Shown: positions 1 through 64,000 of the stretch, one piece after another
Numbering within the stretch: position 1 is the stretch's first letter
How the letters are laid out: every line of letters begins with the position of its first letter
From: Eledone cirrhosa
Lineage: Eukaryota
Assembly (NCBI GenBank): GCA_964016885.1
Contig: OZ024752.1
Span: 7,316,001 to 7,380,000, forward strand
Direction: 5' to 3'
DNA length: 64,000 nt
Made by a program: the position numbers and the translations under genes
Notes under the pieces: generated by a model
The model's input: only the letters and a program-made list of their open reading frames with translations
Database searches by the model: none
What the model was told of the DNA's origin: nothing

Positions 1-52
1 TATATATCAAATATATAAGAACCGTTATTTTAATAAATATATATATATATGA

Positions 53-243
53 AGATGGTGGTGGTGATGGTGATGATGATGATGGTGGTGGTGGTGATGG
101 TGATGATGATGGTGGTGGTGATGGTAAAGATGATGGTGGTGGTGATGATGATGGTGGTAGTGGTGGTGATGATGATGATGGTGGATGGTGATGATGGTGG
201 TGATAATGATGGTGGTGATAATGATGGTGGTGGTGGTGGTGGT
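53..243. repeat. (GAT/GGT)n microsatellite; similar simple repeats at 1330-1802, 9675-9985, 46397-46620 and (GA)n at 50310-50397
   Basis: Direct inspection. Confidence 0.95.
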
Positions 244-297
244 GTATGCTATAAAAGACTTGCAATAGAGAACCAAACAAGTAAGAGGAGATCTTAC

Positions 298-393
298 CGA
301 ACTGATTTCCTGTAAAGATTGTATTTGTGTATCCCGTTCCTGTTGTGCAGCGTAAAGTTGTTCGAGGGTGTGTTCACTGGCACGGTGACCTTC
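298..393 (-). CDS. GRIPAP1: GRIPAP1 exon 16 (EGHRASEHTLEQLYAAQQERDTQIQSLQEISS); gene continues beyond window start
   Basis: tgtccag/GTAAG boundaries, 96 nt, phase 0-0, no stop codon. Confidence 0.85.
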
Positions 394-753
394 CTGGACA
401 GGGGAATTAGAGAGCAGGAACAATGTCAAGGTCATATATATATATATTGGAAGATCACAAACATTGTCAAGGTCATATATATTGGAAGGTCAGACATATT
501 GGAAAGTCAGAAATATTGACAAGGTCATATATATTATAAGGTCATTCAGTTTGAAACATTTGTCAAGGTCATATATATTGGAAGGTCAGAGACATTGACA
601 AGGTCATATATATTGAAAGGTCAAAAACAATGTCATGGTCATATATTGGAAAGTCATCCAGTTTGAAACCTTTGAACTCAGAACGTAAAGGGCCATAACT
701 ATGTGGCAAAGCATGGTGTCTGCCAATGCAGCCTATAATGGAAGTATAGTTAC

Positions 754-888
754 CAGAAGTTGTACTTTAAAGTCATCAAACTGCTGAGAATGGAGGGCCA
801 ATTGTTTCTCTAGAACATTGATCTGCTGTTTGTACTCCTGCTCAACTTCATTGCGTTGTTGGTTGTTAACAATACTGGTAGCATCCAC
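754..888 (-). CDS. GRIPAP1: GRIPAP1 exon 15 (VDATSIVNNQQRNEVEQEYKQQ...FKVQLL)
   Basis: cctccacag/GTAAC boundaries, 135 nt, coiled-coil character. Confidence 0.85.
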
Positions 889-902
889 CTGTGGAGGAGG
901 GG

Positions 903-1150
903 GGGAGAACAGTGTTAATACTGGTAGTATCACATGGTGGGGGGGGGGGGGGGCATTAGTGTTAATACTGGTAGTATCACATGGTGGGGGGAGACAGTGT
1001 TAATACTGGTAGTATCACATGGTGGGGGGGGACATTAGTGTTAATACTGGTAGTATCACGTGGTGGGGGTAGTATCCACATGTGGGAGGAGGGAGTGGTA
1101 CTATCCACATGTGGGGGGAGGGGCGTGGTAGTATCCACATGTGGTGGGGG
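903..1150. repeat. Tandem copies of the exon-15 acceptor junction
   Basis: AATACTGGTAGTATC(C)ACATG(T)GG units versus the exon boundary AATACTGGTAGCATCCACCTGTGG. Confidence 0.75.
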
Positions 1151-1187
1151 AAATTTGAAATGTTCCAAAAATGGCCAAAGTTCTTAC

Positions 1188-1265
1188 CATTTGCTGTAAG
1201 GCTATGTTTTGCTCCTCCAATTCCTTGATTTTAGAATACGAACAATTTTGAGAATCATCCAACAT
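1188..1265 (-). CDS. GRIPAP1: GRIPAP1 exon 14 (MLDDSQNCSYSKIKELEEQNIALQQM)
   Basis: tgccag/GTAAG boundaries, 78 nt, phase 0-0. Confidence 0.85.
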
Positions 1266-1986
1266 CTGGCAGACAAGAAACGAGACATTGTTTACTCATC
1301 ATCTTCATCATTGTTTTTGTCATCAACACAGCATCACAACACCTCACAACATTCATATCTTCCAATTCACAACACAAACTCACAACCCCCATCACTTTTA
1401 ATTCACAACACAACCACACAACACAACCACACAACACAACCACACAACACATCACATCACAACCACACAACACAACCTCACACAACACAACCACACAACA
1501 CAACCTCACACAACACAACCTCACACAACACAACCTCACACAACACAACCACACAACACAACCTCACACAACACAACCTCACACAACACAACCTCACACA
1601 ACACAACCTCACACAACACAACCTCACACAACACAACCACACAACACAACCTCACACAACACAACCTCACACAACACAACCACTCAACACAACCTCACAC
1701 AACACAACCACTCAACACAACCTCACAACACCTCAACACCCATCACTTTTAATTCACAACTACACAACACAACCTCACACCTCACAACACAACCTCACAA
1801 CACCCTCAACAAGGCATTGGTCAACTAAGGATTACAATAGAAGACACCCGCGACCCAACCACATAATGAGACCCAACATGAAATGCTGCTACCACAAACC
1901 AACAAACCACACCGCCACACCTGTCACTATATCACCCTCCATTTCCTTGCAGCATAATCCACTGCACAGTCAATTTCCCACTTTAC

Positions 1987-2086
1987 CTGTTGTTTAGATT
2001 CCAATTCAGCTTGTAGTTTATTGATTACATCAGTATAATACTTCTTCTCTCGCTCACGGCCAGCATGAACCTCCTCAAGTCTTTTC
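1987..2086 (-). CDS. GRIPAP1: GRIPAP1 exon 13 (EKRLEEVHAGREREKKYYTDVINKLQAELESKQQ)
   Basis: AAG acceptor after a T-rich tract, CAG|GTAAAG donor, 100 nt, phase 2 to 0. Confidence 0.85.
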
Positions 2087-2195
2087 CTTTAAATCAGAAA
2101 CAAAGAAACATGAAAGAAAACCAATTGTGATTTTTATAAAAACAAGGGTAGAAGAGATTCTCCACACTGGCTGGATATAAAACAACTTCCCTGGT

Positions 2196-2617
2196 GATGG
2201 TACTATGATAAAGTACACCCAGTACACTCTGTAAAGTGGTAGTGCTGGTGCCATGATAAAATACACCCACTACACTCTGTAAAGTGGTAGTGCTGGTGCC
2301 ATGATAAAATACACCCACTACACTCTGTAAAGTGGTAGTGCTGGTGCTATGATAAAGTACACCCAGTACACTCTGTAAAGTGGTAGTGATGGTGCTATGA
2401 TAAAGTACACCCAGTACACTCTGTAAAGTGGTAGTGATGGTGCTATGATAAAGTACACCCAGTACACTCTAATGTGGTTGATGGTGCTATGATAAAATAC
2501 ACCCAGTACATTCTGTAATGTGATAGTGATGGTACCATGATAAAATACACCCAGTACACTCTGTAAAGTGGTTGATGGTACCATGATAAAATACACCCAG
2601 TACACTCTGTAAAGTAG
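2196..2617. repeat. ~53-bp tandem repeat derived from a SINE body segment
   Basis: TACACCCAGTACACTCTGTAAAGTGGT units; the same motif occurs singly at ~9300 and ~17085. Confidence 0.85.
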
Positions 2618-2965
2618 TAGTGTTGGCAATTAAATGGAAACAATATGGTGTAGAGAAAACTCATCAGCCTGGCCAGACATACGGCCTCTCTTGGGCTGGT
2701 GCCACGATAAACTGCACCCAATACATTCTGTTGAATGGTTGACAATTGAATAGAGACAATGTAGGGCAGATAGGAGAAACTCTCTTGTGCTGGTGTCACA
2801 ATAAAATGTACCCTGTACACTCTGTAAGGGTATAAGAGTATTAAGTTAAGACCTAACTGAGGTCTTAAGATGATGGTCAAAAATTTAAGATCTAACTGAG
2901 GTCCTATCTACAGGTCATTAAGACCTAACTGAGGTCTAAAGATGGTCATTGAAATGTTTACTTAC

Positions 2966-3013
2966 TCAGCTTCTTTGAAATAACTTTCTTTCTCTTCTTG
3001 TAAATGGACATAA
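2966..3013 (-). CDS. GRIPAP1: GRIPAP1 exon 12 (SYVHLQEEKESYFKEA)
   Basis: ctttacag/GTAAG boundaries, 48 nt, phase 2-2; LQ.EKE..F motif. Confidence 0.88.
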   Translation of the reverse strand, partial: LCPFTRRERKLFQRS

Positions 3014-3025
3014 CTGTAAAGTAGA

Positions 3026-6000
3026 GGACAGTGGTGTTAGGGTGGACAGTGGTGTTAGGGTGGACAGTGGAGACAGACTGGTGTTAGGGTGGACAGTGGT
3101 GTTAGGGTGGACAGTGGAGACAGACTGGTGTTAGGGTGGACAGTGGTGTTAGAGTGGACAGTGGAGACAGACTGGTGTTAGGGTGGACAGTGGTGTTAGG
3201 GTGGACAGTGGAGACAGACTGGTGTTAGGGTGGACAGTGGTGTTAGGGTGGACAGTGGTGTTAGGGTGGACAGTGGAGACAGACTGGTGTTAGGGTGGAC
3301 AGTGGTGTTAGGGTGGACAGTGGAGACAGACTGGTGTTAGGGTGGACAGTGGTGTTAGGGTGGACAGTGGAGACAGACTGGTGTTAGGGTGGACAGTGGT
3401 GTTAGGGTGGACAGTGGTGTTAGGGTGGACAGTGGTGTTAGGGTGGACAGTGGAGACAGACTGGTGTTAGGGTGGACAGTGGTGTTAGAGTGGACAGTGG
3501 AGACAGACTGGTGTTAGGGTGGACAGTGGTGTTAGGGTGGACAGTGGAGACAGACTGGTGTTAGGGTGGACAGTGGTGTTAGAGTGGACAGTGGAGACAG
3601 ACTGGTGTTAGGGTGGACAGTGGTGTTAGGGTGGACAGTGGAGACAGACTGGTGTTAGGGTGGACAGTGGTGTTAGAGTGGACAGTGGAGACAGACTGGT
3701 GTTAGGGTGGACAGTGGTGTTAGGGTGGACAGTGGAGACAGACTGGTGTTAGGGTGGACAGTGGTGTTAGGGTGGACAGTGGAGACAGACTGGTGTTAGG
3801 GTGGACAGTGGTGTTAGGGTGGACAGTGGAGACAGACTGGTGTTAGGGTGGACAGTGGTGTTAGGGTGGACAGTGGTGTTAGGGTGGACAGTGGAGACAG
3901 ACTGGTGTTAGGGTGGACAGTGGTGTTAGGGTGGACAGTGGTGTTAGGGTGGACAGTGGAGACAGACTGGTGTTAGGGTGGACAGTGGTGTTAGGGTGGA
4001 CAGTGGAGACAGACTGGTGTTAGGGTGGACAGTGGTGTTAGGGTGGACAGTGGTGTTAGGGTGGACAGTGGAGACAGACTGGTGTTAGGGTGGACAGTGG
4101 TGTTAGGGTGGACAGTGGAGACAGACTGGTGTTAGGGTGGACAGTGGTGTTAGAGTGGACAGTGGAGACAGACTGGTGTTAGGGTGGACAGTGGTGTTAG
4201 GGTGGACAGTGGAGACAGACTGGTGTTAGGGTGGACAGTGGTGTTAGGGTGGACAGTGGTGTTAGGGTGGACAGTGGAGACAGACTGGTGTTAGGGTGGA
4301 CAGTGGTGTTAGGGTGGACAGTGGAGACAGACTGGTGTTAGGGTGGACAGTGGTGTTAGGGTGGACAGTGGAGACAGACTGGTGTTAGGGTGGACAGTGG
4401 TGTTAGGGTGGACAGTGGAGACAGACTGGTGTTAGGGTGGACAGTGGTGTTAGAGTGGACAGTGGAGACAGACTGGTGTTAGGGTGGACAGTGGTGTTAG
4501 GGTGGACAGTGGAGACAGACTGGTGTTAGGGTGGACAGTGGTGTTAGGGTGGACAGTGGAGACAGACTGGTGTTAGGGTGGACAGTGGTGTTAGGGTGGA
4601 CAGTGGAGACAGACTGGTGTTAGGGTGGACAGTGGTGTTAGAGTGGACAGTGGAGACAGACTGGTGTTAGGGTGGACAGTGGTGTTAGGGTGGACAGTGG
4701 AGACAGACTGGTGTTAGGGTGGACAGTGGTGTTAGGGTGGACAGTGGAGACAGACTGGTGTTAGGGTGGACAGTGGTGTTAGGGTGGACAGTGGTGTTAG
4801 GGTGGACAGTGGAGACAGACTGGTGTTAGGGGGTGGACAGTGGTGTTAGAGTGGACAGTGGAGACAGACTGGTGTTAGGGTGGACAGTGGTGTTAGGGTG
4901 GACAGTGGAGACAGACTGATGTTAGGGTGGACAGTGGTGTTAGAGTGGACAGTGGAGACAGACTGGTGTTAGGGTGGACAGTGGTGTTAGGGTGGACAGT
5001 GGTGTTAGGGTGGACAGTGGAGACAGACTGGTGTTAGGGTGGACAGTGGTGTTAGGGTGGACAGTGGTGTTAGGGTGGACAGTGGAGACAGACTGGTGTT
5101 AGGGTGGACAGTGGTGTTAGAGTGGACAGTGGAGACAGACTGGTGTTAGGCTGGACAGTGGTGTTAGGGTGGACAGTGGAGACAGACTGGTGTTAGGGTG
5201 GACAGTGGTGTTAGGGTGGACAGTGGTGTTAGGGTGGACAGTGGAGACAGACTGGTGTTAGGGTGGACAGTGGTGTTAGGGTGGACAGTGGAGACAGACT
5301 GGTGTTAGGGTGGACAGTGGTGTTAGGGTGGACAGTGGTGTTAGGGTGGACAGTGGAGACAGACTGGTGTTAGGGTGGACAGTGGTGTTAGAGTGGACAG
5401 TGGAGACAGACTGGTGTTAGGGTGGACAGTGGTGTTAGGGTGGACAGTGGAGACAGACTGGTGTTAGGGTGGACAGTGGAGACAGACTGGTGTTAGGGTG
5501 GACAGTGGTGTTAGGGTGGACAGTGGAGACAGACTGGTGTTAGGGTGGACAGTGGAGACAGACTGGTGTTAGGGTGGACAGTGGAGACAGACTGGTGTTA
5601 GGGTGGACAGTGGAGACAGACTGGTGTTAGGGTGGACAGTGGAGACAGACTGGTGTTAGGGTGGACAGTGGTGTTAGAGTGGACAGTGGAGACAGACTGG
5701 TGTTAGGGTGGACAGTGGAGACAGACTGGTGTTAGGGTGGACAGTGGTGTTAGAGTGGACAGTGGAGACAGACTGGTGTTAGGGTGGACAGTGGTGTTAG
5801 GGTGGACAGTGGAGACAGACTGGTGTTAGGGTGGACAGTGGTGTTAGGGTGGACAGTGGAGACAGACTGGTGTTAGGGTGGACAGTGGTGTTAGGGTGGA
5901 CAGTGGTGTTAGGGTGGACAGTGGTGTTAGGGTGGACAGTGGTGTTAGGGTGGACAGTGGAGACAGACTGGTGTTAGGGTGGACAGTGGTGTTAGGGTGG

Positions 6001-6146
6001 ACAGTGGTGTTAGGGTGGACAGTGGAGACAGACTGGTGTTAGGGTGGACAGTGGTGTTAGAGTGGACAGTGGAGACAGACTGGTGTTAGGGTGGACAGTG
6101 GTGTTAGACTGGACAGTGGAGACAGACTGGTGTTAGGCTGGACAGT
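3026..6146. repeat. 3.1-kb minisatellite of interleaved 18-bp (GTGGACAGTGGTGTTAGG) and 29-bp (GTGGACAGTGGAGACAGACTGGTGTTAGG) units
   Basis: Visible tandem array in GRIPAP1 intron 11. Confidence 0.97.
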
Positions 6147-6381
6147 GATGCTGAAGTGAACTGTGATGAACCGTAGAGGAGTGTGGTGGACATGGTGTTG
6201 ACTGTGGTGGACCAGTCCAACCTTTGTTAGCAGGGAAAGCAGATGTTAAACAGTGTGTGTGTGTGTGTGTGTGACCCCCCCCCCCCCAAAAAAAAAAAAC
6301 CACTCACTCAACACACCTGCTTTTTCTCCCCCAAAAAGATGTTTCTCTTCCTTCTCCTCTATCTCTCTCTTTCACATTCTA

Positions 6382-6417
6382 TCTTCTGATGAAGGACTAG
6401 TGTCTGAAACATTAAGA
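6382..6417 (+). ncRNA. Minimal type-I hammerhead ribozyme motif (degenerate)
   Basis: TCTT-CTGATGA-AGGAC tagt GTCT-GAAAC-ATT-AAGA; sister of 59953-59986. Confidence 0.55.
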
Positions 6418-6491
6418 CTATTTTCCCTCCTATATCAAGCATTAAACTAATATATATCTTCATTGTACTGTGTTGTTTCCCATTTACTTTT

Positions 6492-6536
<45 letters not shown>

Positions 6537-6699
6537 CTGCAGTTCAAATCTATCAAATCCCACTCACAAGGGATAGGTCAGCCTGAGGCTTTAGAAGAAA
6601 ACACCAAATGTGTCACCTAGTAGGACTTAAACCTGAAACCTCATAGTTGAACAAAATCCTTAACCACCCTGCTAAAACCTAGCTTGCACCTATATATAT

Positions 6700-7140
6700 G
6701 TCTTCTACTTTGCCCACATATTCCTCAGAATTGTGTGGGGACAGTCCTCAAACACTCCTTCCAGCAGGTCCTGTCAGAAGCAACCGTCCCCAACTGATCT
6801 GGCTGGATCCCCCAAGTGAGACCAGCCAAGCTCATGGATGTTATCCAACCATCTTGCTCAGGGTCTACTCCTGGGTCTCCTGCCAGTTGGTTTTTGCCTG
6901 TAAAATCTGTCCAGTGATTCTTTCCTGAAACATTCTAACCACATGTCCGTAGTATCGGAGCTGTGATATCTCAATCCGGAGAAATAACAGCTCCACCTGG
7001 AGTGACTCTCCAGTGATTCTTTCCTGAGACATTCTAACCACATACCCATAGTATCAGCTTTACCTGAAGTGACTGATCTCTGACCCTCACTATATCAAGT
7101 AATGTTACTCCAAAGACCCTGTGAAGGAACCCCATTTCGG
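6700..7140. repeat. Unclassified interspersed repeat (copies ~58560-58880; partial ~10880-10985)
   Basis: Shared AAGCAACCRTC.CCAACTGATC.GGCTGGATC...GGTTTTTGCCTGTAAAATCTGTCCAGTGA. Confidence 0.6.
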
Positions 7141-7303
7141 TCACTTCTATTCATAACCATATGTAAGGGTTGATACAAATACTTAATTGAAGATAGCGAG
7201 TTATGTATAACTTTTTTAATTTCTAAGCCTGTTGAACCTGTGAAATATAGAATTTTAAATAGATTTAAAATAATTATAAAAATAATTATAATAATTAAAT
7301 TAC

Positions 7304-7383
7304 CTGTCTTGTTTTCTTTTCAACTTTTCAGATAATTTCTCAACTTCATCTTCCAAAACTGATATTTGCTGCAGGAATTTTTT
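7304..7383 (-). CDS. GRIPAP1: GRIPAP1 exon 11 (KKFLQQISVLEDEVEKLSEKLKRKQD)
   Basis: ttacag/GTAAT boundaries, 80 nt, phase 0 to 2; resembles KLSEKLKKKQES. Confidence 0.9.
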
Positions 7384-7423
7384 CTGTAAATTATAAATAA
7401 GAAACACCATGTAAACAGAAGAG

Positions 7424-7457
<34 letters not shown>

Positions 7458-7529
7458 CCCATATTCCTATATATACGTTAGTTAGGCGCGTAACAACAGT
7501 TACAGGCGCCATCCGAAGCACTCAAGGTT

Positions 7530-7920
7530 TAAGTTGACGTCAAGGAAGTCTGTTAGTCAGGTGCATGTCTGTTATCTTAAGTCCTAGAGTGTTAAAGGTG
7601 TCGATCAGATCCTTACGGAACCAGTTCAGAGTGTGCCCACTGCAGTCATGGGCCAAAGAAAGACCATCATTGTAGTCTAGACAAATGGCACAGTCGGGGA
7701 ATTTATGTTTAAGCGTATGGAGTATGTAGAACCCAACAAGATCACATATATCCACGCTGTTGTGTGATCCCATCGAGACATCAAATGAATCTTCTGGGTT
7801 AGATTGTTTTACCCAAGCAATGCCAGTGTTGAACAGAAGTGTCCTTCGTGTGTGGTAAATCAGCTCTTGGTCCCTGATAGTCCCGAAGGTACAAGCAAAG
7901 TCTAAGGCCTTATCTACAGG
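7530..7920 (-). mobile_element. Penelope-like element reverse transcriptase remnant
   Basis: Translates ...TLLFNTGIAWVKQSNPEDSFDVSMGSHNSVDICDLVGFYIL...DYNDGL, resembling PLE RT (FDVTMGS..GAE.C.LVG.Y.L ... YRDDGL); degraded. Confidence 0.75.
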
Positions 7921-8346
7921 GTACAGCTAAGATATATCACCTAAACAAGGGTCTGTCCCTCCTTCCATTTTTTTTCCATTAATTTTTTTTCTTTCTGTTT
8001 CTTTTGCGAAATATTTATGTAAATAAAACTTATCCTGTAATGATTCAGCAGAAAATATCTAAAAACATGTTTGTTAATTCAAATGTTTATAGTTTCTTTA
8101 TTGTTGTGAAAATTTACAGTATTAGACTAAAGACTTCAATATTTAATGTGATGCAGTTATAGTGCTGTTTTTTACCTTTCAAGAACTAATGCCATTTCAT
8201 GTGGTACAGGACATTAAATTGAAAACAAAAAAAAAATTGTTTAAAAAAAACAAAAATGACTCCATCTCCAAAATTGTTTTTAAAAACAGATAAAAATGAC
8301 TCCATGTTATTTCAAAATTGTTATAAAAAACAGATAAAAATCTTAC

Positions 8347-8417
8347 ATCGGAACTGTTTAGTTGTTCTTTGAGGATTCGGTTTTCTTCAAGTTCAGTTTC
8401 TAAGTTTAATTTCAACA
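8347..8417 (-). CDS. GRIPAP1: GRIPAP1 exon 10 (VLKLNLETELEENRILKEQLNSSD)
   Basis: tttttcag/GTAAG boundaries, 71 nt, phase 1 to 0. Confidence 0.88.
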
Positions 8418-8548
8418 CTGAAAAACAAAATTAATCCAAGAATATACTCTGAATCCTCACTTAATTACTATGTTCCATACCATCAAACAGTCAGAGAATT
8501 GATTGGTAAACAAACTCCTTATTTAACCCCTTCATTATTATATTTCTA

Positions 8549-8740
8549 GGGCAGTGGATTGGCAGTATCGGTAGAGAGTCAGACGCCATGCTTTCCAGCA
8601 TAGTTACGTCCCTTTACGGTCTGAGTTCAAATTCCATTGAGGTTAACTTAGCCTTTCATCCTTACAGGATCGATAAAATAAAGTACCAGTAATGTACTGG
8701 AATAATTGCTGGCCTTGTGCCAAAAGTAGAAACAATTATT
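8549..8740 (+). mobile_element. tRNA-derived SINE family A (other copies ~13478-13710, 14340-14490, 23335-23490, 28398-28555, 36715-37270, 58130-58308)
   Basis: A-box-like TGGCAGTATCGG, B-box GAGTTCAAATCC, conserved body GCCTTTCATCCTTACGGGGTCGATAAAATAAAGTACCAG, (ATT)n tail. Confidence 0.8.
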
Positions 8741-9553
8741 ATATTTCTAATAAAAGACACTGCTTATGAGTTTCAAATATTTTTCTTTAAATAATCAAAA
8801 ATTTGAGAGGATTTAGTAAAATAAGAAACTTTTTTTCAATATTAAACTGCTTGGAATCTAATTTAAAGATTCTTATATAAAATTATGATGGAAGGGTTTT
8901 TAGATAAATATAAAACACTTTAAAATAAACAGCTTTGTATCATAAAACCTGGGGCTGTTTGATATCAAAAGGGTTCACAACCAGAGACTGCTCCAGTGAG
9001 TTATTCAGTAAACCCCTTAGTTCACAACAGCTCCAATGAGTTGTTCAGTAAACCTCTTACTTCACAACTACTCCAATGAGTTATTCAGTAAACCACTTAC
9101 TTCACAACTGCTCCAATGAGTTATTCAGTACATTCCTAAGTTCACAACTACTCCAATAAGTTATTCAGTAAACAAACTCCTAAGGTAACAACCAGGATCT
9201 ATTACAGCAGTATAGTCATAGACATTGATTGTTCTAATGCCCACAATAAAATGCAATAATTATATTCTCTAAAGTGGTATTGCTGGTGCCACTATATAAT
9301 ACACCCAGTCCACTCTGAAGTGGTTGGCATTAGAAAGGGCTTCCAGTCATAGAAACCATGCCAACATAGGGACAGTATGAGCAGATGTGGTCATCTGACT
9401 TGTCTAATCCAGACTGTGATAACCAGTCCAACCCATGCCAGCATAGAAAACAGGCATATAACGATGATGAACGACAGGAATGGGATAAGGACCAGATTTT
9501 TAGGGAGTTGCTTTTGATCTAAAGAAATCCCAAAGATGCTTTGCTGTACTTAC

Positions 9554-9625
9554 CATTTAATTGTTGGACACACTCCTCTTTGGAAGGTGACTGTAGAATA
9601 TTCTGGTTCTTGTCATTTGGTAAAA
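9554..9625 (-). CDS. GRIPAP1: GRIPAP1 exon 9 (VLPNDKNQNILQSPSKEECVQQLN)
   Basis: AG/GTAAG boundaries, 72 nt, phase 1-1. Confidence 0.8.
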
Positions 9626-10032
9626 CTGTGGAATAGACGACATGGAATAAAGACTTGAGAAGAATTGGATGTTGTGACATGGTGTGGTGTGGTGTGGTAT
9701 GATGTGGTGTGGTGTGTGACATGGTGTGATGTGGTGTGTGACGTGGTGTGGTGGGGTGGGTAACATGGTGTGGTATGGTGTGGTGTGTGACGTGGTGTGA
9801 TGTGGTGTGGTATGGTGTGTGACGTGGCATGGCATGACATGACGTAGTCTGGTGTGTGACATGGTGTGGTGTTGTGGTGTGACGTGGTGTTATGTGGTGT
9901 GACATGGTGTGTTGTGACGTGTTGTGACGTTATGTGGTATGTTGCAATGTGGTGTGACGTTATGTGGTGTGACATGATGTGATGTGGAGATGAAAGGTTT
10001 ACAGGTGTCATCAGATTGTAAGAACTATTTAC

Positions 10033-10067
10033 CTTCAGACTGGGAAATACTGGAATCACTGGAGACT
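10033..10067 (-). CDS. GRIPAP1: GRIPAP1 exon 8 (QVSSDSSISQSE)
   Basis: tctcttcctgcag acceptor, GTAAAT donor, 35 nt; supplies the phase 2 to 1 bridge required between exons 7 and 9. Confidence 0.72.
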
Positions 10068-10480
10068 CTGCAGGAAGAGAGAAATCACTGAATTATTAAC
10101 TTTCACAAGATTGAATAAAACTGAAAATGGAAAGAAAAAGTCCTGAAAATTCTCACCAACTGGTAGAGAACTCATTAACATATCATTAACTGGTAGAGAA
10201 CTCATTAACATATTAACTGGTAGAGAACTCATTAACATATCACTAACTAGTAGAGAACCCATTAACATATCACTAACTGGTAGAGAACCCATTAACATAT
10301 CACTAACTGGTAGAGAACCCATTAACATTAACTGGTAGAAAACCCCATTAATATATCATTAACTGGTAGAGAACTCCATTAAGATATCAGTAACTGGTAG
10401 AAAATCCCATTAACATATCACTAACTGGTAGATAAGCCATTGCTTTACAGACATCAACTGAGACAAAAAGAAGTACTTAC

Positions 10481-10625
10481 TGGTTTGAACTATCTTCAGG
10501 TATTGTTTCTCCTTGGCCATTCTCACCTGAAGTACCTTGATTGTTGCTGCTGTTTGAAGTGGAGGAACCTGACTTCATTTGTTGCTTGTAATATGTTACC
10601 TGTTTCTCATGCTTCTCTTGACAAG
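10481..10625 (-). CDS. GRIPAP1: GRIPAP1 exon 7 (ACQEKHEKQVTYYKQQMKSG...EDSSN)
   Basis: AG/GTAAG boundaries, 145 nt, open frame, phase 1 to 2. Confidence 0.8.
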
Positions 10626-11144
10626 CTGGCAATGGAAATTGGGATTTATTTCAAATATTACAATATGGCAGATGGCTTCATCTCAGACTGTGTTGAAACT
10701 ATAGTAATTACATCATAGAAGAGTCATTTTAGCCACAATTGTACATGTCTGGTGACTTGATCTGAGATCATGTGTTGAAACTAAAGTAATTACATCATGG
10801 AAGAGTCGTTTTAACCATTTAAAAACAGTTAAATTCACTCTACATTTATCATTCATTTCTTCTTTGCCCAATTATTCCTGGGAGAGTCATGGAGACAGAA
10901 TCCTCAAGCACACATCCCAGTGGGTCCTGTCAAAAGCAACAGTCACCAATTGATCCAGCTGGATACCCAAGCGAAACCAGCTGAACACTTTTGGTGTAAA
11001 AATGTTCATAGCATTCTGTGTCTAAAGTGTATCAGTGACCAGGTCGCAAAGAGTGTGACAAAAATGTTAACACCAAGACATGCTAAATGTTAAGCAAACA
11101 GTTTCTGTATTTTTGAATATATATATATATATATATATATAAAT

Positions 11145-11342
11145 AACCAAATGAAAAAGATATATGTTTATATATAGAGAGAGAAAGAGCCATTTATTCT
11201 TCAAGAAACACAGTATATTGTATATATACCAAATACATATTCTTCTATAGAATATGTATTTGGTATATTTTCAATATACTGTGTTTCTTGTTCAATATAT
11301 GACTCTTTCTCTCTATATATATAAACATATCTCTATTTGGTT
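11145..11342. repeat. Imperfect palindrome (~95-bp arms)
   Basis: AACCAAAT...ATACCAAATACATATTCT / AGAATATGTATTTGGTAT...ATTTGGTT. Confidence 0.8.
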
Positions 11343-11427
11343 ATTATGGCTCTAGATAAAGTCTATTGAGCTTATTGAGAAACACAAAATTCTAACATAT
11401 TTGATATGTTTTGATTCATTATTTGTG

Positions 11428-11460
<33 letters not shown>

Positions 11461-11462
<2 letters not shown>

Positions 11463-11771
11463 TCATTTCATTTTACGTCCGCTTTTTCCCTGCTTGCCAG
11501 GGTGGGACGGGAACTGATTTTGGCTTGATTTCTACAGCTGGATGCCCTTCCTAACACCAACCTCATTTACAGTGAGTGCTGGGTGCTTTTTTGCCGTGGC
11601 ACCTCCACGACCACTTTGCAGTCCCTATCATCTCATTTCTACAGCTGAGTAAATTGGAGCAATGTGAAACTGGAGAATTGCTCAAGGAAACAACACATCA
11701 CCCGGTCTGAGAATTGAACTCACAACCTTTCGATTGCAAGGCCAATGCTCTAACCACTAAGCCATGTGCCT

Positions 11772-11774
<3 letters not shown>
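11461..11774 (-). mobile_element. SINE family B copy (others ~18050-18386, 60975-61290; partial 14930-15025, 19500-19625, 26370-26695)
   Basis: Reverse complement of 12318-12612. Confidence 0.82.
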
Positions 11775-11811
<37 letters not shown>

Positions 11812-12003
11812 TTCTTTCTTTCCTTTTTTTCTTCTCTGACGGAGAGGTGGTAGTACACTATAAGCCTTCGCCCCTTCACCAGTGGACCGAATAGCCATCA
11901 CTTGAGGGCGACTGACCGAGGTGAAAACAGCTAGTTGGTCAGTCGTCCTCTGTCACTGATTTTCGGACCCATGGATTTTTATATATTCCTTTGTTATATT
12001 CCA

Positions 12004-12061
12004 ATACCTGATGATATCACCGGATTCATACGGAACCCGGTCATTGAAATGATCATAGTAT
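12004..12061 (+). ncRNA. Type-I hammerhead ribozyme motif
   Basis: ATAC-CTGATGA-stem II (ACCGG/CCGGT)-GAAA-TGATCA-TA-GTAT. Confidence 0.7.
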
Positions 12062-12278
12062 AATAAACCTTTCAAGGATTTACACCAGTCCAGCCTCCTG
12101 TTATTTTATTCATAATAATTAACTCCGTATTCGCACCACCAACTACACAAACGAAGACGGGTGAACTGCACTACATTGAGTACTTTCCATAATATTGCAT
12201 CAAGATTGACCATATGGAATGACCAATTCTATCCGGTGGTGAACCAACAAACCTAAATATATATATATTTATATATAA

Positions 12279-12317
<39 letters not shown>

Positions 12318-12320
<3 letters not shown>

Positions 12321-12612
12321 AGGCACATGGCTTAGTGGTTAGAGCATTGGCCTTGGAATCGAAAGGTTGTGAGTTCAATTCTCAGACCAGGTGATGTGTT
12401 GTTTCCTTGAGCAAGACACTTTATTTCACATTGCTCCAGTTTACTCAGCTGTAGAAATGCAAAGTGGTCGTGGAGGTGCCACGGCAAAAAAGCACCCAGC
12501 ACTCACTGTAAATGAGGTTGGTGTTAGGAAGGGCATCCCGCTGTAGAAATCAAACCAGAATCAGTTCCCGTCCCACCCTTGCAAGCAGAGAAAAGTGGAC
12601 GTAAAATGAAAT
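12318..12612 (+). mobile_element. tRNA-derived SINE family B with RTE-like tail
   Basis: TGGCTTAGTGG A box, GAGTTCAATTC B box, CCTTGAGCAAGACAC body, AGGAAGGGCATCC...GGACGTAAAATGA tail. Confidence 0.82.
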
Positions 12613-12638
12613 GAATGAATGAATATATATATATATAT

Positions 12639-12916
12639 AAAATACAATATGCTGAAAGGGTAACACACTAGAGAGAGATAGAGAGATAGTGTGCCATCAA
12701 TAAAACAGGGAAAACCACCAGTGTATGGAATCTATAACCTATGGAACCTATATAGCTATAGAGGTGCATATATGCATTTTAATTTATATTTTTAATTATT
12801 GTGTGTCTACCCTGCCTTCCATAGGTTATAGATTCCATACACTGGTGGCTCCCCTGTTTTATTGATGGCACACTATCTCTCTCTTTAGTGTGTTACCTTT
12901 CAACATATTGTATTTT
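12639..12916. repeat. Inverted repeat (~105-bp arms, ~70-bp spacer)
   Basis: AAATACAATATG...ATAACCTATGGAA / TTCCATAGGTTAT...CATATTGTATTT. Confidence 0.85.
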
Positions 12917-13212
12917 AAAGAGCTCAAGATTCCTTTTCCTTTCAGCACATTATTGACAGGGAATAACGAGAGTCTATGGCTGCGTTAATTTATCGTGATA
13001 TATATATATATCATCATCATCATCGTTTAATATCCATCTTCCACGCTAGCATGGGTTAGACGGAAATTGTCCCATTTGAGGCAAGATTGGTCGGGTGACA
13101 GTGTCTCGCTCATATAGGACTGTCTGGCAGGTTTTCTACAGCTGGATACCCTTCCTAACACCAACCACTTTACAGTGTGGACTGGGTGTTTATAATATAT
13201 ATATAAATACAG

Positions 13213-13247
<35 letters not shown>

Positions 13248-13252
13248 AGTAC

Positions 13253-13412
13253 CTTTGAGTGTTTTCTGCAATGCTGAGTTCTGGGCTTGAACACGTCGTA
13301 CTTCATCTTCAAGATCATTAATAATGGCAGAATTAAATGATGTTTGTTGACCATCAGCTTTACCTTTGGAACTGGACACACATTTCTCTAATTCTTCATT
13401 GCACGAAACAAG
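13253..13412 (-). CDS. GRIPAP1: GRIPAP1 exon 6 (LVSCNEELEK...EVRRVQAQNSALQKTLK)
   Basis: tttttcag acceptor, GT donor, 160 nt, phase 0 to 1. Confidence 0.9.
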
Positions 13413-13726
13413 CTGAAAAACAAAACACATCATCATCATCACCACCACCAATTATTATTATTATTGTTATTATTATAAGGGCAGTGGATTTTCAGTAGAA
13501 TCGGTAGAACGATGAACACCATGCTTCGTGGCACTGAGTTATGGCCATTTACGTTCTGAGTTCAAATCCCGCCGAGGTTAACTGTGCCTTTCATCCTTAC
13601 GGGGTCGATAAAATAAAGCACCAGTAATGTACTGGGGTTGATTTAATCGACTTTCTCCTCCCCAAAATCACTGACCTTGTGCCTATATAAGAAACCATTA
13701 TTATTATTAATAAAAAGAGTGGTAGA

Positions 13727-14339
13727 TTGGCAGTATTGGTAGAGGGTCGGACACCATGCTAGGGCGGTGGATTGGCAGTATCGGTAGAGGGTCGGACACC
13801 ATGGCAGTATCGGTAGAGGATCGGACACCATGCTAGGGCGGTGGATTGGCAGTATCGGTAGAGGGTCGGACACCATGGCAGTATCGGTAGAGGGTCGGAC
13901 ACCATGCTAGGGCGGTGGATTGACAGTATCGGTAGAGGGTTGGACACCATGGCAGAATCGGTAGAGGGTCGGACACCATGCTAGGGCGGTGGATTGGCAG
14001 TATCGGTAGAGGGTCGGACACCATGGCAGTATCGGTAGAGGGTCGGACACCATGCTAGGGCGGTGGATTGGCAGTATCGGTAGAGGGTTGGACACCATGC
14101 TAGGGTGGTAGATTGGCAGTATCGGTAGAGGGTCGGACACCATGCTAGGGTGGTAGATTGGCAGTATCGGTAGAGGGTCGGACATCATGGCAGTATCGAT
14201 AGAGGGTCGGACACCATGCTAGGGTGGTAGATTGGCAGTATCGGTAGAGGGTCGGACACCATGGCAGTATCGGTAGAGGGTCGGACACCATGCTAGGGCG
14301 GTAGATTGGCAGTATCGGTAGAGGGTCGGACACCATGCT
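13727..14339 (+). repeat. Tandem amplification of the SINE A head (44/30-bp units)
   Basis: GGATTGGCAGTATCGGTAGAGGGTCGGACACCATG units leading into one complete SINE body at 14340-14490. Confidence 0.92.
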
Positions 14340-15059
14340 TTGATGCGTAGAGTTACGGCCCTTGCCATTCTGAGTTCAAATCCCGCCGAGGTTAACTTTG
14401 CCTTTCATCCTTACGGGGTCGATAAAATAAAGTACCAGTAATACACTGGATAATTGCTAGCCTTGTGCCTAAAGTAGAAACAATTATTATTATTAATAAT
14501 ATTATTATTATTATTATTCGACCCCTGGACAAGCTGATGCGTTATGTCCTTAAGCAAGACACTATTTCACATTGCTCTTTCTGCCAGGTCTTACAACCAG
14601 TAGATAGATTCTTGATAGTGTAGGAGAGTTCTGATTATAGAGAGAGAAAGAGAATTAGAATTTAGTTGTATACAAATATGTATTGGAATTTTGTATTTCT
14701 AAAGAAATACGGTATGTTTATAAATAAACATTCAGAAAGCCGTAGCTATACAATAACACCGGCAGCTATCGCCACCTATATATATATATATATATATGTT
14801 GTTACTATAGCTCACACATATGTAGGTTTATCTGGCCTCCTAAGAGGTTGTATCTTTTAGAAGGTTTCTTGTGTTTTAATGACAGGGGGCCCCAGACTTA
14901 TCATAAAAAGCAACATGAAATAAAGTATCTTGTTCAAGAACACAACATGCCCCTGGTCCAGGAATCAAACACACGGCTGTATGATTGTGAGTCCAGCAGC
15001 CTAACCATTAGGCCACGTGACTCCCCAAGAAATGTTGTAAGACTACCATTTGTACTTAC

Positions 15060-15167
15060 ATGAGATAACTCCTGCATAAGTGTTTCGTTCTGTAAGCGAA
15101 ACTCATCTTCCTGGCTCTGCAGTTTCCTCTGTAAACCACTGTTTTCTTGGATCAGTAACTCAACATC
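15060..15167 (-). CDS. GRIPAP1: GRIPAP1 exon 5 (DVELLIQENSGLQRKLQSQEDEFRLQNETLMQELSH)
   Basis: AG/GTAAG boundaries, 108 nt; SQE.(D/E)FRLQN.TLM motif. Confidence 0.95.
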
Positions 15168-15214
15168 CTGAAAGAAGAGAAATATAATGTAAAGCTGGAC
15201 TAAAAGTCTATCTT

Positions 15215-15757
15215 GAGCCCAGAGAAGGCACATCAGGCCGGTACTTATCCCAGCCCAGAGGAGGCACATCAGGTTGGTACTTATCCCAACCCAGAGGAGG
15301 CACATCAGGCCGGTACTTATCCCAGCCCAGAGGAGGCACATCAGGCCGGTACTTATCCCAGCCCAGAGAAGGCACATCAGGCCAGTACTTATCCCAGCCC
15401 GGAGAAGGCACATCAGGCCGGTACTTATCCCAGCCCAGAGAAGGCACATCAGGCCGGTACTTATCCCAGCCCAGAGGAGGCACATCAGGCCGGTACTTAT
15501 CCCAGCCCAGAGAAGGCACATCAGGCCAGTACTTATCCCAGCCCGGAGAAGGCACATCAGGCCGGTACTTATCCCAGCCCAGAGAAGGCACATCAGGCCG
15601 GTACTTATCCCAGCCCAGAGGAGGCACATCAGGCCGGTACTTATCCCAGCCCAGAGAAGGCACATCAGGCCAGTACTTATCCCAGCCCGGAGAAGGCACA
15701 TCAGGCCGGTACTTATCCCAGCCCAGAGAAGGCAGATCAGGCTGATACTTATCCCAG
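15215..15757. repeat. 36-bp minisatellite (~15 copies)
   Basis: GCCCAGAGAAGGCACATCAGGCCGGTACTTATCCCA units. Confidence 0.95.
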
Positions 15758-16107
15758 TTTCTGTGGCATTAAGCAACTGAAAGTACAAGACTCTTCCCCT
15801 GGATAGGACGCCAATCTATCACAGGGTTAAATTCCCTACTATTGCTGGTACTTTTTTTCAGCTGAGTATACTGGAACAACATGGAATGAAGTGTTTTGCT
15901 GAAAAACACCACACAACCCAGTCCAAGAATGAAACACACAACACCCTGACCAATAGGCCAGGTGCCAAAAAAAGGAACAGGTCCTGTCCACCATGGGCAC
16001 AATAACAGTAATAACCACATCTAGAAACAACAAATTCTCAGAATTGAGCTGGTACCAACAACATCATCAACATCATTATGTACAGGTGTCTATTTATTTA
16101 TAATTAC

Positions 16108-16134
16108 CTTTGCTTTCTTGCTTTTGTTGATAGC
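16108..16134 (-). CDS. GRIPAP1: GRIPAP1 exon 4, 27-nt microexon (AINKSKKAK)
   Basis: tttcag/GTAAT boundaries, phase 0-0; resembles ALSKSKKAQ of vertebrate GRIPAP1. Confidence 0.9.
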
Positions 16135-16374
16135 CTGAAAGATGGGAGGATAAAAATATTAAAGAAATATTAACATATATTAACAAATATTAACAAATAT
16201 TAACAAATATTAACAAATATTAACAAATATTAACAAATATTAACAAATATTCAACAAGAAATATTTTAAAAATCTTAACATATATTAAAGAAATCTTAAC
16301 ATATATTAACATATTTTACATTGGAATATTTTTGACACATGACAACTTTACCTTCCATCATTTCTAGGTCAATG

Positions 16375-16745
16375 AACCAATACTGGGATCAATTCTCTCT
16401 CTCACACACCCTCTCTCTCTTCTAGATCAATAAACCACCAATACTGGGATCAATTCTCTTTCTCTCTCTCACACACCCTCTCTCTCTTCTAGATCAATAA
16501 ACCATCAATACTGGGAGCAATTCTCTCTCTCTCTCTCTCTCTCACACACCCTCTCTCTCTTCTAGATCAATAAACCATCAATACTGAGATCAATTCTCTC
16601 TCTCTCTCTCTCTCACACACACCCTCTCTCTCTTCTAGATCAATAAACCATCAATACTGGGATCAATTCTCTCTCTCTCTCTCTCACACACCCTCTCTCT
16701 CTTCTAGATCAATAAACCATCAATACTGGGAGCAATTCTCTCTCC
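16375..16745. repeat. ~60-bp tandem repeat with variable (CT)n
   Basis: CAATACTGGGATCAATT(CT)nCACACACC...TCTAGATCAATAAACC units. Confidence 0.85.
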
Positions 16746-17291
16746 AGGTTTAAATACCCAAGACACACTGTATAATTATGGGGTTCCCCTGTGACCCAAT
16801 CAGGAAATAAGGGGCCAAGGGACCTATGGGGACCCATGGATAGCTGGAATTTGTTGTTGTTGTACCACCATCAGTTCCAACAAGTGTCCCAGTTGTTTGA
16901 TCAATGGAACAACAGGTTGCTCAATTACAGCTACAAGTGGCTGAGTATTCCACAGACATGTGTAGACTTAATATAGTTCTCAGGGAGATTATGTATGACA
17001 GTGTGTGACAAAGCTGGCCCCTTTGAACTACAGATACAGTGTATCTTATAGTACAAGTGACTGAGTGATGGTGACAACAATAAAATACACCCAGTCCACT
17101 CTGTAAAGTGGTCTTGTCACAAAAACATACCCCAGCACACCCTATATGAGTGTTAGTATTAGGAAGGCTATCCAAATATAGAACCTAACAATCCAAATTT
17201 GTTGCTCCAGTCTGGTCTGGTCCGTGACACTCCATGTGACCTATGCCAACATGACCCTACCAAAGTACATCACACAATAAACAGTACTTAC

Positions 17292-17353
17292 TTTGTTGGC
17301 TCGCTGCAGATCTTTATCACATTCTTCAAATTTTTCTTTTAAATTTAAGATTT
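17292..17353 (-). CDS. GRIPAP1: GRIPAP1 exon 3 (EILNLKEKFEECDKDLQRANK)
   Basis: AG/GTAAG boundaries, 62 nt, phase 1 to 0, coiled-coil character. Confidence 0.9.
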
Positions 17354-17464
17354 CTGCAATGAAAAATTAATCCAAAGAGAATTAAGTCTAAACATTTAAA
17401 CCATTCCATTCACACTGACCATCCCACAAATATTATATATATATATACATTAACGTATACACAC

Positions 17465-17497
<33 letters not shown>

Positions 17498-17824
17498 TAT
17501 ATATATATATATTAGTATAGCAAATGGTCTTCAAAATGATTTTAATTTTTTTTTTTTTAATTATACATTACATACAGTATATTGCCAAATATACTGTACA
17601 TACATTCATATATATATTTATATATATATATCATCATCATCGTTTAACGTCCATCTTCCATGCTAGCATGGGTTAGACGGTTTTGTTCCATTTGATGCGG
17701 GAATGATCAGGAGACGGTGTCTCGCTCGTACAGAAGTGTCTCTGGCGGGTATTTATATATATATGAGGTATTAATTTAACAATGAAAATAAAAACAACAA
17801 AGTCGAGTTATTTTACCTATTGAT

Positions 17825-17950
17825 ATTGATTTACGATTGTTTCTGAGGGTCAATCATATTGACATATTGTCTGATCTATAGCAATTATATGACTGTATAC
17901 TGTCAGACTTCATATATTGGTCCAATCAGACCGTCTTCTTCGGAAACAAT
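17825..17950 (-). ncRNA. Degenerate hammerhead motif with long stem II
   Basis: ATTGTTT-CCGAAGA...GGTC/GACC...GAAA-CAATCG-TA-AATCAAT; core U to C change. Confidence 0.4.
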
Positions 17951-18670
17951 ATATACTTTGCTTCATGTGTAATTATTTTTAACACAAGATTTTGTACATA
18001 TGCTTGTTTGAAAAATCTTTCAAGGAAATATGAAACAGTCTTTTGTACTCATCATCATCATCATTTTACGTCCGCTTTTCCCTGCTTGCAAGGGTGGGAC
18101 AGGAACTGATTCTGGCTTGATTTCTACAGCTGGATGCCCTTCCTAACACCAACCTCATTTACAGTGAGTGCTGGGTGCTTTTTTGCCGTGGCACCTCCAC
18201 AACCACTTTGCAGTGGAATGATAGGGTCCCCAGTCCTATCATCTCATTTCTACAGCTGAGTAAACTGGAGCAATTTGAAATAAAGTGTCTTGCTCAAGGA
18301 AACAACACATCACCCGATCTGAGAATTGAACTCACAACCTTTCGATTGCAAGGCCAATGCTCTAACCACTAAGCCATGTGCCTCCATTACTGTTTATTAT
18401 AATAAATTCCTATATTTTCAGTTGTTTTAACTTCTCCACCTACTTCTTTCCAATTTTCATATTGGACAGAGAAAAGAAAAACAACAAAACAAAAATTACC
18501 AGGTACTTTTACCTGTTGTTACCTCATCTTACAGTCCATTTTGTATTGTTTAACCTTCTATCTCTTTCAACATTATATATTATATATAATGCTTCAAGCA
18601 AACTACATTTTATTATATATAATATTACTTCAAAATATTAATAAATATAGACATTCATGTGATCAAATAT

Positions 18671-18734
18671 ATTTTATTATATATATTTCAGAGGTACTGA
18701 GCTATTTCATCAGTACGTCCTCATCAGATAAAAT
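18671..18734 (-). ncRNA. Type-I hammerhead ribozyme motif
   Basis: ATTTTAT-CTGATGA-GGA.GTACTG..CAGTAC.TCT-GAAA-TATATA-TA-ATAAAAT; sister of 63315-63376. Confidence 0.75.
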
Positions 18735-19639
18735 AAATTGATGTCTGACATACCTCAACTGTGCTGAAGGTTCAATTCCAGTCTTGGCAGTCAAGGTGCC
18801 TATATATATATATATATATATATATAGGCACAAATATACATCCCCTCCCACTACCCCAACTCCCCCACCCCCATCAACACCACCCCTTCCTCTGTAAAGT
18901 TATGTTGGTACTACAACATCCAGTCCTAAATAAATGAGGTTGTGTAGGTGTCACGACAAAAAACACACAGTCCACACTGTAATGTGGCCGTGTAGGTAAC
19001 ACGGTAAAAACCTCCCAGTCCACACTGTAAACGTGGTTGGTGTTAGGAAGGGCATCCAGACATAGCCCCAGACAGTCCCATACCAGCGAGATGACCAATC
19101 TTGCCTCAAGTGGGACAATTCCCATCTAAACCCCTGCTAGCGTGGAAGATAGACGTTAAACGATAATGATGATGTGTATATGTGTATGTATTTTTTCTCA
19201 CGAGTCAGTTGTCTCGTTGCTACAGCCCCCGCGGCTGAATTACCGGTCGCTATCTTCAATTTGCAAAGCCCTTTAAACTGTATGTTATTACTCTGAGGTT
19301 TATACCTTGTCAAGTGCTTGGCTGCACTTCTGAATGGATTCGTCGGCTTAGCTGCGGCTCGAGCTTCGAATATGCTGTACTTCCATTTGTATATATATAT
19401 ATATAGGAACGATCGACTTTCGTCAAATCGGACCGAGGGAACAATGTTTCCGTTGGTCTTTCCAATTGCTAATACTATCTATCGGTCGCAACTCCAGGTA
19501 GAAGGAGCAACGTGAAATAAAGTGTCTTGCTCAAGGACATAACGCATCGCCTGGTCCAGGAATCGAACTCACAACCTTACGATTGCGAATCCAATTCTCT
19601 AACCACTCAGCCACACGCCTTCACATATATATATATGTA

Positions 19640-19823
19640 CAGGTAAAATTCTGTTATAAGGAATACCATTATAACAAATTTTTCAGTATAACAAAATTTG
19701 TTCAATCCCTGAGGTAATAAACAAACGCTTCATTTGTTTTGGTCAATCTCGTTATAAAGAATTTTTCATTACAACAAATTTTTTTTTATACCCCGTGAAT
19801 TTTGTTATAACGAAATTTCACTG
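19640..19823. mobile_element. pogo/Tigger-like MITE
   Basis: TA|CAGGTAAAATT..GTTATAA ... TTATAACGAAATTTCACTG|TA. Confidence 0.65.
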
Positions 19824-20299
19824 TATATATAGTAATAAACAGAAGATATATACTTTATATCATCTCTATTTATTTCATTATATATATTTCAAAGATGTAA
19901 AGTTTTATATATAACATAAAGCAAAACACGTCCTCCTCATATAAAATACATAGAAGATGTATAATTTTTTCATATGCTAGTAGACAAACGAACTGGGCAG
20001 ATCGATGACCACCATATATATATATATATATAATGATGGAAGTGAGATAAGGAACCAGATGGACCATAACGCACCAGAGTACTCAATATTTAGGGTAGTA
20101 GGTTGGGTAATATATATATATAAACTAGAAATCGATTGACATATATATATATATATCATATTAAAGATACTATTTATAGTTTTGTATATACTATACTATA
20201 AACAATTATAAACAGGGAAGGTCAGTAATTTATTACTACCTTATTACCAGTAAGAGAAATAGCTCAATGTAAGAACATCAGTTGTTTTACAAAGCAGTT

Positions 20300-20686
20300 A
20301 TATAGAATTCACAAGTATCAAAGTTATGTTTAAATCATTTAATCGCTGACAATTGTTTCTTCCAAATTTTAGTTTGGAGTTATCAGAGCATTATCAATGT
20401 TTGTACATATAATTAACCTCCTATTCAACTGAAGAATCATATAGATACATATATATTGATGTTGTGAACAACAGTTTAGTATATATAGGGTTAGGGTTAT
20501 ATATACTAAACTGTTATTCACAACATCAATATATATGTATCTATATGATTCTTCAGTTGAATAGGAGGTTAATTATATGTACAAACATTGATAATGCTCT
20601 GATAACTCCAAACTAAAATTTGGAAGAAACAATTATCAGCAATTAAATGATTTAAACATAACTTTGATACTTGTGTAATCTATATA
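20300..20686. repeat. Long palindrome (~190-bp arms) with a hammerhead motif in each arm and a GGGTTAGGGT apex
   Basis: Arms are near-exact reverse complements; motifs at 20345-20389(-) and 20596-20640(+) with CTGATAA core; loop at 20488-20497. Confidence 0.9.
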
Positions 20687-21320
20687 TATATATATATATA
20701 TAAAATATATATATATATATATAAAATAAACATGAAACAATCACAGGGGATAATTTGTAAAGAGTGTAAGCACACACAGCTAGGTAGGTAACTAATTAAA
20801 GTTTAACGAGAACTTCAAATATTTAAAAATGATTAATTATTTTTAAAAGGTATCTATCTTTACAAATTATCCCCTGTGATTGTTTCATATGTTTATTTTA
20901 TATATATATATGTCAATTGATTTCTAGTTGATATAAATGCTCGAATCTATTTATTGGAATCTTTGAGCTTATTCTACAGAGGTTATGGTGCATGTTTTTC
21001 AAACATGACATCCTTAATTTAATTTTGGGTATATATATATATATATATATATAAAGCTAATTTTAAGTTTAATCAATACCTATAAAATATATATTGATAA
21101 TGTTTCTTAGTAGAAAGTCCAATAAACTTCTGTTCAGAGAATGTATAATACAAATATAAAGGATATATAACAAGATATATCAATTGAGAAACTAGTATTT
21201 TGTATACATATATATATATATCAATTTTGAGTATATGTTGGTTGTATACCAACACCTCAGTATGCAGACTGGAGCACTCGACGAAGTGCGCAGGTTGGTT
21301 TGGTTACTCCGGAGTAGTGT

Positions 21321-21665
21321 AAAATAAAATAAAATAAATAAGTCAAATGTTTAAAATTTGGCTTCGTTTATTACTGCTATATATATTTCGGTGACAGCCA
21401 TCTTTGGCTGTGACCTCTTCAGGCAGTCCGAATTTCACTGAGGAACTGGAATCATATGATTCCAGTTCCTCAGTGAAATAACAACCCCACCAGGAACTGG
21501 GCATATCAGAGTATTGACGAAGTTATACACCTCAACAACATGTGTACTCGTCTCTACCACACTAATTCGGACTGCCTGAAGAGGTCACAGCCAAAGATGG
21601 CTGTCACTGAAATATATATACCAGTAATAAACGAAGCCAAATTTTAAACATTTGACATTTTATTT

Positions 21666-21670
<5 letters not shown>
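21321..21670. repeat. Inverted repeat with hammerhead motifs in both arms and a nested perfect 48-bp palindrome
   Basis: ACTGC-CTGAAGA-GGT..ACAGCC/GGCTGT..ACC-GAAA-TATATA-TA-GCAGT at 21373-21427(-) and 21571-21625(+); palindrome at 21432-21479. Confidence 0.88.
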
Positions 21671-21717
<47 letters not shown>

Positions 21718-21769
21718 CAAATAATAACTCTCCCAGATCTAATCCCTCGAGAAAACCTCCTATCCCCGA

Positions 21770-22685
21770 TCAGAGCCCTCTATAAAACCTCCTAGCTCCT
21801 CTCCCCGATCAGAGCCCTCTAGAAAACCTCCTAGCTCCTCTCCCCGATCAGAGCCCTCTATAAAACCTAGCTCCTCTCCCTGATCAGAGCCCTCTAGAAA
21901 ACCTCCTAGCTCCTCTCCCTGATCAGAGCCCTCTATAAAACCTCCTAGCTCCTCTCCCTGATCAGAGCCCTCTATAAAACCTAGCTCCTCTCCCCGATCA
22001 GAGCCCTCTATAAAACCTCCTAGCTCCTCTCCTCGATCAGAGCCCTCTAGAAAACCTCCTAGCTCCTCTCCCTGATCAGAGCCCTCTATAAAACCTAGCT
22101 CCTCTCCCCGATCAGAGCCCTCTATAAAACCTCCTAGCTCCTCTCCCCGATCAAAGCCCTCTAGAAAACCTCCTAGCTCCTCTCCCCGATCAGAGCCCTC
22201 TAGAAAACCTCCTAGCTCCTCTCCCTGATCAGAGCCCTCTATAAAACCTAGCTCCTCTCCCCGATCAGAGCCCTCTATAAAACCTCCTAGCTCCTCTCCC
22301 CGATCAGAGCCCTCTAGAAAACCTCCTAGCTCCTCTCCCCGATCAGAGCCCTCTAGAAAACCTCCTAGCTCCTCTCCCTGATCACAGCCCTCTATAAAAC
22401 CTAGCTCCTCTCCCCGATCAGAGCCCTCTATAAAACCTAGCTCCTCTCCCCGATCAGAGCCCTCTAGAAAACCTCCTAGCTCCTCTCCCCGATCAGAGCC
22501 CTCTATAAAACCTCCTAGCTCCTCTCCCCGATCAGAGCCCTCTAGAAAACCTCCTAGCTCCTCTCCCTGATTAGAGCCCTCTATAAAAACGCCTAGCTCC
22601 TCTCCCTGATCAGAACCCTCTAGAAAACCTAGCTCCTCTCCCTGATCAGAGCCCGCTAGAAAACCTCCTGGCTCCTCTCCCAGAT
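21770..22685. repeat. 33/36-bp minisatellite
   Basis: GATCAGAGCCCTCTA(T/G)AAAACCT(CCT)AGCTCCTCTCCCC units. Confidence 0.95.
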
Positions 22686-23006
22686 CCTCAAACCTATACT
22701 TTCTCCCTTTCCAAAACATGTCAGCAACTCTGATGTTAATCAAAAGACTCCTTCAACTTCAACCAGGCCAACTAAAACATAACAGATATACCTTTAGCCA
22801 TCAACCTGGTGACCTACCTATATTATCTCTTCTGACCTCACTGTCTTTGTTTATTAACATTATTCACTGCCAGTTTTAATAGTTGACAGATAATGGAGGA
22901 TTGAAATTTAAGAACTTATCTCTAGATTTCCCCAAATTTTTTTCCCAACCTTGACAAATTATGTTTTTGCTGAATGATTTGACTTGCAGTAATTTAGAAT
23001 ATATAC

Positions 23007-23073
23007 CTCGTTGATGGCGCTTACACTGGCTATCAAGTTCATAGTTGTTGGTGCGTAGTTCCAGCAACTGGAT
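23007..23073 (-). CDS. GRIPAP1: GRIPAP1 exon 2 (IQLLELRTNNYELDSQCKRHQR)
   Basis: ttttgcag acceptor, GT donor, 67 nt, phase 0 to 1; QLLELRTNNY motif characteristic of GRIPAP1. Confidence 0.95.
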
Positions 23074-23764
23074 CTGCAAAATAAAACAAAATACAATTAA
23101 ACATAATCATCATTATCATCATCATCATCATCATCATCATCGTTTAACGTCTATCTTCCACGCTAGCATGGATTAGACAAGAATTGTCCCACTTGAGGCA
23201 AGATTGGACAGGTGACCATGTTTCACTCGTATAGGACTATCTGGCAGGTATTCTATGGCTGAATGCCCTTCCTAACACCAACCACATTTACAGTGTGGAC
23301 TGGGAGCCTTTTTACCGTGTTACCTACATAAACAGGTGGCAAATTAGCAGAGTTGTTAGCAAGTCAGAGAGAATGTTTTTCAGTATTTATTCTGGCTTTC
23401 TGTTTTGAGTTCAAATCCTGCCAAAGTTAACTTTGCCTTTCATCCATTTAAGGTCAATAAAAAAAGTACCAGTCCAGTACTGGGGCCAATTGTTCCTCTA
23501 TATCTTTTTCTCACTTCCTTTCTCTCAAAAGTGGCTCTACTTCTCCCTGGCTCGTGTGATTTTGGACAGTTAACAAAACCAGCTCTTGTTAGAAGAAATC
23601 GGCCACATACATTGCACCTCATTTCCTGCTGGATTTTTGCAGGTACTGCACTTGGGTTCTGCTTCAAAACAGCATGCTCCACTCACTTTTTCTCAAAGAC
23701 ATCACCTCCATATTTGATGATCTTTCAGCCAATCTCTCCCAGTTCTCCATATCAATCTTCAGAT

Positions 23765-24370
23765 CTTTAAGACTGTCTTTTATGACATCCTTAATCTGCT
23801 TCTTTGGTTTATGCTGTGGCCTTTTTCTTCTGGTCAGCTCCCCATAAAATAACTATTTAGGCAGCCTTCCATCTTCTATCCTGACCACATGAGCAGCCCA
23901 GTGTGTCTGGTTCATAATTAACCTCCTCTCAATACTGGTGCTACCTGCTATGTCAAGTACCGCAGTATCAGGTGTGTAAGGGGACCACTTGATGTTCAGG
24001 ATGTGTTGTATACAATGCTCATGAAATCTTTCCAGCTGGCTGGTATCATGCTTGGAAGTTGTCCACGTTTCACACCTGTATAGCAGGGCTGTAAGGACTC
24101 GGGTTTCATACACAGAGAGCCTTCTGTTTTTCGTGATACCCCGATTTAACCAGACTCACTTCTCAAGATTCCCAAAGGTAAGACTCGCAATACACACACA
24201 CACACACACTTGCGATGCTAAACTCCACAAAGTTTGATCACCAGCAGCAGAGTTCAAAGAGCAAAGATCAAGTCCAGTCCATAAGTTGACATTATCAAGC
24301 CATCGTTTTGGCTGCTGGCCTCTGCTTCTTTTACCAGTCAACCTTCCTTCCAGGCATAACCTGCTCACTC
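23765..24370 (-). mobile_element. RTE-clade LINE ORF2 C-terminal remnants
   Basis: LLYRCETWT...WAAHVVRIEDGRLPK and LEGRLTGKRSRGQQPKRW motifs. Confidence 0.8.
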
Positions 24371-24626
24371 ATATATATATATATATCATCATCATCATCA
24401 TCATCTTCGTTTAACGTCCATCTTCCATGATAGCATGGGTTAGATGGGAGTTGTCCCACTTGAGGCAAGGTTGGTTGGGTGTCTTGCTCAAAATATATAT
24501 ATATATATTTTATTAAAATAACAGATTAAAGTTTAATAAATATTTGCTCTACGGTTCTTATATATTTTATATATATTTATCCTTATCGAGCCCTCTTTGG
24601 ATTTTAGTCTTCAAATTTATTATTAT

Positions 24627-24667
<41 letters not shown>

Positions 24668-27080
24668 AGTTTCAACGATATATAAAAGAATATACATCAA
24701 TAGTATTAACTGAGAAACTACTAGAATTTCATAGATATACACAGAACAACTAGTTTGTAAGTACATATACTTACTCAAGTTTTACCTTCTTAAATTAAGT
24801 ATAACTACTTATAAACTAATTGTTCTGTACGGAATATTAGTAGTTTCTCAAATGGTAATCATCATCATCATCGTTGTTTTAATGTTTGCTTTCCCTGCAA
24901 GCAAGGCTTGGAAGGGTCTACATAGACCAAGTGAGCGTTGAAGCGGGGCTACTAATCTCCAAGACAAGCAAGGGATCTGTCGTCTTGTTTATGTACAGTC
25001 TCATGTTCTACCAAGTGCTCAAGAGAGGTTGTCAAGTCTTTGACACAACTGAGGGTCCTCCAAACCCTTTGTTTGGCAAGATTTCTACAGCTGGATGCTC
25101 TGCCTATCACCAACCACTTTACAGTGTATACTGGGTGCATGTATTATGTAGAACGGGTCTGCATCTCACTTATGTACCATTTCACATTCTACCGAGTGCT
25201 CAAGAGAGGTTATCATGTCTTTGACATTACTGAGGGTGCTCTCAATCCTTTGTATGGCAAGATTTCTATAGCTGGATGCCCTTCCTATTACCAACCACTT
25301 TACAGCATGTACTGGGTGTGTTTATCATGTAGGTCATAAACACTAGGGAAGCTGTCATGTCTGACACAACTGAAGGATCCGCCCAACAGTTTATTTTGCA
25401 AGCCCTCCATGGCTGGATGCCCTTCCCATCTCTAACCACTTCACACGGAGACAGCAGCTAGGAATGTGTGTGTGTGTGGAGGGGACATAGGGTGTGTGTG
25501 TCATTAAGGTGGTGTAGTGATGTTGAGAGTAGCTATTAGTGAGTGGTAATGGACGGTTAAGGCACAGAGGGTAGGTCAGTCCAAATTGTATGTTACAGGT
25601 CAGGTCTTCTTCAGCACTGTATAGCGCCAGTCCTCGCAGTCTGTAGTCATTGATAATATTGATATATATTCTTTTATAAATCATTTCAACATGTTGTATA
25701 ATTGATGTTCAGGGAGCTTTTTTTATTGAGAAACATAATCCATATATATTTTATATGTATCGATTAAACCTAAATATAGTATATATATACACATACACAC
25801 ATACTCAAATCTGTCTACATTAGGTAACACGGTAAAAAGTTCCCAGTTCCACACTGTAAATGTGGTTGGTGTTAGGAAGGGCATCCAGCCGTAGAAAACC
25901 TGCCAGATAGTCCTATATGAGCGAGACATGGTCACCCGACCAACCTTGCCTCAAGTGGGACAACTCCTGTCTAACCCATGCTAGCGTGGAAGATAAACGT
26001 TAAACGAAGATGATGATGATGATTATAGTAATGATCGAACAATCTTAAGCCATGAAATTTCTAATTGTTCATAAAAGACTTGTTTTGGAATTCTATCATC
26101 ATTCATTCCCAAAACACGATCACTCCACCTCAGTCAAGTCTTGATTAGGAAAGACTACCCCAGAAATATTTACATAGACAAGGTGTCACTATTCCTCATT
26201 CTACCAGCCATTTTATTTCGCATATTTGTCTCGGACATCTAGAAGATCTGTAACTTCTTCTTCCCATTATATTTGTCTCGGACATCTGGAAGATCTGTAA
26301 CTTCCTCTTCCCATTATATTAGTCTCAGACATCTGGAAGAGGTTCAGCTTTCTCTTCCCATCATGTAATGGCACTGCGCCGGTTATGACGACGAGTGTTC
26401 CAGTTGATACAATCAACGGAACAGCCTGCTCGTGAAATTAACGTGCAAGTTGCTGAGCATTCCACAAACATACATACCCTTACCGTAGTCCTCAGGGAGA
26501 TTCAGCATGACACAGAATGTGACAATGCTGGCCCTTCGAATTACAAGTACAACTCATCTTTGCCAGCTGGGTGGACTGGAGCAACGTGAAATAAAGTGTC
26601 TTGCTGAAGGACACAGCGCACCACCGGGAACTGAACTCACAACCTTACAATCATGAGCAGAATACCCTAACCATAAAGCCACGCTCCTTCACTCCCATCA
26701 TGTGAAAGCTGTCTAATTAATTGACATGTTACTGACGTGAGGGAGGAGGGAGCAAGACTCTGCCCCATACAAGAAAGTTGTTATGACAACTGCTTTACAG
26801 ATTTCAATTTTGGTTTTAATAGAAATATCCTGGCTACTCCAGAATCTATTGTACAGCTGGAAGCTGAACTTGCTTTGCCTATACATGTTTCAATTTAATA
26901 AAATGTAGTTTGCTTGAATCATTGTATATAACGTTGAAAGAGATAGAAGGCTAAACAATGCAAAATGGACTGTAAGATGAGGTAACGACAGGTAAAAGTT
27001 ACCTGGTAATCTTTGTTTTTTTTTGTGTGTTTCTTTTATCTGTCCAATATTTCAGGACCTAAAAGTCCCTTCTTCAGAAT

Positions 27081-27309
27081 TTAACTCTTTAGCATTTAAA
27101 CCGGCCATAACCGGCCAGAATTCTCTCACCTCATTCTGTTTAAACTGGCTGTAACTGGCCACTCATACTGATGATAAGGTATTGTTCTCAAAATAAATAA
27201 TATCAAAATCTCATAGATTCGATATTATGCGAGATATTTATATGAGATAACGCCTTTACCATGAAAATATAATAGTATATATAAAATAATGTAAATGCTA
27301 AAGGGTTAA
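27081..27309. mobile_element. piggyBac-like MITE (TTAA target, CCCTTTAGCATT-like TIRs)
   Basis: TTAA at both ends plus TIRs; partial copy at ~27530-27676. Confidence 0.75.
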
Positions 27310-27779
27310 GGAACTTTCAGTGGATAACATTCCAATTTCCTCTTTTTGGTATAAAATTTTGATTTTGATTTAAATTTTTTCTAAATCGTTTTCAAGCGTT
27401 TTTTTGAAATTTCATCCTCCCCAGTGGTTTTCCATTAGTTTTACAGATTTTTCACATCTACTAGGGATGGTGCTGGTGCAAGAGATTGCATCATAGATGA
27501 TCAATTACATTCATGTCTACATTTGATTCTCAGCATTTAAACCAGCCATAACTGGCTGCTCATACTTATGTTAAGGTATTGTTCTCAAAATAAATATCAA
27601 AATCTTAGATTCGATATTATATGAGATAATTATGTGAAAAAGTCTTTACAGAGTAATGTAAATGCTTAAGGGTTAAAATGTTCTGTCCAAAATGTATTTA
27701 CATACTCTGTCAATCTGTAAATAAATTCCCCTCAGCAGATAGGAAAGGAGAGCAACCATTTTTACTGGACTCAAACACT

Positions 27780-28210
27780 CCCTTTTGATAGAGAGATTTC
27801 ATGTTATTTTATCTGCAGCCTCTTGTAGAGTTTTAGCTTTCTCTTGCCACTATTTTGGCTTGATTCTTCGCAGTTAAGCTTCTACTGAACTTTTGGTAAC
27901 CTTACATTGTTATTTTCTTCTTTTGGCAACAGTTTTAATCAGTAATCCATTACTTGTGTAGTCTGTACATCTCAGTTAAATATTGATAGTTTCGTCATTT
28001 TCATTGAACCAGTATTGATGTTTTCGATAAAAACAATAACCATAAACCTCACTAGATGATTCATAAATGGTAACTCTTAGATAGCTCCATGATTCCTCTA
28101 CATTTTCTGATATTAACAATATCTAACATTTTATCCATGGTACGGGAGAGTGTTTTTAGTTGTATCAGCTTTCAGCTTTGACAAATCTAACTTCTTTAGA
28201 AGATTTCGAT
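27780..28210 (-). mobile_element. Degraded LINE ORF2 fragment
   Basis: WQEKAKTLQEAADK-like segment typical of the RTE EN-RT linker. Confidence 0.5.
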
Positions 28211-28999
28211 TATGTTTTAAGATAAGCTTTGGTTTTTTATTATTTTTTTTTTTTTTTTTTTTTTGGTCTCGTAACTCCCGATTAGAGTGTTAGAGGCGCC
28301 GTATTGACATACAGCGTTTCTTGGACATTTTAAGCCTGGTGGAGCCCATCCCTCTCTAGACCAGAGTACTGCAGATTTCTTCCAGAGGGAGGAAAAATTG
28401 ACCCCAGTACAAGACTGGTACTTTTTTTTATCTACTTTGAAAGGAAGAAAGGCAAAGTTGACCTCAGCGGGATTTAAACTCAAAGAGCAGAAAGCTGGAA
28501 CAAATACCATAAAACATTCTCTGTGACGTTCTAATAACTCTGCCAATTCACTGCCTGATATTACTGTGCACTGAAGCATGATAAGACCAACATTCCATTG
28601 TTTGAAACAATTATTATTCGATATACAAAACTTACATACTTATATGTGATACGGCTATGTTGAAGCGAACACCTTAATTCTTGTTCAGGTCCAGCCTACA
28701 GCTCCATATGCAAATGGAGCTAATCAGCATATATATATAAGTGTTAAAACTATATGTGTGCACCTATATTGAGTTCCAGCAGAAAGTGAAGTAAAGGGGT
28801 GCATTACCTTGCTAACAACCATAAGTCCGACACAGCTGTTGGTAATTCCCCCTTGCTTCTGATGGAACTTGCTAGGTGGCGCCCTGCCACTACCTTTTAA
28901 AATTAATGTGTAAACATACTGTATATTATTCAATATACAATATGTTTACAGCTAAGTTGGAGCAAACAACTTAATTGTATTATATTTACATCAATGTTA

Positions 29000-29232
29000 T
29001 TACAGCTATGCACAATATAAATGCAATGTTATAACAACCACTCCAATAATGTATAAATAGGTTTCATGGCCTGCAAATTCAAAACAAGATTCTACCAACA
29101 TCAATACAGCTTTTGAAACAACCTGGAAAAATGCTACAACATTCTCAAGCTACATATGGGATTTACGTGAAAGGAATACACCTTTCAAGTTGCAAATGAA
29201 TATCCTGACCAAGGGGAAACTATACACAGGAA
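29000..29232 (+). mobile_element. Penelope-like GIY-YIG remnant
   Basis: FKTRFYQHQYSF...KNATT.SSYIWDLRE, frameshifted. Confidence 0.6.
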
Positions 29233-29234
29233 GT

Positions 29235-30785
29235 CATCTTCCTCGGGTCCCAGCTACTGGAGTTTCTCTGCCTTTTTATGCAGCTGCTATCTTTTCTATG
29301 CATCACATGTCCCCACCAATGCAGTCTTTTCTTGCACACTACATCCAATTCCTCTTATGCCAAGTTTTTTCCTCAGTTTGCTTATGTTATGTCAGTAATG
29401 CACACATCTATCGGAGCATACTTGATTCCTTTCTTTCTAGACTCCACAGGTTTTCTGTGTCCAAGACCCATGTAACATTACAGTTCACACACAGACGTAA
29501 TATAGTCTACCATTCACTCTGAGAGAAAATCCCTTCGTTGTCTGCAGAGGTAACAGCTCTTTAAATTTCTTCCAGCCTGTTCTGACCCTGGCTATCACAC
29601 TTTCAGAGCATTGTCTTTCAATGTTAATTTGGTCACCATGGTAACAAAAGCTGTCAATATCTTCTAAGAAACTTCCCTAGCAACTTAACCCTTTAGCATT
29701 CACATTACTCTATATTTACTATTGTATTTTCACAGAAAAGGCTTTACCTCACATAATTATAACACATAGTATGGAATCTATGAGATTTTGATATTTATTT
29801 TGAGAACAATACCTTAACGTTGGTATGAGGGGCTGGTTATGGCCGGTTTGAACAGAAAGTGGTTAGAGAATTCTGGCCAGATATGGCTGGTTTAAATACT
29901 AAAGGGTTAAGTTATTCATTTCATGTGTGTTCTAAGTTCTTACTTCTGCATCAGCCACATACAGAGTATCTTTTCTGCTAGCATGTCCACAATCCCACTA
30001 CATATTCTGTGCATCCATAAATTACACTGTCTGCTTCTTATAGAATGTTTGCCCACACCTTTCTAACATATCAAACACAGCCACTTCCCTGATGGTATCA
30101 CCCTCCTGTCCTCTTTCCTACTTATTAAGACATTGCTAAATTTACTCTTAGGCCATTCAGCTCTAGGTTCTGCATCCATGCTTAAAATGTTTCCTCTAAC
30201 TCTCCTACAAATTCATCTATGAGGACTAAGTTGCCAGCATATAGGAGCTCCCATGGATTGCCAGTTTTAAACTTATCAGTGATGGCCAAAAGGACAATGA
30301 TAAACAAGAGTAGACCGAGGACTGAGCCTTGGTGGACCACCACCTGCACTTCAAATTCATTACTATACTACTTGCCAATCCTCACCCTGATGGTTGTTCC
30401 TTTATACATGGTCTGTACAGCCCTCACAAGCCATTTGTCTACACCTAGCTTCCTAAGTACCCACCAGAGCATCAAAGGCCTTCTCCATATCTACAAAAAT
30501 CAGATCATGGTTTACTCTTAGCTAACTCTCCTGTAGTTGTCTCACCAGAAAGAGGGCATCAGTGGTACCCTTGTCTGGCATAAATCCAAACTGCATCTAA
30601 TCTAACTTGATTCTGTCCTTAATTAGTTGTTATAACCCTTTCAGCAACTTTCATGACCTGGTCCATCAACTTGATGCCTCTATAGTTACTTCTCTCTAGT
30701 ACTTCCCCATTGCCTTTGTAGCACTTTATAATGATACTGCTGCGCCAGTCATTGGGTATGACACCATCCTGTACAACTTGACTAA
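29235..30785 (-). mobile_element. RTE-like LINE reverse transcriptase remnant, interrupted by a MITE
   Basis: YRGIKLM..., QFGFMPDKGTTDALFLVRQLQE, VHQGSVLGLLLFII, PWELLYA motifs with stops and frameshifts. Confidence 0.85.
29685..29910. mobile_element. piggyBac-like MITE, same family, opposite orientation
   Basis: TTAACCCTTTAGCATT...AATACTAAAGGGTTAA. Confidence 0.8.
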
Positions 30786-30802
30786 CTAGGTGTCAGACTA
30801 GT

Positions 30803-31029
30803 TTAACCCATTAGCATTCAAACCGCCCATATCTGGCCAGAATTCTCTCACCTCTTTGTTCAAACTGGCCTTAACTGGCCACTCCTACTGATGTTAAGGT
30901 ATTGTTCTCAAAATAAATAATATCAAAATCTCATAGATTTGATATTATGTGAGATAACTATGTGAGATAAAGCTTTTACCATAAAAATACAATAGTATAT
31001 ATAGAGTAATGTGAATGGTAAAGGGTTAA
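30803..31029. mobile_element. piggyBac-like MITE, same family
   Basis: TTAACCCATTAGCATT...GGTAAAGGGTTAA. Confidence 0.8.
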
Positions 31030-31129
31030 AGCCTGCCAAAGTTTGCAGAGGGCTGGAAACCACTGATGAAGATGCTACAGCAGCAGGCAAACACCTGCTA
31101 AAGGTCCCATTACCATCAGAACACCCACA

Positions 31130-31620
31130 TTTGTACGAAAGGTACTGAAAGTCAATTAGCACCATTACTTATGAGCTCAAGATTTCAGGGCACACTATCA
31201 GAAGAACTGTACATGAGGACCTTCAATACAAGTCATATGTGATGTAGAGAGGTACATCCATGTCTGCAAAGACAAAAGATAACCGTTTGATCTGCACAAA
31301 CCACTTCTTGAGCAAGTTGAAACATCAAGAACCTGGGATGCTCTGGTTTTTCTCTAAGAAAAACTTTGATGAGGACGAAAAGGTCAATGAAAGGAATGAG
31401 AGATAGTTATGAAGAGACCTAGACCTTAAAGATATTGCAACAGCCATGTACACGAAGTTTCCTGCAACTGTGATGGTTCTGAGAGTTATGAGCAACGAGA
31501 TGTCGTGCCTCCTCACTTCTTTCCTCAGGGCTTAAGGGTCAATGCTGCTGACTATAAGATGTTGGTGAGGGTTGAGGGCTTGGATCTACCAACAAGACTC
31601 TGTACCATCTCATAACATGG
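31130..31620 (+). mobile_element. Tc1/mariner (maT-like) transposase remnant
   Basis: TIRRTVHEDLQYKSY, TKFPATVMVL.VMSNE and YQQDSVPSH motifs; degraded. Confidence 0.7.
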
Positions 31621-31922
31621 AAAATGGACATTAAACAATGATATTGTGTGAGTGCGTAACGTTCATCATATACTTTGATTACTTAGTACACAACTTATAT
31701 ATCTTAACTACCAACTTTAATGTTAATAATATGCAAATTAGTCCATCCATTTCAGTGACAATACAATAAGAGACGAGGAATATAAGTTACGTGTTACTTT
31801 GTAGGTATTTATAAATACCTTTTCATGAGAACCTAACTAGGTTCCAAAATCCCAGTGCTCCTCGTGATATTGTTATCTTTTGCTCTGGTAGCGACTTGGT
31901 TGTCCAGCCCTTTTGCCTGCCT

Positions 31923-33950
31923 TGTGTTGTATGTGGTCCTAGATGTGTTTATTACCTGCTGGTGTGTTGTATGTGGTCCTACATGTGTGTATTACCTGCT
32001 GGTGTGTTGTATGTGGTCCTAGGTGTATGTATTACCTGCTGGTGTGTTGTATGTGGTCCTAGATGTGTTTATTACCTGCTGGTGTGTTGTATGTGGTCCT
32101 ACATGTGTGTATTACCTGCTGGTGTGTTGTATGTGGTCCTAGGTGTATGTATTACCTGCTGGTGTGTTGTATGTGGTCCTAGATGTGTGTATTACCTGCT
32201 GGTGTGTTGTATGTGGTCCTAGATGTGTATTACCTGCTGGTGTGTTGTATGTGGTCCTAGGTGTATGTATTACCTGCTGGTGTGTTGTATGTGGTCCTAG
32301 ATGTGTGTATTACCTGCTGGTGTGTTGTATGTGGTCCTAGGTGTGTGTATTACCTGCTGGTGTGTTGTATGTGGTCCTAGATGTGTGTATTACCTGCTGG
32401 TGTGTTGTATGTGGTCCTAGATGTGTGTATTACCTGCTGGTGTGTTGTATGTGGTCCTAGATGTGTGTATTACCTGCTGGTGTGTTGTATGTGGTCCTAG
32501 GTGTGTTTATTACCTGCTGGGGTGTTGTATGTGGTCCTAGGTGTGTTTATTACCTGCTGGTGTGTTGTATGTGGTCCTAGGTGTGTTTATTACCTGCTGG
32601 GGTGTTGTATGTGGTCCTAGGTGTATGTATTACCTGATTGTGTGTTGTATGTGGTCCTAGATGTGTGTGTTACCTGCTGGTGTGTTGTATGTGGTCCTAG
32701 ATGTGTGTATTACCTGCTGGTGTGTTGTATGTGGTCCTAGGTGTGTTCATTACCTGCTGGTGTGTTGTATGTGGTCCTACATGTGTGTATTACCTGCTGG
32801 TGTGTTGTATGTGGTCCTAGATGTGTTTATTACCTGCTGGTGTGTTGTATGTGGTCCCAGATGTGTGTGTTACCTGCTGGTGTGTTGTATGTGGTCCTAG
32901 ATGTGTGTATTACCTGCTGGTGTGTTGTATGTGGTCCTAGATGTGTGTATTACCTGCTTGTGTGTTGTATGTGGTCCTAGGTGTGTTTATTACCTGCTGG
33001 TGTGTTGTATGTGGTCCTAGATGTGTGTATTACCTGCTGGTGTGTTGTATGTGGTCCTAGGTGTGTTTATTACCTGCTGGTGTGTTGTATGTGGTCCTAG
33101 GTGTATGTATTACCTGATTGTGTGTTGTATGTGGTCCTAGATGTGTGTATTACCTGCTTGTGTGTTGTATGTGGTCCTAGATGTGTATTACCTGCTGGTG
33201 TGTTGTATGTGGTCCTAGGTGTATGTATTACCTGCTGGTGTATTGTATGTGGTCCTAGATGTGTATTACCTGCTGGTGTGTTGTATGTGGTCCTAGATGT
33301 ATGTATTACCTGCTGGTGTATTGTATGTGGTCCTAGATGTGTGTATTACCTGCTGGTGTGTTGTATGTGGTCCTAGATGTGTGTATTACCTGCTGGTGTG
33401 TTGTATGTGGTCCTAGATGTGTGTATTACCTGCCGGTGCGTTGTATGTGGTCCTAGATGTATGTATTACCTGATTGTGTGTTGTATGTGGTCCTAGGTGT
33501 GTGTATTACCTGCTGGTGTGTTGTATGTGGTCCTAGATGTATTTATTACCTGCTGGGGTGTTGTATGTGGTCCTAGATGTGTGTATTACCTGCTGGTGTG
33601 TTGTATGTGGTCCTAGATGTGTGTATTACCTGCTTGTGTGTTGTATGTGGTCCTAGATGTGTGTGCTACCTGCTGGTGTGTTGTATGTGGTCCTAGATGT
33701 GTGTGCTACCTGCTTGTGTGTTGTATGTGGTCCTAGATGTATGTATTACCTGCTGGTGTGTTGTATGTGGTCCTAGATGTGTGTATTACCTGGTTGTGTG
33801 TTGTATGTGGTCCTAGATGTGTGTATTACCTGCTGGTGTGTTGTATGTGGTCCTAGATGTGTGTATTACCTGCTGGTATGCTGTATGTGGTCCTAGATGT
33901 GTGTATTACCTGCTGGTGTGCTGTATGTGGTCCTAGATGTATGTATTACC
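31923..33950. repeat. 40-bp minisatellite (~50 copies)
   Basis: TGTGTTGTATGTGGTCCTAGATGTGTGTATTACCTGCTGG units. Confidence 0.97.
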
Positions 33951-35612
33951 CGCTTATGTGGGGGTTTTTTATCTTTATTTTTGTTTTTCCTTTCCCTTTC
34001 CTTTGTATAATATTTGTTTGTGTTTTCGTTCTGTAAGCATTATATTATTATATTTCTCTTTATATACAACCGCAGATCGAATTGAAAATAAAATTTGTAA
34101 AAATTAAATTAAAATATTTATCATTCTTTCAATTCACAGGGAAATATGCCTGCTTGCTGTGTTTACATATCTATATACTAAAAATATTTAAATTCATATA
34201 CAGATTCAGAGAGTCTCGGTAACCTGTATATTGTATATATATATAGAGAGAGACATAGTTTTATTGTATAGTTCAACTGCTTCGTACACAAATTAATATA
34301 TATATTAATTAACAACCTGCACGAGCGTTAATGATATGCAAATTAGTACGTTCATTTCAGCATGCTACTATATATGATAGGATATAAGGCCCTCGGCTAC
34401 ATAATTATCTTGTTTAGAATATATACACAATTAAGTTAAAAAATTAAAGATATTTCTCGTTATTTTTAATTCAAATGGAAATATAAATAGTTGGGCTGTT
34501 TACATGTCTATATACTAAAATGTGTACATTTATATACACATTTACGCAGTCTGGTTTACCAATATACTATATATATATTTATCCATATAATATAGATATA
34601 TATACATAAATATATGGACACGTATCAATATAATATATATACATTCATACATGCGCACGTATCGATATAATATATATATTCGTACATATATACGACGTAT
34701 CCATATATATATATATATATATGTGTGTGTATGCATATAATAAGCACCGTGATGCATACATATATATATACGCATGACATATGTATATTATATATATATA
34801 CACACACACATAACGTATATATATATATATATATAAAACGTGTGTATATATATATATACACACAAAATAATAAATATAAAATGTCTCTTGACGAAAAGGA
34901 AACTAGGTTTACTGTCAATGGTAGTAATGTCATGTGGGGTGGGGGAGAGGTGGTAATAGTTGAACGGGGGGTGACAGGGTAATAGTAGAAAGGGGAGTGA
35001 CAGGGTAATAGTAGAAAGGGGAGTGACAGGGTAATAGTAGAAAGGGGAGTGACAGGGTAATAGTATTAGAGTGAGAGTGATAATATAATTGAGAGAGTGA
35101 CAGATTAATAATATAATTGAGAGAGAGAAAGAGTAATAGTTGAATGAAGAGTGATATAATGTAATATAAAGGGATTATTATGGATATAATAGAGAGAGAT
35201 AATGTAATAATAGAATGAGAGAGAGAGAGTTATAATAGAATGAAGACAGGGAGTAGTAATATATTATAGTAATAAATAGTATAATAGAGGTAGATAGAGT
35301 AATAATTGCGTGAGAACGAGAGGGTAAGAGTGTAATAGAGATTAGAGAGGGTAAGGGTGTTATAGAGATTAGAGAGGGTCAGAGTATAATATATTAGAGA
35401 GAGTAAGGGTATAAGAGAGATTAGAGAGAGTAAGGGTGTAATAGAGATTAGAGAGGGTAAGGGTGTAATAGAGATTAGAGAGGGTAAGTCTATAAGACAG
35501 ATTAGAGAGAGTAAGAGTAATGTGGAATGAGAAATTGTTTACCCGAGTCGAATATTCGATGTATAAAAATGTTAGGTAAATGAAGGTGTAAAATATGTAA
35601 ATCGTATCTCAC

Positions 35613-35654
35613 CTGCATCCGATGGAACTCCTCTTCTGATAAGGCAGTTGCCAT
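35613..35654 (-). CDS. GRIPAP1: GRIP1-associated protein 1, coding exon 1 (MATALSEEEFHRMQ)
   Basis: ATG at 35654; translation resembles the recalled vertebrate GRIPAP1 N-terminus MAQALSEEEFQRMQ; donor CAG|GTGAG, phase 0. Confidence 0.93.
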
Positions 35655-36150
35655 TCCTCTTCACAGTTGACGCAAACAGTGTCAGAGAGATTTATTTACT
35701 CCAGTGTTCACAAAAACATCCACACTTTGCTAACCTCCTAGCACTCTCCGAGGCATGTACCCTTTCACTTGTAGCTTTTCCTAGCGTTTGCGAGGCGTGT
35801 ACCCTCGCTTTCACTTGTAGCTGTTCGTAGCGTTTGCGAGGCGTGTACCCTCGCTTTCACTTGTAGCAGTCGTAGTTATTCCTATCGTTGGCCAGGCATG
35901 TACCCCCCTCCCACTTTCACTTGTAGCAGTCGTAGTTATTCGTAGCGTTGGCGAGGCGTGTACTTTCACTTGTAGCAGTCGTTTTTACTCGTAGCGTAGC
36001 TTTACGAGGCGTGTACCCCAGCTTTTCACTTGTAGCAGTCGTAGTTACTCGTAGCGTTGCGAGGCGTGTACCCCCCTTTTTACTTGTAGCAGCTGCTATT
36101 GCTATTTCCTTGCTTCTCTCACCTGCTGCTGTCCTGCTCCGCCATTAGCC
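35655..36150 (-). promoter_or_regulatory. GRIPAP1 5'UTR/proximal promoter region with CpG-containing ~46-55 bp tandem repeats and an upstream AATGGCGG
   Basis: Directly upstream of the ATG; units GCGAGGCGTGTACCC...TTCACTTGTAGC at 35750-36090; CpG-rich relative to flanks. Confidence 0.5.
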
Positions 36151-37542
36151 TACACAATATATAACTATTTACTATTTCATTGAAATAAACTTAACCTCTT
36201 CCCCAGTTTTTCTTTTTTTCTGTCACTTAATAATAATTAAACTGCTATTATAAAATTTAAATTCAAAATGTGTTTTTCAACTAGTAAATAATGTCAGTGT
36301 TGTTTACGAAGATATCGTGCTAAAAATAAATATTAATCAATTTGATTGCGATTAGTTCGTTATCGATACGTCGAAAATAAAAATGTGTTCATAAAAGAAA
36401 GATTATATAAATATATATATTTTTTTTTAATTTACGTTAAAATTACTTCTTAATTAACAAATTGAAAACGTCTTTCAATTTATGTAGTTTATAATTTATT
36501 TTGTTGATGAAATCTCAGTGTAAACTAGATTTTATCATCTGCTAAAGTGGGGACGTGTTTGGTAATCTATGAACATGTGTGGAGAAGAAAAACTATAATT
36601 TTGACGGGCAAATCATACAAACTTTCACTGACATATATTGTCATGTGGTTTATTTTATTTAATACAACCGTGTTTAGTTTAGTTTCTACAAAATAATTGT
36701 TTTTCATTGAGACACAAGGCCAGTAATTTTGGTGGAAGGGAAAGTCGATTAAATCGACCCAGTGCATTACGGGTACTTTATTTTATCGACCCCGTAAATA
36801 TGAAAGGCAGAGTTAACCTCAAAATAATGACTGTCAACTTAATTAAACAAAGATGGGATTTGAACCAATAATGGTTTCTGATTTAGGCACAAGGACAGCA
36901 ATTTTAAGAAGGGGGGGGGGGTCGATTAAATCAACCCCAGTGCATTACTGGTACTTTATTTTACTGAACCTCTAAGGATGAAAGGTAAAGTTAACCTCGG
37001 CGGGATCTGAACTCAATGTTTGAACTCTATGCCGCGAAGTATGTAGTCCGATCCTACCAATCCCCTGCCTTTTCTTAAGGCAGGGGATTAAAAGGCAGGG
37101 GATTGGTAGAGTCTTAAAGGCGGCCAATTGGCAGAGTTGTTAAAACGTGGGATAGAATTCTTTGCAGTATTCGTCCCAGCTCTCTGCTTTCTGAGTTCAA
37201 ATCCCGCCGAGGTCAACTTTGCCTTTCATCCTTTTGTGGTCGATAAAAAAAAGTACCAGTCAAATACTGGAGTCTATAAAAAAAGTACCAGTGAAGTACT
37301 GGTGTCAATTCCTCCTATATATCTCTTTCTCACTTCCCCTCTCTCTCTCTCCTTCTCTCGAAGAAATCTGCTGTATTCAAACCTAAAGAGGAGATGGGTT
37401 CCACCAGGCTTAAAATACCAAAGAAATGCCATATACAGCGCTTCTATGATTCCATCAGGAGTTACTGAACCATACCATACCAAGCATGATTGAAATAAAC
37501 CAGTAGAGCACCTTTATTGCAGTGAAGTGAATCACATATACC

Positions 37543-39466
37543 TTATATGCCAGTGTACAAGTCAATTTGGCACATAAGTCAACCCCCAAAATTCTGAGGT
37601 GGAATTCAGGTTTAGGCCTATATTCATTGGATAAAATGACCCCCCAAAAATAAGAAAGTTGCAGGGGAAATAATTCAAAAAATTTAGTGGCACGCTAAAG
37701 GCTAAGACACTTAGGTTGCAAATGAGTTCTAACTTACTGAGTAAACCAGCCTAGCGTCACCTTAAGGAACCTATGGTAACCTACCCTATGGTAACCTACC
37801 CTATGGTAACCTACCCTATGGTAACCTACCCTATAGTAACCTACCCTATAGTAACCTACCCTATAGTAACCTACCCTATAGTAACCTACCCTATGGTAAC
37901 TTACCCTATGGTAACCTACCCTATAGTAACCTAACCTATAGTAACCTAACCTATAGTAACCTACCCTATGGTAACCTACCCTATGGTAACCTACCCTATA
38001 GTAACCTACCCTATAGTAACCTACCCTATAGTAACCTACCCTATGGTAACCTACCCCTATGGTAACCTACCCTATAGTAACCTAACCTATAGTAACTTAC
38101 CCTATGGTAACCTACCCTATGGTAGCCTACCCTATAGTAACCTACCCCATGGTAACCTACCCTATGGTAACCTACCCTATAGTAACCTAACCTGTGGTAA
38201 CCTAACCTATGGTAACCTAACCTGTGGTAACCTACCCTATGGTAACCTACCCTATAGTAACCTACCCTATAGTAACCTACCCTATGGTAACCTACCCTAT
38301 GGTAACCTACCCTATAGTAACCTAACCTGTGGTAACCTAACCTATGGTAACCTACCCTATGGTAACATATCCTATAGTAACCTATCCTATAGTAACCTAC
38401 CCTATAGTAACCTACGCTATGGTAACCTACCCTATAGTAACCTACCCTATAGTAACCTACCCTATGGTAACCTACCCTATGGTAACCTACCCTATAGTAA
38501 CCTAACCTGTGGTAACCTAAACTATAGTAACCTACCCTATCGTAACCTACCCTATGGTAACCTACCCTATGGTAACCTAACCTATAGTAACCTACCCTAT
38601 AGTAACATACTCTGTGGTAACCTAGCATGTGGTAACCTAGCATGTGGTAACCTAGCCTGTGGTAACCTAGCCTATGGTAACCTACCTTATGGTAACCTAG
38701 CTTTGTGGTAACCTAGCATGTGGTAACCTAGCCTATGGTAACCTACCCTGTGGTAACCTACCCTATGGTAACCTACCCTATGGTATTCTACCCTATGGTA
38801 ACATATTCTATGATAACCTATCCTGTGGTAACCTAGCCTATGGTAAATTACCCTATGGTAACCTACCCTGTCGTAACCTACCCTTTGGTAATCTACCCTA
38901 TGGTAACCTACCATACGGTCACCTAGCCTATGGTACTTACCCTATGGTAACCTACCCTATGGTAACCTACCCTATGGTAACCTACCCTATAGTAACCTAC
39001 CCTATGGTAACCTACCCTTTCGTAACCTACCCTATGGTAACCTACCCTACGGTCACCTACCCTATGGTACCTACCCTATGGTAACCTACCCTACGGTCAC
39101 CTAGCCTATGGTACTTACCCTATGGTAACCTACCCTATGGTAACCTACCCTATGGTAACCTACCCTTTGGTAACCTACCCTATGGTAACCTACCCTACGG
39201 TCACCTACCCTATGGTACCTACCCTATGGTAACCTACCCTATGGTAACCTACCCTGTGAGCTACAGCAAGTCATTGATATTATTATAATCTCTAGGTTAG
39301 ACTTAACAAATATGAGATTCAGAAGGAAATAATTGTGGTGGTCTGCTGGAGTTATGGTAAGTGGTGTACAACGAGTGTTAGGCAGTTTCACTGTTTGCCC
39401 CTCAGTGGTAAAGGTATTGGAGAGAGATTTTTAGGCTGCAAATGTTGACTTGTACCCCGGCATATA
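37543..39466. mobile_element. Tc2/pogo-like non-autonomous DNA element carrying an internal 15-bp satellite
   Basis: Imperfect TIRs TATATGCCAGTGTACAAGTCAA / TTGACTTGTACCCCGGCATATA. Confidence 0.55.
37770..39256. repeat. 15-bp minisatellite (~100 copies)
   Basis: CTAT(G/A)GTAACCTACC units. Confidence 0.97.
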
Positions 39467-40200
39467 TGATAATTAAAAGGCAAAATTTCTTTCAAGACCG
39501 GAGAACAATATGAACTTTCAGGGACATATATATATATAAACAATGAGTTATTTGGTTTGTTAATTATTCAACAAAGTTAATTTACAACAGTTTAGAAGCA
39601 CTCAATGGGATTTATCTGGAGTATCATTAATATCAATAATAGAAGGGTGGCCCTTACTTTTCAACTTTCTAAAGGTTTAGCTCCCACCTCCCTATCTTGT
39701 TCCAGGTAACAAAATACCAATCTATGCAAAATTTTAGCCCAAGCAGACAACTGCAAGGCGACCCTCATCGACCGTGAAATTTTGAAGTTTTCGCCCAGAA
39801 AGTCATTTTTTAGATAAAAATTTGTTATTTCTTATATAATTTTCTCTAATTAAAAACTTGTTCAGACTTATTCTTGGTATTAGAAAGATAAGTGACAATA
39901 AATATAATGGGGAAGGTAACTTGTAAAGCTGGGGACAGAGCGCAGGTATAGGGCAAACACCTATTTCCCATGTAGGAGCAGCAACATTTTAACATTCGGA
40001 AAATTACCTATTGCTAAGGGTCACCCTAATATACATCTGTATGTGGTTGACAGCTGAGAGAAATGAGTACTCAGTATTGAGTAATATATATGCATATATA
40101 CATATATGTATATATACATATATGTATATATACATATATATATATATGATATGTGTGTATATATATATATATATATGATATGTGTGTATATATATATATG

Positions 40201-40231
<31 letters not shown>

Positions 40232-42029
40232 CATATATATATGATATGTATATATACTCTCCTTACTATCCTTGCTTTCATATTTCTCCTTGCTCCCCTT
40301 TTTTCATCGTATTTGTATATAAACAAGTACATAGATAGGAGAAAGGGAGAGCAAGGAGAAAATTAGAGCAGGGAGAGCAATGAGAAAAGGAGAGCAAGGA
40401 GAACAAAGAGAGGAAGGAGAAAATGAGAGCAGGGAGGGCAAGGAGAAAAGGAGAGCAGGGAGGGCAAGGAGAAAAGGAGAGCAGGGAGGGCAAGGAGAAA
40501 AGGAGAGCAGGGAGGGCAAGGAGAAAAGGAGAGCAATGAGGAAAGGAGAGCAATGAAAGCAAGGAGAAAAGTAGAGCAATGAGAGCAATGGGAAAAGGAG
40601 AGCAAGGGGTTGCCTGGATGTGTCCACATAAATTTCTCTAAGAAGAAAAAAGAACAGAATTAATGGTTGTGTATACTATGTTCCAACTTCAAGGTGTTTA
40701 AGGGTCACCTAACAGTTGTCTGATTGAGCTGAAATTTTACACACCCTGTTGTTTTGTTGATTGGGACAGGATTAGGGGGTGGGAGCTGCAAAACTTTCAC
40801 TTCCAGAAAATTATCTATTGCTAGGGGCCACCCTAATATTTATATATTAGATATATATATATATATATCTAATATAGAAGCTTCATTCAGGAGAAATCAT
40901 CAGGAAGCTGGCTTCCTGATGATTTCTCCCGAAAATAGTTCTAGTCCTGTAGAAGCCTTTCTATATTAAATATTTATACTCTGCTTTCTCATTGATCAGA
41001 TATCATTACCCCCCCCCCCCCCCCCAGCCATTCCAGCAAAGGACATGCCCTCATCTCATTGGTCAGATATCATATCTCCTCCCAGTCATTCCAGCAGCGA
41101 AGGACATGCCCTCATCTCATTGGTCAGATATCATACCCCCCCCCCCCCACCCCCCACCCCCACAGCCGAAAGTCCATTGGAATTCTTAGTCAGTTCTCCC
41201 AGAAACAGGTCTACGTGTTAGAGTTGCTTTTAATTGCATATATATTCTGGTCCAGTTGACCTACTTCAGTGGTGGTAGTGGTGTGAGCAGGTCAATCACT
41301 CTCACCCTGTTGTGGTGGTATTTAGGTTATCAAGTAAGAATTTATGTAGGTAAACTGATATGGGGTCCTCTGGTGGTGTTAATGCTTCTCCATATCGTTA
41401 GGTGTTATAGTGGGAGATGGTATAAATGTGTTAAAATCTACAAGTGTTAAGAATTATAATCTGTATTTTAAACATGTAGTACACATTCTCACACATATAA
41501 ATATAAGTGCACTTACATATCTACATCCACACATACACATACATCCGTACACATATATACATGCACACACACACACATGTACATACGTATACACAGACTC
41601 ATATGTCTCCTCAAGGGGTGGGGAGAGAAGTAATAGTAATCTTATTGTAATAGTTAGTACTGACTCTTGCGTGCAAAAGGGGTCAGGTGTGAGGTAGTAT
41701 ATCCTTCGGAGAATTGGATCAAGGCTGAGGTTGGGTGGTGAGGCCCGGTGGTTGGAAACGTGGGGTGCCTGGTTGCACACAGGGTGGGACTCTGCTGACA
41801 TACATCACAACGCTAATTAGCTATTGTCCGCTAACTTGGGTTCGAGTTATGGAAGTGAGAAGGGTGGACCACAGCGGTGTGAGGCACTGGTCTAGCTGCT
41901 AGGTGTGGCTCGGTGGTGTTATAAGTGCTATTCTAGAAGAGAGGTAGGTATAGGGGGTGGGGTTGGTGTCTCGGAGGCTCAGTGATACGGGGGTTGCTAT
42001 ATAGCTTGAGGAAAGTTCCCGTCCTAAGG

Positions 42030-42390
42030 TGTCTACAAGTACCAAAGAAAATCAGTCCTAAGGTTTATTAGGCTACTCCCACCTCTGAGTATCTCCAGAG
42101 TCTCACTAAGACAGAGGTTGCAGATGCCAGAATCCCCTCCGTCAGGTGGCACTTTCTTAATCTTGGACCAGGCCAGAGAGTATGGGGTCTTGTCCAGCTT
42201 GAGCTTCCAGATCAGTTCAGAAAGGGCCGTATTTTTCCTTTTGTCTATCCTATTAAAGGAACGGTGCTGGTTATACCATCTGTCCTTGAAGCTCATCCAG
42301 GTGGCTCCTATGTAAAGGTGCTCCAAGTTGGGGGTTGTAACTTTGCATCTGTAGACTGTTCTTCACTAGGCATTCATTTAACCTGTTGAC
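42030..42390 (-). mobile_element. Penelope-like element GIY-YIG endonuclease remnant
   Basis: LYIGAT..SFKDRWYNQHRSF...TALSELIWKLK...CNLCLSETLEI. Confidence 0.8.
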
Positions 42391-42950
42391 TTACACTTCT
42401 TGTTTTTACATTACTCTGGAGTAAACAGACCAACCTGTGTACTTCGTTGAGTGCTTCAACCTGCATACTGATGTGTCGGTAAACAACCAACACATACTGA
42501 AAATTATATATATATATATATATTACAAACTCACAAATATTATGGTTGATAATGATTTTGTGTGTTTGAGTGTGTGAGCGAGCATGTATGTGTTTGTGTG
42601 TGGTGTGTGTGTGAGCATGTGTATGCGAGTGTATCTGTGTAACATGTTTCTATCTGAATTCAAAATCAAGAATATATATATTTTTTTTTTTTGATGCACC
42701 AAAAAAGACAAAAGAGAAAAGCATCTGTCAGCAGTCAGTAGACAACAGATAAACAACAGATGTTCTGCTACATAACCAGTCATGTGTGAATTCCTTACTT
42801 CAATATAAACAGTTCAAATGACATTTAGGCATCCTGTCTGTCCTGCAGAACAAATAGAAATGTCATTTCATATTCCAAGGTTTTACAGGCAACTAACCGA
42901 CAGGAGACCCCGAACAAGATATTTGGTTAACATCCATGAGCACACTAATT

Positions 42951-43572
42951 TGTCACACTAACACTACAGTCAGTCTGTCACACTAACACTACAGTTAGTC
43001 TGTCACACTAACACTACAGTCAGTCTGTCACACTAACACTAGTCAGCGTCTGTCACACTAACACTAGTGTCTGTCTGTCACACTAACACTAGTCAGTCTG
43101 TCTGTCACACTAACACTAGTCAGTGTGTCACACTAACAGTCAGCCTGTCACACTAACACTACAGTTAGTCTGTCACACTAACACTACAGTCAGTCTGTCA
43201 CACTAACACTAGTCAGCGTCTGTCACACTAACACTAGTGTCTGTCTGTCACACTAACACTAGTCAGTCTGTCTGTCACACTAACACTAGTCAGTGTGTCA
43301 CACTAACAGTCAGCCTGTCACACTAACACTACAGTTAGTCTGTCACACTAACACTACAGTCAGTCTGTCACACTAACACTACAGTCAGCCTGTCACACTA
43401 ACACTAGTCAGTGTCTGTCACACTAACACTTCTGTCTGTGTCACACTAACACTACAGTCTGTCACACTAACACTACAGTCAGTGTCACACTAACACTACA
43501 GTCAGTCTGTCACACTAACACTACAGTCAGTCTGTCACACTAACACTACAGTCAGTCTGTCACACTAACACT
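42951..43572. repeat. ~25-bp minisatellite
   Basis: CTGTCACACTAACACTACAGTCAGT units. Confidence 0.92.
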
Positions 43573-44706
43573 TCTGTCTGTCTATCAGACAAAAGCTTTT
43601 AACTGTCAAAAATATCCAAAGACTTTCATTTGTAATCCATGGTACAAATGTAAGACAGAAAAAAGAGGAGTGTTCTAAAATGTTTTTATTCAAACCAGAA
43701 ATCAATATCTTTCAATAATGTTGTCTGTCTTTATCTCTCTCTAAATGTATGTAAATAGTTCTAAATTATAGGCCACAGTTTTGCTAAAAATATTGTCTCC
43801 ATTACAGACTGGGAAAGATCAGGGCTGTGGTAGTTACAGCTAATTTCAAGAATTGCTTCAACTGAAATTCAGTTTAATAAAATCCACTTAATTAAATGGA
43901 CATCTAATACTGAGACATTGGAATATAAAAATGTCACGAGAGAAATCCCTTTAGAAATGTTGAAGGATTTGTCATAAACCTATTAATATTGCCAAACTGA
44001 ATTGAAACGGTTGTTTGGCAGTATGATGTGTAGAATCATATCAAATAGAGCTTCTTATACTTGGGTTGCTGCTTTCTGTAAAATATGGCCTAAAAATACA
44101 GCTTCCTATACTTGGGTCACTTCTTTCTGTAAAATATGGCCTAAAACATGGCAAAGGCTGCAGAAACTTTGACATACCAAACCCTATATTTAATGAGATT
44201 GGGATTTGCGATGTACTCTCAGATCCTAAATAATAGGGGTGTGTGGGTGGAAAATTGGTAATTTTTCTAGGTTGTCCCTGTTGACTTTTTAAAAAAAAAC
44301 AGAATTAGTCATTTAGTTTACATATTGAGACCCCAACTCATCTTATTTATTTTGTAACGTATGGGATTTCTTGTAATGTAATTTTCATGTTTTTTAATGG
44401 ATCAAGAAAATTGTCGCAGGAATGTTACAAGTTAAAATAAAATTTTGACATGGATGGATTAGTAAAATTTAATAAGTGGTGGGGAGGGGGCTGATTATTG
44501 AAGACCCAAGAGACAGCAGCTGAAAATATACAAATTAGTGAAATTGAAGAAATTTCTCAATCTTGAATGTAATTAAGGAATGTAAATTAAATGTTTTAAT
44601 GTAATTAGACTTTCGCATTTTTTTTTTTACTGAAATTTAAAATAAATTGTGATTTTATATTGACAACACTAAGTAGATTACACACATATAATATATAGTT
44701 GCTTTA

Positions 44707-46300
44707 TAGTCCACCACACACATTACATATACTACACCACACACATTACATATAGTCCACCACACACATTACATATAGTTCACCACACACATTACATATA
44801 GTTCACCACACACATTACATATAGTTCACCACACACATTACATATAGTTCACCATACACATTACATATAGTCCACCACACACATTACATAACTACACCAC
44901 ACACATTACATATACTACACTACATATATACTATATATAACTACACTATCTACTATATATAACTACACTATAGTACACTACCCATATACTACACTATAGT
45001 TCACCACACATATACTACATTACACTATAGTACACTACACTATAATACACTACACTATAGTACACTACATTATAATACACTACACTATAGTACACTACAC
45101 TATACTACACTATAGTAAACACTACACTACACATATACTATATATAACTACACTACACATATACTACACTATATTACACTACACATATACTACACTATAT
45201 TACACTACACATATACTACACTATAGTAGACAACACTACACTACACATATACTATATATAACTACACTATATTACACTACACATATACTACACTATAGTT
45301 CACCACACATATACTACACTACACTATAGTACACTACACTATAATACACTACACTATACTACACTATAGTAGACAACACTACACTACACATATACTACAC
45401 TATAGTTCACCACACATATACTACACTACACTATAGTACACTACACTATAGTACACTACACTATAATACACTACACTATATTATACTACACATATACTAT
45501 ATATAACTACAGTATATTACACTACACTATAGTACACTACACTATAATACACTACACTATATTATACTACACATATACTATATATAACTACAGTATATTA
45601 CACTACACTATATTATACTACACATATACTATATATAACTACAGTATATTACACTACACTATAGTACACTACACTATAGTACACTACACTATAATACACT
45701 ACACTATATCATACTACACATATACTATATATAACTACACTATAGTACACTACACTATAGTACACTACACTATATTATACTACACATATACTATAGTACA
45801 CTACACTATATATAACTACACTATATATAACTACACTATAGTACACTACACTATAATACACTACACTATATTATACTACACATATACTATATATAACTAC
45901 ACTATAGTACACTACACTATAGTACACTACACTATAATACACTACACTATATTATACTACACATATACTATATATAACTACAGTATATTACACTACACTA
46001 TAGTACACTACACTATAGTACACTACACTATAGTACACTACACTATAATACACTACACTATATTATACTACACATATACTATATATAACTACAGTATATT
46101 ACACTACACTATAGTACACTACACTATAGTACACTACACTATATTATACTACACATATACTATATATAACTACAGTATATTACACTACACTATAGTACAC
46201 TACACTATAGTACACTACACTATAGTACACTACACTATAATACACTACACTATATTATACTACACATATACTATATATAACTACACTATAGTACACTACA
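44707..46300. repeat. Compound satellite built from TACAC/TATAG pentamers
   Basis: TACACTACACTATAG and CACCACACACATTACATATAG units. Confidence 0.9.
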
Positions 46301-46731
46301 GATATAATACATATACTCAAGATAAGCTCCAGCACATCTAGTGTCAGGTCATTGACAACCAACCAAACCCATACCAACAGGGAAAGCATATGTTAAATGA
46401 TGATGATGGTGGTGGTGGTGGTGGTGGTGGTGTTGGTTGTGGTTGTGGTATTGGTTGTGGTGGTGATGATGGTGGTGATGTTGGTGGTGGTGGTATTGGT
46501 GGTGGTGATGATGGTGTTGGTGGTGGTGGTGGTATTGGTGGTGGTGGTATTGGTGGTGGTGGTGATGATGGTGTTGGTGGTGGTGGTATTAGTAGTGTTG
46601 GTGTTGTTGGTGGTGGTGGTGTCAGTCAATATGATCAACTAACACCCCTCAAGGTGGTGTCCTAGCATGGCTCAATATAACAAGTGAAAGCAGTCAAAGA
46701 ATAAAAGCAATTCTCTCAATAAGATAGTAAA

Positions 46732-46795
46732 TTTATTCATCAAAGATATGAAGGAACCAATAACGGAGTGAGATAACCTTTTAAAACAGTTTATT
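46732..46795 (-). terminator. Candidate BRK1 polyadenylation signals
   Basis: AATAAA on the minus strand at 46790-46795 and 46732-46737, about 300-360 nt after the stop. Confidence 0.45.
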
Positions 46796-47093
46796 TCTCC
46801 TGTAATGAAGTAGAAAGCTATTTAAACAAGGAGTAGCTATAGAATGGTAAGATGTCACCATATTAAGACAGAAGTGTCGTCTGAAGCGAGGAGGAGGTCA
46901 ATTGGAGGAAAACAATAACGGTGGTGGGGAGGGAAGAAAGTCGGGGCTGTTCCTTCCATCAACGACTCTTGCCAAAACAACCATTTTACAGCAGAGATTT
47001 CCGCAAGTTTCTTTACAGCAAACGAAGCAACTGTCAAGAACCATCCGGAACAATGGACACATACGACAACAACAACAACAACACCAGTTAATG

Positions 47094-47120
47094 CTAGGAT
47101 AATGTTTCAACTTTCGTTAT
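47094..47120 (-). CDS. BRK1: BRICK1 terminal exon 3 (ITKVETLS*)
   Basis: tttcag acceptor, phase 0; resembles VTKGETLT*; TAG at 47094-47096. Exon 1 (QDWANREY motif) not found in window. Confidence 0.92.
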   Translation of the reverse strand: MTKVETLS

Positions 47121-47200
47121 CTGAAATATAAAAAAAAAGAAAGGAAAATTAGTCAGAAGCAGTTTGATATTTTATTTGAAAGACGTTTCAATGTTGTAAA

Positions 47201-48295
47201 GTTTATATGAAACATGGTGGAACATGTAGCTAGGATAGTTTATATGAAACATGGCGGAACATGTAGCTAGGCTAGTTTATATGAAACATGGCGGAACATG
47301 TAGCTAGGCTAGTTTAGATGAAACATGGTGGAACATGTAGCTAGGCTAGTTTAGATGAAACATGGTGGAACATGTAGCTAGGCTAGTTTAGATGAAACAT
47401 GGTGGAACATGTAGCTAGGCTAGTTTAGATGAAACATGGTGTAACATGTAGCTAGGCTAGTTTAGATGAAACATGTGGCTAGGACAGTTTATATGAAACA
47501 TGTGGCTAGGACAGTTTATATGAAACATGGTGGAACATGTAGCTAGGCTAGTTTATATGAAACATGTGGCTAGGACAGTTTATATGAAACATGGTGGAAC
47601 ATGTAGCTAGGATAGTTTATATGAAACATGTTGGAACATGTAGCTAGGCTAGTTTAGATGAAACATGGTGGAACATGTAGCTAGGCTAGTTTAGATGAAA
47701 CATGGCGTAACATGTAGCTAGGCTAGTTTAGATGAAACATGGCGTAACATGTAGCTAGGCTAGTTTATATGAAACATGTGGCTAGGACAGTTTATATGAA
47801 ACATGGTGGAACATGTAGCTAGGATAGTTTATATGGAACATGTGGCTAGGATAGTTTATATGGAACATGTGGCTAGAATAGTTTATGTGGAACATGTGGC
47901 TAGGATAGTTTATATGAAACAATGGTGGGACGTGTGGCTAAGGCAGTTTATATGAAACATGGTGTAACATGTGGCTAGGACAGTTTATATGAAACATGGT
48001 GTAACATGTGGCTAGGACAGTTTATATGAAACATGGTGTAACATGTGGTTAGGACAGTTTATATGAAACATGGTGTAACATGTGGCTAGGACAGTTTATA
48101 TGAAACATGGTGTAACATGTGGCTAGGACAGTTTATATGAAACATGGTGTAACATGTGGCTAGGACAGTTTATATGAAACATGGTGTAACATGTGGCTAG
48201 GACAGTTTATATGAAACGGTGTAACATGTGGTTAGGACAGTTTATATGAAACATGGTGTAACATGTGGCTAGGACAGTTTATATGAATCATGGTG
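47201..48295. repeat. 37/26-bp minisatellite in BRK1 intron 2
   Basis: GTTTATATGAAACATGGTGGAACATGTAGCTAGGCTA units. Confidence 0.95.
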
Positions 48296-48539
48296 CGACA
48301 TGCAGTTATAGTTGTACTGTGTTGTTTGCTTTGATATTTCTGTTTAATTTTTACACACACACACACACATATACACACACAATATCATTATAAAAAAAAG
48401 TGAAAGATATATATTTCTACACACATGAGTATATATGAAGACACATCAAACTTTTTGTTTAATTTCAATACAATAATCTACGAATTATGTAATCCTACAT
48501 TCTGTGTAGATTGTCTCTGGTTTAAGTTTGATCTATCTT

Positions 48540-48890
48540 AATATACACCCATGTGTATATAGATAGATATCATTATACACCCATGTGTGGATAGATTTAT
48601 ATCATTATACACCCATGTGTGGATAGATATATATTAATATACACCCATGTGTGGATATATATATATCATTATACACCCACGTGTGGATAGATTTATATCA
48701 TTATACACCCATGTGTGGATAGATATATATTAATATACACCCATGTGTATATAGATATATATCATTATACACCCATGTGTGGATAGATTTATATCATTAT
48801 ACACCAATGTGTGGATAGATATATATTAATATACACCCATGTGTGGATATATATATATTAATATACACCCATGTGTATAGATATACATCA
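48540..48890. repeat. ~33-bp AT-rich minisatellite
   Basis: TATACACCCATGTGTGGATAGAT units. Confidence 0.88.
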
Positions 48891-49283
48891 TTCACTTTTT
48901 TATATTGATGGAATGTTCGATTTTATTCTCTGAATTTTTTCTCTGATCTGTTTTTAAGAGACAAGACACATGTTGGATTTTATATCAACCATGACATCTT
49001 TTTTATCTAAATATTGTTTTTTCAAAGAATCTCCATTCTTTAAATCCATCAACCAATGACCTCCACCCATCACCACCTGATGAAACAGTTCTAGTCCAGT
49101 AGAAGCCATTTCTATATTAAATATTTATACTCTGCTATGTATTGAGTACTTTACTTACTGTGGTCACCCCCGATTGAACCCGGGGTACACACATCTATAT
49201 ATAACAAAGAAAGTGTGGTAAGGAACCAGGTGGACCATAATGCACTCAATACTTAGAGCAGTAGAGTGGGTAATAGGGAAAGT

Positions 49284-49400
49284 ATCAGGACCCCGACAGC
49301 TGAGCTCCGGCTGTTTCGAAAGCTAGATCCGAACTATACAGCTGGGTTAGTCCCGATCTAGCTGTTGAAACGGCCGGAGCTCAGCCGTCGGGGTCCTGAC
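49284..49400. repeat. Inverted repeat (~52-bp arms); single-arm copy at ~63110-63157
   Basis: TCAGGACCCCGAC.GCTGAGCTCCGGC / GCCGGAGCTCAGC.GTCGGGGTCCTGA. Confidence 0.85.
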
Positions 49401-49842
49401 TCTTTTCCTATATATATAACATATATATACACACACACATACATACACACAGTTTGAAATACAACCAGGTTATATATACTGCTTGGAATATATTTAAAAA
49501 GAGAAATGAAAAGAGAGGACAATTCCATTACAGACTGAAGGAAAATCAATAACTCTAACCAGCAGATGGAACCAATATGTTTGAAATGAGAGATCAGCAA
49601 TAGTTATTGATACATGAACAGTTGAATAGCACCCAAACCATAACTACAGACATTCTGAAGAATAACAAGAACAGATGCAATAATTGATGTGAAAGGGGAA
49701 CAGACCGCCATCATCATCACTGTCATCAGCGTTTAACGGCTGTTTTCTATGTTTACATAGGTTAGATGTGTTATGTTAGTATTATATAAATCAATACAAG
49801 GCCAGTGGATTGGCAGAATCGGTAGAGCGTCAGACACAATGG

Positions 49843-50166
49843 CTTACTCTGGCTTCTATGGGGGGGTGGGGGTATAAAAGGGGCTAAACATACCCTAGCT
49901 TCTACGGGTGGGGGGTATAAAAGGGCTAAACCTACTCTAGCTTCTATGGGTGGGGGGGGGGTATAAAAGGGGCTAAGCTTACCCTGGCTTCTATGGGTGG
50001 GAGGTATAAAAGGGGCTAAACTTACCCTGGCTTCTATGGGTGGGAGGTATAAAAGGGGCTAAACTTACTCTGGCTTCTATGGGTGGGGTGTATAAAAGGG
50101 GCTAAACTCACCCTAGCTTCTATGGTGGGGGGTATAATAGGGGTTAAACTTACCCTGGCTTCTATG
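49843..50166 (-). repeat. ~43-bp tandem repeat containing the BRK1 exon-2 donor junction
   Basis: Eight copies of ATAGAAGC(C/T)AG(G/A)GT on the minus strand, including the genuine donor. Confidence 0.9.
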
Positions 50167-50236
50167 TACTCAACTTTTCTTTCTAGCTGAGTCAGCTTCT
50201 CATTGAGGGTGGCAAGTCGAGAGCGACAAGACAGAT
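50154..50236 (-). CDS. BRK1: BRICK1/HSPC300 (WAVE complex subunit) exon 2 ([28 protein letters not shown])
   Basis: Close match to the recalled BRK1 segment [28 protein letters not shown]; ttttcag/GTAAG boundaries, 83 nt. Confidence 0.96.
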
Positions 50237-50305
50237 CTGAAAATAGAAACAAGTTAATATTAGGGAGATGATGGGAGAGAGAACAAATGTTTCCTTGGTT
50301 TGACA

Positions 50306-50400
<95 letters not shown>

Positions 50401-50707
50401 AGAACAAATATTTCCTTTATTTGACAAACACCCAGCTACAAATACAAGCACTGCAAATGACTGAGGGAGAGATATAAATAGATGGAGAGGGAGAGAGAGA
50501 GATATATATGGAGATGGAGAGGGAGAGAGAGAGAGATGGAGGGGGAGAGAGAGAGAGAGAAATAGATATCTCTTTATTTGCCAAGAGACAGATTACAGAT
50601 AAATAGAGAGGGAGACATATATATATATATATATATAATCCAGGTCTAGCAAATAGAGGAAAAGTTTTAAAATAAATTTTAAAAAATTCGCTGTACTCAC
50701 TATATGT

Positions 50708-50789
50708 GCCTTTACCGCGGTTTCAAGTTTCAAAATAAACAGATAATCCAAGCGGAACTCCATTGATAAGGGAACTATCTTCAGAAGGC
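50708..50789 (-). ncRNA. Type-I hammerhead ribozyme motif
   Basis: GCCTT-CTGAAGA-(AGTT...AACT)-GAAA-CCGCGG-TA-AAGGC. Confidence 0.7.
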
Positions 50790-50995
50790 TCTTCTTGCTT
50801 GGAGAATATAAAATTCTCGAGTTTATATCACAAACTGACGCCATATAAAACCATTCCCAGATGAGAGTGAATGATGAAAGAAATAATTCTGTCTGGTGCT
50901 GTGTATATAAGTTATTCCGGGTTGAATCGGAGGTAACCACAGTAAGTAAGGTACTCAATACATAGCAGAGTATAAAAGTTTTAATATAGATGAGA

Positions 50996-51089
50996 TTCTA
51001 CAGGACTAGAATTGTTTCATTTGTGAGAAATCATCAGGAAGCTTCCTGATGATTTCTCACGAATGAAACAATTCTAGTCCTGTAGAAGC
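50996..51089. ncRNA. Back-to-back hammerhead motifs forming a palindrome centred on GGAAG|CTTCC
   Basis: Plus copy GCTTC-CTGATGA-TTTC..GAAT-GAAA-CA...TG-TA-GAAGC at 51041-51089, mirrored on minus; relatives at ~40885-40957, ~49080-49110 and ~63800-63843. Confidence 0.75.
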
Positions 51090-51109
51090 TCTTCTATATA
51101 TATATATAT

Positions 51110-51140
<31 letters not shown>

Positions 51141-51239
51141 CAAGACATAGATAGATATATAAAGAGGCAGAGAAAGGTTTAAGAACCCCCCCCCCCTCTC
51201 CTTACATTTGTGTTTCGTGAATTCTAAGTCTAAAAAGTC

Positions 51240-51535
51240 TCTCACAGAAAGACTTTAGAGTTGTTGTAGACAATCAACCTAGAATGGAAGTGGGTGGAAC
51301 GTATTGCCAGATTGACTGACAACAGATGGACCACATCAGGTCACACAACAAACCGAGGTCACTAGAAGACCAGGTAGTGAGATGGCCTCATCAAAATTGA
51401 AAACATTTGGCAACAAATAGCTGAGGATCGGCAAAGATGGCACAACTCAGGGAAGGTCTTGGACGTTCCAAAGTTGAAGAAATGGAGGTGGCACAGCTTG
51501 AGGAAGGCCTATGTCCAACAACAGATGTTCCAGTG
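51240..51535 (+). mobile_element. LINE ORF2 3'-end remnant seeding the 20-bp satellite
   Basis: IARLTDNRWTT..VT..PR..RRPG..RW and ..KAYVQQ-like terminal motifs. Confidence 0.55.
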
Positions 51536-54500
51536 GCACAACTCAGGGAAGGCCTATGTCCAACAACTCAGGGAAGGCCTATATTCAACAACTCAGAGAA
51601 GGCCTATGTCCAACAACTCAGGGAAGGCCTATATTCAACAACTCAGAGAAGGCCTATATTCAACAACTCAGGGAAGGCCTATGTCCAACAACTCAGGGAA
51701 GGCCTATATTCAACAACTCAGAGAAGGCCTATATTCAACAACTCAGGGAAGGCCTATGTCCAACAACTCAGGGAAGGCCTATATTCAACAACTCAGAGAA
51801 GGCCTATATTCAACAACTCAGGGAAGGCCTATGTCCAACAACTCAGGGAAGGCCTATATTCAACAACTCAGAGAAGGCCTATGTCCAACAACTCAGGGAA
51901 GGCCTATATTCAACAACTCAGGGAAGGCCTATATTCAACAACTCAGGGAAGGCCTATATTCAACAACTCAGGGAAGGCCAATGTCCAACAACTCAGGGAA
52001 GGCCTATGTCCAACAACTCAGGGAAGGCCTATGTCCAACAACTCAGGGAAGGCCTATGTCCAACAACTCAGAGAAGGCCTATATTCAACAACTCAGGGAA
52101 GGCCTATATTCAACAACTCAGGGAAGGCCTATATTCAACAACTCAGGGAAGGCCTATATTCAACAACTCAGAGAAGGCCTATGTCCAACAACTCAGGGAA
52201 GGCCTATGTCCAACAACTCAGGGAAGGCCTATGTCCAACAACTCAGGGAAGGCCTATATTCAACAACTCAGGGAAGGCCTATATTCAACAACTCAGGGAA
52301 GGCCTATATTCAACAACTCAGAGAAGGCCTATATTCAACAACTCAGGGAAGGCCTATGTCCAACAACTCAGAGAAGGCCTATGTCCAACAACTCAGGGAA
52401 GGCCTATGTCCAACAACTCAGGGAAGGCCTATATTCAACAACTCAGGGAAGGCCTATATTCAACAACTCAGGGAAGGCCTATATTCAACAACTCAGAGAA
52501 GGCCTATATTCAACAACTCAGGGAAGGCCTATGTCCAACAACTCAGAGAAGGCCTATGTCCAACAACTCAGGGAAGGCCTATGTCCAACAACTCAGGGAA
52601 GGCCTATATCCAACAACTCAGGGAAGGCCTATATTCAACAACTCAGAGAAGGCCTATATTCAACAACTCAGGGAAGGCCTATGTCCAACAACTCAGGGAA
52701 GGCCTATATTCAACAACTCAGAGAAGGCCTATATTCAACAACTCAGGGAAGGCCTATGTCCAACAACTCAGGGAAGGCCTATATTCAACAACTCAGAGAA
52801 GGCCTATGTCCAACAACTCAGGGAAGGCCTATATTCAACAACTCAGGGAAGGCCTATATTCAACAACTCAGGGAAGGCCTATATTCAACAACTCAGGGAA
52901 GGCCTATATTCAACAACTCAGGGAAGGCCTATATTCAACAACTCAGAGAAGGCCTATGTCCAACAACTCAGGGAAGGCCTATGTCCAACAACTCAGGGAA
53001 GGCCTATGTCCAACAACTCAGAGAAGGCCTATATTCAACAACTCAGGGAAGGCCTATATTCAACAACTCAGGGAAGGCCTATATTCAACAACTCAGAGAA
53101 GGCCTATATTCAACAACTCAGGGAAGGCCTATGTCCAACAACTCAGAGAAGGCCTATATTCAACAACTCAGGGAAGGCCTATATTCAACAACTCAGGGAA
53201 GGCCTATATTCAACAACTCAGGGAAGGCCTATATTCAACAACTCAGAGAAGGCCTATATTCAACAACTCAGGGAAGGCCTATGTCCAACAACTCAGAGAA
53301 GGCCTATATTCAACAACTCAGGGAAGGCCTATGTCCAACAACTCAGGGAAGGCCTATATCCAACAACTCAGGGAAGGCCTATGTCCAACAACTCAGAGAA
53401 GGCCTATGTCCAACAACTCAGGGAAGGCCTATATCCAACAACTCAGGGAAGGCCTATGTCCAACAACTCAGAGAAGGCCTATGTCCAACAACTCAGAGAA
53501 GGCCTATATTCAACAACTCAGAGAAGGCCTATATTCAACAACTCAGGGAAGGCCTATGTCCAACAACTCAGGGAAGGCCTATATCCAACAACTCAGGGAA
53601 GGCCTATGTCCAACAACTCAGAGAAGGCCTATGTCCAACAACTCAGAGAAGGCCTATATTCAACAACTCAGAGAAGGCCTATATTCAACAACTCAGGGAA
53701 GGCCTATGTCCAACAACTCAGAGAAGGCCTATATTCAACAACTCAGGGAAGGCCTATATTCAACAACTCAGGGAAGGCCTATATTCAACAACTCAGAGAA
53801 GGCCTATATTCAACAACTCAGGGAAGGCCTATGTCCAACAACTCAGAGAAGGCCTATATTCAACAACTCAGGGAAGGCCTATATTCAACAACTCAGGGAA
53901 GGCCTATATTCAACAACTCAGGGAAGGCCTATATTCAACAACTCAGGGAAGGCCTATGTCCAACAACTCAGAGAAGGCCTATATTCAACAACTCAGGGAA
54001 GGCCTATATTCAACAACTCAGAGAAGGCCTATATTCAACAACTCAGGGAAGGCCTATGTCCAACAACTCAGAGAAGGCCTATATTCAACAACTCAGGGAA
54101 GGCCTATGTCCAACAACTCAGAGAAGGCCTATATTCAACAACTCAGAGAAGGCCTATATTCAACAACTCAGGGAAGGCCTATGTCCAACAACTCAGGGAA
54201 GGCCTATGTCCAACAACTCAGGGAAGGCCTATATTCAACAACTCAGGGAAGGCCTATATTCAACAACTCAGGGAAGGCCTATGTCCAACAACTCAGGGAA
54301 GGCCTATGTCCAACAACTCAGGGAAGGCCTATATTCAACAACTCAGGGAAGGCCTATGTCCAACAACTCAGGGAAGGCCTATGTCCAACAACTCAGGGAA
54401 GGCCTATATTCAACAACTCAGAGAAGGCCTATATTCAACAACTCAGGGAAGGCCTATGTCCAACAACTCAGAGAAGGCCTATGTCCAACAACTCAGGGAA

Positions 54501-55267
54501 GGCCTATGTCCAACAACTCAGGGAAGGCCTATGTCCAACAACTCAGGGAAGGCCTATGTCCAACAACTCAGAGAAGGCCTATGTCCAACAACTCAGGGAA
54601 GGCCAATGTCCAACAACTCAGGGAAGGCCTATGTCCAACAACTCAGGGAAGGCCTATGTCCAACAACTCAGGGAAGGCCTATATCCAACAACTCAGGGAA
54701 GGCCTATGTCCAACAACTCAGGGAAGGCCTATGTCCAACAACTCAGGGAAGGCCTATATTCAACAACTCAGAGAAGGCCTATATCCAACAACTCAGGGAA
54801 GGCCTATGTCCAACAACTCAGGGAAGGCCTATATTCAACAACTCAGGGAAGGCCTATATCCAACAACTCAGGGAAGGCCTATGTCCAACAACTCAGGGAA
54901 GGCCTATATTCAACAACTCAGAGAAGGCCTATATTCAACAACTCAGGGAAGGCCTATGTCCAACAACTCAGAGAAGGCCTATGTCCAACAACTCAGGGAA
55001 GGCCTATGTCCAACAACTCAGGGAAGGCCTATGTCCAACAACTCAGGGAAGGCCTATGTCCAACAACTCAGGGAAGGCCTATGTCCAACAACTCAGAGAA
55101 GGCCTATGTCCAACAACTCAGGGAAGGCCAATGTCCAACAACTCAGGGAAGGCCTATGTCCAACAACTCAGGGAAGGCCAATGTCCAACAACTCAGGGAA
55201 GGCCTATGTCCAACAACTCAGGGAAGGCCTATGTCCAACAACTCAGGGAAGGCCTATGTCCAACAAC
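51535..55267. repeat. 3.7-kb 20-bp minisatellite (~185 copies) in BRK1 intron 1
   Basis: CAACAACTCAG(G/A)GAAGGCCTAT(GTC/ATT)-type tandem array. Confidence 0.95.
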
Positions 55268-55440
55268 AGATGTTCCAGGGTTGAAGGTAACAATGAGATT
55301 ATAGACAGTTCAGTACAAACATGGCATGGTCATCTGATCTGACTTGTCTCACAACAGGGCAACTTGTCTAACCCATGCTAGCAAATGGACATTAACTGAT
55401 AATGATGATTCAGTGAAAAAAACTAAATTGGAGAATGATT

Positions 55441-56421
55441 AATATTGGTACCACAGTCACTACATAATATTGGTACTATAGTCACCACATATTGGTACTA
55501 GTCACCACATAATATTGGTACTACAGTCACTACATAATATTGGTACCACAGTCACTACATAATATTGGTACTACAGTCACTACATAATATTGGTACTACA
55601 GTCACCACATAATATTGGTACTACAGTCACTACATAATATTGGTACTAATCACTACATAATATTGGTACTAATCACTACATAATATTGGTACTACAGTCA
55701 CCACAATATTGGTACTACAGTCACTACATAATATTGGTACTACAGTCACTACATAATATTGGTACTAGTCACCACATATTGGTACTACAGTCACTACATA
55801 ATATTGGTACTACAGTCACTTCATAATATTGGTACTTCAGTCACCACATATTGGTACTACAGTCACTACATAATATTAGTACTACAGTCACTACATAATA
55901 TTGGTACTACAGTCACTACATAATATTGGTACTACAGTCACTACATAATATTGGTACTACAGTCACTACATAATATTGGTACTACAATGACTACATAATA
56001 TTGGTACCAGTCACTACATAATATTGGTACTACAGTGACTACATAATATTGGTACTACAGTCACTACATAATATTGGTACTAGTCACCACATATTGGTAC
56101 TACAGTGACTACATAATATTGGTACTACAGTGACTACATAATATTGGTACTACAGTGACTACATAATATTGGTACTACAGTGACTACATAATATTGGTAC
56201 TACAGTGACTACATAATATTGGTACTACAGTGACTACATAATTTTGGTACTACAGTGACTACATAATATTGGTATTAGTCACTACATAATATTGGTACTA
56301 GTCACCACATAATATTGGTACTAGTCACTACATAATATTGGTACTATAGTCACTACATAATATTGGTACTACAGTCACTACATAATATTGGTACTAGTCA
56401 CTACATAATATTGGTACCAGT
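55441..56421. repeat. ~29-bp minisatellite
   Basis: AATATTGGTACTACAGTCACTACAT-type units. Confidence 0.92.
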
Positions 56422-58889
56422 CAAAAATAGGAACTGTGGTACCAATATTGAGGTGACAGTGTACCTACTTTTGACTTTGTTACTAGCTGTAGAATTACGT
56501 GGTGACACATTGTACCACACTGAATCTCCCTGAGAACTATATGATACATGTGTGTATGGAATGCTCAGCCACTTACATGTTATCACAATGGACTGAGGTC
56601 CAACAAGAATGTATTTTTTAAAAGACTTCTATGTGGACACAACAATCTACCTTGTCACAGTCTTTGAAATGTGTAGGACTTGTATTTGAAGAAAATAGAG
56701 GTTAATTTGGTAACAATACAAATTCCACCATTATTATTATATGACAACAATAAAAATTCCAGCATTATTGTTAAACTACTGATCTATCTTCATTATATCG
56801 TTTATATATGTTAATAGGTTATATTTAGAAGTTTATATAAACTTCATTTTCAACTTACTTTGTTCGATATATTTGAATATAAGCACAGGAACATGTGACA
56901 ACATTTATATATAAGACTAGGATTGTATGACAACATTTGTATATAAGTCTAGGAACATGTGACAAAAACAAAAAAAATCAATGGTAAAATATTCAAGGTC
57001 AATATTTTAGGCAAATGAGATACTAAAATATTTTCACTTTATTTTGTTTCTCTTTCTGCCAGGAGTTGTGACTGGTAGAGAGTATCACCAATAGAAAGAC
57101 CAATGGAAACATTGTTTCCTTGGTCCGATTTGATGTGACTGGCAGACAGTATCAGCAATGGAAAGACCAATGAAAATAGTTATTCAAGTGAATAAAACAA
57201 ATATTGTATATACTTAAATATAAGCCAACTCCCTATTTTATGTCTGAGAAACAGGCAGAAATCCAAACCTTGTTTATAAGCCAATCAACATATATTTAGA
57301 TGTGGTTTTGAAATTATCACGAACTTTTAATATTTTGATATTTAAAACGATTTAAATGTCATTTAGAGTAGAGTTTTTGTTTCACAACTCCATCATGTAA
57401 CGATTTTTTTAATCAATTTCTGACCGTTTTCAAGGCCAAAAACAATAGGATATACGAATTTCACATTGAAAGTGAAACTGGTGTAATATTCCCCTCCAAA
57501 GTGAAACGGGTGTAATATTCACCTCCAAATTGAAATCGTTTAAGCACCTCATTTATGCAGAATTTTGATGAGTGTGCTTGGCTAGTCCAGCATCTCAGCC
57601 TCACCAGATTATGCTCCTGGAGAGGGTGCTTGGCTAGTCCAGCATCTCAGACTCGCCAGATGATGCTCCTGGTGAGGGTGCTTGGTTATTCCAGCATCTC
57701 AGCCTCACTAGGTGATGATCCTGGTAAGGGTGCTTGACTATTCCAGTATCTCAGCCTCGCTATCACTGCAGCATTGTTATGAGTGTTTTGACTTGCTTCA
57801 AAAGTTTTTAGAGGGAAACCCCAACATTGCGTGTCGTGATTGTTTGTTTTTTCTCTCTGATGAATCTCTATTGATTTGTTTCGTTAGTAAATCATATCTA
57901 TTATATAAATTGTAGTAAGGTGGAATGGCTGATGTAGTGGGTAATGCTAGCTGTTCTCTGTAACAAGGCTTTTGCTATCTGTGGAGTGCTGCTTGGATAT
58001 ATCATCCAGCCAAAACAATATTTTATTCCCCTCTCCATTTTTCTCTTCTTTAATTCTCTCCCCCTCCTTGTATATATATACAACTGAATATGAATTTGTT
58101 GATGATAATAATAATTATTATTTCTACTATTGGCACAAGGCCAGCAATTATCCCAGTACATTACTGGTACTTTATTTTATCGACCCCGTAAGGATGAAAG
58201 GCAAAGTTAACCTCGGCAGGATTTGAACTCAGAATGGCAAGGGCCGTAACTCTATGCATCAAAGCATGGCGTCCGACCCTCTACCGATACTGCCAATTCA
58301 CCACCCTGATAATAATAATAATGATAAAAAGAATTTGGTGACAGAGAAATACTTGAAGCCCACACAATAAATGAGAATTTTGAGTGGAATCAAGTAGAAA
58401 CTAAACTATCACTTCATGAACACTTCAAAGATTAGAAAATATGATTGTGTGATATTTGTGTCAACCATTCTATTAAAATGACATGTATAAATAGTTCAGT
58501 TATGTGGTGGACACTACTTCTTTTTCATCCACTTACTCCGGAGAGGGTTGTGGTGGGGAGTGGGGCGGGCAGAGTCATCAAACACTCCTTCCTGTTAGAA
58601 GCAACCATCTCCAACTGATCCGGCTGGATCTCCAAGCTCATGGATGTTATCTAACCATCTTGCTCGGGGTCTGCCCCTGGGTCTCCTGCCGGTTGGTTTT
58701 GCCTGTAAAATCTGTCCAGTGACTTTTTCCTCCCACCGTAAGATATTTTAACCACATGTCCAAAGTATTAGAGTTGTGATCTTTCAATTCGGAGAAGTAG
58801 CAACTCTACCTGAAGTGACTGTCTGATCTCCGAGCTATGCCCTTTATCCAGTAACATTACTCTAAACACCCTTGGGAAGAAGTATAGAC

Positions 58890-59007
58890 CAGGCATGTCA
58901 AACTGAGGGCCACACACTACAACTAATTTTTTTTATTTTATATTACGAAGATAAAACATCTTTGCGCTGTAAAAAGGTTTGTGTGGGCCGCATTTATGAC
59001 ATGCCTG
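58890..59007. mobile_element. hAT-like MITE (related copy at ~60686-60846)
   Basis: TIRs CAGGCATGTCA / TGACATGCCTG; target-site duplication unclear. Confidence 0.6.
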
Positions 59008-59559
59008 GTATTCTATTTATATATAGTTCTGTCATGTGATCAAATTGCTTGTAAAATATTCAGCACTTTAAATAAAATGAGGAAAAGAGAAAAAAAAGGA
59101 AAACAATTTAATTAGTATTAAATACCTCCCCCCCCCACATAACAGTATTAAAGACCCCCACCCCACAATATTAAAGACCACCCCCACATAACAATATCAA
59201 CCCCCCCCCCCTAAATATAACTATTAAAGAGTCTATTTTCCCTAAACTAGGATTTTTTGCAACATGCTGACACGTATGAGTGTGTATGTCTGTGTATGTG
59301 TGTATATGTGAGTGTGTGTGTATATATATATGTGTATGAGTTATATAAATATAAAATTTCTACTTTTTGGCACAAGGTCAGCAATTATCCAGTGTATTAC
59401 TGGTACTTTATTTTATCGAGCCCGTAAGGATGAAAGGCACGTGCAAACACAGCCACACTTACAAAAATACACTCAGGCATACATTCACACAAATACATAC
59501 ATTTACACAAACATATACATACACTCACACACGGCGTAGCAAATGGAACGCCAGCTGCT

Positions 59560-59653
59560 GTTTTGCTATAGTTTTTCCACCATTCCCTTCCTTCCTTTTA
59601 CACACACACGTCAAGTGACAGACAGACAGAAGGCACTTAAAGTTATATATAGA
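59560..59653 (-). mobile_element. Helitron-like 5' end
   Basis: TCTATATATAAC...(TCTG)n on the minus strand, similar layout to the 61761 start; 3' end not found. Confidence 0.4.
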
Positions 59654-59952
59654 TTGACTCCAATTTTCTGTGATCTTTCCTTATTAAGTAGACGGCTTTC
59701 TTGAAGATGTGGCAAATTGAAATAAGGTTATGTACCTTTTACGCTTACTAGTAAATCAATCGGAATTGACATATACAGATCAATGAAGTATTTTTATTTC
59801 ATTTTGTGTGTTTCTGCCTTGTAACTTAGCAGTTTGACAATATATATGTGTGTGTGTGTGTGTGTGTAAAGGTAAACAGAAATAACAACACAAACGGTAC
59901 AGTATATGGAAGGAATATATTAGTTTAACGCTTGAAATAGCAAGAAGAGGGT

Positions 59953-59986
59953 CTTAACGTTTCAGACGCTAGTCTTTCATCAGAAG
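59953..59986 (-). ncRNA. Minimal type-I hammerhead motif
   Basis: CTT-CTGATGA-AAGAC tagc GTCT-GAAACGTT-AAG, with the palindromic AACGTT stem III typical of dimer-forming PLE hammerheads. Confidence 0.68.
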
Positions 59987-60008
59987 CAATGCGAAATTAG
60001 AAAGATTT

Positions 60009-60040
<32 letters not shown>

Positions 60041-60054
60041 AAATTTCCCAATTC

Positions 60055-60105
<51 letters not shown>

Positions 60106-61760
60106 TACTGAGTCAATGGGGTTGTCTAAATCTTTTCAGGGCAGTGCCCCAGTTTGGCCACAGTTCAGTGACAGAAAAGGATAGGTTTAACAACAATATT
60201 AAATGTAGGAAATAGTTTGGAAGATTATAAATATATAGGGAGACAAACAAGAGATTCGGAATAAACACTCTGGTCTTGGTCGAACAGATCAAGTTTATTG
60301 TTGAACAGAAGTATATAGAATGGAAGTATTCAAAAAAGGGTTAAAATAATAAATAGAAAGGGAGAGGGTAAACTTTACAATCCTGACTAAGTATATTTCA
60401 GCTGCGCCCAGTAGACAAACTGACCAGAGCATTGCTACGGTGAACAGCCAGCAACTCCCGCTGCATCAGCCATTCCACCTCACGAGGATCTTTCCGGGGG
60501 GGGGATACACTCCTCCCGATTTTTGCGGAGGAAAACGTTAGTTTGGGAACCAAAGATACCCGGGGGTTGTCAACGGCAACCCGTACAATAAAAGAAGCAG
60601 CTGGTCAAATCTTTACCAGTTTATGGCCGAAGTGAAAAGGTTGTAATAGCGATAACAACTCAAGATAAGTGACCACCCTTTAGATCAATCATGTCAAACT
60701 GAGGGTTCCCCCCCCGGGTCACATATGTTGTCTGAGGGCCACACATGACAACTAATTGCGCACATTACAACTAATAATTTTAATTTTATATTACGAAGAT
60801 AAAACATGCTTGTGCTGTAAAACCCATTGTGTGGGCCACATGCCTGCTTTAGAAGACCAACCCGACCGAAACACTCACATTTTATTATACAAAACCACCC
60901 ATTTTAAAGGGTTCCTATCTAAATTAAAATATTCCAACATAATATAAGAACAGTTATAACTTAGTAATCTATCTATCATTTTACGTCCCTGCTTGCAAGG
61001 GTGGGACGGGAACTGATTCTGGCTTGATTTCTACAGCTGGATGCCCTTCCTAACACCAACCTCATTTACAGTGAGTGCTGGGTGCTTTTTTGCCATGGCA
61101 CCTCCACAACCACTTTGCAGTGAAATGATAGGGACCCGTCCTATCATCTCATTTCTACAGCTGAGTAAACTGGAGCAATGTGAAATAAAGTGTCTTGCTC
61201 AAGGAAACAACACATCACCCAGTCTGAGAATTGAACTCACAACCTTTCGATTGCAAGGCCAATGCTCTAACCACTAAGCCATGTGCCTGCTTAGTAATGA
61301 GGTATCTAATTATTTTTGTAAATCCCTGAACATTCTCTATTAATTGAAATACTGTGTATTTCGTTTTCCTGACATTTGTACATTATTCTATGTACTCTAC
61401 ATGCACCTTTGATGAGTTGTAGTGCACATGAGCACTGTACACAATAATTTCATTATCATTATTATTAAAAATACACGAAAAGTGATAAATGGTAATCTTT
61501 CGAATTAGGTAAACAGTGTTTCCTGTAGATATATGGAGAAGTTAGAAAGAGATGTCCATGGATATTTCCTCTGGAATTTACACATTGTTCAATCAGGTAC
61601 CATTAGTCTATGAAGGCTGATTATAATCTTAAGTTAAGTTGTCTGTCTCTCAAATAAGTTTTAGATGTATAAATAGTAGACTGGTTATATTTCTTCAGAT
61701 GTTTCTATCTATTTAGTATGATCTGACTTGTCTCAGCTATTGTTAAAAGATGTCATATTA

Positions 61761-62468
61761 TCTATATATATATAAAACTGAGGATGTCTGTCTGTGTGAG
61801 TTTGAATCCCTAAAACTCGGGAACCACCCAACCGACTGTTTTCAAACTTTACACATGTAATACTTATGTTTCAGGGAGTGTTCTGAGCAAAAAATGTTCA
61901 ATGCCCTAGGGACCGCATTAGGCGATTTAGCGATCTCACTCTATAATTCTTAGTCTTTCTCTTTTTAGATAGATACATATAACGTCGCGCCCTTATAACA
62001 TGTCTGTATGTCTGCATTACGTCACTTCCCTGAGGATGTCGTTATGTCAGACTGATTTCCTTGAAATTGTAACTATGTATTAGTCAGTCTCTTCTTCATA
62101 CCGTGAGCAAAAGAAGAACATCCAACTTTTTATATGGCCTCGGGCCCACATTAGATGAAAAATTTCATTTTTTCAGCTTTTTAGGGCTTTTTTGAGGCGT
62201 TACGTCTAGCTGATTTTCCCGAAATTTCAAGGCATATTATGCACATAAAAAAAAATTCATTTTCTTGATCCCCTAGGGCCCGCATTAGGTGAAAATCTGC
62301 ATTTTCCCTGCTTCATCAAGGAAAATCTTAAAGATTATCCAGCCATCAGAGTATTTGGTTTATTTTCTTTACATATTGTCCAGGCATGTAGTTTTTCCAT
62401 GATTAGGTCTGTTGGCGGCCCGCGTTCCAAAATACCTTATCCCGTGCAACGCCGGGTACCACTGCTAG
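61761..62468 (+). mobile_element. Non-autonomous Helitron-like element
   Basis: 5' TC(TA)n start, subterminal hairpin CCCG..CGGG (62441-62456), 3' CTAG end, inserted between A and T. Confidence 0.75.
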
Positions 62469-62524
62469 TATTATATAAATGTTAAAGGTGCTTTTGATTG
62501 GGACTGTCGGCCACTAGTTAGATA

Positions 62525-62563
<39 letters not shown>

Positions 62564-62582
62564 TAGAAAGTAAACAACACAA

Positions 62583-62766
62583 AATTAAATAGCTCTGTTC
62601 TATAACATAGAGCACTCTTTTTTCCTTTGCCTTTCCTTCGGAATTACCTACCTTGCAAGCAGGGAAAAGCGGACGTAAAATGATGATATATATATGTGTT
62701 AAGTATTTCCGTAGGAAAGGTAAAGGAAAGAAGAGTGCTCTATGTATAGTACAGAGCTATTTAATT
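62583..62766. repeat. Inverted repeat (~60-bp arms) around a SINE tail fragment
   Basis: AATTAAATAGCTCTGT...AGAGCACTCTT / AAGAGTGCTCT...ACAGAGCTATTTAATT. Confidence 0.8.
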
Positions 62767-62792
62767 ATGTAATAAACAACACAATATAATTA

Positions 62793-62863
62793 TTCCATTA
62801 CCCAAGGTTTCACGAAGTCAGACGATTCTAACAGAGGCGTCTGAAGTCGCTCATCAGATAGAA
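62793..62863 (-). ncRNA. Type-I hammerhead motif
   Basis: TTCTAT-CTGATGA-GCGA..TCAGACG/CGTCTGA..TCGT-GAAA-CCTTGGG-TA-ATGGAA. Confidence 0.72.
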
Positions 62864-63059
62864 ATCTGTAATATGGATGTAAGATATGAAATTAAAACCA
62901 TATATATATATATTAAAATAACAGGTTAAAGTTTAAACAAAGAATCGCTGTTTTCACCCTTAACGGGATCTTCTGGAACTCTATGATTTTATATATTTTC
63001 ATATTTATATTATCCCTATCGAGCCCTCTTCGGATTTTAGTCTTCACATTTATTATTAT

Positions 63060-63101
<42 letters not shown>

Positions 63102-63314
63102 AGATTCAAGACCCCGATGGCTGAGCTCCAGCCGTTTCGACAGCTAGATCCGAACTGAATCTTTTCATATTACCCACTCTACTACACCAAGTATCAAGTA
63201 CTCTGGTGGGGTACCGTCTACCTGGTATTTTACCACACCCTATCTAAGATATATATATATATATATATTATTCAAAATATTAATAAATGGTGACATTTAC
63301 ATAATCAAAATATG

Positions 63315-63376
63315 TTTTATTATATATATTTCGGAGGTACTGTGCTGTTTTTTCAGTACGTCCTCATCAGATAAAA
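63315..63376 (-). ncRNA. Type-I hammerhead motif
   Basis: TTTTAT-CTGATGA-GGA.GTACTG..CAGTAC.TCC-GAAA-TATATA-TA-ATAAAA. Confidence 0.78.
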
Positions 63377-64000
63377 TATATGAATTGATGTATGTATACC
63401 TCAACTGTGTTGATGGTTCAATTCCAGTCTTAGCAGTCAAAAGCACTCTGTTGAGTGCTTTTAATCTATTGTAAAACTATATTCATTGAGTAATCAATGA
63501 ACCTTATTAACATTTGGTTATATATATATTGTTATAGTTGAGTCATGTTATAATATAGCCTGAAATATTTAGTAAAACACTCACTGCTTTGTTTTACTCT
63601 ATATTTTTGACAATATTATAACAACATGCCCCTCCCAATATAACAATATATGTTTCAACACACGATTTCATATCAAAAACCTTGCAAACCAAATTCATAT
63701 GTATGTATGTATATATGTTTATCCCAGGTTCAATCGGAGGTAACCACAGTAAATAAGGTACTCAATACAAAACAGAGTATAAATATTTAATATAGAAATG
63801 GCTTCTACAGGACTAGAACTGTTTCATTCGGGAGAAATCCTCATATATATATATATATATATTGCTTGTGGCACACGTTCACAGACACTTCACTCAGACT
63901 AAAATAACTCAACATAATAAACGGAATTGTACCTAATATGTAAATTCCGAACGGTTTATTAGTAACAGCAAATGGAATATTAGATTCGCAGACATCACTT

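What the first reader, a model, noticed from the sequence alone, without database searches (positions are those of the whole stretch)
20300..20686. Hammerhead-bearing palindrome with telomeric TAGGGTTAGGGTTA at its exact apex
Seen: ~190-bp near-perfect arms joined by a 10-nt loop GGGTTAGGGT; both arms carry the same core change CTGATAA instead of CTGATGA. Established: PLE RTs are related to telomerase, and some PLEs attach to telomeric repeats. Inference: the fold-back arose when telomeric repeats were added to, or copied at, a broken or nascent cDNA end before the strand turned back. The shared core change implies the arms were copied from each other or homogenised after it arose.
Basis: partly seen in the sequence, partly recalled or inferred. 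Interest (0 to 1): 0.75.

Follow-up and report, generated by a model that had tools for sequence, protein, structure and literature searches.

The report
Folded-back Penelope retroelement, telomere-like tip
This mirror-image stretch is one of many back-to-back insertions of a Penelope-like jumping gene, and its telomere-like tip is mostly the element's own letters plus six new ones, likely added by a copying stutter, although telomerase, which likely left short telomere inserts elsewhere in this genome, remains a real alternative.

Summary
The palindrome is real: 189-nt arms, 5 mismatches, loop GGGTTAGGGT. It is an ordinary head-to-head pair of 5'-truncated ends of an abundant Penelope-like element (PLE) in a (TA)n tract. 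One anchor pattern alone finds 112 such pairs in the genome, and the arrangement is published. Eight of the 14 telomere-like letters are element sequence: the family continues TATATATAGGGT, and the right arm starts with TA. Only TAGGGT (20492-20497) is new. None of 72 other fold-back junctions has a telomeric apex, while about 10 carry re-copied local sequence. Best reading (0.6): the terminal hexamer was re-copied during joining. Telomerase is not excluded (0.28). TTAGGG is this genome's telomere repeat and the polarity fits. Seven other sites show TTAGGG runs starting in (TA)n in the same register, far above generic slippage, and one is joined directly to a 5'-truncated PLE end. The family ribozyme core is CCGANGA, not CTGATGA, so both arms share two changes; shared rare variants also occur in 9 of 21 other fold-backs. 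Read support for the apex is inconclusive. The scan earlier reported two-armed PLE-type palindromes elsewhere in this genome, but no telomeric inserts turned up in my look-ups.

The parts
20141..20156 (.). left (TA)n target tract
   Evidence: sequence; the element's tail ends beside it
20158..20301 (-). PLE 'tail' extension, about 140 nt beyond the pLTR end, present on the left copy only
   Evidence: window 20158-20491 aligns to positions 4664-4333 of the full-length copy L040 at 93%
20302..20491 (-). left 5'-truncated pLTR copy (sense = minus strand); its 5' end includes the loop's first GGGT
20345..20389 (-). minimal hammerhead-like motif, left copy (core CTGATAA; G8A predicted to inactivate it)
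20486..20499 (+). telomere-like 14-mer TAGGGTTAGGGTTA; 20486-20491 come from the left copy, 20498-20499 from the right copy
20492..20497 (+). the 6 letters (TAGGGT) not accounted for by either arm: a tandem re-copy of the preceding hexamer or one telomerase repeat
   Evidence: junction gap of 6; tandem duplication
20498..20684 (+). right 5'-truncated pLTR copy, ending at the pLTR end without a tail
   Evidence: aligns to L040 4337-4523 at 94%
20596..20640 (+). minimal hammerhead-like motif, right copy (CTGATAA, plus G>A at 20635 that breaks the helix III C-G pair)
20681..20723 (.). right (TA)n target tract

Best explanation
The palindrome is a back-to-back pair of 5'-truncated ends of a Penelope-like retrotransposon in a TA microsatellite, and its six extra telomere-like letters are likely a stutter re-copy of the element's own terminal TAGGGT made while the two ends were joined. 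Shown: the element identity, the tail-on-one-arm layout, the element origin of 8 of the 14 letters, and similar re-copies at other junctions. Inferred: the PLE endonuclease cut the (TA)n tract. Reverse transcription began at the tail on one side and at the pLTR end on the other, either as two cDNAs from one source or as one cDNA folding back on its TA. Synthesis stopped at the internal TATATATA-GGGT. The polymerase copied the last hexamer twice before continuing. The two shared core changes were in the common template or were copied arm to arm; G8A likely kills the ribozyme.
For: Element: the arm has 1,715 first-look candidates, and the best-scoring other copies (loci L003-L030) are 94-97% identical. 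Full-length copy L040 has an inverted pLTR, an ORF with RT motifs and C-terminal GIY-YIG, a pLTR and a tail (GIY-YIG E=4e-4). Layout: one arm ends at the pLTR end and the other in the tail in 23 of 31 loci, as in the window. There are 112 head-to-head pairs for one anchor. Such inverted copies are typical of PLEs (PMC8557442 and PMC3846280, passages). Apex: 33 of 36 exact copies of the 20-mer ending GGGT go on with G, and only the window goes on with TA. No telomeric apex in 46 distinct junctions (50 of the 112 read; longest match 7 nt and family-encoded) or in 26 distinct same-family junctions (at most 5 nt). Local re-copies at junctions: L059, L063, L066, L079, L092 and L070, L012, L020, L022, L035 (read by eye), about 10 of 72. 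A sister family with a longer TTAGGGT seed has 138 exact copies; the single match to seed+TA is a 1-nt insertion with the family sequence continuing. Telomeric 10-mers within 200 nt upstream of the ribozyme anchor occur only here and at one unrelated site per polarity.
Against: The re-copy here has 0-2 nt of microhomology, whereas most of the other stutters sit on longer local repeats. The apex 26-mer is identical to two independent TTAGGG inserts in pure (TA)n tracts, so it matches a telomerase-type class letter for letter. The G-rich strand lies on the cDNA 3' end, the polarity telomerase needs. The rate comparison behind 0.6 versus 0.28 is my rough estimate and is uncertain by about tenfold. 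How many sister-family copies were cut exactly at their seed is unknown, so that negative is weak.
Confidence: 0.6

Rival explanations
1. Telomerase used the exposed 3' end ...TATATATAGGGT (a stalled cDNA or a break at the tip) as a primer and added TAGGGTTA; the terminal TA then paired with the TA of the other end, or of its own strand, and the junction was filled in.
For: TTAGGG arrays cap 6 of 20 contig ends fetched, in the right orientation. Seven other sites start TTAGGG runs inside (TA)n in the same TA|GGGTTA register: 2, 2, 3, 5, 3.7, 2+ and many units; reversed-pattern controls are 0. Generic slippage cannot explain them: 1 equal-unit doubling among 6,148 non-GGGT sites, against 2 others besides the window for 11 GGGT sites. 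L101 has 22 telomeric letters between a host TA tract and a 5'-truncated hammerhead-bearing PLE end. In mammals telomerase inserts favour break ends in register (PMC2246262, PMC7215372, passages). Endonuclease-less PLEs receive telomeric repeats at truncated 5' ends (PMC3846280, passage).
Against: Only one repeat unit is new, and it equals the preceding 6 letters. 0 of 72 other fold-back junctions are telomeric. Such inserts are very rare: 7 sites against roughly 5 million TA tracts (extrapolated from 109 in the window). They are not enriched next to ribozyme-family ends: 4 of 7 against 51 of 109 window tracts (crude library). Single-unit inserts are not above their control (11 against 12).
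Confidence: 0.28
2. The junction first formed as (TA)4-GGGT-(TA)4, and later replication slippage on the flanking TA duplicated TAGGGT.
For: TA direct repeats flank GGGT (sequence), and the site is an interrupted microsatellite.
Against: This exact kind of doubling is seen once among 6,148 non-GGGT interrupted tracts. The unduplicated form is not found for this family.
Confidence: 0.05
3. The six letters are untemplated or unrelated filler that resembles both the telomere repeat and the preceding hexamer by chance.
For: Short unexplained inserts occur at other junctions (2-5 nt in L003, L019, L029, L126).
Against: An exact 6-nt match to the adjacent sequence has a chance of order 1 in several thousand (arithmetic).
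Confidence: 0.04
4. The palindrome or its apex is a fold-back sequencing or assembly artefact.
For: No contig of runs X1 or X2 reaches past 20497, and no X21 read covers 20510-20525.
Against: The arms differ at 5 places, three of them C>T changes on one arm only, and they end at the two family-typical ends. A contig from another study (X4) runs 20323-20505 through the loop with at most one difference there. It has only 8 letters beyond the loop, depth 2, and 7 clustered differences elsewhere, so it is weak support.
Confidence: 0.03

Closest known systems
Endonuclease-containing Penelope-like elements with inverted 5'-truncated pLTR and tail (PMC8557442, PMC3846280: passages; PMC11167929: parts 1-2 of 4)
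   Same: Head-to-head inverted pLTR copies, a tail on one arm only, (TA)n targets, a single ORF with RT and C-terminal GIY-YIG, a hammerhead-like motif in the pLTR.
   Different: The tail is about 140 nt here against 30-40 bp described. A telomere-like junction is not mentioned in the passages read. The clade was not placed on a tree.
Minimal hammerheads of metazoan PLEs (Cervera and De la Pena 2014, PMC4209133: parts 1-2 of 4)
   Same: Short helix I, 7-bp helix II, an extra base after A9, a 2-bp helix III with a palindromic loop, and a free position 7.
   Different: The family core is CCGANGA (U4C), and helix II is not closed by G10.1-C11.1 and has an extra A before GAAA. The window's copies carry G8A.
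Short interstitial telomeric sequences inserted at double-strand breaks (PMC2246262, PMC7215372: passages)
   Same: Perfect TTAGGG units in register with the break end; the seven TA-tract inserts of this genome look like this.
   Different: Described there for mammals with four or more repeats and known empty sites. At this apex only one unit is new and no empty allele is known.
Endonuclease-less PLEs Athena and Coprina (PMC8557442, PMC3846280: passages)
   Same: Telomeric repeats next to a truncated 5' end, and a nearby hammerhead.
   Different: They lack GIY-YIG, sit at chromosome ends and carry reverse-complement telomeric stretches as a family trait. This family has GIY-YIG, is dispersed, and the site lies 7.3 Mb inside a 50-Mb contig.

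Membership tests
EN+ Penelope-like element | single ORF with PLE-type reverse transcriptase | tested here: inconclusive
   RT-like motifs (FDINSYY, GSSDS, YRDD) in translated pieces of related copies. No Pfam RVT_1 hit and no PDB hit. Atlas look-alikes at 0.93 carry RVT_1 in 15-35% of members. No tree was built.
EN+ Penelope-like element | C-terminal GIY-YIG endonuclease | tested here: met
   PF01541 E=4e-4, 21 bits, just under the curated cut-off of 22.6, downstream of the RT region and after a cysteine-rich linker.
EN+ Penelope-like element | pLTR tandem/inverted structure with a tail at one end | tested here: met
   L040 layout; pLTR-end/tail-end pairs in 23 of 31 loci and in the window.
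EN+ Penelope-like element | insertion into AT-rich or (TA)n targets | tested here: met
   TA tracts at both outer ends here and beside many copies.
Minimal type I hammerhead of PLEs | core CUGANGA ... GAAA ... UH | tested here: inconclusive
   The family has CCGANGA: CCGATGA 42, CCGAAGA 35, CCGAGGA 6 in the top rows. U4C is a known weaker natural variant (PMC3088659, passage). The window's copies have G8A, so the core is not met at this locus.
Minimal type I hammerhead of PLEs | three helices around the core | tested here: met
   91.6% of cells paired against 19-37% in slid controls, on 7 hand-picked sequences; covariation is weak (1 pair; 27 of 500 shuffles as high).
Minimal type I hammerhead of PLEs | G10.1-C11.1 closing pair | tested here: not met
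   Helix II starts U-A after an unpaired C, with an extra A before GAAA.
Minimal type I hammerhead of PLEs | self-cleavage | not testable with these tools
   Needs an assay.
Telomerase-inserted short interstitial telomeric sequence | repeat equals the host telomere repeat, G-strand extending a 3' end, in register | tested here: met
   TTAGGG at 6 of 20 contig ends; register and polarity at the apex.
Telomerase-inserted short interstitial telomeric sequence | several new repeat units absent from the empty site | tested here: not met
   Only 6 new letters, equal to the adjacent element sequence; no empty allele available.
EN- telomere-attaching PLE (Athena/Coprina) | no endonuclease; terminal location; family-wide telomeric stretches | tested here: not met
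   GIY-YIG present; copies dispersed over many contigs; no family-wide telomeric run.

The most novel reading that the evidence does not exclude
Host telomerase occasionally captures the free 3' ends made during Penelope-like element insertion into (TA)n tracts, both the target DNA end (L101) and the nascent cDNA end (this apex). It leaves one to five TTAGGG units that act as the joint between the two ends. The genome would then hold a fossil series of telomerase-assisted junctions of an endonuclease-containing retroelement.
Probability: 0.27. Interest if true: 0.55.

Novelty: new member of a known kind. Interest (0 to 1): 0.3.

Why it matters
As a PLE fold-back it is ordinary. The useful by-products are two. 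First, a set of 72 junctions with arm ends, asymmetries and re-copied pieces bears on the still open question of how PLE inverted structures form: some tail-less arms extend 0.5-1.2 kb further than the tail arm, so they cannot be simple copies of it. Second, a small class of TTAGGG runs starting in (TA)n tracts, one at a PLE 5' junction, suggests telomerase-mediated break repair in an invertebrate. If telomerase does join PLE ends, it would link an endonuclease-containing PLE to the behaviour known from its telomere-bound relatives.

Tried and rejected
Rfam: only hairpin-driven miRNA matches below threshold, no hammerhead. Telomere addition as the cause of fold-back: rejected, 0 of 72 other junctions. 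The whole loop as family consensus: rejected, only GGGT is. Generic slippage: too rare. Enrichment of telomeric inserts at PLE ends: not found, 4 of 7 against 51 of 109 (the library also holds flanking repeats, so the test is crude). Sister-family seed extension: none. L138 and L140 have the anchor outside any element and look like chance hits. Reads: no RNA holder listed. X1 and X2 contigs do not cover the far side of the loop, and a hole proves nothing. The stretches laid held only the first 28 nt of the right arm, so no run could show the whole palindrome. X4 looks like a trace of the same species (a 151-nt contig identical over the left junction, depth 2), and its apex contig may be a chimera of two copies. 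One search was swamped by TA matches and redone. One search had misplaced brackets and was redone. Literature: no paper on telomeric repeats at inverted PLE junctions turned up (2 listed, off topic; 9 listed, none on this by title; 0 each). The library lacks most subscription papers and I read no supplements. The bioRxiv retrozyme preprint (10.64898/2026.07.22.740005, passages) had nothing on this point.

Full report
Observation. The window lies at G000:C12:7316001-7380000 in a 3.0-Gb animal genome; no call establishes the taxon. The palindrome is as described: arms 20299-20487 and 20498-20686, five mismatches, loop GGGTTAGGGT. The apex folds as a DNA hairpin with a 10-nt loop. CTGATAA is in both arms.

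What the arms are. The arm is a high-copy repeat: 1,715 first-look candidates, 40 scored, the best other copies 94-97% identical. Locus L040 holds a full-length relative: an inverted truncated pLTR, a short direct pLTR and tail, an ORF broken by frameshifts, a long 3' region, pLTR and tail. [quoted passage not shown] Pfam and PDB do not recognise the RT, and Atlas look-alikes carry RVT_1 in a minority of members. Against L040, the left copy runs 4664-4333 (tail plus pLTR, window 20158-20491) and the right copy 4337-4523 (window 20498-20684), with six letters between them. Both outer ends lie in (TA)n, so no target-site duplication can be read. The same layout, one arm to the pLTR end and one into the tail, holds for 23 of 31 loci; the other 8 are cut by the fetched stretch, interrupted, single-armed, tail-to-tail or listed only in part. 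One anchor pattern finds 112 close head-to-head pairs across sister families. Craig et al. (PMC8557442, passages) and Arkhipova et al. (PMC3846280, passages) describe inverted 5'-truncated copies and one-sided tails as typical of PLEs. Frangieh et al. (PMC11167929, parts 1-2 of 4) show cleavage and extension on both strands and two start sites that define the tail.

How the arms form (inferred). In L126 and L127 the tail-less arm reaches 1,188 and 534 nt further upstream than the tail arm, so it cannot be a copy of it; two separately primed cDNAs joined at their 3' ends fit best. In L012, L033, L035, L125 and the window the ends are within 11 nt of symmetry, often at short palindromes or TA runs, which also fits self-priming. 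I cannot separate the two routes for this locus. Earlier notes of this scan reached a two-ended model for retrozyme arrays elsewhere in the genome; I use them only as agreement.

The ribozyme. The family core is CCGATGA in 94 of the first 100 listed of 330 matches. Across sister families position 7 varies freely (T, A, G) while the rest stays, and three helices are kept: 91.6% paired against 19-37% in slid controls, weak covariation, 7 sequences. It resembles the minimal PLE hammerheads of Cervera and De la Pena (PMC4209133, parts 1-2 of 4) but has U4C and no G10.1-C11.1 pair; Rfam does not score it. Both arms carry C>T and G>A relative to the family (family frequencies 3/29 and 0/29; 4 and 2 of 100, never together), so they share one origin. 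That is usual: 9 of 21 other fold-backs share rare variants between arms, 7 of them variants seen only in that pair among 69 aligned copies. G8 changes abolish cleavage in a tested PLE hammerhead (PMC11167929), so this copy is likely dead.

The apex. The family continues past the arm with GGGTGTAATGG, so TAGGGT at 20486-20491 is element sequence and TA at 20498-20499 is the start of the right arm. Of 36 exact copies of the 20-mer ending GGGT, 33 continue with G and only the window continues with TA. I read 50 of the 112 pairs (46 distinct; five are copies of one junction): the longest telomeric match is 7 nt and is sister-family sequence. In 26 distinct same-family junctions it is at most 5 nt; some older copies map only approximately. 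About 10 of these 72 junctions carry re-copied local sequence (five judged by eye), two with 6-nt units in TA-rich context. This habit explains the six letters without another enzyme.

Evidence for telomerase. TTAGGG arrays cap 6 of 20 contig ends fetched. The apex 26-mer occurs at two other places, both inside plain TA tracts. Five more sites start longer runs in the same register; reversed controls are 0. Among (TA)4-SSSW-TA-SSSW-(TA)4 sites, 3 of 8 are GGGT twice, although GGGT makes up only 11 of 6,159 single sites, and 4 of those 11 are the end of another repeat family. At the generic rate about 0.002 doublings would be expected. So a telomere-specific insertion process exists here, like the in-register inserts of mammals (PMC2246262, PMC7215372, passages). 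L101 joins 22 telomeric letters directly to a 5'-truncated hammerhead-bearing PLE end. Against: these events are very rare, they are not enriched at PLE ends in a crude test, no sister-family seed is extended, and no other copy has a telomeric 10-mer within 200 nt of the anchor. My patterns required TA directly before the run, so other registers were not surveyed.

Weighing. A 6-nt terminal re-copy with little microhomology occurs at roughly 1% of junctions by my estimate. Telomerase capture looks like 1 in 10,000 or less per TA-ended junction, perhaps ten to forty times more at a 6-nt seed. These are rough figures, not tool results. I give 0.6 to stutter, 0.28 to telomerase and 0.12 to the rest.

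Artefact check. The arms differ at five places and end at the two family-typical ends. Runs X1 and X2 have no contig beyond the loop. X4, from another study, has one 183-nt contig through the loop, with 8 letters beyond it and 7 clustered differences elsewhere, and one contig identical over the left junction. This is weak support only.

Verdict. A real but ordinary PLE fold-back, a new member of a known kind. The telomere-like tip is mostly element-encoded and its origin cannot be settled at one site. The side finding of TTAGGG runs in TA tracts, one at a PLE junction, is the part worth a genome-wide count. Interest 0.3.

Noticed in passing
L095, L096, L099, L100, L102 (about position 1509) and L098: Perfect TTAGGG runs of 2-5 units starting in (TA)n tracts in the register TA|GGGTTA; L098 opens a long degenerate array. 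Likely telomerase inserts at breaks.
   Followed up: partly
L101 (G000:C19:33282357-33285378, minus strand, about 1510-1531): 22 telomeric letters between a host TA tract and the 5'-truncated start of another hammerhead-bearing PLE-type end; the clearest case of telomeric DNA at such a junction.
   Followed up: partly
L003-L030, L045-L094: Several sister PLE families keep a variant hammerhead core CCGANGA with different helix II loops (TAAA, CTCG, TTCC, CTAG).
   Followed up: partly
window 20112-20153 and 20900-20939; 20712-20912: An outer 40-nt inverted repeat and a second degenerate palindrome flank the finding; they look like nested insertions into one TA tract.
   Followed up: no
window 21327-21671, 11154-11338, about 51025-51058, about 40890-40927: Other fold-back repeats in the same window, three of them with hammerhead-like cores, all with non-telomeric centres.
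   Followed up: partly
L041 3394-5049: A 1.3-kb, 99% perfect palindrome with internal tandem repeats lies between two tail-to-tail copies of the element.
   Followed up: no
L144, L145, L147, L151: Another repeat family begins with GGGTTATATATAG and shows reiterated copies of that end in some members.
   Followed up: no
window 20480-20487 and 20498-20505: The apex sits on the element's internal TATATATA; a TATATATA box was proposed as a pLTR promoter element in a rotifer PLE (PMC3846280, passage). Untested here.
   Followed up: no
window 61220-61283: tRNA-like match (Rfam, 29.9 bits) inside a dispersed repeat, probably a tRNA-derived SINE.
   Followed up: no
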